Origin: Adineta vaga
Lineage: Eukaryota > Animalia > Rotifera
NCBI GenBank assembly: GCA_021613535.1
Contig: CP075495.1
Span: 10,416,001-10,480,000, forward strand
DNA: 64,000 bases
Direction of reading: 5' to 3'
The notes beneath the pieces were generated by a model. The model searched no databases, was not told the origin of the DNA, and saw only the letters and a program-made list of their open reading frames with translations. Below are positions 1 through 64,000 of the stretch, in pieces (positions within the stretch are counted from its first letter, which is position 1; the number at the start of each line of letters is the position of its first letter). The position numbers and the translations under genes were made by a program.

Positions 1-1971
1 TTGCTGCTGCTGTAGCAACTCTTGATCGATAATAGACTACAACACGCTCTCTTATGTTACAGCAAGAAGGAGCATCCTCATCAACTTCAAACTATGTTAT
101 TAGATTCTCTTTATGTATTTTCTCCCTCTCTCTTTCTCTCTCTCGTTACCTTTCTAATAAGAGCCATTTTCGAAAACGCTCTAATGAATATCATAGGAAG
201 AAAAAAAAAATAAAGAAATAATGATAAGAAGAACTTAATGATGAGATGCGACTCTAGTTCGAAGAAAGTGAGAAGAGAGGAGAGAGAAGAGTGACTGGCC
301 GAGAGTTTGTCTTTGTTCGACGACAATGATGACGGCAAACGTAGGTGCAAATGGTTAATTGATGATGTATATATATATATATATAAATGTGCGGCTGCCA
401 CTCTTTCTCCTTTTCTTTTCTCGTTTTGATTCATGAAGTGGAATTTTTAATTGAATGTGCAAGATTTCCGCCATTGCCGATCTATGATGACGGCAAGAAT
501 AACAATTCCAAACTCTGAAAAGATACACACTTGGTATTAAGAAAAAGTAAATCATTCGAATAAATAGTTGAAAGTCGAGAAAGTCATTGTTGATTATCAA
601 CATAAATACTTCTGTATAACCATTTGAAAATAGTTCATAAACGTTAAAAGAAAATGAGCTTGTTCTTTTTCCTTCTGTCATTGTAATAACAGTGATCTTA
701 TACTATATCATATTTGAAGCATACTAATTGAAGTAGCAGGAGGAGATTTTCTTACATCGAATGATCAATCAGAACAAAAACTTCTTCTACTTCTTACCTA
801 TTACTGTGTATGTTGGATCGCATGACAGAAAAGTCAAGACATCTATCTATCTAAAACTAAGGCAAATGTCTTTCTTATTATTCATTGACATAGCCAACTT
901 CAAAATGAGGAAACAGTGACGAGAGGAAACGGAAAATCCTCACCAATTACAGTGTTCGAATCCATCTGATGATAATAATGATGATTGTGTAGAGACGTTC
1001 CACACCCAAATGAGCTATTCCGTATAGATTAACATCCTAAAAAAATACTCTCGGTGTGAAAAGAAAAAAAAGGAACTGTCAGTTCGTATTGCTTTGTCTA
1101 GTGGATAGAATTAGAAAACAGTTAAAAAATATAATCTATACGATTTATTCTGCTAAGATGCATTTGTCTATGTTCATCTATATTTTCCTTCTTTTTTTTA
1201 TCTATTATGTTTACTCGTGCGAGATGAAACTTTTTTTTTCTCTCCAATATATTCATATATACCATTGTCTCTGTTCATCGAAACACATTTATATCACGAA
1301 AGCATTCGTGTGTATTATCATCAGAATTCAACTAGTAAAAAAGAAAGCCTTGCTCTACTAGACATTGTGGAAATAATTTGGATTTTTCTCTTGTTCAATG
1401 AATAATCATAGAGACAATAAGCAACGGACGATTCCTATTAGTAATAATGATGTCAATAAATATTTTCATTTGTTTGTCATAATATTGATTCGGTTGAATC
1501 GGTAGTTTATCATAATTTGATTAGTTCTTTTTCTTATATGTACATTGAAAAATTCAAAATGATGATCATCAATGACAAGTCATTCTCATCGATGAAGAAA
1601 TATAAAACAATTTAATGAATATAGATCAATCACATATTACAATATAAGAAATAATTAGTTTTTCTTTTGAAATTTAACAGTTACTTTTGTTTTAGTTAAC
1701 TTATACGTCCATTCTTTTCTTTCCCTGTTAGAATAAATGAAGCACTGTTGGAAGAAAACTATATATGCTAGACGTTTTCTTACCTGTGAAAGAAAACAGA
1801 TGAATTATTTTGTCAATAATAAAAAAATAATTATTTCTTGGACGTTTTTTCTTTTTTGATTTTTCAAAATAAATACAAAAAAAACTTCATGGATACATCG
1901 ATATATTGATAAATTTTTAATTAAAAAGTCCAAAGAAGATTTTCTATATAGGAAAATCAAAGGAAGTCTTT

Positions 1972-1998
1972 TTCTTCTTCTTCTTCTTCTTCTTCTTC
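1972..1998. repeat. (TTC)n microsatellite
   Basis: Direct reading of a ttcttcttc... run. Confidence 0.9.
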
Positions 1999-3091
1999 TC
2001 TATTTCTATTATACTCTACATTGGCATTGAAGAGAACGAAGAATAACTCATTTGAATTTTTATTTGATTATCTTTCAAAATTGATTGATGATCCACTTTA
2101 CAAATCGATTTAATATTAGTCGTCGGCGAATAAGACTTTTACTATGACAAGTCGGATTGTTTTCAAAATATGATATCTAGCAAAAATTACATGAGAATAT
2201 TTCATCAGAACATGAATAATATGACTAAGCATTCGAAGTTTTGAGTTTGTGGTTTTGGAATAGTGGAAAAATCGACGATTTTTTTTGTTATGGAAAATAG
2301 GTATTGATGCTCAATGAGTGTAGACATTCTTACTTAATGGATAATTGATAGATGGAAAGAATCTAAAATAACTTTTTTTTCATGTTCTTGTCGGTAATCT
2401 TGATTTGATGTTTGTATTCTATCTTGCTTCATCCGTTCATAATTGAGAAAATATCGTAAATATCCCTGTAATAATCATTTAAAATTAGTTATTATGATCT
2501 CTTTAATTTTATATTCAAGAAAAGATTTCTAATTAGAATTCAGTAGAATTATTCTTAGATGCACGAGTTACATGTAAAAATAATACTAACGTCAACGAAG
2601 TCAATTTTGCATCTATGAAATAACATGAAATGTACAGATCTGAAGAGAAGAAATTCATTCTCTTAGAGATGGACTTTCTCCCTTTTAGTACATTGAGATG
2701 TGTGGTATTGAAAATACTTCTGTTCAAAACATGTCTACCTACACAAACAATAGTGAAGAGACATCAATTATAAGAAGAATATGCAACTAAAATATATGCT
2801 GATTATAAAAAGTGTAAGTAGTTTTTCGAGAACTCAGATCTATTAGTTAAAAACTTCAGTAATGTTGCCAGAAATATCTTTCATCATTGACGGTAAAATC
2901 ATTGCAGTTTTACAATATATATTGTTTTTTTTTTATATAAAATCTTGCATACGTAAATACACACACACACACAAAGGAAATACAATGGTATAAGAAATGA
3001 CATATCGTTTCGAACGATCTTTTTTTCTCTCTCTACAAAAAAGATAAGGATTTAAATAAATACATGTATTTAGTCATAATATTGTTGGTAT

Positions 3092-4644
3092 TTAATTTGA
3101 TTCATTTTGATTCTGTTGTGGTTCTTGTTGTTGTTTGGATAGAACATAATGATGAAATTTACTTAATTCACTGGTATTTTGCGTATAAATAATAGCTAAA
3201 CGTTCAATAAGAACTTTTACACAATGTGCACTAGCATAGATTAAACCAAATTTAAGAATTAAGAATCCAATTCCTTTGTAAAATCCTTGTATACCTTCAG
3301 TTTCTAGAATTGTTCGACAACAATCAAAAAAACCTAAATAACGCGTATTTATTGGTATACAACCAACACCTGTTTTGTCAAGATTATCCACAATTGTTCG
3401 TGTACCTTGTACAAACAAACGATTAACTATTGTTTCATATGGATAAAGTAAAATATTCGATAGAAATATTGAAAATAGATTTGCTTCAATACGTAGAAAT
3501 GATCGATTGACTAGATTAGGTATAGTATCAATAAGTTGACATTCGATATCATCAATTGTTTCAAATTGATGATGACTAGGCTTTCTAATTTGTTCTTGTT
3601 TATGAAAATTTTCTTCGCGTATTTTATAGAAATGATGATTGAGAAAATATTGTAAAACATGTCGCCCAATGAAATAAGGTAGACTTAAGGATATAAGATA
3701 CCATAATGGTAATGCCCGTGCATAAAAACCTGTTTTAATGCCTAATAAACGTTGAAATGGTTCAATAAAAATCGTTAATGGTGACCAATGATTATTAATA
3801 GTTAAATCCGATTGAATAGATCGAAGTAAATGTACTGAATACATTGGGATAAGAAGAAATGAACTGATTGATTTTAAAATAATATGTTTAATACGTAACG
3901 ATGGATGATTTAATGGAGCAATTTCATCTATTAAATTATCTGAAATTGTTTCTGCTGTTGTTAAGATTAGTGAACTAAAACAGCCTTTCCATAAAACACC
4001 ACTACCCTGTTGATATTTCATCGTATATATCATGCGAATCGCAGATAATGGTGTTAAATATGAACGTGAAGATTCACTTTGAATTTGTGCTTGACGTCTA
4101 AAAGATAGATTAGATATTGTAAAGTTCTATTGCATGCTATTCATAATTGACGAAGATTCGATAGTTACCTAAGTGTTTCAACGGAATAGAAAATCATATT
4201 TTCCAAAATCCATTTACTAATATTAAGTGAAACATCGATATTATGCTGTAAATATTGTTGACGTCGAAGAAAATAATGATCAATATGTTCGATTAATTCG
4301 GTTTCATCTTCATTATTTAATAAACTTGATGATGAATGAAAAGATTTTTCATGATCATTCTTTTTCAAGAGAGGACTTAGTAAAAGACTTGCTGGTGATG
4401 CTGGTAATTGTTGAATGAGACGACTTGGACTTTGTAGAAATGCTGGTAACGAAAGTTTTTGTCTTAAAGGTGACGATGATGAATTTCCATTAGCGCCATT
4501 TATTAATGAATTATCTGATGGAGATGAACGTGAATAATCTTCTGATATATAAGATGGTATACGAGCACGTGGTGACTGAAGATTCAAACCAGATGATGGA
4601 TTACTAGGTCGAAGACCCATATGGAGATCTGGATAGAGATTCAT
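3092..4644 (-). CDS. SLC25A46: Mitochondrial outer-membrane solute carrier SLC25A46-like; 2 coding exons (4644-4169, 4097-3092)
   Basis: Spliced product reads ETLRRQAQIQSESSRSYLTPLSAIRMIYTMKYQQGSGVLWKG and later LLYPYETIVNRLFVQGTRTIVDNLD...PINTRYLGFFDCCRTILETEGIQGFYKG. These match recalled SLC25A46 motifs. GT-AG intron 4168-4098 keeps the frame. Confidence 0.92.
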
Positions 4645-4757
4645 ATCATTTGTCTAGAATAATAGAAACAGAAAAACAAACATTTGAAATGTTTTTTTCT
4701 CACAGGAGCGCGCTTTGTATCTAACTTAAATTTCATATTCATTTTAAATTACGTCTA

Positions 4758-6112
4758 ATGACAACAGTATTTCGTTCGTATTTACCTCGGTTTAATTCAA
4801 ATACATATGCATCTATATCGAATGAACAATATTCATGTAGAACAAATTCCATCGTTTCACTTCATGATGAACAACTCAATGAAAATACCATGGATTCTTC
4901 ATTAATGAACACTCAACAAAATCTTCTTCAATCAAAGCCAACAACGATATGTTCGCTTCATTCTTCATCTCATAATGAATTCTTTACAAATGAAATCATT
5001 GAAGAAAATCAATCTCAACATATCGATTCCTTATCTGAACCTAAACAATTGAAAATATCTCGTTTAAAAAATAAGCCGACAAAACGAACGAAAAAACGTG
5101 GTCCTTGTTATTCACGTATGAATAAGAACTCACAACCATTACTAACTCGTCTTGTTGATACGATCTTTGGTGAATCTCAATATTATGATGAAAATCAAAC
5201 GAAAAAAAAACGAATCAGTCAACCGTCGAAAAAATTGATTCTTCCCTCGAATTCAACGATTCAAAAACAATTTGAAGATAATGAAAAAACTCTACGTTCA
5301 CTTGTCACACTTCTTACACAAATCGAATCGAATGTCAAAGTAACAAATAATCATATACCTTCGACCTCGAATGATCTATCGATAGAACAAGCTCGAAATA
5401 ACAATCGAATGGATGATACGTAAAACTTCATCGAGAACTAATGAATAAAAAAGAAAGTAAACTCTCTGACGAATATATTTTAGATCAATTTCTCATTCCA
5501 ATGATACTTATGAACATAAATCGAAAGCGAAATCAAAACGTTATACGAATTATCGATCAACGAAAAAAAATCATTTAAATAAAAGAAAACAGTCTGAAGA
5601 TGATACATTAAGTACTTCATCAATTACTACTACTCACTATTCATCGCAATCTTCACTAATAAATCAACGAAAAATGATTGATAATCAACAACAAACGCAA
5701 ATCTATCCGACGAAAATCAATATTGCAACATCAACACAATTTAATCAAGTCAATGATGCAATAGCTTCGGAACCATCATGGTTAGATGTCATGCGAGAAG
5801 ATCAAACAACTAATGATGCATGGGCTCGTATTCGACGAAGACTTAAACCTAATCAACAAAAAGATATTCTCAGGTAAAGAAGACAACATTTACCTTCATG
5901 AAGAGATTTCTTAACTACAAATATACTAATGATTAAAAACTGTCTGCAAACAAATATCGATTCGATAGCATCTATAGAAATTCTTACTCTCTATGTTTAC
6001 AAAAAAAAGGGTTGTACTTAATTTAATTGAATATTTTTTTTGTTATTCTAGAGCATTAATGATTATTTGTGCTAATCTATTCGAAGTACCAATTGAAAAC
6101 AAACATATTTAG
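4758..6112 (+). CDS. Uncharacterised Ser/Lys-rich protein; exons 4758-5419, 5484-5873, 6052-6112
   Basis: Three exons join in frame through GT-AG introns and end ...WARIRRRLKPNQQKDILRALMIICANLFEVPIENKHI*. No family recognised. Confidence 0.7.
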
Positions 6113-6308
6113 TCGACGGAATTGAAAATTTATTTCCAATAACATAGATCGATATGGAAGAATGAAAGTCATAGATGAAATTGTATGGAAATGAGGAAAG
6201 AAAGAAAAAAAGAGGAATCGCAAACAAAAATAGGAATGAGAGAAATTGCACTACCAAATATAAGAAATCAGATCACTTTAGAACCATGATTAGAAGGTTA
6301 ATTCCATT

Positions 6309-8465
6309 CTATCGAGCACCTAAAAATACAAATAAAAACATATCTTCATATAGATAGAGAAAGAATTATTCCATAGGAAAATACCATTTATTCGATTATT
6401 ATTTGTATTTGATAATTGAAATATTTGATCAATTTCTTTTTCCGACCATGGTTGTTGCCATTTAAGATAGTGTTGAAAAATTTTCAATGCGCGCCCTTGA
6501 TTATTGAGGAAATTTGAAATACGTTGTTTAAAATTTTCTTCCATATTTCCATGTTTGGATGAAATATGTAAACGCATACATTCACGTGACAATACAACAA
6601 AAAATTCTTCGTTTGAACAAGCATGACAACGATAGAAAACACAATGCGTTAACCATTTGTTTGCTATTTCATTCTGTGATAAAATGACAGCTTGTGCTTG
6701 ATATGTTGGTGAAACTTCAGCAATATCAGGTGTTTTCGAATTGGTTGATGAAAGTTTTCGAGTATTAATACGTGTTGTTTTTGTTGACCAATTCTCATCG
6801 ACTTTATCATTTGTATTCGAATATTTTTTTGTTGTACTTGAGACAGAGTGATTACGTGATAAGGAATGTTTATTATTATCATTCGAACAATTAACAATAC
6901 GTATCCGTGCGCCTTCATTCAAAGCAACTGACTGATATTTTGGTAAAGAATCGTTCGAATGTTCTTTGATTAATATTGGACTTGTACTTTTCTTTGGTTT
7001 CTGTTCACTTGAAAGAAATGATTCACTATTTGTTCGTCTAAGAAATAAACAATATCTATTGATATTCTATTTTCCATGAGATTCACTTACTCTTTGGATT
7101 GTTGATGATCTATAAGAGATACATCACTTTGTAATGGAGATCCGACTGTTAGATTTAAACTATCTCGTTTATCAACAACATCATTAAAATTACTATTACT
7201 ATGATTATCACTTATTCTTGAAGAAAATTTTTTAAGTCGTGTATCAAAACGACGACGATCATCATAATGTTGTCCATTATGAATTTGTGTTATTGACATT
7301 CCTGATGATGATGAAGATGATGATGATGCCGAACGTTTTTCAATTTCATATGATGAATCATCATGACGACGAATTTTTAATGGTGGTATAGATAATTCAT
7401 TATCATGATTGATTGTTGATTCTTGTTCATCATGATGAAATGATTGCGAGTGATGTCGTTTGAAAACTGTTTGTAAATTTGTTGTATAATTTATCATTGT
7501 ATCTCGTAACATATTCATTAATGATATTGATGTATAGGAAAAATCCTGTTGATGATCATAATTATGTACAATTATTTGAAATTCTTGACTAGCAATTGAG
7601 TGTAATAAATGAAAAGATATTCGGATATCAATTAAATAATTTTCAAAATGTTCATTGGTTGGTAATTTCACTAAAGTATGAAAATGTGGAGAAAATAAAA
7701 GAGGTAAATTTGAATGAGAATTAAATTCAAGTCTTTGTCGTGAATTAATTTGTGTTGGAATATTAATTATTAAATTAGTTGATGAAGAAAAAATCGGAGA
7801 AAGATTATCTTTTGTACGAGATTTTTTCGTTGGTAATTGAAAATGTTGGTTTATTCGTGCATGTTTTATACGAGCATAGAATAGATCACGTTCACGACGA
7901 GAATATTTATAAATATGATATGTGATTAATTTATCGTCGGATATTTGAGAATTTTCTTCTTCGTCATTGTCATCATCGGTAGGAATATAGATAGAAGAAT
8001 TTGTATAGAGACAATCTAAATCATCAAATGATGATTGTTTTGAAGATGGAACATAACCTTGTGAATATAAATTTGCTAATGGAATTTGTAGATTTAACTC
8101 ATTCGGAGATAATTGACGATCGAAATCATTTAAAGAAATTTGAGGTATGGATGGATGGAGTTTAACCACTGATAAGAAACAATGGTAAATGAATGCAAAA
8201 AAATGATGAACTTACTATAGAGTATATCACATTGACTTGGATGAAGTCGGGGTAGTTCAGGTTGATTATCATTAAACGAGTTAGTAGATTTTTCTATTTG
8301 ACAATGGGAAAAATGAGCAATTAATGTAGCACGATTGGTGAATTCAGCAGAACAAAAATGGCATAAGTATATCGGATTTCCTAAAAAAATGTAAATATGA
8401 TTTAATTATTCTAGTTATTTTATGGTCTATCAATGAGAAAGTGTACCTGTTGATGAAGTAGCCAT
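6309..8465 (-). CDS. Zinc-finger protein with an N-terminal C2HC finger and a C-terminal atypical C2H2 finger; about 5 exons
   Basis: Exons 8465-8447, 8380-8216, 8168-~7091, ~7037-~6385 and 6319-6309 join in frame. Motifs are YLCHFCSAEFTNRATLIAHFSHC and YRCHACSNEEFFVVLSRECMRLHISSKH, separated by a long low-complexity region. Confidence 0.72.
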
Positions 8466-9425
8466 GAAATTTTAATAATAAAAAATAAAATATCACCGGA
8501 AATCGTTCAGTTTAGCACAATTTTATTTCTTTCATGATCTAGAAAAGAAATATTTATTTTTACATAGTTTACATGATGATTTTTATCAACAATGCATTGT
8601 ACTAATCATCTTAATCTTCAAGAATCGTATTTCATTTGGAAATAATACTCTGACATGAAAATTATTACGATGTATCATATATATTGGAATATTCATTCTT
8701 AAAAAGTGACATGATGATTGTTAATAGTAATAAGAACTTTTGTCCTCGAAGCAAATCTTTCGAACAAAAACAAATATTTCACGTAATGATGGTTGAATAT
8801 CTATGAAAACATGAGTTTTGTAACTTTGTATGTGAAGATATCTGAGACGATGATCAATCTATGTATAGATGTCCATTTTTTTTTCGCATTGAAAGAAACG
8901 AGAGAAAAAGAATATAAATTCTAATTCAATGTAAATTCTTGATTGGTTAAGTGTTTTATTTATAACAGAAAAACTATGATAATAGATAGATGACGCTGTA
9001 TTTGATAGAAACAACGAGGATTTATGTTATCTAGAAAGAAAATGAATTGGATTTTGTTTCATAAAGAAATATATTTAATGTTGAATATGATCCAAAAAGT
9101 GAATGTCTAATTGCAAAAATGATAAGGCAAGAAAATATTTCCTAACAGAATTTATCTTTTCTATCAAGTTGAATTGATAATTGTATGAATAAAGAAATAC
9201 ACGAACACTTCTTCGATATTCTAATATTTGTTTGATTATGTAAATCCTATATCTTTATCTTGACAATGGCAAGGTTTTCTTTCTACTATTAGCTCCATCT
9301 GTTCGAAATATCTCCAATCCTAATCGAAGGATTTGAAAGGTGAATCATAAATAAAATAAATATTCTATCAGCCACTACGAACTGATCGAATCGAGCAATT
9401 GAACGTTTGTGGTTGAACAGCAAAC

Positions 9426-12400
9426 ATGTCTACACATGAATATAGTCTTCATTTTCTCGTCAGTGAACTTGTTCGAACATCTAAGTAATATTGATTTATA
9501 ATTTGCGAATTCAATTATGAAAGATTGCTTTTCAGTGTTAATTTAAAAGGAGCAAATCTTGCACCAGAAGCAATTGTTGATTATTTCAATAAAAACACTA
9601 ATCAACAAGCGAATACTTATACACCAGTAAGATTAATCGCATAATTATCATATGTATGATATTATTTATTGACATAGGCTGAATTATCGGATGCGAAACG
9701 TAAATTATTTGCGAATTCATCTTCAGCAAATGAGTTTGTAGAACTTTATGATAGTTTAAAAGCACGACAGTAAGTTTCGTTTTTTTCTCAATTCTATTAT
9801 TATGTATCGTTTTTATGTGTTAGTGTACGAGATTTGGATTCAGTTATTGTAATTCTTTCTCATATTATTGATAATCATGAAGTAATTATTGTTGTTGCTT
9901 AATTCACTTTTGTAATGTCTTTTTATTTTCGAGGTACGAGAATTACTTAAAACATCTCGTTCAATGTCAACAATAATGACAAGCCCTCAACAAAAACGTG
10001 TTCATAATCAAACTCGACCAACTATAAGTCCAACATCAACAATGAGTAAAATGCATTCAGCACATGTTCTTGCTGAAGTAAGTCTTTTTAAAATATTGTA
10101 CATTCATTTATTAAATATCCAAAATATATAATTAGATGAAAGATACATTGCTTCGACCAACATCGACAATATCACAGGCAGGTTCAATTATTTCCGAAGG
10201 AGAAATTCGTCGTCGAGGTAAAGTCATTTTACTTGATTATTTTAATTCTTACGAAGTCATTGATATTGAAGATTGAACATGAGATTACTTTGTTTTACAT
10301 TCTTTTAGCCATAACACCATCATCTTCAACAGAATTTTTTGGTCGACCACCATGGCTCAATGAACGACTTCGGCTTCAATGGGATTTTTATCCAACTCCT
10401 GAAAAATTCGAACCAGTAAATATTTTCCTTGTTAAAATTACTTTCCCATAAAAGATATTGACTACCTGTAAAGGATGTAGCCATTGGACGTCTTTCTGTT
10501 ATGGAACAAGAAGCAATTATCGTCGAAGATCTATTATTATGTATGTTAGTAAGTACTGATTTTAGTCTATTCAATTACAAATGATTATAAATTCGATTTA
10601 ATAAAGGGTATCGAAGGAAAATTCATAAAAACACCATCATTAACAGATAAACAAGCTCAACGTTCGTTTCATATCGATCGATCATTAGGTATGAAGATTT
10701 ATTCTTTCGAATGAAAAATTTCTTTTTCATTTCGTTTTAGATGCAACTTTGAGAGATTTAGCACGACGAATGGTACCACTTTGTTCGAATCATTCTTTAA
10801 TCGTACGATTTATTGAAGGTATATCGAGAACTGCGATTTCAAAAAGAATTTCTATCGAAATCATCTATCTACTTAGATCGTTTACAATATAAATATGGTT
10901 TAATCAATCATGCTCTTGCTGGAGCATTGAGAGAAGTTGTTCAAGTAAGAATACCTACGGAAAGATAGTGATATGTTTATTATTTTGTATTTTATTCTAG
11001 AGATACTATGTATTTGTCAGTCAATTAGAAACTCAGCAGCAACAAAATCAATTGACATTACAAACATTATGGTTTCATACTGAGCCAGTTATGGAAATGA
11101 TGGAAGTTGTTGCCAATATCGTCAGAACATTGAATAAGGTATGAAAGAAGATCATTGACTACATGTAGATATGAGTAATTGTCGATATTTATTGAACATT
11201 TTTCGATTATAGGGTAATACTGTTGGTCGTGCTGTGCTTGATCTTCTTCATGAACAAACTTTGAAATTATCCGGTCATAAACAAGCATATGACATCTGTT
11301 TTTTTCTTGCTAAATCAGCCTATAAACCATATTTAACAATGCTTGAAACATGGATTCATAATGGTTTAATTGATGATCCTTATGGTGAATTTATGGTACA
11401 AGAAAATAAAGATATTATTCATCATGAAAGTAGTCTTGAACAAGAATTTAATGATAAATTTTGGTCACGTCGTTATCTATTACAACGTAATAATACTCCT
11501 ATTTTATTTCAATCCTATTCCGAAATGATTTTAAATACTGGTAAATATTTAAATGCTATACGTGAAAGTGCCTTTGATTTCAATGATGATATGAATATGG
11601 ATATGTCAACATCAATACTACGTATTGATAAACAATTATTAATGAATAATTATAAAAAATTAGAATATACCATACATGAAAAAGATCTTGAAGAAACTTT
11701 AGAAGAAGCATATAAATATGCGAGTGAAATTTTATTAGATTTAATTTTAAATAAATATCATTTAATTGAACGTTTTCAAACATTAAAACACTATTTTCTT
11801 ATTGATAAAGGTGATTATATTGTTCAATTTATGGATTCAGCTGAAGATGAATTAACTAAACGTGCACGTGATATTGATGAAAATAAAATTCAATCCTTAT
11901 TGGATGTTTCATTAGCATTAACATCTGATGATCAATATAAAGATGATGTACGAATTAAAATGTTTCATTATGATTTAATATCTATGCTTGAACGTATTAT
12001 TAATATTGAATCTTCAATGAATTTAAATGAATCCATGGAACATAAATTAACTGGTTTAGAATCGTTTTCACTTGATTATGATGTTAAATGGCCAATATCA
12101 TTAGTTATCAATAGAAATTGTTTAACTCGATATCAAATGTTATTTCGATTTTTATTCTATATTAAATATATTGAACGATTATTATGTAATGTATGGCGTG
12201 CACATAAAAATGGTGGACGAAGACGACGACGAGGAAAAGAACGAAGAAATATGACAAAACCAAATGGAGCTGCTTATTTAAGACATAAAATGCTTCATTT
12301 TGTACAAAATCTTCTCTATTATATGAGTTTTGAAGTTATTGAATCACATTGGCATGCATTTCAAAATAATTTGAAAAAGGTACAGACATTAGAGATGTTC

Positions 12401-13151
12401 TACTGATTAATTTCTATCATTATTACTAACAAATTGATTCATAGAATAATGAATTAAGAATAATTTTTAACAATTCGTATTTCTTTAGGTAACAAATATT
12501 GATGAATTATTAAAATATCATTTATTATTTCTTGACAATTGTTTACGTGATTGTATGTTAACCAGTGTACATCTCTTACGACATATTCATAAAATTATGG
12601 CAACATGTGTAATGTTTGCTAATGCAATGGATAATGTTGATGATGATAATGATTATGATAGTTTACCAGGTGCAGTTGTGGCTAGTTTTAATACTAATTT
12701 TACTGATCAATTACGGCAATTACTGGATGCGATTTCAAAAGAAGATGGACCAGCTCATGGTACTAGTGGTGGTGGACAACAACATACATTAACAAATATT
12801 ATTCATAGGTAAAATTGAGATATATACATAATCAGAAAACTTGTTTTTATTTGATATTTTCCAAAGAATATCTGCTCTTTAAAGATTACTAGGAACTCAT
12901 GACCGTAAAAGATAATCTTTCAAAAACAGTATTCTAAAGGAAAAGTATTCATTTCTATGTATCAAGGAAAATAACAACAGATGTGGAAAAACATATCATC
13001 ATGATATTTTATCAATAAATAAGCACATAGAAGAAAATGATCATTGGCAAAGATACCATAGAAAATTTTCTATTTTAAAACAAGTAATCTGTTTTAATCT
13101 ATTTTTTTATTATTTAATTTTAGGATCAACTTTAACAATCAATACTGTTAA
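9426..13151 (+). CDS. TUBGCP2: Gamma-tubulin complex component 2; many short exons
   Basis: Motifs QEAIIVEDLLLCMLGIEGKFI, YGLINHALAGALRE, PYLTMLETWIHNGLIDDPYGEFMV, LKHYFLIDKGDYIVQFMD, LTGLESFSLDYDVKWPISLVINR and YMSFEVIESHW, with C-terminus RINFNNQYC*. Typical GRIP1/GRIP2 domains of GCP2. Confidence 0.93.
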
Positions 13152-14591
13152 AATTACATTCTTTGTCAACGACAATAAACCTATTTCTTTCTTTTCTTTG
13201 GTCAATAAAAAAACGTAGAATGTCAGTGTTCTTTCTTCTCTTTCTAAAAATAAACTACAGACACACTTGTCTTCTTTTCGGCGAACCTTTTTTTGTCATT
13301 CAAGAAAAAAACATATAGATTTAACCTTGTCTTTAATGTTTGAATGAGAATATTTTTATCATGGATTTTATTTATTCAAAATCTCTTTCTTTCTCTCTTT
13401 ATTCCACCAATTCATTTATAACAAATGTCATAACAAAAAAACAAAACAATATGATCATATCACACACAATGCATCTTCTCGCTTACTTTCTTTGTTTTCT
13501 TCAAAACGCAAATAAGAAGAACAGATGAAGAAGAAAAATCCACAAAACAAAAAGACTTATTCAAAAAATAAACTTCTTTGTTCGAATAAACCACATGAAT
13601 ATACATATGTATATAGACGTACAGAAAAATAAATAAAGTATACTGTTCTTCTTATATTATTGTCGAAAGAAATATACAAGCGTATAACAAGAAAATAACA
13701 GCAACAAAAAATAGTAATGTATGGAATCGAAATCCAGCTGGTCACCGGTCAATAGAAGAAAGAAAAAACTTATTACAATTTTACTCAATTATATCAAACA
13801 AGTTTGTTTTCCAATACTAAACTTCGCATCACGTAATAAAAAACAGTTGATTGTTATATTTACAATAGAATGAAAATCAGTAGAGAAAAAAAAGAAAACT
13901 TTTGAATTAATAAATGAACGTGTACTAAACTAAATAGATCCGAACTTGTTCTTATCCGAGAATATCTTTCTGACCAGCAGAGAAGTAAACACATCACTAT
14001 CCATCGAGCGGAACAATGTGAGAGAAAGAGAGAAGAGAAATGAATGTACATACATACAAACTCACGTGGCTTATCTGAAGTTGAGAGGCTTGAATAATAC
14101 ACAACATCAACAACAACAGTCAAGTTAAAAAAAATATGTATATATATGTATATATAAATAAATAGATAAAGAATGTTTTCTGGATTAGAAGAAAAAGAAA
14201 GTAAAACTGATCAACGAACAATTCTAGATTTATAATAACAATGTACTAAAGTTATTTTATGGAAAATATTTCCAAAAGCTATTACAATAATAACAACAAC
14301 TATAACAAACGTATGTACATTTAAACATGGATGAGTGTCTGCGCTTTTTTTTCTGCTCAAGTGAAAAATAAATTACATTGCACGGCACGATCATCAGAAA
14401 GTAGAAGAGTAAAATCACCGGTAGTTCACCTTTTACTGTTCAGAAAAATAAATATTCACCATAGTTTTTTTGTTTTATCCACCAGAAGAATATTTATGAT
14501 TGATCGTGTGACAAAAATGAGAACGAATGAGAGAGAAAGACAGAGAGAGAAAAATGCAGCTAACCTACTCATATGAAATGTACAAAGATAC

Positions 14592-16405
14592 TTAATACTT
14601 AGATTTTCGACCGTCAGTGACTGTCGTTGGCATTGGAAGGAATGAAGATTGTTGGGTATAATACGGTGCAAATTGATTGATGTTCATTGGCGTTGGTGTC
14701 GGAGGTGAACTAGATAATGTTGATGATGGAATGATAGGAATAGTTTGTTGCTGTTGCTGAAATTGTTGATAATGTTGTTGTTGTGGAATACGACGTCGAT
14801 GATGATGCGTCACCGGAGAATTACTTGTAGTTTTACCGATTGGAGTTCCATTATTCGAAAACTTCTGTATCGCTAATGCTTTGTACAAACGATTAAGTTT
14901 GTAATAATCTATTTAGACGAAGAATTCAGTAAAAATTCAATGATAAAAATATTCTTACATGGAAAACTTTCAACATAACCACAATATCCACTATCTGATG
15001 ATTCATTTGATGTTGTACTATGCATAGAATGTGGAGTATCAGATCGATCTGGTTGAAGATGATTTCTCTCGATTGGTGAACCTTCAGATGACATTGATTC
15101 AGCATGAATTTGTAAGGAAAGATTTTGTTCATATTTAACGGGAACTTTAATTGGTGCTGATGGTGACATTTGAAATGCAGGTGCTTGTGGTGATAATGCT
15201 CTTGGTAGAGTAAATAATGGCCCATTGTGATACATAGTTGGTGGTAATGGTACACTTAATGATGGTTGTCCGAGAGGAAATGGTGACGATGTACGTTGAG
15301 GTGTTGATGCACCTGAACAACTAGCTGAATCACATGATGAACTATTTGTTGGTGACGAACGTAATGTATTTGTCGTAACCATGGACAAGCGACTTTGTGA
15401 AAATAATGTATCGAGATCATTTCTGACAAGTTCATTTCCTTCTTTATCAAAACGAGCAACTAATAATTGTTGATTTTCTTTCGGTGATGCATGATTTCCA
15501 ATTCTAACAGAAAAATGCGGATACACATATGTATGATTTAGGTCAAATTATCTATATTTATTCTTTCCGTTCCGTTTTCTTTTTCTTCAAAATGTCATTT
15601 TTTTAAAGTTGTTATGCAAGAAAAAATGTAATGTCTCTAAGGTTTATGTTGTTTAAATGTTTTTTTGTTTTTGTTATTGTGATTGTGTAATATAAAGAAA
15701 TGGCGACATGGAAACAGTTGAAATGAGACGAGAGAGAGACAGAATAAAAAAGAAAGGATGAAGAAGAAGAAAGGAGGAAAACAACTACCTTGTGGGCGTA
15801 GAGAATAGAAAGTATACAATGCATGAAGAAAAACTAACTCGTTCTCTTCCTTTCTTCGTTAGAACATGTGATGACATCATATCTCGTGATTAGGTTGCGC
15901 GTATACGACCTACGCACTTTGTCGAGTAAAGAAAAACAGAATGAGAAAAAGAACTCTTCATGTTAGCATGACTATAACTGAAGAGAATGCCAACATCGCA
16001 ATAAGCCTTGTCATGATGATATAACATACCTGATTGTTACTTCATATGGATCAATCCATAATGTAATATCATGTCGAATACCGAGTAGATTTGATGCAAA
16101 TCCTAATTCACGACAAATTTGTGAAACGATAACATCACAATATTCATTTTGTTTAGTAAATTCTAATGAACGATAGGCTTGTCCTTTGATAGGTATATCT
16201 ATAATATCAATGGAAAAGAAAGTAAGAAAAGAACAAATGATAAATATCATTGAATCTTACCAGGATACCAATGACCTTGATAACGTTCAAGTAAATTTTT
16301 TTGAAGACATGTACGAAATTCTTCGATAGTTTCTTCTTTTATTGAACCAAAATGCGATATATAGGCGACAAGTAAATCAAGTGCGACATCAATTTCTTTT
16401 TTCAT
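14592..16405 (-). CDS. BTG/Tob antiproliferative family protein; 4 exons (16405-~16261, ~16198-~16029, 15503-14959, 14908-14592)
   Basis: APRO domain MKKEIDVALDLL...ERYQGHWYP|DIPIKGQAYRSL (box A) and ITLWIDPYEVTIR|IG (box B), followed by a long Ser/Pro/Gln-rich tail. Confidence 0.92.
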
Positions 16406-18903
16406 GATTTTTCTTTTTTTTATTATATAGATAGATTTGTAAATGACAAAATGAAAACTTGTTGTAAGCAAACTAAAAAGAAATGAATGAATGAATATGT
16501 GTGTGGAAGTAATATATGTCGAGCTTTTATACTACAAAGTGATGATGTGTATTGCACTATAGTCTTTCTCTTTCTTCTTGTTATAGAAAGAACTAAGAAT
16601 GACGAGAGAGAAAAAAAAATGGAGAAAATGAGAGAGAGAAAAAAAAGAGAATGGAGAAAATCTTGATCTATTTAATGCATGTTTTGGAAGAAGAAGAAAA
16701 ATGCGAACGTAATATCTACGTAATAATCAGTTCAGTAATGAAAATGAAAAAAATCTAGAATAAAATTCTTTTTTTTTTTGTTTCTGTATTAATTAAAACT
16801 AGTGGAAGAAGAAAATAAAATGAATAGAAAATATGTTCCCTATGACCCTATTGCAAAAGAGATTGACGACGTTTCTAGTGATATTGTTATTCTGTTTGCA
16901 TTGGGTAACATTGATGACGTGTCACGATGACAACTGATGATTCATTCCAAAACATATACAAACAAACAAACTTCGAGAACAAACTTCTTCCCATTATTAT
17001 TACTTAACTACAGTTAACCTTTTATGACTACCTTTTTTTTTCAATAATTTGGAAACAATTTATTTATAGTAGTCTATTAAAAATAAATCTGTATCAAAGA
17101 AAAATTTTGATAAATATCTTCGAAACATATTTTTAATAGAAATTTTAATTACGCAACATTCTAAACAATAAATAACATACCGTTTCAAGCTGAAATATTC
17201 TTCTGTCAAAAAAAACATATATATATAAAACACGAAAATTCTTATACTATTCGATACAGAATTTCATATGTGTATAAATCTTAATGACTTGAAAAAGAAT
17301 TCAGAATAAAACATCAACTAGTAAAATTTACGAAAAAAAATCATATTTAACAAGAAAAGAACAGATTTCAAGAGCTACTCCTCATGTTTTTATTTCTTTT
17401 AATAGTTATAAAAGGTCCTTATGGCATGATTTTTTTCTAATACATGTCACTAGAATAAGATAGTTTGAGGATAAAAACATGATTCATTAGTATCAAATAG
17501 AAAATAACAATCAATATACTGCTATTTCTGTACGAGTTTCTCATTTCTCTCTGTTATCGATCTTTATTTAAAAAAACAGCAAACAGCAGAAGAGAAAAAC
17601 ATGACGGTTTTAAATAGTCACAGCTGTCCCTTTTGACATGAAAATATGGCCTACGTATACGTTTTGCTTGTCGAACGTGGTCTGGCGCCTACGATTACCA
17701 ATAACTATATATATATATAAATATATTTATCGATAATATCAAATGAAACGTAAATTTGATCATTGTATGAGTGAAGAAGAAGAAAAAAAGGAGAGAGAAT
17801 TACATAAATAACAAAACGTGTTATTGTTAAATGTTTGATGATTCTAATATTCACTTAGTTGAATATAAAAGAGAAGAATAACAAATCAATGTAGATTTTT
17901 ATGAATCATATTTTTATCATTTGAAAACATGTTTCGCATCAACAATAAGAGATAATTATTATTAGTATATTTTCTTTTTCTTAAAAACTTTCGACATATC
18001 AAAAATAAATGTCATTCATCATTCTTCGATATATACACATAGACATACTCATACTTTGACGCATGTCTATGTTATCAATATTTATTCGATAAAATATACA
18101 TGTACAGACCATGATTATGATAAAGATAATAAGAAAAACCCGAATGGATTTGCTGTTTTTCTTCCTCTTCGTGTATTGATTTCACTCAAACTTTTTATTT
18201 TATTTATGTAAAATTAGATTAGTCATCTCATATGCATACATGTATTTAATGACAAAGCAAAATATACTTAAGAGATCGATTCGAAAAGAAAAGTATTACT
18301 AATCAAAAGGAAGTAAAGAAAAAGAAAGAAGAGAAAAGATTTATTTCCGAAAGAAAAATACTCTCATAAAATGCCAGTGACGATACTCTTTTTTCCCTTG
18401 ATTTCTATAGAACCTATTCTTACAATATTTCAGTGATCTATATGCAATAGTAGGTGTATCAACTTGAATCGAAGTTGAAAAGAAAATGCACAGAACTATT
18501 GTTCTTATATTATTATATGAAATATTTTGAAAAAGTTTGAAGTTCTCTTTGTTTCCTGCAATGAAAACATATTAAAATGTAAATAATTATAAAAATTGAT
18601 TGCGAAAGAAAACTATGCCATTTAGTTCTTAAGAATAATCTAGCTGGTGATCTAACATCATTAGAGTAGATGTATTCAAATAAATAAAATGAGTGAATGC
18701 ACAAGTTCAAATATTTTTCAGAAATAGTACCTAGAATGAATGTCAATATTTTATTAAACCATGCTGTAATGATTTATTTTTGTTTAAACATATCCGTTTC
18801 TTTTAATTAAATATGTCACATTTAATAACAAAGTACATTAATGCAAAGAAAAAAATCTTGTTCATTGAATGAGATTTAATAAATCGACGAATTCTTATCT
18901 TTC

Positions 18904-18915
18904 AATGACGTCATT
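18904..18915. promoter_or_regulatory. Perfect CRE palindrome (aaTGACGTCAtt) upstream of the BTG/Tob gene
   Basis: 12-bp palindrome containing the consensus TGACGTCA, in the 4-kb non-coding region 5' of the BTG gene. Function is inferred only. Confidence 0.35.
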
Positions 18916-20574
18916 TATCATTTCTTCTCATCAGAAAAGTCAAAAAAACGTTAATAAGAATCTCTGTTGTCATGGGATTATTAAGAAATCTTTTTTTAAC
19001 TTCTAAGATATAAAGAAAAGATCGACGCTCAGTAATTAGCAAGAATTTAGTTCATCAGTGACTGTTTTCAAGTAAAATCTACATGAATCATAATGAACTC
19101 CATAATAGTCATGCAGAATGCAAGTGAAAATCATGGATATAATGAAATGTATTATTGTTTGACTAGTCTTATATCTGAAAATATTTATCCAATATTTTCA
19201 ACAGAAATATCAGATATATATTGTCCATATAGGTTAATTTATAGGAAAAACTATCAATATTTCGATTAATTTGGATTGTGTAGAATTTCGTCTATTATAA
19301 ATTGATGTAATTCGATTCTTAATCTTACATAGAAAGTACTTCGTAATCTCAAAACGTTCAATCTTCTTCATATATCTTAATTCTTTCGCTCCATTCCGGA
19401 ATGAAACAAAATGTATTAACTTAGAAGTTATAAACTGAACGATTCTTTTCGAATAAAAATACTGAAATGAGTTTCAATGCAAAACAAAATCATTTAGATC
19501 TATTGAGAAATTTTTCATCGTGCTATGTTCGATACTATTAAATATTCAAACGTTATTGTGTGCTAAAAATAGAGCAATTGATTATCATAAGAATAGTAAC
19601 ATCTGACGGAGAATTTATTAGCATTAACTTAAAGATATTGATTGGTTTGAACGCGACATTAATTTAATTCTTAGTTAGCATCAGTAAATGTGTCCCTTTT
19701 TTACTTTTTGAGCCCTAATTCTAAAAATACAATGATTGCGGACGACCAGTTTAATCGTCAGGAAAGATCATTTCTATATATACACATAGATGTGTGATCG
19801 TATAATAATTACCATCATTTAATATATTTTTAAAGAATAACATATGAACATTTTTATAACTATGATCCGTTTTAGATTGATGCCTGTCAAACCTGAAGAA
19901 AAAGCGCTGAAATTGATGTAAAACAAGAAAATTCATTAATAAGATGTTTTCGTACATTTTTTAAATTGCTTAAGGTTTTATTTTTAACTGACAATATTGC
20001 AAGAATATTCAAATTATTATGAACGATTTATGTAACCTTTTTTTCTTATATTAAAAGGTTTTGACAATTAAAGAATGAAAATCATTTTACTTATTTAAGT
20101 ATCTCAATTATGTTAGCTTTATTAGATCTACAGAAACATCTCTAATTGATATTTTGTAATTTAACCCGGAAAACAAAATGAGAGTATCTATTGTTAATTT
20201 ATATTTTGTTTTCTATTTTGATAGATGTCTAATAAATAAATATAGAAAAAAAGGGAAAAGTATTTCCCAAAAAATTGGAACTGTGTTAAGATGTATGGAT
20301 TAGCGTTTTTTTTCTTCAAATAAAATCCATTGAATTGCATTTGGAAACAACGCCACTTTAGTAGGTTTTTTTATACATTGAAAGTTTGAAAAGATTTGAA
20401 ATTGATAACTTCTTATGAAATCATCCATTGATCAAAGGTTTACGTTCATATAGTATACTGACAAAGACATACACACACGCACACACACAAAAGAATGAGA
20501 GAATGAATACGTAATCGATAAAAAGAGGAAAAAAAGAGAAAAACAAAAATTTTCTTTTTTAAATAACAAGAAGA

Positions 20575-23410
20575 TCAAGTTGGGGGAAGGTTCGTTGATG
20601 CAGGAGGTGGCGGTGGCAATGATGGTAGTTGCGAAGTAGTCAATAAAGATGATTGTTGCGCTATGGATGAAGGAAGTGATGATAATGAAGCTGTGGGTGG
20701 TATCGATTGACTAGACGATGGAGGAGCAGGAGGAACCGTAGTCGAAGTAGTAGTCGTTGAATTTGATGAATCATTGGCAGCAGATGAATTAGCAAATAAT
20801 GGCGTATATTGAGCATAGATTTCACTGGGTACATGTTGACGAAGAAAAGCATTTTCATGTTCGACACTATTTACTTTTTCATTTAATGTTCGAATTTGTT
20901 GACGTAATTCAGTGACTTCTTCTCGAACAGCTGATAACAAATGCATTTTAACAAGATCCTAAAAATATGAAAAAAAATTTCTTTCAAATAATCTGATCTT
21001 ATCAATATTTATTAAATATTATCTACCATTGCTGCGGAGATTTTATTGTCGATATCAGTGGTACTAAAATAAATAAAAGAAAAAAATATAAGAATTCGAT
21101 GAAACAGAATGGTAGTTTCATGCTCTAGTATCCATTATGATAAGCAAGAAATATAGAATAAAAAAACAGCTCTTAATGTGAATAATGATTGAGAAGAATT
21201 TATCATTTATTTGCTTTTTTTTCTTTGCTTCAGCATAGCAATTATCTGATCACAAGCGTAAGTATCCTTCGACTAATCAATGCTAGATCAGTTATGATTT
21301 TTTTTAAATTGAATTGAATTGAATTTTTTTTTGCATTTATATTGATATATATGTGTGTGTATGCGTATGTGTGCGGTTGGAATAAATTTATTGAAAATAC
21401 CTGCGCGGTCGTCTATATCTTATTCGTGCTCGTCTCTCGGATAAGCTGAAGCTTGATATTGGTGGAGAGAAAGAAGTATAAACGAAAAAAGATATATCAA
21501 GAATGAATTGCACTTACTTATTTTGTTTAGTTGGTGTTGTTAATTCTTTTAATATTTCATTAGCAATTTCCGTATTTTTGCCGTTCTCATTTGTTAATAA
21601 GCCCATAGCTGCAACTGCTGTTACAGCTGCTGTTTGAGCTGCTGTTTGAGATAAATTTAATGGTGAACCACTAGCTGCATATGTCCATATATCATTTAAT
21701 GATGTTGTTGGTGTTTTATTTGGATTATTTGTTTGCACTGTAATCGGAGAGAGAAGTGAAGGTGGTGGTTGAGAACTTGGCATCGACGGCGATGATGATA
21801 ATAAATCAGTCATCTGCAGTGGATTTGTTGTTATTGATGTTGTCCGTGATGTATCATTATTGATACCATTAGCTGTTGTTGTGAGAGGTTTTGGCAGATT
21901 ATTTGGTACTGCTGTTGCTGTAGTTGTTTTTGCTACAGTAGATGGTTGAATAGGAGTCTTCGTGGATGACGTATCATGTTTTGGTGATGTGAGAATTGGA
22001 GCTTGTTGTTGTTGTTGCTGCTGCTGCTGCTGCTGTTGGGATAACGGTATTTGATGAGAGTGTTGTTGTTGCTGTATGTCAGTAGTATTAGTTGGAATTT
22101 GAGCAAGTGATAAGGGCTGTGTAGGTGGTGGAATAATTGTTGGAGGTGGCGGTGCTGGATGATAAGAAGCTATAGTTGCATAAGGTGAAGCAGTATTAGG
22201 TGGTCTTGTGAAACATATGGTGAATGAGGATGATGAGCGGTATATATGAAAGGTGCACCAGCAGCAGCAGCAGCAGCGGCAGCTAGTTGAGCATTCTGTA
22301 AATGATCGGTCGTAGGATTTGAAAATTGATTTGAAGAAATCACTGGATTTTCATTAGATACATCTGCGACTAGAGATAAAGAAAAAAGCAAGATATAATT
22401 AACAAAACAATTTTCTGATCTTTAATAAACTATATTGATAAAGTCGAAGTAATCAAGTGTTTGAAATTCTATCTAATACATGACAAAACTAATAAAAATA
22501 TACCCATGTCAGTATATCGAATACCATCACCGAGATTTCCTGTTGGCAATTGAGATGTTTGTTGTTGATGTGGCGGTATATGTGGAGATAGAAAAGGATT
22601 AGCAGCAGCTAAAGCAGCCCATTGAGGTGGATAATGTGTATATGGTGATGCAAAAAATGGATAATAACCAAATTGAGGATGATTAGGTAAGATATAGGAT
22701 TGATTTGGAGCTGCTATATTAGGTAATGGTGCTCCTGGATATGGATGAAGTAGACCTGTTGTTGGTGGAACATTTGTAGTTGGCATGACTGTTGCTGCTG
22801 TAGCTGGATTATTCATAGTTAGTCTTTGTTGTTGCTGTTGAAAAGCAGTAGCTGCGGCAGCAGCGGCGGACTAATAATTACAAACATTTGTGTATCTACA
22901 TGAATGAAAAACACAACAAATTCTTACAGCTGCTGTTGCAGCAAGTGTTGCTGATGAAGTCGAATTGGAATCAACTGGTAAACCGGGTACTATATTAGTA
23001 GGTAGAGCATTTGTTATAGTTGAGGGAACATTTGACGATGCTGCTGGATTGGAAATGTTTACAGGTTCATTTTCAATAGTATTCACCGGTTGATTGATTG
23101 ATGTTGGAATATTTTCAGGTGGTTCATAATCGTTAACTTTCCATCGACCACGACCAAAATTTCTATCGACACGTATCATTTGAAAACGTGACGCACATGC
23201 TGATTCATCCGTTGTCGATGATACAGACAGCTGTGTTGTAGAGTGTGGCGGTGCTGAAGCTGGTTGCTGTTGGCCAGAGGTAACAACTGTTGTTTCCTCA
23301 TGATTATTAACTGTATTTACTGGTAATTTATCAACATTGACCACATGAAATTTTCCAATTAACTGTTCATTATTATTCGTCGGATGATTTACTGTTGATT
23401 GCCCATTCAT
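20575..23410 (-). CDS. TSC22-domain/bunched family protein, long isoform; apparent -1 frameshift near 22206
   Basis: C-terminal TSC box and leucine zipper IDNKISAAM|DLVKMHLLSAVREEVTELRQQIRTLNEKVNSVEHENAFLR. The N-terminal long-isoform motif SRFQMIRVDRNFGRGRWKVNDY and polyA/polyQ tracts are also present. Confidence 0.9.
22003..22036 (-). repeat. (CAG)n(CAA)n polyglutamine-coding repeat in the TSC22 gene
   Basis: Plus strand reads (ttg)n(ctg)n. Confidence 0.85.
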
Positions 23411-23547
23411 AGTTCACTCGTTTGAAAGATCACGAATTGATTGAATTAAAAATCGTCTCATAGCAAATTATTCCTTATCTATAAAATAATAAATCAAATA
23501 TAAATTCGATAAAACAAAACAAATAATTAAAGTTATTAAAAAAAAAT

Positions 23548-26028
23548 CATTCTAACAGGAAAATACTATTAAATTGTGTCGAAAATATTTGCTTCATTTT
23601 ATCTAAATTGGAAATAGACGAGTGAAACGAAAGAATTAAAGTCAATATTACCACGAATATCTTTCAAATTTGCACTTTTCTGATTGACAATCATGAATAA
23701 TTCACGCATATCGGATCGTTTAGCTATTATCCAAGGGTCATTTTCACGTTTGACCATTACTTCACCACTTGGATGAAACCTAAAAATATTCATGATCGAT
23801 TTGTTTTCTCTTTTCTTTCTTTTCTTTACAAAAAAATATTAGACAGAAAGAAAAGCAAAGTATAAGATTTTGTCAGTTCTCTTTGTACTCAGCGACCTAA
23901 TTAATCATCTTAGATATCATGTGTTGCTACATCATTATTACATTTATTTTCTTTTTTTTTCATTCAGAATCTAAGTCTAAAGATAATGATCTCTATTCAG
24001 CAAACAAAAAACACGTACCATTGTAAATCTTCAGCAAGTGTATTCATAACATTACTGATCATATTATTTGTTTCTTTCTTCCAATCAATTGTCGCTGAAT
24101 AAGCCATATTGATTTTATTAAAATAAACATTTTTAACAGTACTATCAAGCCTAAAAAAAAGAAGCCATATCATCGAGAGTTAAAATCTATTAATTAGAAA
24201 ATTGAATACAAACATTGGATGTTTTTTTTGTAAATATTCGTCAAAACTAGGTAATATTATTTCTAAATCTTTTTGAAATAATTCAATTGCTCTTGATGTT
24301 TTTTCATTATTTGATAGATCGTTATCTTCGATAAAAAAAACAAAATTAATATTCATTCATCTATGTATATTTTCTCTTTACCATTATGAAAGACACAAAA
24401 TGTAGTGAATAAATTATAATGAATAACAATAATTGAATGTGGTAAAGATAAATTTCCTATGAAGAACTTTTGACTAGTTATATTCGTAGAAGAACTTAAT
24501 TCGTCGGTTGGATTTGCACTGGAATTGACTGTGAAATACCTAGGAGAAATCATATTATTTATGAACAATTAGAATATGGCGATGATTACATAGGGAAAGA
24601 TCAACAATCTCGCTTCCGTGCAAGCAGCTTTTCTATCATTGAAAGAACCAATAAAAAAATGTGAGAAACAAAATCATTTTTCTTCTTTCATTATTCAGAT
24701 GATTACAATAAACAACGATCTTTAATTTTCTTAAGGGAATTCTTAAAATCATACACAAAATGAACTATTCTATTTCTTATGTTGAAAGTCATTTTAAAGA
24801 TAAATAATGATTTAACAGTTCATTCTATAAATATCTATTTTTTATTGACTTACTGTATCGTAGATGTATCATACATTCTTTTAAAATGTGGCCAATAATA
24901 CAGACGAAAAAATGAATAGAGTAATGTTGTATCAGCTTGATTGAGACCACTCCTAAGTATTATTTAACAGACATACATTAGAAATCTTTTTCGAAGAAAT
25001 AAATCTAATATTCTATACCAAATAAGTTGATTTCGATAGATAAAAATTGTTTCTGTCAATGATTTGAAACGTAATTCTAATCGTCGTAAAATTGATTGAA
25101 ATTTGAAATAAATGTGTTTATCGACAGATAAAAATTGTATACCAAACAAAGATGAATCAATTGTGACATTATTTATCATCTTCTGTAGATGATATTCAAT
25201 AAACTAATATTATATCAAAAAGAAAATAATGAATGTTGTTTGCTATTGATTTAGTGTATTATTCATTTACCTTATCAAAATATTCTCTTAGAATTATTCT
25301 TAATTTTTCGACATTATATTGTTGAATAATTGCTGACATCGTTCCATATTGTAACTTGATAAATTAATCAAATCAATCTTCATTCTCTCGTTCTTGACAT
25401 TGCAATGACTTACAATGAAATATTGATACGATATTTTTAAAATTGGTAACATAAGTCGATCATTAATACGTTCATCATGATATTCAAGAATACATTTGTC
25501 ATCTTTCTTTTGTTCAGTTACTGGAATATGAAGTATCTAAACACAAACAATAGAAAATATTTGAATTCATTCTGTTTTTTTTAGTCGTTTATTGTTTACC
25601 ATTGCTAGATAAATATCATTTTCGATTTTATCAAATAATAAACGAGTCTTTCGAAAATGTATACTTTCACATGATTGATCAAATCCAAATGTTCTTCAAG
25701 AAAGGAATTTTTTTGTCATTTTTTTTAGTCTTAAGATTTAATCGAATAAATGATTATACTCAGTAAATTGAACTAAACCTTCACAATAACCAATTGTTCG
25801 TATTTGTTGATCAAGTTCTTTTGTTGATGGATAATAATAAAGAATTTTTCGTTCTTCCTAAATGAAATATTCATTTCATTTGTTTTTAAATATAAGACAG
25901 CAAACAACAACAATATATTTGTTAGTTTTATAGCAAACCTGTCCTTCTTTTTCACAGAATAATGGGCAATAAATAAAATAATCAATAAGATTAATATTCG
26001 ATGATAAATGTTCATTCGATGATGCCAT
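23548..26028 (-). CDS. CCZ1: Vacuolar fusion protein CCZ1 (Mon1-Ccz1 Rab7 GEF subunit); multi-exon
   Basis: Spliced product: DYFIYCPLFCEKEGQ|EERKILYYYPSTKELDQQIRTIGYCEGLVQFT...CESIHFRKTRLLFDKIENDIYLAM. The C-terminus reads EVMVKRENDPWIIAKRSDMRELFMIVNQKSANLKDI...FSTQFNSIFLLE*. Confidence 0.93.
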
Positions 26029-26929
26029 GAGAACTGAATTCTTATTTATATTTATATTAATTAAACTTGTTGCTATTTTGACTCTCGAGAGAATTCGATC
26101 AGCGATGTTTCTTTTTTTTTTTCAAAAAGACAACACTACTTGGACTTTGTGTTCGTCCATTTTGATTGGATATTTAAGAGAAGAAATTGAATCAATGACA
26201 TATGCCGCCATCAGAAAGAAAGAAAGAAAGAAAGCCGAGGCTTTTGATTACTAACTACATCTATCGTAGGTTTAAAAGAAAGTACCTAAATTCATCATTT
26301 TACGAAAAATTTCCTCGCGAAAAAACAACAAACCAAAAATCATGATAACATCGATAGTAGTACAAGAAGTAATAAGAATAAAATTTTCCTCAATTGAAAT
26401 AAATACAATTTATAGGAAATCAATTTCAAGATTCAAATCATATGTTTTCATGGATGACTTTTTTATCTAACAAAATATATCATATGACAGAAAAAATATA
26501 TATCCACGCGTTAATCAACGTGACAGATAGGAAAAGATGTCCTTCAGATAAATACAAACTATATTATCTAAATATTGCTTTCAACAATGATAAAAAAAAA
26601 TAACATATCTATGTAATCAGACAAATGATTGTAAACAGTTTATTAAAATTATCTTTTGATTTTTTTGTACCTCATGCAATATTTTTTAAAAGAAATGTAA
26701 AAACGAATTATAACATCAGAACAAAAGATCGTTTTATGAGTATGTATAATCAATACTTGAAAATTTTTCTTATACTATTATCTTTAATCATAAATCTTAT
26801 TATTCATATAAAAAAACCGTTTTATATTCTTATCAAACGTTTAATGCTGTAAATGCATCGACTGGATTAATTGAATTCAATCGACAAGACAAATATTGAA
26901 TTTAAGAAAATAGTATTTCAATCACCAAG

Positions 26930-28567
26930 ATGACAAATCGATTATTTAATCGGATTCGACATTCTACTACAGATTTAGAGATATTGTCTGTAGAACGATC
27001 AGGACGAGCAAAACGTGGTTTTTCTTTGCAAGTTTTATCATTGAAATCTGATGAAATAGTAAATCGTTTGCGAAATAAACATTTAATGGATGCTATTGCA
27101 GAAATTGAGTAAGTTATAAGCAAATTTAATAAAACATTTATTTGATTCGAATTGATAATTATAGAAAAATCAATAGAAATGTACATTTGGAGAATATACT
27201 CTATTCATGGTATTTAAGACGTGTAGAATGTTCGAAAATGATTGAAACATTCGATGAATTTGATGATGATGTGAGTGATATTACGCCAGATGAAAGTCAA
27301 TTTGTTTCTAATCGAACTACAATCCATGCAAAATTACCTGAAATAGCACGACGTTTTTCAAGTAAAGAATCTTCATATTGTTTTTCTCTTTTTGTGTTTA
27401 TTCAAAACATGCATGTCAATCGAACTATTTAGCTAAAAAACGTTCACTTGATTCATCAAATCCAACACCATTGTGGACTAAACTAGTCAGTAATTGGCGT
27501 GATTATATGTATGAAGCATTTTTGTTACGTGTTGAGCAAGAAAAACTATCGATTGCTGCATATGAAATTAAACAAACGAAATTAGATTGGGAAAAAATGA
27601 AAATGAATGCTCAATTATCATTAGAACATTATGATGTAAGTTAAAATATTCTTTAGCTTTTAAGATGTACATATATCTTAGTATTTCAAACAATATAAGT
27701 GTCAATATTTATACATATAGGTTCTTCTCCGAGCAGTTCAATCTGATGAAGTTTCTCAACAAACATTGAATAATGATTTAGAAAAAAATATCAATAAACA
27801 TCTTCACAATACATACAAAGGTCAATTGAACAATTCGAATTCATTTGTTCCTGTTGAGTTATTAATTAATCGTATCATTAAACGAATACATTCACGTATA
27901 GGTTCAATTGGTCTTTTACGTATTAATACATCACAAATGCAATTACGTATTCGAACTATTGATTTAAATATATATAATTTGGAACATTCTGATGAAAAAA
28001 TGCATGAAATTGATATAAATTTTGTTCGAACGAGAAAAGTTGATTATTTGGATACGTTTGAAAAGGTGGATCGACAATATAAAATTGCAAAATCTTCTCA
28101 ATATCCTATTCTTCATCAATTATATGAATTACAAAGCAAAGTAGTTGAACAAGAAGAAGAGAAAATTGATTATGAAAATAAATATCAATTATTAGAAAAC
28201 CGTTTAGAGAAAATTAATCAAGAAATTGAATGTATTCAACAAGAAAATGAAGAACTTAGTAAGGAAAATAATGTTTTACGAGATCGATTAGTAAATATTA
28301 AAGAAGCACCATCAATTACAAATTACGCTTACGTTATTGAACGAACTAAAAAGTTACAACATCAAATTGATGTATGGACAAGAAGAGTGAATATTGCAGA
28401 AGTATGTATTTCTGTAATTTAGAAGTGATATTCTCGTATATGTTCTTTCTTTTTTCAAGACATTACTATCACAAATGCAACGACAAACAAAATCAATGAC
28501 TATTCTACCACCGATTCAATGCATTGTTCCTCGTCAACGTTCATCATTTGCATTTTCTACAAAATGA
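26930..28567 (+). CDS. Coiled-coil ciliary protein, CCDC113/CFAP263-like (DUF4201 type), divergent; 5 exons
   Basis: Exons join in frame. MHEIDINFVR and EAPSITNYAYVIERTKKLQHQIDVWTRRVNIAE|TLL resemble the recalled CCDC113 C-terminus (VP.VM.YV...WERKVEIAE). Confidence 0.72.
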
Positions 28568-28647
28568 ATTATACTTAAATACGATGATAGTACAAATGTA
28601 GATTTAGAATAAACAAAAGAATAAAACTCACCAATATCTATTCTTGT

Positions 28648-28726
28648 GACATTCCTGTTTACGATGGCTAGAGTATGAGCGAGATTAACAGATTTATCTC
28701 ATACTCATATCGTTACACCCAACGTC
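28648..28726. other. Intergenic imperfect inverted repeat (hairpin)
   Basis: Core GAGTATGAG/CTCATACTC, flanked by ACGAT/ATCGT, TGT/ACA and GACATT/AACGTC arms. Confidence 0.6.
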
Positions 28727-28972
28727 CTCAACACAGTCTCTAATGAACTTATATAAATTACAAAAGTAATCAGCTTGAGTTCAGTGAAAAATAAGATCAC
28801 GTTTATGTTTCGTTTTTCAAAATAAAATATATTTTCTGTCATTAATTGACAACAAACTCTCAAGCTTGAATTCATGATACTTTAGTATTTATTAATGGAC
28901 ATGATTATCATAATTGAAAAGATAATTAATATCACCGAATGTTCTGTCACCAATTCAACCATCTATTTCTCG

Positions 28973-31900
28973 TCAATGTAAATCATTTGTACTTTCGGCT
29001 GAATGAGCCATACTTGATCGTGGTGGTTGTTGTAATGAAATACCCGATCCACTATGAGCTCCTTCAACTGCTGATCGTCCATCAGAATATTTTACTGTAA
29101 GACCACCTGTTAATGTATATTGAACTGTAATAGGTCCACGATGTTGTTTTTCTTTTCCACTATTGATTCTTTCAGTATTTGTTACTTGTCCATCTTGAGT
29201 ATTTACGTTTCGTAATTTATTATTTATTGCTGATCCTAATCCTGGTGTTTTCGTTATATCTGGAAAAACAACATTGTTGACTTTCGTTGGTTCCATGGTT
29301 TCAAATGCTTTAACTCGTTCATTAAGTAAACGTTGTGTTTTTGTCATAATGGTAATATCAACAGGTGTTGTTGGTTTCGTTTGTTGTTGTTTTGCTGATG
29401 TCGGTGGAACTTTTCGTGCTGTTATATTTTTATTTGTTGTTGATGGTGATGCACGTGCACTCATTTGTTCTAATTTATCAGCACGTTGTTGTTGATGAAG
29501 ATTTAATTTTTCTTCTAATTTAATAACATATTTTGGCCGTTTTTTATTTGCATTTAAACGCATTAAATATGCTTTAAAACCAGCATAATAATAGACAAGA
29601 ATATCTTTAATTAAAATCGTTCGTGCTTCATCTAAAGAACTAAAATCATTAGCACCAGTTGTTAAATATTTTTGTAAAGCTCGTAACATTCGAACTTGTA
29701 AATCTGTATTTGCTAAATCCAAACGACATGTATAACTACTTGTTGAAGTTGTCGATTCTAAATAGATGTCAAGAATATATCGAACTTTTTGTTGAAATAA
29801 TGCATCATTGGCAATTTCTTTTAAACGATTAACATCAATACAATATAGAAGATCTTGATCGAGATATGGAGCTTTTTTGGGATCAACCCAATGAGTTAAA
29901 TATGCATAGAAATAATAAAAACGTTCATTATAACGACCAATTGTTGCATCAGTAAGTAATTGATATAATTCACTATAATGTTTTTTAGTTGCTTTACCTG
30001 TTCCATCATCATTCGACGTTGATGTATCAGCATCAGGATCAAATAATGCTTCAAAATCATCATCATCATCACCAAGTCCAAAACCATCTTCAATACTATT
30101 GAATAAAGCTGTCAATTCATCGACTGTTTTACACATAAAATCATCGATGGAATCAATTTCAAATGCATGAATACGATCTTCACCATAGCGAATAAATTCT
30201 TCTTCTAATTCAATACGTAAATCACGAAAAAGAAGTTGAAATAGAGTCATATCAGGACGACCATTATTAGCATTTAAAATTTCGTTTTGTTCATCATTTA
30301 ATGGAAGAATATTTCGTTTGGAACGAGGATCAAAATAAATTTTTCTCAGACGATCAATATATTGTTGTTTTTCATATGGATTGGTTAATTCTACTAACTA
30401 TAAAACAAAAGCTTTTTTTTCATTGAGTCTACAAAATATCAATAAAAATCTAGTTGGAGTACTGATATTTTATGACTATGTTCTAATGAAAACATAGACA
30501 AAGATAACTCAACGTATTGAATATAATCAATTTACCTTAGCAATTTCGAAGACAAGAGAAAGTTTCTGTTCCATTTTAGGTGCTGCTGTTTTACTTGTCT
30601 TAATCGATCGATAGAAATTTGTTAATAATAAACGTTGAACATCTTTTGCTAATGACGCTGTTGTTGTTGGCAATAATTCATCGATATAGAAACCTGGAAA
30701 TCGACGAACTCTACCTTCATCCGTATCATCTTTTCCTTTTTCATTCGCCTTTCGTCGTCTTTCTCTGGCTGCTTTCAATGCTTTCTTACGATTAATTTCA
30801 ATTCTACGTAAACGTTCAAGTCGTTCAGCACGTAAACGTTCTCTTTCTTCTTCAGTTAATTCTTTTTCTTGTCCTGCACGTTGTCTTCTTCTTGTAGCTG
30901 ATGAAAGAAAACGATCTAACCATGGACGTTTAATAAAAATCGTATCATCCGATATTTGAATTTCTGTTTCAGGTGTACATATTCGTCTGATTCGTTTTCT
31001 TGATAATACTGAAAATAGTTCCTCTTCATTTTCTGCTACTTCATCATCATCATCATCATCATCATCATTAATTTCTTCTTGGTCTTTCTCTTCGTCACTT
31101 TCATGAATTGATGAAGGTGATGTTGTAATATAATAAGCAAGTGTAAAACTATCTACATCTTCTTTTAAACATCGTAACCAAGCCTGTTTGAGAATTAATA
31201 ATGCTCGTTTCAATAATGGTTCAAATGTTAATTTATCAAATTTACGTTGATGAAATGTATCAATCCATCGATTAATTTGAATATCTGGCATAAATTGATC
31301 AAGAGACAATTTTGCTGAATTACCTAAATGAAAAAATAGAAATTCGTTTATAGATAAAATAAATAGTTTCAAATTTCCTTACCAAAATAAGTATTCAAAA
31401 TCGATAGACCATGTTGACTTTCGAGAATTTTATCATCTAAATTTGAATAGCGAAAATCATCAACATCGTAACAGAAAAGTATCAATGGTAATAATCGACG
31501 TTCACTAAATGTTAAATAACGTAGAAAAAGTCCTCCGGTTTGTTTATCTTTTCGAATAATATTTGTATATTTTTTCATAAATTCATTATTGAAAGATAAT
31601 TCACTTTCATCCTGAAATTCTTCATTTTTAATATCAGGAATTATCTTTGCATTTGTTGTATAATCATCAGAAAGAAAGACACGTGTCATTTCAACAAGAT
31701 TAGCTTGTGCTCGTTGATCAATTGGATAAAGACAAACTTTAGTTGGTGGTTTTAATTCATCGGGAAATTGAAATTGTGGATGATGTTGTTCGAATAATTG
31801 ATGAATTATAAATCGTGCTGACCAATACATTCGAAGACGACGTAAAACATCATATTGAACTTGAAAAAAAACATCGTGCGTTAGAACACCTGCAGTTTCC

Positions 31901-33373
31901 GCATAAGCTCGACGAATTTTATTTTGTAAATGACGCATAAATGGCAAATGATATTTCCCATCATATAAATCACGAAATAAACGTGTACGTGCAACAACAT
32001 TTTCAATTTGATCAAGACCAGCCATTGTATCATTGAAAAATTCACAATCCATCCAAAATCGATACAAATCATAACCACCTTTAGTTGTTTTAAGAAAATG
32101 AACAAACGATTGCATACCTTTGTATGAACCTAAACAAATCATCGAAACTCCTTCGTATCTCTAGTATGTAATAAGACGTTAAACAAAAAAAGTATCCGAT
32201 TTTCATAGTTCATAATCTTCAGGGAAGAACTTACCGAGATATTTATATCTAAGTTGATTGTTTGAACTTTCTAATTGTAATCCAAGTTCTCCGATATCAT
32301 CATTATCATCTTCATTATCTGATTCTTCGAAATATCTCATTTTCACACTACCATATATTGATAAACTTCCTGGTTCATTTGGATCACTAATAGACATATT
32401 TTCATCATCTTTTGGTATTGATTTTCTTTGACTTGTTTTCGAACTGGATGATCGTTTCGACATTTTCGAAGAATTTTTTAGTAAAAGATTTGGTAAAAAT
32501 ACAGAACGAGACTGAGCTGAAAAAGAACAAAGAAAATTTTTGAGAAGGAATTATAATAGAAAACAAACAAATTTACTAAGATTAGCTGGAACAGAATAAG
32601 CACGACTACCAGGTCTCAGAATAGGTCTTGGCATACGTAAAAATTCGGAAGCCATAATATTATTGTCGAACATCAAATGTACATTTGCAGAATGTTCATT
32701 ACCATCTAAATCATCTTGCTCTTCATCTTCTTCTAATGTTGCTCCTTGTCCAGGTCCATTTATATTTGAATTATCCGTCGAGAGTGTACGAGCAGCAGTA
32801 TAAACACTTCTATAGAATACAAAAAAAAAGAAATAATTAGTCCATGTAAGATCAAAAAGATATTTACTGTCGACTATAACCACCAATTCCTTGACTGGAA
32901 TATTCTGATGCTTCTTTGTGTGTTGCTAGTGGTCGTAATAATAGTTTACATAATTTATATTGTCGATAAAGCTCTGTACGCCAAAAAAGACCTAATCGTT
33001 CATTTTTAACCCATTCCAAAATTTGTGTTTGACGAGTACGTTCTGCTTGAGAGTTCCTTTGAATAATTTCATCTGGAATTTCATCTAATTGAATAGCATC
33101 AGAAAATCCACTTAGAACACTAACTGTATCAATATCATTGGATTGTTTTTGATTATCATCGGCAATATTTTCATCAATTATAACTCGAAGTTTGTCATGT
33201 TGTTTTTCAATAAATGTATTCAATTCTCGATTGTATTCAATTTTATGTACAAAGGCTCCTAAACGAAGATATTCATTGAAATAATCAACGAATATGTCAT
33301 CTAAGGAAAGTAATTCACCGAAATCATGTATACTACATGAATCGGTATCGGATGCAGACGATTGTTCGGGCAT
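28973..33373 (-). CDS. RGS22: RGS22-like multi-RGS-domain protein; about 6 exons
   Basis: N-terminal LSLDDIFVDYFNEYLRL and WVKNERLGLFWRTELYRQYKLCKLL. RGS-like segment GMQSFVHFLKTTKGGYDLYRFWMDCEFF...VQYDVLRRLRMYW, plus a further C-terminal RGS-like region. Confidence 0.82.
31041..31067. repeat. (TCA)n repeat encoding poly-Asp in RGS22
   Basis: tcatcatca... run; the minus strand encodes DDDDDDDD. Confidence 0.85.
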
Positions 33374-33692
33374 TTAGAATTGTTAGTATGCAATATGATG
33401 ATGTTTACTTTTGATCGAACGCAACAACGAGTATGGAGAAGAAGAAAAAAATTATATATATATGTTCTCCTTCTTTCTTCTTGTATTTCACTTGATCATG
33501 AGAAGGTGAAGGTGTTTGACTTTGATTGGCATGAGAACGATAGAAGAAGAAGAGAAAAAAATGCAAAAGAAAGCATTTGCCGTTGCTACTTAACAAATCA
33601 AAGATGACTAGCATTATGCTGCAAAGTCAGAATCAATTATATAATTATCAAAAAAGATACACATATAGATATTCAACATAAAAAAAAACAAT

Positions 33693-34804
33693 CTAAGATA
33701 CATCAACAACAACTGTATCTTGACTGTATTCATTAAGAAATTTAGTTGATAATGGAAATTCAATTATATACGAGTTTTGTCGTTGTTTTTCTTCTAGTTG
33801 ATTACTAATAGAAGATAAACCGATCGAACTCGCTGTTAAATGACGTCTCAATAATGGAATTAATTGATCTGTTCGTTTCAAATGCATTGCTAATGCATGT
33901 CGAGAACATTGATGAAACCAAACATGAACACCCGATGAACTGCTTATATCAGGATGATGAACATCAAAATCTAAAACTGTCGTTAAAGATTTTGTTTGTC
34001 TTGGTTTATTATATTTTCCACCGCCAACAATTCGATGTGCTTGCCTTTGATCAGGTGCTGATAATTGACTCCAATGAATATGTAAAACACTATCATGTCA
34101 CCTGTTTTTCTCGCTGCAATTATTTCCATTGTTGTTTGAACTTGATCACGAATAACTTTTGCTTGTCGAGATGGGCAAAAGGCACCCATTATACGCCACG
34201 GTAAACCTAGTAATGTTGGATCTATGATTGGATTGAATGCGATTGATAGTGTTGCGAGATCTGCACACATACAAACCATACTTCCACCAAGACTAGCACC
34301 AATTAGAATAACACGTCTATAAAGAGTCGAATAGAGTTGTACTAAATTTCGATAATAGATTAAACCTTGCCACTTATAATCAGGATCTTGTAAATAGAAA
34401 CATTGAGATGGATCCGTAAGAAATAGAGCATCAAACTGATCGTCTGTATCAGAATGGCATTGTTTCATGGAACCACGCCATTCTGTAGTTCGAACACCAC
34501 CAACAATCATAGCAGCACCAGCAAAACTCATATATAATGTTGGTGCTCGATGTGGACAGGATAAATCAGGTTCGATATGTGCTGCAGAATCTTTCGTATG
34601 ACATTTACATTTTTCATTAGCTGGACAATAAGTCTGTCGTCGTTTTTCTAAATGTTGAAATCGTATACGTGTAAAAGCAGAGAATTTCGATAGAAAATAT
34701 CCATGTCCACGATGGCGTTTCATAAAAAGAAAAAATACACCTAAGATAATACCAATAATAGCGGGAATTATTAAAAACAACCACCACCAACGCCAATCAT
34801 CCAT
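33693..34804 (-). CDS. Intronless membrane-anchored alpha/beta-hydrolase-like protein, interrupted by a -1 frameshift near 34097
   Basis: N-terminal TM WRWWWLFLIIPAIIGIILGVFFLF and nucleophile elbow VILIGASLGGS. The shifted frame continues HDSVLHIHWSQLSAPD...VHVWFHQCSRHALAMHLK into ORF 33693-33887. Confidence 0.65.
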
Positions 34805-36153
34805 TTCTATTCAATAGATATATGAATTGATCACAAATTAGCTTATCGACGTTAGTAAATATCAAAGGATAAAGTAGAAAGCAAGGTTGCACTGCATGTA
34901 TCACATGTATATAAGTGCATTACATCTTATGTATTTATTGTGACAGTCACGCTTCGATATCCAACTCAATGTATGAGTATAGTTTTTTTCTTATTTCGTT
35001 CGATCATGAAACATCAACAAGACGAACGTAGAATCTTCGCAGGTGAAGACGTCATTTTACTCATCAACAGAAAATCATTAGTGACGTACCAAAATATGAC
35101 AAAAACATTACACCTACAGAATATAATAACTAAACTCAGATGTAAGCATCGCATCGAGAAATTTTGTTTTATTAACGAATACATATATCTACATGGAACT
35201 AATCATGTGTACTTGTAACCATAATTTGTTCCATTGACTAATCATTCTCATTTGATGTTGTGAAAAACAGAAATGAGTGATGAATATTGAATCATTTCAT
35301 GTTTTACTTTATTTCATACATCATACCATCTCAAAGACAATTGACAGAAATATAGGTGTATGCGTGTAAATATGATATTTATTTTCGATACTTAAGAAGA
35401 AAATAAACAAAGATTAAGCCAGTAATCGTCATACAACTATCTATTGTATTACGTTGATTTATTCACGTGAAAAACAATGACGAAAGAAAAGTACAGATAC
35501 GTTATATTTATTATTATAGTATATCAATTTCTTTTCGATTATCTTTACACATGACATCCGAATAACCAATTTTATTTATATGTATATATATTTAATCATG
35601 AATTAGATTTAGATCATAATAGGTTGTAAGATGGATAGAAAACTACTTTTCGAAATGTTTATCATCATTGACTACTTTGTAGGATTCAAAAAATCGATTG
35701 AAGTTTTTTTCAATTAATGGTAAAATAATATTTCACTACTCTTGAAATCCTATTATAATTTCATTCACATGTCATCTTTTGTGGTACATCAAACACACTA
35801 ATATTTTTCACAGAAATCATACAAAAGAAAGACGATTATCTATCTAATGACATACATTTGATGTAGAACTAGAAGATATTTTTCATTTACAATTTCCTTT
35901 GTGGTTCATCAAAAGTAAAAACTAACCTAAAATCATTGCATTTGTTGTTAGAAGCAAAAAAATGTCTTAGTCAATATTTTTCTAAGAACAAATGTATAAA
36001 GAACTTCAATCTGTGACGCACCTCATCATTTATAATATCTAATGGTTTTGAGTATTCAAACAATTCACGAGCAAAACGTGTGTGCTTTGAATTTCGTTTC
36101 TTTTTTTCTCTGCATTACGATTGTGATTCAATAAACTACTAAAATACACAACG

Positions 36154-38860
36154 ATGCTCGATAAAGCACTTAAGAATGCTAAAAAAATACGATTGCAAGT
36201 AGATGTATATAAAAAAAACTTACACAGTGCTCTAGCAACAACAAAATCATTAACAACCAGATGCTCTGACATTCACATAAGTATACCTTGTTATGATCGA
36301 CAATACTTCTCTCCTTATCCAGTCGATAATTACTATCCTGAATTTATCTATAGTCGTTCAGATGAACCACCAACGTCTCCTCCGTTGCAAGTACCATTAT
36401 CATCAGTGAACAATGGTATGGGTGCTACGACAACACCTATTCCAGGAACAGTACAACGAATCAATGAAACACGAACTAGACAACCAGTGCAATCATCAGC
36501 ACGATTAGGAGGTAATATTGTAACTAATCAAGGTTTACCTGATTCTGACATGACACAAACAATGCGAATTGATCCTAAAACAAATCTCGTACGTGATCCA
36601 GCTGAAAGAAATATACCGAAACTAATTGTTGACGATAGTGTTATTCGACAAAGTGTTCGAACATCCAATGGAGATGCAATGAATTCTGGTTCAACGTTCG
36701 ATCAAACAAATAGATATAATCAACTAAATAATGGAACAATGTCGATGGATAATAGACATATCAATGGTGATATAATCAATCGAACGAAACATTATAATTC
36801 AGAAAAGCAACGAAGTGGAATGTATCCTGATGATGAACAAAAAATAATTGATGATCGATGGAAAAAAGAAGTTTTCATTGACGATCAAGGTGTTGTAAGC
36901 ATTGAAGTAAGAATAGATCGATTTTTAATTAAAACTGAAATCTATTTACTTCTCGTGTTACTTAGCCGGTCGTCTATGAAGAACCAGTCTATGATGGTCC
37001 ATTTGGTTTAACTCGTACAGGTTCTTATATTTTCTATATTGGTATGGCAATATTTACTCTTCTCGCAGCTATTTTTCTCATCATGTGTGGTATATTTTAT
37101 GCTCAAAGTAACCTATAAAAGTTTTCTTTAGGAACCTACGCATTCTTTTATTTAAAAGATTATCCCAGTGCATCAACAAATGCTGGTAAATTAGCTGGTA
37201 TAGGTATATGTGCATTTGCATTTTATCTTGGTTTACAATTAATTTTAATTGGTATCTGGCATCAAAAACATCGAAAAGAAAATCCAAGACCAATTGTGAA
37301 ACCTTCGCATCAAGAATATTCACAAGCACATACTAAATCAAATAAGCCAAATACTGCAGATAATTTTATTAATAATAATAATGATAATAATTATCCTTAT
37401 CAAACACAACCTGACTATGCATCATATGGAAACTATCCGAATACTGCTTATGCTCCGTATGGAAATGAACAAATTTTATTGCAGAATGGTTCACCAGGTA
37501 CTGTTATGTATCCACCGCCTACTTGGACGGTAAACGGTGAATCAGAAGGAGCTCAAATGGATCCAAGATTTCTTCAACCGATGGAATGGATTTATGGGTC
37601 ACAAACTATGAGTGAAGCAATACCCACATCGGAACAGCCTACAACAAATAGTGCCAATGTGAAAAGTATGATAAAAAATCGATCTATTTTTGCTTTGCAT
37701 CTGATTTTGTTGCTAGGTGAAAAAAGAAAGAGTGAGAAAAGAAGTCATAAGAAGAAGATGAATGCCGTCGAAGTTGATGTAACAAAAAGGAGATCGAACG
37801 ATGCAATCCCAAAATCAACAGTTATTGAACCACCTTTACCGCGAATGAATAAAGCACCTGAAACAAAAGAACTAGTACGTACATATGACTCAATGAGAAA
37901 ACATAATGAACATTTTCGTTTAGATAGAGCAAAATGCTGAACTAGAAAAGAATATGGGAAAAACTTCAACACCTAGTTCATTAACTGTACAAAATGTCAG
38001 TCAAATAAAATCCATGGATGATGATATAGAAATATCTTCTTTGGCCAATCACCGACATCGCCACAGTGATCGTTATTTACATCCTGACGATCGTTCACGT
38101 CGAAATCACCATCATCATCATCATCAGCAGCAGCAGCATCAACATCGTTCTCATTATTATCAACATCATCGTCGTCATCAATCTCATTCACCATGTTCAA
38201 TATGTTCACGTGATGAATTTTACAGCGATGTTGGATATAATCATCACGGTCATCATCATCATCATCATCTTCACCATACTGAATTGATACCTGGCCATTT
38301 TGTACTTCAACCAACACCTACTCATATGCGTAGTTCAACAAAACTTTATCGTGATAGTGGAGTTGCTACTGAACATCAACTAAAAATAATGAAAGATTCA
38401 AGTGTAACAGCTGATTTGGAAGATATAACAAGTATATCGATTTTTCTTTTTCAATTCAAACAAAAACAAAGATTTATTTGCTAATTATTTAGATGATCAT
38501 AATAATAGTCTTCATCAAGTTCCTATTGTTCGTCGTACTGTCATTGTTGAACCATATCCAGCTGAACCAAGTACACAAATTATTGTTACACCACGTATGG
38601 AAACAATACGAAAATTTCGTTCTGATGATAATTTACATATTAATGAAGATCATGAGAAAATTCTCTATCCACGTCCACCATCGGTAACAAAGAAAACAAA
38701 ACGAAAAAAGAGTACGACAGAAAGTCGAGATAATATTTTAGAAGATTTAAATTTAGAAGACGTCAATGAAACGGAATATTCAAGCCGAGACTCGAGAAAA
38801 AGAAGAGTCAATAAGATACCATTAACAAAAACAGCTTCAAATGCTTTTTATGATAATTAA
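36154..38860 (+). CDS. Uncharacterised 2-TM protein with a His-rich/CxxC C-terminal region; about 6 exons
   Basis: Exons join in frame through GT-AG introns (about 36907-36965, 37108-37161 region, 37666-37717, 37876-37923, 38432-38492). Hydrophobic segments IFYIGMAIFTLLAAIFLIMCGIFY and LAGIGICAFAFYLGLQLILIGIW, plus His tracts. Start codon uncertain. Confidence 0.72.
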
Positions 38861-39193
38861 TGAGATACTTGTATATGACATTCTTGCGTGAAAATGTATA
38901 ATTGTTTGTATAGGAAGAATGAATGATGTTTTTTTTTTGTTTAATCCAAAAAAATGATCCTGACGTTTTGTTTCTTTTCGTAATAAAAATATCTATGTTA
39001 ATTAACATTTTAATGTTAAAGATGCATCTTGATAATGGAGACTAACAAAAAATAAAAGTAGCCTATATATACATCACTACTTTTTCGATTTTTATTCGTA
39101 ATCGAATAGAATTATTACAAAAATGACAAAAGTTGTTTGACAATCAAAATAAAAATCTAGTAAATATATCAAACAAAAAAGCAATCTATGAAT

Positions 39194-40259
39194 TTAAGTT
39201 CGATAAATGATTGTCTCGGACAACGATGGTCGAGAACGAATAATACGTTGATTTGATATTTCATCTGTGATTATTAAGGGTACTTCTTGATGTGAAACTA
39301 TTCTTTTGGGAGCAGATCTAATATGAGTTAATGGAGGTCGATGATCATATTCATGCATTGAAATTGGACGACGTTGATTATGTTGAGGTGGAAGATCATT
39401 ATCAAATATAGTTCTTATATTTGTTTGAATAGGACGACGAGCTGAAACATTACGTAATTGTGTTCGAGATGGTGATGGTGGTAGTAAATCTGATTTCTGA
39501 ACAATAGGAGAAGATGATATAAGTTTGGATGCTGATTGTAATCTTGAAAGTTGATTTCGAGATGGAGATTGTACGGGTTTCGATGCTGATTCTAGTCGAT
39601 TGGATCTATTCTCAGATGAAGTTTGTACAGGTTTTGGTTGTAATTGAAATGGACCCGTCTGACGACTTGATGCAGAATGGATTCGTTTTAATGGTGGTAG
39701 AGGTTTTGCTGATGATGAAGGATTGTTATAAACGGATGTATCTTTCATCGGTCTGATAGGTCGATCATTAGGATCAATGAGAATACTGTTGACTGGTAAT
39801 TGCTTTTGAACAGGTTTCGATTGAGGAATAGGTTTAAATGTAGTCGATTGAACAGTTGGTTGTAGAACCGGTTCAGATGGCTTTGATTGGAGATTAGGTT
39901 GTAGGATATATTCAGATAGAAATGGTGGTATAGAAGGTTCTAACATTGGTGTCACGAAAACAACAGGCATTGGTAATTTTGGTATTGGTGGATCTGTTGA
40001 ACCAGGCTCATGACGGCGAATCGCAAGTCGTCGTATATATTCTGGTTCTGATTCTTGTTGAGAATACTGATAAGAATAAGATTCATTTCTAAAATTTCCA
40101 GCGTATTGTAATATTGGATCAGTATTTAGCTTCGTTATATATGGATTCCATGGCCAACCAATATTCTCAACACGAAGTGTATAATCTTCGAAAATATATA
40201 AATTATTAGAAAAGATCAATCGATTTCCTCATTACATTACCTGCATAGGTAGAAGTCAT
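39194..40259 (-). CDS. Uncharacterised Pro/Ser/Arg-rich protein; short first exon 40259-40241, second exon ~40185-39194
   Basis: ATGACTTCTACCTATGCAG|gtaatg splices in frame to the 341-aa ORF. No family recognised. Confidence 0.7.
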
Positions 40260-40965
40260 TGTATATACTTAAAATGTGTTTAAACAGTAAACAGTGAATA
40301 TTTTCTTTCATTTTTTTTTCTTCTTTCTTAATCATTCGTCATTGAAGATTTCTATGGACATTTCAAATGTAATGTTTGCAATAGCATCATACCCATTTCT
40401 TTTTCTCTTTTCTATTCAATCAATAAATGCACAACAGTCTATGTGTCGTTCGCTTAACAACATATATGAAGAAAAATCTATCATTAACAACAACTGGAAC
40501 AATTTAATAGGATTTGAAATCCAAGAAGAACTTAATAAACAGAATGACGTTCATTGACTGTGGGCGGATTCTTTCTCATCCTAACATATAGAAAAGAAAA
40601 TTCTATAGCAATCAAAAAATGATTAGAACATTCATATAAGAACTTCGATATGTCTTATTGAAAATCATGAATAGTACTTTCTTTTTCTTATTCATTATTA
40701 TCTCATTAAGAAAATGGCTTTCGAGTTATAAGACATGAATACAAAAATAAAAAATATAAGTATATTGTTTTGTTCTAATATTTATTGCAAAATCAAATCA
40801 CGAATTTACAAGTCTTCCGTAGCTGTTGTCTATATTGATCAAGTTAGAAAAGAAGATCTTTTTTCTCTTGCTCTTTCTCTCTCTCTACGAATAGAATATT
40901 AATTTTTCACAGTTCATATTTATATAAAGAACAACGTCTTCTATAAACACATATTATTACATACA

Positions 40966-43900
40966 ATGTCAAAGAACTTTATCTGTCATTTGTTTATTAC
41001 ATTAATCTTTCATATACATATAAACGATGCCGAATATTCGAGTATAGGAATGAATGTTAGTATAAAACCGAAGATTAATGAATCCAATATCTATTCTCAT
41101 GATGATTATATGACGATATTTTCATCACGTCATTCAACAGATTTGAATTATATTCCAAGAAGTACAACATATTGGCCATTAATTCCATCGGTAACTACAA
41201 ATGCTTTTCCTCTAACGGATTCCAATTGTTTTTGTACTTATGATCGTATTATCAATGCATTATTATGTTCTCCATTACTGAAAAATTCAATATCCTATCC
41301 TATTTCGGATACGAATATTGCATTAATTAATATAACTTTAAATGATTGTACATTTTCCAATAACCATTTCAATCTTCCAAATATTGGACGAAAGAATATT
41401 GATCAATTAAGAATTTATGATATCAACCATGGAAATTATCTTGTTCTTGATCGTACATCATTTTCTTCGTATTCTATCAATCAATTATATATCATTTATA
41501 GTTATTCTCAACCTATAACAATGCTATTACTTTCAAATGAAACATTTTCATCACCATCATTAATGTACTCATCTTTACATACACTTTATATAACATCATG
41601 TTATTTAATTACGTTAAATAAACCATTTAGTCGACTATTTCTACTTGAATCGGTTACATTAATGAATATTTATCAATTTTCATGGCATGATTTTCAACAA
41701 CAAATCAATCGATTACCTAAATTACGTTTTATAAATATAGCAGAAGAAAATTTTCCTCTATCCAATATGATTTTCAATGCTTTATCTTGTCAAGATATTT
41801 CATCACAATGGATACTTAGTTATCGAGTTATTCAAACATGTAGTTGTGCTTATATTTCATTTCTACAAACAATTCGTTCTCTCGGAACTTTTTATCAATG
41901 TCCAAATACGAATAATGTCGTGGATTTTTTTGCAGATATTTGTCAATTCAATGGAAAAGAATATCAAATACAAAATAATATGCAATTATTTTGTAATAAA
42001 TGCTTAAGATTTCCATGTTCAAATGGTACTACATGTGCCGAAGTATTTGGTTCTGAACCAACATGTATTTCATCATCAAGATATGATTATGAAACCATTC
42101 AAAAACGTATTCCATTAACACCTTATACAAGACCATTTCTTTTTCGAGAGAGTCAAGAATATCTGACGTTTGATTCAAATAAAACTTTGGAAGCAATTGC
42201 ATTTAATTCTGTTGTGACAATTTTAATTGATTCAAATCGAAATCCTACTTCAGCATCTCCAAATGATGCACAAATGTTTCATCAAACATTTGCCGAAATG
42301 CTAAATCGACCATGGTCACCAGACATTTATACTGCATCAATGTCATCACCGATCGTTTGGCAACAATTATTAGTTTCTTTAGATGGTTCAATAAAAATGA
42401 TCAATGATAGTGAATCAAAATTTGTTTTTCAAAGTAAACCGATTTCAACAATGAGTTTACGTTTTCCAACTGAAGAACCTGATCAAGAAATGTTTGGTTG
42501 GAAAATAACAAATGATAATCAAATAACAGAGAATATAACGAATTTAGAATCAAATGATGAAACAGTTACATCACGTGTTTTTCTCAAATTTAATCATCAA
42601 CAACAGGAAAATAAACCGAAATGTGAACCTTCGTAAGTAGATTAACATAAATTTTGAAATTAATATTCAAAGTTTCTATTTTCTTTTTTGACTTTACATA
42701 GAAGTTCAACAATAAATTGTACGAATCGTTTTTCGATAACATCACTTAAATCACCGAAATTATTTTACAATACAGATCGAATACCTGAATATGATGTTAT
42801 TTCTATTCTTGCACCTGATCATAACCAAACTGTAACATTTTATTTTGATCAAAAAATTTCTTCAACAGAATCAGTCAATTCTTCCATAAAATCAACATCA
42901 TATTCATTCTATGATCAACTTGATCTGATGATATCACAAGGTACTTGTATGTATTTAAATACAACAAGTATGATTTGGAAAACAGATGGTTGTACTACTA
43001 ATCGTCAATTATCCAATGGTACATCAGTAATATGTACTTGTGAACATTTAACAATGTTTACAGTATTCTTTTCATTATCATGTGCAACACCATCGAAAGC
43101 ATTACAAATTCTAAGTTGGATTGGATGTGCTCTTTCCATTGTTGGTTTATCAGTTACATTGATTATGTTTGTTGTAATTCGACAATGTCGAAAAACAAAA
43201 GATAATGTTAATGGAATATCATCATCACATTCAAGTTCAAGTCAAGAATTACGACGACGAATTATGGTAAGAGTTGACTTTTATTTTCTTCCAGAAAAAA
43301 AAACAACTACATTCCTTCTTTTCTATTTAGAGCAAACCACGTCGATTATCAATGGTAAAATCGATGTTATTTATTTTATGTATTCTATTGATTCTAATGA
43401 ATATTCTCATATTTATTCTAACATTTATTAAAGCGGATCGAAATCTTGCTTGTACAATATTATCTGCATCATTGTATTATTTTACATTAACTGCGTTTAT
43501 TTGGAAGCTTTGTTTTGCATTTCAACAAAGTTTATTTATTACAAATGTATTTCAACCAAATTGGTCCGATCGTACATTATTTATTATCTATTCAATCATC
43601 ACATTTTCATTGCCAGTCTGTCCATTGATAATTATGTTTGTTAAATATGAAAATTCAACTTTTATTTCATCAACATGTAACTATTGTTGGTTAACACGAG
43701 AATTTCTTCTCTATGGATTAATTATACCAATATTAGTTATTATCTGTCTAAATATCATGTTTTACATCTATACAATGGTTCATTTATGTATACGAAATCG
43801 TCAACAACCTAATTTACGTTCAACAAAATCGGAACAATCTCGACGTATACAAAATTTTAAAATCGGTATTTTCTTTGCCATTATTATGGGTTTTAGTTGG

Positions 43901-44308
43901 ATCTTAGGTTTTCTTGTTCTCATACCGAATTCATATGTTCAAACAGTTGGAAATATTCTTTTCTGTATTATGAATACTTTGCAAGGTTTTGCTTTTTCTA
44001 TTATGGTTTTTTGTATGCTGGAACGAAAATCATTTCGTAAATGCTGTTGTTTTTGGCGATATAAAAATTCTAATCAAGTTAACGGAAATTCATCCGACGC
44101 TGTTCTACAACAATCAATACCAACACCGAATGATGATAATGAAACAAAAATCAAACCAATATATAATTCATCCATGTATACTTCATCATCAGCAACAACA
44201 CCGTCTGACGCTTATCATAATCTTCGAGATGTGTTTAATCTTTATCAAAAGAAGAAACTAACAGGGGACAATGAAGATGAACATGTTTATAGTTTACCAA
44301 CGTTTTGA
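40966..44308 (+). CDS. Adhesion GPCR (signal peptide, LRR-like and EGF-like ectodomain, GPS motif, secretin-type 7TM); 3 exons
   Basis: GPS motif CMYLNTTSMIWKTDGC...VICTCEHL|TMFTVFF, TM1 LQILSWIGCALSIVGL, ECL2 CWL, TM6-7 IMGFSWILGFL...NTLQGF, and EGF-like CLRFPCSNGTTC. Confidence 0.92.
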
Positions 44309-44575
44309 AAAGAAAAGAAAATATCTTAATAAATTCATGTTTTAAAAAGATTGTTTGATAATCTAAATCATAACGAAATCTAGTTCTCTAGTAAAATGTG
44401 TTTTTATCGCCAAATTTTTAAAAAATCCACCAAATAGACAATGGTTTTTTTTCTCAAACGAATTCAATAGAACAGTAACTATCGAAAAAGAAACAAAATC
44501 AGTTATTTATCAAGTTTCTATACACCAAAGAATAATGAGATTGCTTGTTTTGTGTAAAAAAAAGTATCATTCTTT

Positions 44576-45901
44576 TTAATTATTACGTGCCATTAATCGA
44601 TCTAAATAAGAAATAATCAATACTTTGATATTGAAATTTTAATAGAAGATCATTTACCTTTCGATTGTGCTAATATATTAACTGCAGGAGAGATAGGAGC
44701 TAATACAGGTTGTACAGCTGGATCAATTCGAATAGTTCCTTCATTATGAATTGCATGAGCTACAGCTAATAGAACAAAACGAGTCAAATTTTAGATTGGA
44801 TCAATATTTGTAACATACTTTCTGCTAATTCATGATATGCAAAATGAAGATAAAGTAGAAAAAACATGTGAATTGATACGACAAAAAGTCCAAGTAAGGC
44901 ACGATATTGTGGATTGATTGTTCGTGCCATAATAATCAACATCTATTATACAAAATTCATATAATTTAACCTTTAAAATTTTGTATGTATACTATTCTAA
45001 CGGCAGCTACACCACCTACAATACACCAGAGACCATAAAATAATAGATGATCATGACCCGTATGAATAAATGTCGCCAGAAGAAGAACAATCGTATGACT
45101 GAATAATGCATAACCCTTGAAAGAAGATCAATGATTTAGATGTTTATTAATCGAGGAACATTTTGTTTTTTTCAACTAACATTTATACTTAAGATTTGCA
45201 TTAGATTAAGACGTGTATTACAAATATATGACATAGATGAAATAGCAAAACTTGAACCGATCCAATAACCAAAACAAACAAGAAAACTTGTTCCAATTAA
45301 TGTACCATCTTGCTACAAAATCAAAAAGAGAATTTTGATTTCAATCGTTTCTTTCACAAGAGATTTACTCACAATAGAATGACTAGATAATTTCATTTGA
45401 TAAATCAAAATAGCTGCCAATGTGAATACAATCATTGATGGACCATATAGTTCTGATTTAATATTCTATAAAATTATTTATTTAGACATAATCGAGAGAA
45501 AAAGATCAATCATTCGCTATACTTCATCTGGTGATGGCCAACGAGGAACTAAACTATGCAACAACCTATGATAAATGTGAAATTATATTAAAAAAAAGAA
45601 TGAATGTGACAAAATACAAATTCCTACCGATTGACCAATTCTTTAGGTTCGACATCAAAATAAGGTCGAAGGTAATCTAAATTAGCGTAAAGATTTATTG
45701 CTTGTTGAGCACGAGTACGTCCAGCAGTCCAAACCTAAAGAACAATATTTGAGTCTACAATTATCATTTTGAATCCATCATATTCCTTACAATAGATCCT
45801 ACACTTGGTAGTCCACTCTCTAAAGAGACTGTTTCTTGTTGATTATTATTATTATTATTCATAGGCATTGATCTTCTTTGAAGATTTTCGTGTTCGTGCA
45901 T
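44576..45901 (-). CDS. YIPF3: Yip1-domain family member 3 (Golgi); multi-exon
   Basis: Spliced product VWTAGRTRAQQAINLYANLDYLRPYFDVEP...ELYGPSMIVFTLAAILIYQMK...DGTLIGTSFLVCFGYWIG...HMFFLLYLHFAYHE closely matches recalled YIPF3. The ORF track misses it because the exons are short. Confidence 0.93.
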
Positions 45902-46287
45902 TGAATAAAATAAAATCCGCTTGTTTTTTTATAAGATAAGAATAAGAGAAGAGAAGGAAGAGGAAGGAAAGACGAATGAAGAAACATTTTGTATGGCATT
46001 AATCAAAAGTCATTTTAAAGTGACATCTATTCTTATGAATCTACATATCATTCAAATGAAAAAGATCATCTTTATTTCACAGCATGTTTTTATGAAAGAA
46101 GAAAAACTTTAATTTTTTTTAATCTGAGTATGAATTGAATTGTTTTTGATTGATAGAATTGTATACCAATCAGAAAAAACATTTATCAATGAATGAAAGA
46201 AATGAATGAACTTTTGCTTTTTTTCTTCTCTTTCTTAAAATTCCAATTAATCTAAGTAAAATTTTATAATGATGAGTTATTAAAAAA

Positions 46288-49200
46288 ATGTCAATAACAA
46301 GTAAGAAACGACGTTGTCCAACGACTAGTTCACCGAATGAATCCGATGATGATAATGGAGGTATACTAGACAAATCAAGGAATAAACATAAATTATTTTA
46401 TTAATTGTTTATGATTTAGAGCAACCTTCAACATCAACAAATCAATTATCCAATAAACGGCGTGGTTCCATAGCAGCTGAATTTGCACCACCACGTTTAA
46501 TTGTTAGTGAACGACAACAAATGGCTGTACTAAAACAATTAACAGCAGGCGACGAATCTAATAGTATGTCTTAGACTATTTTCTAATAGTTCTTGCTCGT
46601 TTTCTTATGTACATATGTATGTCATTGGTTTTATAGCTGGATCTCAATCTCCTTCATCAATTACTCCTCAACCACGTCCATCAAAAATTAATCGACGCAA
46701 TGAACATGGAGAAACAATTGTTCATATAGCTGCACGAAAAGGTGATTTAAAACAAATAAGAAAAGTTCTCAAAGCTGGAGCGAATGTTAACGAAGCAGAT
46801 AATGCTGGTAAGATAGATTAGGATTTATGAAATAATTTCTATCATTTTTTGTTCCATTACTAGGATGGACTCCATTACATGAAGGTAAATCTAAAATGAA
46901 CAAAAAATTTTTCAATGAGATTAGATAAGGAATTAGTTATGAATGATTTCTCATCGAAAATATGTCGAGAGAAAGACTTTAATCTATAGATCGTCTAAAT
47001 TTATTGATGAAGATGATAAGATTTTATCGTTTTCTTTTAATAAGTCAAGATAGAAAATGAAGGAAATGCTTTTTTTTCTAATTCATTTTTTAGCTGTTAC
47101 AAAAAATCAATTTAAAGCTGCTCGTCTTCTTTTAAAATCGGGTGCGAATGCAAATGCACCTGGCCCTGAAGGTCAAACACCCCTCGTCGATGCTGTACTT
47201 AATAATAATACTAAAGTATATTCTATCTTCATTTCTCTCAGATAAAATTTTTTATTTTGTTTGTTTGTTTGTTCATTTAGATGGCAGAATTACTATTAAA
47301 CTATTCTGCTGATCCATCTGTAGTGGATATAACTCGTTTGAATGATACAATGGCAAATGTTTTAAAACGTGAAACGACGGTTTTAGAATCATCGGACAAT
47401 GAAAATGATGATGAATCTATTAGTCCACTATCACCATTAACAAGTGATAATGATTCTGAACATGATAATAAACAAGATTTTCATTCAACTTTGATGGAAC
47501 AATTAGATAAAGATCTTGCTCAGCGGACAACATTGTCCAAAATTCAACGGAAAAAAGTAAGACGAAATTAGATCAACAGGCTTATGAATAATTTATTTGT
47601 CAATCTTTACAGCCTTACCGTCGTTTTCGAGAACGTTCATCACAATCATCTGATTCTTCATCACAGAGTAAAACTCGTGCGACTAGTGGAAACAATGAAA
47701 CATCAGCATCAGCAATATTAGGAAAAAATCCATATGATTTTGAAAGTGAAGAAGAAGGTGAAATACGTGATCTTCCAACTGAAGTAATATATCTATTGAA
47801 TAAAAGAAAAGAAATTTTATCTTTATTCATTTTTCTTAGGTATCTGAAGAACACAAGAAAATGCCATTACGAAAACAAGAACATACGAAACAACGAGCTC
47901 ATAGTGGAAATTCTGTACCATCGTCTATTGAAAGTTCTACGATAAAAAAACGAATCAATAAACTTTATCTAATTAAAGAACAAGAACCACAAAAATTCAA
48001 ATCGACATCTGATGATGAACAATTGCAGCATATCTATCGTGTTCCTCCATTAAAAATTGTTTTAGCAAGAGCTGTTCTACAAAAAACACCCGAAATTGAA
48101 AGGTAAATATCATAAAAGAAATATATTAGATAATGAAAGAACAAGGTCAAGCCAACCATTTGATATACATTCTAAACACTCGATAAATTGCCGAGAATAA
48201 TCCTTAACTATTCAGCCCAATAACAATTCAGTACCGAGAAGGAAAGACAAAAAATAAGGAGAAGATAAAGATATATAGATATATATATATATATACAGTT
48301 AAGATTGACGTTTACAAATGTCTTTCAGTCTTTGATAGATATGTTGATTAGAATAAGATCATATTCAACGTAGTATTACTAGTTGGATGTATTACTATTG
48401 ACAACGAAATGAATTGTTCTAATTATAGCACAATCTCTTGTATTCTTAGTAAGAAAGTAGACGGTAGGGTAGATTGCTTAGTACCATCAAATATGAGTAT
48501 CTACTCGTGCGTAATTGAAGATAAACTTCGAATAAGATCGTGTTTTTTATTCGATTAGAAGTTTCAACTAAGAGAAACTACTTATTTAGATTTCTCATTT
48601 TGAGTAATAGTGTCATAGATTATAAACAGTGATGTTTTCCATGACAAAAATATGAATATTCTATTGTAATTTATTCACTCAATAATTCAATGGGCTATTG
48701 TTTCCTTTACCTAGACCTAAAGCAATAAAAATGTTTATATAATATCATATAAGATTTTTACTTGCTCGCTATCTAATGTGAACATTAAAAAAGCATATTT
48801 TCTTCGGAATAACGAGACAACCCATTAGTAAATCAACATTTCAATCTTACAAATTGTAAGATATGCTCAATAAATTCTATCAATAGCATACTCAGGAGAA
48901 TAGTTCTTAAAATTTTATTCTTATATCATTATGCCTTCAATATCAAAGTAAACTATGTTCACATCGAATATTTACTTAATCTTTCTACTCTTTAATATCT
49001 CTCTCTTTCATATTATATAAACTTCTAAGAATATCTTAACTAGATCGAACATTTCTCATTAATAATTGATAGTCTTTCTTGATTCATTTATTCACTATGA
49101 TTTTGAGTTCGGCAATTATTTTCTAATTAGTTCTCTATACATTGTGACATTGAAATCTAAAATAGTGTGTCGAAAATAAACATCGTCGATTTCAGATGAG

Positions 49201-52200
49201 TGTTACACACCCAGGGGGGAATGCATAAAGAGAACGAACGAGAGAGAAATTGTGTTAAGTAAAAAGAAGAAAAAAGAAAAGAAGAAATGAGTGCAAGCAA
49301 AGTATACAGAAAGAAAAATGTGCGCGTATGTGTACGACATCGAAGTGCTAGTAATATATGCTAGATATTATTAAGGAAAAAAATCACGCATAAGAATAGA
49401 TTATAGAAATCATTGATTAGTAGATATCTTTCTATCGATGATAATACTGACAGATGGTCAAATTTATCTTGAACACAAATGGAATAGATATTCTTCTATT
49501 CATATAATACTACTAACATTAATATCAGAAGAAATGAAGTCTATCTAACTGACTTGATGAATGTAATGATATTTATACAAAGAAAAAAAAAAGGAAAACT
49601 ACGAACATCATTCAGATGATTACTTTTTGATGTTCGTTTATGATAGAATGATATAAACAATAGAGAGAAAGAAACGAAGAGAAATAGGTACATCCGATAG
49701 AGATTGAAGGCATACACATGAAAGGAAAGAATAAAAGTATATGTATACAGTCCAGCATACTGCGTTTGTGTGCGTAAGAGCAAGAAAGCGAATTTCTTCT
49801 TCTCATTCTTCTTGTTCTCTATCCTTCATTTGTTCGACGCATACACACATTACGCACAGACACATACACATACATACACACACATAAAGAAAGAGAGCAA
49901 TAGCAAAAAAAAATCGTCAGGTAAGACTATACCGAATAGGTAAATTGTCTCCTCAAGTACAATTCAAAAAAGAACATAACATGAAAAATCCATCAGTTGA
50001 AATCTTATAAGTTTCAATGAATCATTGGAAATTTTACTCTTTTGTATGTCTTTTTTTGTTTTAGTTCAAATCTTTCGAATATGAATGATGATAACAATAA
50101 TTTAACGATTGATTCATCATCATCGCCATCATTAACACTACCGATTATAGAACAAAATGAAAATTTTTTATCATCAATGGCAACCAATGTTCCTCAAATA
50201 TCAACGGAAGAACCAGACGAAAAACTCGTCATTTCGACCGAAGATAACGAAAATACTATCAATGAGAATAGTCCACATCCAACAATGTTAGATAATAACG
50301 AAAAACATTTACCTTTATCACCAAGATCTCCTTCTCCGACAGTCATCGCATACATTCTTGATACAGTGATCACACAAATTGAATCTAATAATAATAATCA
50401 ATTAAATTCTTTGGCTGTGATCGAAGATGATCAAATGGATGTCGAAGAAGATGAGGAAGAAGAAGATGAAAATGAAGATGAAGAAGAAGAACATGAAATT
50501 ACCGAGAAAAATTCATCAATAAAATCAAATAGAATTGAAAAAGAACGAATTAGTACGAAAACTTCGTCAACATCAAAAACTGAGTTAAAACCAATTACAA
50601 GAACATTACGTTCTCATGCACGTGGAAGACGAAATCTATCTACATTAATTCAAACATCATCATCATCAAATATGAATAATGGTCGACGTGTATCGAGTCG
50701 AAGACGAGCAATGGATAATAAAACATCAGTAACGATAAATGATCGAGAAAAACGACGTAAAACAACGTTTGAACGTTCAAAAAAAGAAAAAGATAATCAA
50801 ATCAATACTGATGATATGCAAACATCAAGTAATTCCGACGATCAAATATCGGAAAATACCAATGGTATAGAAATAAATTTTCAAAAAGGAAATATTCAAA
50901 TATTTCTGTTTTTTATTTAGCTGAAAAAACACCATTGACAACGACAACTGCAAATGCAAACGATGAAGGTAGTTCTTGTTCAAGTACAGGTGCTGGTGAT
51001 GAAAGTAGTACAAGTAGTTCAACAACAAATATAAAACAATCAAATTCAACGACTGATATCGATTCTTTACCACCTAATAAACGTCGATTACGTGAAAGAA
51101 ATGTTGCCATATCAAATACATCTAACCCATCAATCATGACAGATGCATCGACAAATTCAAATTCAACTACAATTACAGATAATTCACCCACAGAACCAAC
51201 AACTACGCGTGAAATACCAATTAATAGCATTAAACAATTTCTAGAAATTCGACAGCAGGTTAGAATTTACATGTGACAACAAAAGGCGATGATGAAAATA
51301 GTCCCTTAAGTTAAACACATCGAACATTGCGATGAGTATAAACATTTACTGGATTAGAAAAGAAAGTTCAGTTTCAATAGAGATATATTATGTCAAAATC
51401 TATTAGATATACTAAAGAAAGAACGGATATTGATAACGAGAATTCTGTTAAGTTACTATTTTGTTTATCTTCGATTGTTCTCAAGTCATATGGAAAATGT
51501 GTTTCTCATTAACTAAAAGAGCTAAAATGCTTTTCCTGTTCATAATCAATAGCTTGAAGCAGTACTTATCAAGAAAAAAAATACATAACAGTTGTTCCTC
51601 AATAAATCACATGATAGACAATAGAAGCCATTGGCTATCATTGTATATATAACTATTTGATCGATCAACTTTTCCGGTTTAGAATCTACAATTATTTCTA
51701 AAAATAAATTTGATCTATTCTTTTCTATTTCATTAGATTGATAAACGACATGAAACAATGTTACATGAATTTGTTCTACCAAAAGTTCCGAAAGATTTCT
51801 CCGAAACAACGATGGCAAAGAAAAGTTATCTCATTGCTCCATCATTTAGTTCATATTCAAACACAACTCCATCATCAATTGGTATCAAACGTTTAATGGC
51901 ACCACATGATCTCGATCCACATTTAATGGATGTCTTTACAAAACAAGAAGATGAAAGATATAAAATGAAAATACGTCATCAAGTTGAACGCGTAAATACG
52001 AAAATTTATCGCATTAAATTTTTAATTTAAATTTCTTGTTTCATTTTTTTTCTAGGATAAATTAATACTTTCACATGAACAAGAAATTTTACGTCTATAT
52101 GGTAATGCAACTCGTTCATCATTAAATCAAGATATTCCATTCAGTTATTGTTCCTTATTGAAAGATAATGAAGTTTATAATAATCCGTCAATACAATTAC

Positions 52201-52607
52201 CTGAAAAATTAGTTAGTAATGATTACACAACGACTGAAATAGGTAAACGTGGTAAACATCGTTGGAATGGACGTTCATTCATAAAATGGTTGGAAGATTC
52301 AAATCTGAAATATAAACGTCTTAGTGTAAGAAGAAGAAGAAAAAGATTTTATTGAAAACAACAATCAATGGAAATAAATGTCTTTTCTTTTCTCTTCTAG
52401 TGTGAACTTAATGACCGTCAACGGTTAGAAGTAGACACGCTTTATTCAATGCAACGTATGGTATGGTTAAAACATTTACCAAAAGAACCGACAAGTCTAT
52501 CTTCTTCATCATCGGGACGATCAAGTTATTTTTTAACAGAACGTTATTTACCTAAAGTTGAAATAAATCCTAAGTTTTGGACAGATTGGGAGACAAGCCC
52601 ATTTTAA
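46288..52607 (+). CDS. ANKRD11/ANKRD12-like nuclear co-regulator; multi-exon with a long intron 48103-50064
   Basis: SERQQMAVLKQLTA precedes ankyrin repeats (RRNEHGETIVHIAARKGD, GWTPLHEA). The conserved C-terminus reads FTKQEDERYKMKIRHQVERDKLILSHEQEILRLYG...NQDIPFSYCSLLKDNEVYN...RWNGRSFIKWLED. Confidence 0.9.
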
Positions 52608-53352
52608 TTTTTTTTTCATTCTGTGTTTTTTTTTCGTGTATTTCGTCTATGTATATACAACTATCATTAACAAATGTGTCTTTGTCTTTTTTCTGTTCGC
52701 TTTGTGATATTTGTGTATAATTTGTATGTAAATCAGAAAAATTTTTTCATTCGATGTTGTTTTTTTTATGACAATTGAAAAAAAAAGAAATATGATCGTT
52801 ATCGGAAGATAAATATGAATTGAATATATGTTGATTTCTATGAGTTTGTATATTGCTAAGAATAAAATACTTATCAGTATGTATGATGTAATTCATGGAA
52901 AGTTGTAAGAAATAATATCTCTTATCATTGTTTATATGATGGATTGAGATGAAGAAATTTCTCTCGTATGAAATTCTATATTTTATCCAGCTGAAATAAC
53001 AAAATTTTTATGAGGATTCATTCTGTTTGAGAATAGAAAATAAACATTGAATGGTTGATATGGTAAGCGTATAGTCTAGACAAGTTTCATCTGTGCGATA
53101 GTACTAATTCATATTACATGATTATTCTAATCGAGTAAAAACATTTGTAAAGATAAAAATATTTAAAATTATTTTGTTATTATTTTTAAAAGAGTAAATA
53201 TTTAAGTTTGATATTTCATCTTGTTCATTTCATGTTCTGTGAAATTTAAAAAAGAAAATCAAAATCTTACAGTTCGTACTAAATCAATGATTACAAAAAA
53301 AACTAACTTTTACTAAGTTTATGAAATAAATTAAAAAACAACATGCACAATG

Positions 53353-54711
53353 TTAAATTGGAATCATTTTCAATTGTTTTAATCGATCAAAACATTGTAC
53401 ATAACCATCAAATGTATCGACTTCAATTGTCCAACCAAATTGACGTGCTTTACTTAAATCACCATATCGATCATTCGATGATTTCAATGAACCATCTATA
53501 CATCATAAATGAAAAGAAAATATTTTCTACTTCAATGATCTTACCTACAAAAGCCCATGTTGCATAATCAAATGCTTTCGTATCAAGATTTTCTCTTTGA
53601 GCAATACGAACCCAAATATCTTTATGTTTTGGCATATATTCGGCTAATTTCAATTGAGCTTCATTATCATCTAATTTTTGATCATATTGTTCAAAACCAA
53701 AATAACTACCGTAGAGAAAAACAAAACAAACATAGTTCAATTCTGATTCATGAATGCTGTTTTATTTTACTGTTCAATTTTAGGCCATAGATCACGAAAT
53801 CGAACTAAATCACCATTTGCAATATTGAATATTTCATGTTGAATTTGTTCATTTAAAACTGTCCATAATTGAAAATGAGCATTATTCGAAGCTGTTGAAT
53901 GATCCGATATTCTATTCCAAGATTTCTTATTTCCTGGAAAGATTAATGGTTGATTAAGTTCTTTTTGTATTGTTGCATATAATGCAATTGTTGTTGCAAA
54001 ATTCATAAAATTACCTAGAAATTATTCGTAAACAAAAAGTGTTGTTCACTATGAAAACAAGAATCAAAATATAACCTTTAGCAACACCTATAATTGTCGA
54101 TGGACGAGTAATAATATATCTCCATTGATATTTTTCTGCATAAGTTTTTAAAAGATCTTCTTGTGTAAAATAAAAATTTACACCTTGATGACGTGGTGCA
54201 TCTTCAATAAATGGTGTTTGAGATAAATCTTCTTTAGTTTTATGAACACCGTAATACTATTTGAAAGAGAAGAAATTAAAAATGTTTTTATAAAGATCTT
54301 TTTTTTCTCATTTACTTTATATCCTGTTTGTAATGAAAATGACTTGAGTGTTTTTCCAGCCACTCTAACACAAACATCTAATGCTTTTTCAAAGATTATT
54401 CTATTGATTCTATCGAGTTCTTCTTCAGTACTTTTTTCAATGTATGTATAATGAAAAACATCAGTAATTGTTTGACCATTGATTTTAATTAATTCATTAG
54501 AAATTTCATCACTTGTTGAATTAAGAATATCAATAGAAATAAATTGAATTCGTTCATCTTTTATATCCAGTTGAAATCTTCGTTGAGATATACAAATAAT
54601 ACGATTCCATTCATTTACAGATTGTTTTAATAAAGCATCGAGTAGGGCAGTTCCTGATATTCCATTTGTCCCCCAAATACAAGCAACACGTGGTGATATC
54701 GATGAAGACAT
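53353..54711 (-). CDS. PRISE/VEP1-type (progesterone 5-beta-reductase/iridoid synthase-like) atypical SDR; 5 exons
   Basis: Motifs IWGTNGISGTAL, SLQTGYK|YYGVH, PFIEDAPR, NFYFTQEDLL, ITRPSTIIG, NFATTIALYATIQKELNQPLIFPG, FNIANGD and DLSKARQFGW. Four GT-AG introns keep the frame. Confidence 0.9.
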
Positions 54712-56163
54712 CTGATTGGTAAGTTATAGTTTTAGAAGTGAAATAGAAAAGAATAAAAGATAGATACATTTTACTATGCAAACAATCCTTCTCTTGCGAA
54801 TATCTAAGAATAGAAAAAGTCAAAATGTTTCTAGTGATGATGATGGAAATCGTTAAGAATATAAAAGCACATAATTAATGTTAACCTTAAAATGACTTTT
54901 CTATGGAATCGATGTAGGTTAATATTGTCTCGAGAAAAGAAAAAAAAAGATTCTATTGACATAAGCAGTTGTGTGCAACTAGAATTTGTATAGTTAACAC
55001 GTATGCCCGACAATGCTCTTATTCTTTATTGACTTCTAAATTAACAATTCTTGATATTTTTCCGTTAAATAAGTATGTCAATCTATATTTTACTCCTGAC
55101 ATTATTGCTTTTTCTTAAACAATTTCATATAAAAAACTTGTTCGTTTACAACCTGATAAATAGAGGTAATGCACTCCATATCATGATTTTTTCTGTGATA
55201 ACAAAACTTTATAGTTATAAAATCGTAAAGAATTAACAGAAAATTTTCACACAAGTCAATACTAGCAGGATATCGGAGCATCTGTCCTCCTTTTATTTCA
55301 AGATTAAAATGAATATTTTTTAGAGATAAAAACAAAATTGAGGTGATACGGTAAGGTTTCTTTTTTTTTATGATGGAAACATCATTTGCGTATGAATGGA
55401 AATAAATGAAAGAGAAATATTTTGCTTGATTGATTGATTGAATAAACATTCTATGTGATTCGTCTTAAAAAATTCGAATTCTCCAAGAACGATCTAAAAT
55501 ACTCTTTCAAATGGAATCAGTTTGTAAGTAATTTTCTTTTACGCTTTTTTATGGTATAAAAATTCTTATTTGTTCTTTTGAGTAGTACTTCTCTATTTTT
55601 GCCTGTAACATTGTTTAAAACTCCATTTATCTTTTCTAGTATATGAATATCTTTACGGACATAAGAAACTAATCTTCTATAAGTACGTAAAATTATCTTG
55701 AGTTGCATTAGATTATCGAAATGCTTGAGATTATTCGTTTATTCTATTTCATATGAAGCTATAAAATATTCAAATAGACGAGAATGAGTGATAGTTGAAG
55801 TCTGTGAACAAATTGATACTTACTGTTAGCAGCGATGTATATAACTGCATAGACGAATGAAACTAATTTTATATTTGATACTTCTTATCGAGAAAAAAAA
55901 TAAGATATCTGATTTATAGACAACAGACAGATCAAACATTGTAAAATGATCATCTATTGAAGTTGTAACAGTTCAGTTTAATAGTTCATAGTTACCTATA
56001 GATGGCTGATCTTGTTTTCATATCATCTAGTTCGAATATGTTTCAGATAGATATTTCCTTCAATAAACTCTCGAATTAAAGAAAAAAATATTGTTTCATC
56101 ATGAAAAATTTCTTCTGAAATTTATATTTTAGACGACGAAAAATAAAATTATAGATTTTCAAT

Positions 56164-58243
56164 ATGTTTTCATGGTTCTATAAATTATGTATTCCAAAAC
56201 TTATTCTTCGTCGATGTTTATTAAAACGATGGAATTTCCGATGGATTTCAATCTATTTTATGTTAATTAGTTTTTCAAGTTTAATATTTATTTATCCTCA
56301 ATCCAATAATCGTGTAACTTCAGTGACACTGTCAAACACTTCGGTTGTTGAAAATGAAATTATTCAGGTTGGTTCTTTACAACTTGATTCGATTAAGTTG
56401 AATAGATTCTTTTATCTGTTATATTTTAGTGTCGATTTCCACAATTAACTTCGAATAATATTGATTTAAATATTACTTTTCAAACGAGTCTATCACCGAC
56501 ATGTAAATCACAATTCCATCCAGTTATTCTAGAAGATCATCACCTACGATTGACTATTCCACAAATGGATTGTTTTGCAACGTTTTACTCAGGTGAAGGT
56601 GATCGGTCATATAAAAGAACTCAAATTCGATTAACTTATAATCAGACAACTTCCCTGTTAAGTGATTATTTTTCTCTACAATGTGATTCAATGAGAGGAA
56701 GAAATTCTCATCCGAGATTATCTTATGCATCGATACATTATAATGAACATGTTCATCAAAGACTTGCGCATGTAAAGAGAAAAGAAGATGATTTTAATGT
56801 ACTTGTTATTGGTCTTGATAGTGTATCAAGATTACAATTTGAACGAATGTTACCAGAAACATTTGATTATATGACAAAAGAATTGGATTCAATTATTTTG
56901 AAAGGTTTGTTAATAAAACTATCTTTAATTTTAGAACTATAGAATAAACAAACTCAATTGTCTTTTAAGGTTACAATATCTTAGGTGATGGTACACCGCA
57001 GCAACTGATTCCAATGTTAACTGGTTTTAAAGAAACGGAATTACCGACTACACTTCGTCGTTATCGTAATAGTTCATTTGTCGATATCTATCCGTTTGTA
57101 TGGAATCATTATCATCAACATGATTATGTAACTGGTTATGCTGAAGATCGTACTGAATATGGTATATGGACGCTTCGTTTAAAAGGTTTTCAAAAAACAC
57201 CAACGGATCACTATTTACCACCATTTTATCGAATACCGACAACAAGATCTTTAATCAGTAGGCGCAATGCTCATTGTATAGGTAATCAAACATCTATTGA
57301 TGTATTTCTTTCATATATAAATCAATTTTGGTCGTCCTATCCTAAATATAAGAAATTCTTTTTTGGATTTTTTAAACAATATACACATGATGGTTATACA
57401 AGTGGTACATTACTTGATCGTTCGTTATTAAAATTTCTACGAAATTTTTATCAAACTGATGAACACAAAAAAACTATTCTCATTCTAATGACTGATCATG
57501 GTGCGCGATTTTCTGCTATTCGACGAACACCACAAGGAAAACTTGAAGAACGTTTACCATTTATGAGTTTTACTTTTCCCAAATTATTTCGTCAAAAATA
57601 TCCTAAAGCTATTGAAAATCTTCAAAAAAATCTTCATCGTTTAACAACACCATTCGATATTCATTCGACTCTCCTATCGTTACTTGATATGAATCAAATG
57701 AATTATAATGAAGAACATCCTGTTCAACAACGTAATATATCTTTATTTCATATCATACCAGCACAACGAACTTGTGATGATCTTAATCTTGAGCCACATT
57801 GGTGTTCATGTTTACAATGGAAAACTATCAGTATAGCTGATAGAAATATTCAACAAGCAACAAAACATATTATTAGTTTTATTAATGCACAACTTGCACT
57901 TGTAGAAAATCATCTATGTCATCAACTCGAACTTCATTCAATTCATAGTGCACAAATGTATCGACCTAATCAAGCTCTTTTAAGATTTTCGAAATCATCC
58001 GATGTGGATGGTCGGATACCAAAATATGATGATAAGAAAACGGATATTGTATTCTATCAAATTACATTTGAAGCTAATCCAAGTAAAGGTATTTATGAAG
58101 CCACAACACAATATTCAACAAAATCAAGTAGTTACAATACAGATCTTGAACATATTAGTCGTCTTAATGCATATAAATCATCGGCATCATGTATTGAAAC
58201 AAGTTACTCGCATTTGAGAAAGTTTTGTCAATGTAATAACTAA
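56164..58243 (+). CDS. DUF229 family protein (alkaline phosphatase/sulfatase-like fold), type II membrane; 3 exons
   Basis: NVLVIGLDSVSRLQFERMLPET, GYNILGDGT, TGYAED, PTDHYLPPF, DHGARF, GKLEERLPF, RLTTPFDIHSTL, RTC..LNLEPHWCSC and terminal RKFCQC. Confidence 0.9.
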
Positions 58244-58339
58244 GTTTAGCTTTAATTTTCTTTATTGGTGATTTTCTTATTGTTAATATTATTTTATTGT
58301 CAGTCAGATATTTGAATAAAAAAGAATAAAAAAAATCAG

Positions 58340-59479
58340 TTAAAATTTAATTATATAAAATGATAAAAGTATCAAAGTAAACATTTTCATGTTCATAAAC
58401 ATTTGTTCACCTGAACTAGTCGTTGTTGCTGTCATCGTAGATGTTGCTCTCGTTGTCGAACTCGTTCCTCCATTTGTTGTTGTTGTTCCTGATGATGCTG
58501 ATGTACTTGAACGTGTAGTTGTCGATGAAGTGGGTCCACCAGAAGTAGTTGTTGATGAAGATGGTGTACTCGTACTACCAGGGTCAGGTAAACAAGTTAG
58601 ATCAGGATCGACAGTAATAGCATCTTTAAGTTGTTTAAATGTTGTAAAATTATTACAGTTATCACTAAGACAAGTAGCTTCCATCTGATAGAGAATAGTA
58701 GTTTTTGAACCAATATAATACATAATATTCATGTCAACTTGTGCTGGTTCTTTGGAAAGAATACAACCACTTGTAAAATGCCATCCACCATCACATTGGG
58801 ATGCGCCCATTGTTGAACTACGTACCGCAACAAAATTACAGCTATGTTGAGGACAAGCTGTAAATCCACAGTCAGAAATATCGGTCATAGTAGCATCTTC
58901 ATCAAGACATATGTTACATACATAACAACTACTATCAAGATCACCAGTTAATAATCGACTAAGTGTTTCATTGGGTATTCGCGCATTTAAAGCATTTGGT
59001 AAACGATTGACATTTTGTGGATCATTACAACCACTAGATATAGATATATGTATATATGAAAGAAAAGAGGATAAAAGAAAAATAAAATAATTCTTAGCAA
59101 AGTCAACTTACGGAGTATCACATCCATATGTTATAGGCCCATATTCCCAATCCCAATTTACGGCTACTGATGGATTTTGATAAACAGCTTCTTCACCATA
59201 AATAAAATATTTTTCAGCTGCATCCGATATAATAGGTTCACTACTGATATGACCAGCACGTACTGATCCGATGAAATTATCTTCTAATGGAATATTACGT
59301 ACTAGTAAACATGTACTATCCGATTGATTTGTTTGAGAACATGCTGGCAAACAGACATTATTTCCTGGAAATGTTGATACACAATCATAACATGAAAGAG
59401 CAGAAGTTGGATGATAGAAACAAACGAATAGTGATACTATAGTATACAATGAAATCATTGTATTGTATCTGGTAAACAT
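58340..59479 (-). CDS. Ly6/uPAR-like Cys-rich surface protein, two domains plus Ser/Thr stalk, probably GPI-anchored; 2 exons
   Basis: Signal peptide followed by ALSCYDC...CDTPGCN and a second CYVC...CLSDNCN domain. Then a mucin-like S/T stalk and hydrophobic C-terminus MFTLILLSFYIIKF. Confidence 0.75.
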
Positions 59480-60858
59480 AATTTTTTCAATAAGGAATGA
59501 AATCGAGTGTATGAAAGACTTTTTATTCGTATAGAATGATCATAAAAACCAGCATTGACAAGTAATCCAATAGTTGTATACTGTTATCAGTAAGTCAGAG
59601 CAACGCTAATAAAACAATCGAGAATATGTTTAATACTTGAAAGTTTCTTAGTTTCTAGTTTATAAAAGACATGAGTGTCAAGAAATCTTTTGCCTTTCAT
59701 AGCTTTATTTTGTATCGTTATCACAGCTGTTTTTATTAACAATTGACTGTAAATGAATCGAAAAAGTCATGTCTACTTTTATAATATTGTATCATGCATA
59801 TTCTTTATTCTGACTCAATCATAAGCTAATCGATATAATAATCGCTGCAAAATACAACAACAATAGTATACTTTCGCTATGGTTAACTTCATCGCCAATC
59901 TTTGTGTCAATAAAAATTATTCAAATTGAGAATCTTATTTCTCAACGATTAGTTTTACAAGCAAAGAAAGAATTCAATACACGAAAGAATATTAAAGCTT
60001 CATTAATAGAACCGTTTTCCTTCCGACTAATCGACTTATATAATATTGTACTGATAGAATAAAATTCTTATCAATAATTTGAGTACATTCTTGGAGACAG
60101 TATAGAACAAGACAAGAAAAGGAACTTATTTTTGGGCATTTCAATGAATCATTTCGAGTATATAGTCAATGATATCACATTTTAAATGTAATATATAATT
60201 TTTTTTGAATAATTTCACAAAATTTTTCATGATAGAGACGAAATCTTTGTTTTTCATGTGAGTTTTTCATTATAGATGTCGCTCGTGATATCTTCACTTC
60301 ATTTTGTTCATTAAAATATTAAAATAAATAAAATAATAATGAAAACAAATAATTATTTAATTAAAATTCATGAAAAACACGAATAATTTTCCAATTATTT
60401 TACTGGTAAAAATCAATGATTCTATTTTTCCAAGAAAAACAAAGCTAGCAATATACAATACAACTATATCATATGAAAAAAGAACCAATATGAATTGAAT
60501 AGTACTCAACCCATATTCTACGAGTAGTTGTTGATTAAATCGAACTCAATTCAAATAATTCTTTTTTGACTCACTCATGAGTTTATATTTATATCTCATA
60601 ATGCCTATGTACTTGATTCGAATGAACTTCCATATTTATCTCCCCGACATTTTTAATATAAATGTAAGAAAAATAGAATTTACGTTGCTTTTTTCTTTCT
60701 TTTAGATTGATATTATACATCTGAATTGTCGTGTGTGTGTGTGCGTGTGTGCAGACTCATACTTCACGGCTATAGACTTCGAAATTCAATGGCAGTGTGT
60801 GTTATTTAATAAATTATTTCCAAATTTTGTTTTCGTATTATTATATTTGGTTCAAAAC

Positions 60859-61909
60859 ATGCAATCATCGACGACAAATCATTATTTAACAGAAGATTCG
60901 AATGAGAATTATTTCTATGATGATAATGAAGAAAATCAAGAAGATAAACAGTTCTTGTTTCAATCACACGCAATGTTGAATGAACATGAAGAAGAGAAGA
61001 ATTATACTCTTGAAACAATCAATGGCTTGGGAAAAAAAAGTATAAAGATTTGATTCTAGCAAATGATATATTTGTTTTTAGATATGAAAAACGGTTTGAC
61101 CGGTTTGGAAATCAAAGGTCGAGTACGAACATTAAGTCCGGTTTTATTTTATCAAACGAATACTCAATATTTGATTATGTGTAATAATGAATTGAAATAT
61201 TTACCTCCAGGTAAATGTTTACTTCACAAAGCAATAGAGGCAAGTAATAAAATTTATCATCTGACATTTTAGAAATTGGTAATCTAGTCAATATTGTTTA
61301 TCTTGATCTGTCATTCAATCGATTGAAGACATTACCATCTCAAATTGGTTTGTACGATTTATCTTATCGTTTAGAACTACATTTAATTTCTTTTCTTGAA
61401 AACTTGAAAAAGTAACGTTTAGTAAAGATTTTCTTTTCTGTAGAAAAAGACAAAATGATGATTATTTAATATAATTTGAAGATAGCCATTTTTTTATGAA
61501 ACTGATTTTGATTTACTTTTCTTCTAGGAGATTTAATTCATCTGAAACGGCTTTATCTTGAATCTAATTGTCTAAAAAATCTTCCATATGAATTAGGCAA
61601 GCTGAATCTTGATGATCTCGGTAAAATCTTTTTCATTCTTTTATATATCTTCAGTTTTGTTTTTTGAAAAAAAAAAGGTTTAAGTAACAATCCACTTGGT
61701 GATCATATCTTAAGTTTATTTGCTCGACCTAATGGTGCACGTGAGGTCATGAATTATTTATATGAAAAATGGACTTTGATGTGTTCATATTCCAAATTAC
61801 CTTCATACAAAGTAAAATGATGAAGAAAATCTATTGATATTTTTTATTAATTATTATTGTTTAGACGACATTACCTTGGGATAATACAGAAACTGATTTA
61901 AATAATTAA
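60859..61909 (+). CDS. LRR-only paralog of the CCR4/CNOT6 N-terminal domain, no nuclease domain; 6 exons
   Basis: Exons 60859-~61039, 61082-61210, 61273-61347, 61528-61620, 61678-61811 and 61865-61909. They encode GLEIKGRVRTLSPVLF...[37 protein letters not shown]...LPYELGKL...GLSNNPL...PNGAREVMNYL, then a stop. Confidence 0.85.
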
Positions 61910-62301
61910 ATTTTGCTCAAAATTAATGCTTTCTCACGGTGCTACATAATTCAATACACACTGGAGTTATTTTTATTTTTTTTCTCTTCATCTTGTTTTG
62001 AAAAACAAAATCATACAATGGCCAATTTTTTTGCTGAAAATCAACAAAAGAAAAAGAAAACAAGATAGTACTTCACTAACAGTACTTCGATTCAATTTTC
62101 TCCGTTTTTTTTTCTATATTATAACATTAAAGAATGCAAAGATTTATTCTTTATGTTTTTTAGATATATTTACCTGCGAAAAAAGAACTTTATTTCAATA
62201 CGTAAGCATTCCATTCGCAATATCTGTTAACATCACACCGTATACTTCATTCTTCGGTTTTAGAATGGCATATTTATGAATTGTGAAGAAAAAGAATTTC
62301 A

Positions 62302-63532
62302 ATGCCTGGTGTTAATTTAAATTATGTAAGCTGATCTTTTTCGTCTTTAAAAGAAAAAATGGAAATATTAACTTTTCTTTCACTAAAATTTAGCATTCGT
62401 CGATTTCTGTTGATCAATCTTCAACATATAATCATTCTTCTCAACAATATCTTTATTCATCGATTCAATCACAATTTTATCCATATGAATCTCATTCACA
62501 ATTAACAAATTCTAGTGATCATCAAGAGAAATCGACTCAACGATCTCTCCCATTATCAACTAATTTGAAAAATACATCAATACAAAAAAAAACTGATTGT
62601 AAATCTTCTAAGAATTGTTTTTTTTCTTCCTCATCCAATCAAACGTGTAAATTTAGGGAATGAAATTGAAATAACTGGAAATGTTCGAAATCTTTCTCCA
62701 ACGTTATGGACATTATCTCAATTAACTGTTTTATATCTAAATGACAATCAACTAACGCGTCTACCATCGGAAATTGCTTGTTTAAATAATCTAGTCACAC
62801 TTGATTTATCAAACAACAAACTCAGAAATCTTCCCTCAGAAATCGGTAAGTTTCATTTGAAATGAATTGATGAAGAATATCGTTTATTTTTTTGAATGCA
62901 TATTTTCTTGTGTATAATATCTGTAACGAATGGCGGCAACGTCTCGTTTGCTTCACTGCATGTAAACGTCAGTTTTTATCATTCTTTTTTCTCGATATAC
63001 AAATCTGTCATGCATTATATTTTGACATTGTAAACACTGCCATCTGATTGTTTTGATTGATAGGTGATTTGATAACTTTACGTGAATTAAATTTAACAAA
63101 CAATTCAATTCGAAACTTACCATATGAAATTGGAAAATTATTTCGTTTACAAACCTTAGGTAATTAATTAGTTTTCATCAGAAAAATATATTAATTGAAA
63201 TGAAAATGATTCAATAGGTTTATTAGGAAATCCATTACCCAATGATATTCTTTCGATTTTTATGGAAACAAATGGTTTACACAAATTATTAACATATTTT
63301 CTGGATAATTATTCATCATCATTCAATGGTATTATAAATGAAAAACTGTTTTTTTTTCTTTTCCGATTGCCATGAGTTTACTTTTCTCTTCATCATCATC
63401 ATCATCATCATCATTTTCTTTTGTTCTCGCAATTGTAAAGTTTCAGAATATAGACTTGATTCTTACTACGTTCGTGAATTTCTCTTGTCAACATGGCATC
63501 AAACAAATGCAAACGAGAATTTCAATTCATCG
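62302..63532 (+). CDS. CNOT6: CCR4/CNOT6-like deadenylase subunit, 5' part (LRR domain); nuclease exons not seen in the window
   Basis: Spliced product KKTDWNEIEITGNVRNLSPTLWTLSQLTVLYLNDNQLTRLPSEIACLNNLVTLDLSNNKLRNLPSEIGDLITLRELNLTNNSIRNLPYEIGKLFRLQTLGLLGNPL...NGLHKLLTYFLDN is very close to recalled CNOT6 N-terminus. Confidence 0.85.
63390..63414. repeat. Intronic (CAT)n microsatellite
   Basis: catcatcat... run inside a CNOT6 intron. Confidence 0.85.
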
Positions 63533-64000
63533 GTAAGTTAATGATAAATATCGAATTCGTACTGGAGAAATAATAAAGAATATCTTGACCTCTTACTATT
63601 ATTGCTTGCTTAGTCAACGGTCATTGTTTCGTTCCGAGGGCTTCAATGTTTACTCATTTAGTTCGAATTGAAAGTGTTCACGTTGCAAACAAAGAAGACG
63701 ATTAATTTTCTCTTTTTCTTCTTCTTCTTCTTCTTTTGATCAAATAAATGAAGTTCTTCAAGAAATATTACTTATTCAAATGTATGATGAAAGACTATAT
63801 AATTAGAAGAAAAAAACAATTTTCCGTTTGTAACTACAGTTGAAATTGTACTCTTACATTTTCTTCGCGATTTGGCGATGTTTTTTAATTTTTCTTTGTA
63901 AGTATGCATGAAATTTTTTGCTTTGACAACTATCAATAGTAATGTTGTTATCAAGGTGTACAGAGGTAGCTTTTAGTGTATCGATTGTTTACATATAGTA

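What the first reader, a model, noticed from the sequence alone, without database searches (positions are those of the whole stretch)
60859..63532. Tandem nuclease-less CCR4 LRR module directly upstream of CCR4/CNOT6: possible deadenylase decoy
Seen: two same-strand genes, about 390 bp from stop to start, both encode the CCR4-type LRR domain. They share intron positions (phase 1 after ..I-G at 61347/62845 and after ..L-G at 61620/63159), so one is a local duplicate. The upstream copy is more divergent, has an acidic N-terminus, keeps an intact spliced ORF, and stops right after the LRR cap whether or not its last intron is spliced. Established: the CCR4 LRR docks the nuclease onto CAF1/CNOT7 in CCR4-NOT. 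Inference: the LRR-only protein could occupy CAF1 and exclude active CCR4, acting as a dedicated inhibitor or adaptor of mRNA deadenylation.
Basis: partly seen in the sequence, partly recalled or inferred. Interest (0 to 1): 0.8.

Follow-up and report, generated by a model that had tools for sequence, protein, structure and literature searches.

The report
Conserved nuclease-less CCR4 LRR gene, bdelloids
Bdelloid rotifers carry a separate, conserved gene, just upstream of their CCR4 deadenylase gene, that encodes only CCR4's docking (LRR) domain without the nuclease. It may therefore compete with or replace CCR4 on its partner CAF1, though no binding or activity was tested.

Summary
The window is Adineta vaga chromosome 2.

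Gene A:
- It has six exons (60859-61909) and equals the NCBI model I4U23_009028 (218 aa).
- It has an acidic N-terminus, a CCR4-type LRR domain and a short tail, and no nuclease.
- The downstream gene B carries a canonical CCR4 LRR. Its first nuclease (EEP) exon lies 3.8 kb past the window end and matches human CNOT6 residues 174-245.

Evidence that A is a real, independent gene:
- Orthologs of 208-228 aa exist in A. ricciae, A. steineri, Rotaria magnacalcarata, Didymodactylos carnosus and unnamed bdelloid contigs.
- All five introns, the stop codon and the gene neighbourhood are conserved.
- dN/dS is 0.06-0.14 in the LRR core.
- mRNA contigs of one ortholog carry the rotifer spliced leader and are fully spliced. 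They end about 190 nt after the stop, next to an AATAAA signal.

No equivalent protein was found outside bdelloids.

The decoy interpretation is plausible but unproven. The CAF1-contacting first repeat is conserved, but binding was not tested. RNA reads for A. vaga could not be obtained.

The scan noted neighbouring CCR4 exons before (s1-482721, s1-489645), but not this gene.

The parts
60704..60705 (+). AG of the predicted spliced-leader trans-splice acceptor of gene A (ttttag|ATTGAT)
   Evidence: The same ttttag|ATTGAT junction is conserved in A. steineri, Rotaria and A. ricciae. In ortholog mRNA contigs L016-L020 the leader ...CTTACCAAGAG is joined exactly there, while contig L015 keeps the genomic upstream sequence. 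CTTACCAAGAG followed by GT occurs 54 times in the A. vaga genome, against 0-2 for the control. For A. vaga itself this site is an inference.
60706..60858 (+). Predicted 5'UTR of gene A (153 nt), with conserved sequence blocks
   Evidence: Alignment A2 of five bdelloid loci shows 67% mean column identity, with invariant blocks GATTGATAT, GTCGT, TCACG and AATGGCA.
60789..60809 (+). Conserved 6-codon upstream ORF (MAVCVI*) in the 5'UTR
   Evidence: The ATG, the length and the TAA stop are conserved in A. vaga, A. ricciae (two copies), A. steineri and Rotaria, reading MA[VL][CY][VI]I*. The ortholog mRNA L017 also has a short upstream ORF. No function was tested.
60859..61039 (+). Gene A exon 1: start codon and acidic N-terminus (MQSST...)
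   Evidence: The residues match P0015. Net charge is -9. dN/dS is 0.2-0.6, so this part is weakly constrained.
61082..61210 (+). Gene A exon 2: first LRR repeat with the CCR4-type N-terminal signature (LEIKGRVRTLSPVLF)
   Evidence: It aligns to CNOT6L residues 37-73. Twelve of the 17 positions 66-82 are invariant in eight orthologs.
61273..61347 (+). Gene A exon 3 (LRR). It ends in phase 1 after I-G, as B exon 3 does
61528..61620 (+). Gene A exon 4 (LRR, HLKRLYLESNCLKNLPYELGKL). It ends in phase 1 after L-G, as B exon 4 does
   Evidence: Nearly invariant in the orthologs.
61678..61811 (+). Gene A exon 5: last half-repeat and the CCR4-type C-terminal cap (NNPLGDHILSLFARPNGAREVMNYL)
   Evidence: It aligns only to CNOT6 residues 134-162 and CNOT6L residues 133-161 in the PDB. 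It was the query that found the orthologs.
61865..61909 (+). Gene A exon 6: conserved tail (TTLPWDNTETDLNN) and stop codon (61907-61909)
   Evidence: The intron position, its phase and the tail motif L-x-W-(D/N)-N-x-E are conserved in Adineta (three species), Rotaria and Didymodactylos, and the exon is spliced in the ortholog mRNA.
62302..62325 (+). Gene B (CCR4) exon 1: conserved start MPGVNLNY
   Evidence: MPGISLNY lies at the same place in A. steineri.
62394..62598 (+). Gene B exon 2: Ser/Gln-rich N-terminus
62657..62845 (+). Gene B exon 3: LRR repeats 1-3
   Evidence: Pfam LRR_4 and LRR_8 score above their cut-offs. It is 94% identical to the second CCR4 copy on contig C5 and 92% identical to A. 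steineri.
63064..63159 (+). Gene B exon 4: LRR
63218..63328 (+). Gene B exon 5: LRR cap, with a phase-1 donor (AATG|GTA)
   Evidence: The donor is conserved in A. vaga B and C, A. steineri and Rotaria. Its phase fits the EEP exon acceptor at G000:C2:10483811 (L003:4811) and also an in-frame acceptor inside the alternative N-terminal exon. Which junction is used was not shown.
63447..63532 (+).
   Evidence: tblastn finds no counterpart in A. steineri or Rotaria at E < 0.01. It ends in phase 0, which does not fit the phase-1 EEP acceptor. The query is short, so this negative result is weak.

Best explanation
Gene A is a real, independently expressed gene of bdelloid rotifers. It is a paralog of the 5' part of CCR4 and encodes only three things: an acidic N-terminal tail, the CCR4-type LRR docking domain and a short conserved C-terminal tail.

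Shown here:
- It is intact, single-copy and conserved across four bdelloid genera in exon structure and gene neighbourhood.
- It is under strong purifying selection.
- In one ortholog it is made as a spliced-leader-capped, fully spliced mRNA of about 1.1 kb that ends about 190 nt after the stop codon.

Inferred:
- The first repeat, which CAF1 covers in canonical CCR4, and the C-terminal cap keep the CCR4 signature. The protein therefore most likely docks on CAF1 at the CCR4 site.
- That would give CCR4-NOT complexes with CAF1 but no CCR4 nuclease. The protein would act as a competitor, or as an alternative non-catalytic subunit, that lowers or re-tunes deadenylation.

My odds:
- Real conserved independent gene: about 0.95.
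- Binds CAF1: about 0.6.
- Net effect is displacement of nuclease-bearing CCR4: about 0.45.
For: Identity and structure:
- The gene model equals NCBI I4U23_009028 of A. vaga.
- Orthologs of 208-228 aa, all without a nuclease, occur in A. ricciae, A. steineri, R. magnacalcarata, D. carnosus and unnamed contigs.
- All five intron positions and phases, and the terminal stop exon, are the same in Adineta (three species) and Rotaria.
- The neighbourhood DUF229 - (minus-strand gene) - [GRIM-19] - A - CCR4 LRR - long N-terminal exons - EEP - Peptidase_S10 is conserved.

Selection:
- dN/dS is 0.06-0.14 in the LRR core and 0.13-0.24 overall, at dS 0.65-1.5.

CCR4 kinship:
- A single 135-bit stretch of the family profile covers CNOT6 residues 26-161. 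The best single stretch of any other LRR protein shown scores 56 bits.
- Exons 2 and 5 align to the N- and C-terminal caps of CNOT6/6L.
- The nearest ESM Atlas clusters are 'CNOT6-like'.

Transcripts:
- Contigs L016-L020 carry the leader ...CTTACCAAGAG at the conserved acceptor, have no introns, and end about 25 nt after AATAAA.
- The leader is a multi-copy gene in A. vaga.

Background from the literature:
- The CCR4 LRR is what binds CAF1, and CAF1 covers the first repeat (PMC8216464).
- A human nuclease module holding an inactive CCR4 was reported as inactive (PMC4613498).
Against: - No binding, structure or activity data exist for this protein.
- A is only about 49% identical to the canonical LRRs of the same genome.
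- It lacks the Trp that precedes ELEI in canonical CCR4, and the second half of its first repeat differs (LF-QTNTQY against LWTLSQLT), so the partner could have changed.
- The AlphaFold model was unusable (pLDDT 37).
- Expression is shown only for an unnamed ortholog, not for A. vaga.
- The strongest conservation is in repeat 4 and the cap, not only at the CAF1-facing repeat.
Confidence: 0.5

Rival explanations
1. Split CCR4. The LRR-only protein works together with the LRR-less nuclease encoded just downstream (own start MCSVTEP..., long basic Ser/Asn-rich N-terminus plus EEP domain). It would dock on CAF1 and recruit that nuclease in trans through its acidic N-terminus or its conserved tail.
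For: - The exons encoding the long N-terminus have a conserved ATG and are 55-73% identical across genera.
- Several annotations start the 853-902 aa nuclease there.
- In A. ricciae the canonical B-type LRR exons at this locus have decayed, with stop codons in both copies, while A and the LRR-less nuclease stay intact.
- A's N-terminus is acidic, net -6 to -13, and the nuclease N-terminus is rich in Arg and Lys.
Against: - There is no evidence of any contact.
- A's N-terminus is the least constrained part of the protein (dN/dS 0.2-0.6, up to about 1.2 against Didymodactylos).
- The second CCR4 copy on C5 has the same LRR / alternative N-terminus / EEP layout without any A gene upstream.
- LRR-less CCR4 catalytic domains are active on their own in vitro (PMC4613498).
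Confidence: 0.12
2. Changed partner. A derives from the CCR4 LRR but has taken on a new function and binds something other than CAF1, so it has no direct role in CCR4-NOT.
For: - The A clade has a long stem branch (0.66 changes per column), and A is about 49% identical to canonical LRRs.
- Repeat 4 (HLKRLYLESNxLKNLPYELGKL) is almost invariant within the family, which suggests a family-specific surface.
- The Trp before ELEI is lost.
Against: - The CCR4-specific first repeat and cap are retained and nearly invariant.
- Lys/Arg at the sequence positions I read as equivalent to human R65, K85/R87 and R110 (ELKYLP, NRLKTLP, CLKNLP) are kept. This rests on my own alignment by eye, with the human residues taken from PMC8216464.
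Confidence: 0.25
3. Alternative 5' module. A's exons are an alternative first-exon cluster of the CCR4 gene, normally spliced on to B's exons or to the nuclease exons.
For: - A lies on the same strand, 392 bp upstream of B.
- The phase-0 donor of A exon 5 would fit the phase-0 acceptor of B exon 2.
Against: - The ortholog mRNAs use the terminal exon with its stop codon and end about 190 nt later.
- The terminal exon and the tail motif are conserved.
- B has its own conserved start exon.
- The A exon 5 donor (phase 0) does not fit the phase-1 EEP acceptor.
- All five NCBI annotations keep A separate.
Confidence: 0.03
4. Decaying duplicate or annotation artefact with no function.
For: It is a partial tandem copy, and its origin cannot be dated.
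Against: - The reading frame is intact in at least five species.
- dN/dS is 0.06-0.14 in the LRR core.
- Splice sites, the 5'UTR acceptor and the upstream ORF are conserved.
- A spliced mRNA exists.
- By contrast, a truly decaying LRR is visible next door in A. ricciae.
Confidence: 0.02

Closest known systems
CCR4 / CNOT6 / CNOT6L (Drosophila twin), the EEP-type deadenylase subunit of CCR4-NOT
   Same: The LRR domain is of the same type from N-cap to C-cap: one 135-bit stretch against CNOT6 residues 26-161. It has four and a half repeats, a first repeat lacking the consensus Asn, and the cap GNPL...IL.L....G...L.NYL. A shares two phase-1 intron positions with the CCR4 genes of the same genome.
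   Different: There is no EEP nuclease. The protein ends 27 residues after the cap with its own conserved tail. It has an acidic N-terminus, about 49% identity to the canonical LRR, and is a separate gene with its own trans-splice acceptor and stop codon.
Engineered or mutant CCR4-NOT subunits with dominant-negative effects (catalytically dead CCR4 in the human nuclease module, PMC4613498; Drosophila CAF1 mutant that sequesters CCR4, cited in PMC4032980)
   Same: The logic is the same: a subunit that keeps the docking surface but lacks activity can lower deadenylation by occupying the partner.
   Different: Those are laboratory constructs. This is a natural gene kept by selection across a whole animal class. 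Its effect is untested.
Short 'CNOT6-like' / 'CNO6L fragment' protein clusters of arthropods in the ESM Atlas (171-189 aa, 74-96 members)
   Same: They are the nearest clusters by language-model features (score 0.98) and also contain only the LRR.
   Different: Their nature was not examined. They may be truncated gene models or short isoforms of the normal CCR4 gene rather than separate genes.
Generic SHOC2 / RSU1-type LRR proteins (the automatic UniRef name of the orthologs is 'Disease resistance R13L4/SHOC-2-like LRR domain-containing protein')
   Same: They share the 23-residue LRR repeat type, so the summed scores are high.
   Different: Those matches are repeat-by-repeat, at most 56 bits per stretch in the alignments shown, and lack the CCR4 caps. 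The automatic name is uninformative.

Membership tests
CCR4/CNOT6 deadenylase (gene A) | CCR4-type LRR domain (first repeat with ELEI-G-VR-LS, 4.5 repeats, C-cap GNPL...NYL) | tested here: met
   (E = 2e-38, one stretch covering CNOT6 residues 26-161).
CCR4/CNOT6 deadenylase (gene A) | EEP (Exo_endo_phos) nuclease domain on the same polypeptide | tested here: not met
   The stop codon is at 61907-61909 and the product is 218 aa. Orthologs are 208-228 aa with LRR Pfam families only. The ortholog mRNA ends about 190 nt after the stop. A is therefore a paralog of the LRR module, not a deadenylase.
CCR4/CNOT6 deadenylase (gene A) | Binds CAF1/CNOT7 through the LRR | not testable with these tools
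   Only sequence conservation of the first repeat could be examined. The monomer model failed, and no complex prediction is available.
CCR4/CNOT6 deadenylase (gene B, downstream) | LRR exons followed by EEP exons of CCR4 type | tested here: met
   LRR. The first EEP exon at L003:4811-5034 matches CNOT6 residues 174-245 at E = 2e-29. Orthologous gene models carry PF03372.
CCR4/CNOT6 deadenylase (gene B, downstream) | LRR and EEP joined in one mRNA | tested here: inconclusive
   The phases fit. One A. steineri annotation joins them into 1082 aa, while others split them into a 227-232 aa LRR gene and an 853-902 aa nuclease gene. No reads were available.
Processed or decaying pseudogene | Frame disruptions, loss of splice sites, dN/dS near 1 | tested here: not met
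Spliced-leader trans-spliced bdelloid mRNA | Non-genomic leader joined at an AG acceptor; leader encoded by multi-copy genes with a GT donor | tested here: met
   Met for the ortholog P0018. For A. vaga only the conserved acceptor is seen. The published leader sequence is recalled from memory (Pouchkina-Stantcheva and Tunnacliffe 2005) and was not found in the paper library.

The most novel reading that the evidence does not exclude
Bdelloid rotifers have evolved a dedicated, translationally controlled CCR4-NOT subunit that is a 'headless' CCR4. Translational control is suggested by the conserved upstream ORF. The protein would cap CAF1, either switching the complex to a CCR4-free state with altered handling of poly(A) tails, or serving as the detachable docking half of a split CCR4 whose nuclease half is the LRR-less enzyme encoded next door. 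That would be a natural case of regulating deadenylation by subunit mimicry, possibly tied to mRNA storage during desiccation and dormancy.
Probability: 0.2. Interest if true: 0.75.

Novelty: new variant of a known kind. Interest (0 to 1): 0.55.

Why it matters
CCR4-NOT is the main mRNA deadenylase of eukaryotes. How the balance between its two nucleases is set is an open question.

A naturally selected protein consisting only of the CCR4 docking domain would be a ready-made tool and a test case. If it binds CAF1, it shows that animals can regulate deadenylation by competing for the CCR4 site, and it gives a simple reagent for producing CAF1-only complexes in vivo.

The locus also shows CCR4 evolving in modules: an LRR-only gene, canonical LRR exons, and alternative LRR-less N-terminal exons. 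One species (A. ricciae) has lost the canonical LRR at this locus. The family is so far annotated only as 'hypothetical' or 'SHOC-2-like'. I found no paper on it in the library that was searched.

Tried and rejected
- **Structure.** AlphaFold2 on the 8-sequence alignment gave pLDDT 37. It was unusable, and no fold search was run.
- **A. vaga annotation.** The look-up of encoding contigs for the A. vaga protein itself returned nothing, because records of the window's own genome are left out. The A. vaga annotation of gene B could therefore not be read.
- **Single-exon Pfam scans.** These gave only generic, sub-threshold LRR hits for A.
- **Second A copy.** None was found. A is single-copy in the genome and absent upstream of the C5 CCR4 copy.
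- **Dating the duplication.** The tree puts A outside metazoan CCR4 with modest support (81/88) and a long-branch warning. The AU test does not reject A plus bdelloid CCR4 as one clade (p = 0.25). The origin is unresolved.
- **5'UTR hairpin.** A GUCGUG/CACGRC stem is predicted, but no compensatory changes support it.
- **Published leader sequence.** A literature check did not find it. I used the genome copy count instead.
- **Joined models.** Exons were searched one by one by reference, and later the database's own records (P0015 and others) were used. Exons were joined only inside local scripts, for translation, dN/dS and the tree.
Full report
**What is there**

The window is G000:C2:10416001-10480000 of a 100.8-Mb genome in six contigs.

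I rebuilt both genes from the sequence. Gene A has six exons: 60859-61039, 61082-61210, 61273-61347, 61528-61620, 61678-61811 and 61865-61909. All have GT-AG introns of 42-180 nt. The spliced product is 218 aa. It is identical to the NCBI model I4U23_009028, here P0015.

Gene B starts 392 bp after A's stop. Its LRR exons are 62302-62325, 62394-62598, 62657-62845, 63064-63159 and 63218-63328.

The stop is also as stated: with the last intron retained the frame ends at 61818-61820, and spliced it ends at 61907-61909. A's N-terminus has net charge -9 over 68 residues.

Exons were searched singly by reference, and later the database's own records were used. Joining was done only inside local scripts.

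**Is A a CCR4-type LRR?**

Single exons give only weak generic LRR hits in Pfam. Exon 2, however, aligns to CNOT6L residues 37-73, the first repeat (LEI-GRVR-LS--L). Exon 5 matches nothing in the PDB except the C-terminal cap of CNOT6 and CNOT6L.

A profile of eight orthologs matches human CNOT6 in one continuous stretch (profile 49-183 against residues 26-161, 135 bits, E = 2e-38). Long LRR proteins such as SHOC2 score higher only by adding many repeat-sized stretches of at most 56 bits each. The nearest ESM Atlas clusters are named CNOT6-like. So A is a CCR4-type LRR, and it has no nuclease.

**Is B really CCR4?**

Beyond the window end there is no EEP exon for 3.8 kb. At L003:4811 (C2:10483811) an exon begins that matches CNOT6 residues 174-245 at E = 2e-29. 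That is the start of the nuclease domain. Further EEP exons follow, up to about L003:6480.

The acceptor of this exon is phase 1, and so is the donor of B exon 5 (63328). I do not accept it.

In the 5.5-kb interval between the LRR and EEP exons lie two conserved open frames (L003:3078-3509 and about 3727-4699). They have their own conserved ATG (MCSVTEP...) and are 55-73% identical to other bdelloids. This is what another first-stage note (s1-482721) described. Annotations in related species start an 853-902 aa nuclease protein there, or in one case join LRR, this segment and EEP into 1082 aa. Which junctions are used could not be settled without reads.

A second CCR4 copy on contig C5 has the same layout of LRR, a shorter alternative N-terminus and EEP. 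Its LRR is 83% identical to B's. It has no copy of A upstream; the GRIM-19 gene lies there instead. A itself is single-copy.

**Conservation of A**

A whole-library HMMER search with exon 5 found seven proteins, all 76-86% identical. The longest is a 208-aa protein of A. ricciae.

Searches with that protein, and with a family profile, found full-length orthologs of 208-228 aa in:
- A. vaga
- A. ricciae (two copies)
- A. steineri
- Rotaria magnacalcarata
- Didymodactylos carnosus (two copies)
- unnamed metagenomic and Logan contigs

After these hits, scores fall from at least 327 bits to fragments of the same family and then to generic LRR proteins. The only other CCR4-like hits were N-terminal fragments of ordinary fungal and animal CCR4 genes that read on into introns. 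Within the limits of those searches (length window, word filter), the family is confined to bdelloids.

Exact spliced mapping shows the same six exons, with identical phases and core exon lengths (129, 75, 93 and 134-137 nt), in three Adineta species and in Rotaria. This includes the short terminal exon with the stop codon. The tail motif L-x-W-(D/N)-N-x-E-x-D is kept as far as Didymodactylos.

The neighbourhood is also kept: DUF229 gene, a minus-strand gene, GRIM-19 (missing on A. vaga C2), A, CCR4 LRR exons, alternative N-terminal exons, EEP exons, Peptidase_S10 genes.

Nei-Gojobori dN/dS values:

| Region | dN/dS |
|---|---|
| LRR core | 0.06-0.14, at dS 0.65-1.5 |
| Whole protein | 0.13-0.24 |
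| Acidic N-terminus | 0.2-0.6 |

For comparison, the canonical LRR of gene B gives 0.10-0.13. So A is as constrained as the real CCR4 LRR.

**Transcript evidence**

However, the ortholog P0018 (227 aa, 62% identical to the A. vaga protein by BLASTP) is encoded without introns on ten short contigs from five JGI samples and two SRA runs.

Five of these contigs are 1082-1093 nt long. Each begins with up to 11 nt...CTTACCAAGAG, that are not in the genomic version. That leader is joined exactly at an AG acceptor (ttttag|ATTGAT). A sixth contig keeps the genomic upstream sequence and runs back into the GRIM-19 coding region.

CTTACCAAGAG followed by GT occurs 54 times in the A. vaga genome, against 0-2 for the control, mostly as divergent pairs. 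In the one copy I read, it sits at the end of ...ACTTATTACAACTTACCAAGAG|GTAAAT. This fits the rotifer spliced leader as I recall it from Pouchkina-Stantcheva and Tunnacliffe 2005. I could not find that sequence in the paper library.

Four of the five contigs end within a few bases of each other, about 25 nt after an AATAAA and about 190 nt after the stop codon. The fifth (L016) breaks off about 18 nt earlier in sequencing adapter.

This is a mature, independent mRNA for an LRR-only protein. The same acceptor and the following ATTGAT are conserved in A. vaga (60704-60706), A. steineri, Rotaria and A. ricciae.

**Origin**

A is about 49% identical to both CCR4 copies of its genome. By my own count on the alignment, it is about as far from human CNOT6L in the first repeats.

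In a maximum-likelihood tree with fungal CCR4 as the outer group, the LRR-only clade has a long stem (0.66). It stands beside a modestly supported (81/88) group made of two other animal CCR4 fragments plus bdelloid CCR4, and the tool warned of long-branch effects. An AU test does not reject a tree in which A and bdelloid CCR4 form one clade (p = 0.25).

The tandem position and two shared intron positions favour a local duplication in the rotifer lineage followed by fast divergence. The date is open.

**How it most likely works**

From the literature:
- The CCR4 LRR is the CAF1-binding domain.
- In the human complex, CAF1 covers the hydrophobic face of the first repeat and pairs a strand with it.
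- The LRR also carries a basic patch that helps RNA binding (PMC8216464).
- A human nuclease module containing catalytically dead CCR4 was reported as inactive (PMC4613498).

In the A family, the first repeat is nearly invariant: 12 of the 17 positions 66-82. It keeps the CCR4 signature. Lys/Arg at the positions that I align by eye with the human basic patch are kept.

I therefore think the protein most likely docks on CAF1 in place of CCR4, giving complexes without the CCR4 nuclease. This is inference.

Three observations complicate the simple decoy reading:
- A is strongly diverged from the canonical LRR.
- Repeat 4 and the cap are the most invariant parts.
- In A. ricciae the canonical LRR exons at this locus have decayed (stop codons in both copies), while A and the LRR-less nuclease remain. 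That leaves room for a 'split CCR4' reading, in which A serves the neighbouring nuclease.

**Verdict**

The gene is real, conserved and expressed in at least one relative. It is a new, apparently bdelloid-specific family of nuclease-less CCR4 LRR proteins, annotated so far only as hypothetical. The decoy mechanism is reasonable but untested.

Noticed in passing
window 60789-60809: The 5'UTR of gene A holds a 6-codon upstream ORF. Its ATG, length and TAA stop are conserved in A. vaga, A. ricciae, A. steineri and Rotaria, reading MA[VL][CY][VI]I*. The more distant ortholog mRNA (L017) also has a short upstream ORF. This may reflect translational control.
   Followed up: partly
window 60738-60782: A possible 5'UTR hairpin, GUCGUG ... 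CACGRC, is conserved in five loci. Only U-A to U-G changes are seen and there is no compensatory pair, so the support is weak.
   Followed up: yes
L015:1-1533 (Logan SRR5248462): One RNA-derived contig joins the 3' end of the GRIM-19 (NDUFA13) coding region, the 350-nt spacer and the fully spliced LRR-only gene. It may be a polycistronic precursor resolved by spliced-leader trans-splicing, although operons have not been reported in rotifers (PMC7986045). An assembly chimera is not excluded.
   Followed up: no
L005:11505-11668 and L006:11507-11728 (A. ricciae): The canonical CCR4 LRR exons between the LRR-only gene and the nuclease exons are decayed in both A. ricciae copies (in-frame stops, 43-58% identity). 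They are intact and 85-92% identical in A. steineri and Rotaria.
   Followed up: partly
L003:3078-3509 and 3727-4699 (G000:C2:10482078-10483699); L004:6627-7340 on C5: Conserved coding exons with their own ATG (MCSVTEP / MCSFTES) lie between the LRR and EEP exons of both CCR4 copies. They would give an LRR-less nuclease with a long Ser/Asn/Arg-rich N-terminus. In Adineta an in-frame TTCAG acceptor right after the ATG could also join them to the LRR exons. Rotaria lacks that AG.
   Followed up: partly
G000, e.g. C1:1639465-1639645, C5:9884354-9925971: There are 54 copies of CTTACCAAGAGGT, mostly as divergent pairs about 168 bp apart and clustered on C5 and C2. They are presumably spliced-leader RNA genes arranged head to head.
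   Followed up: partly
L003:7029-8450 and 8854-9879 (minus strand): Tandem serine carboxypeptidase (Peptidase_S10) genes lie just downstream of CCR4. They are apparently intronless and are syntenic in all bdelloid loci examined.
   Followed up: no
window about 60000-60700 versus L004:3868-4466: GRIM-19 lies directly upstream of the LRR-only gene in A. ricciae's relatives (A. steineri, Rotaria, Didymodactylos). On A. vaga C2 it is missing there and is found instead upstream of the C5 CCR4 copy. This looks like reciprocal loss after the genome duplication.
   Followed up: partly
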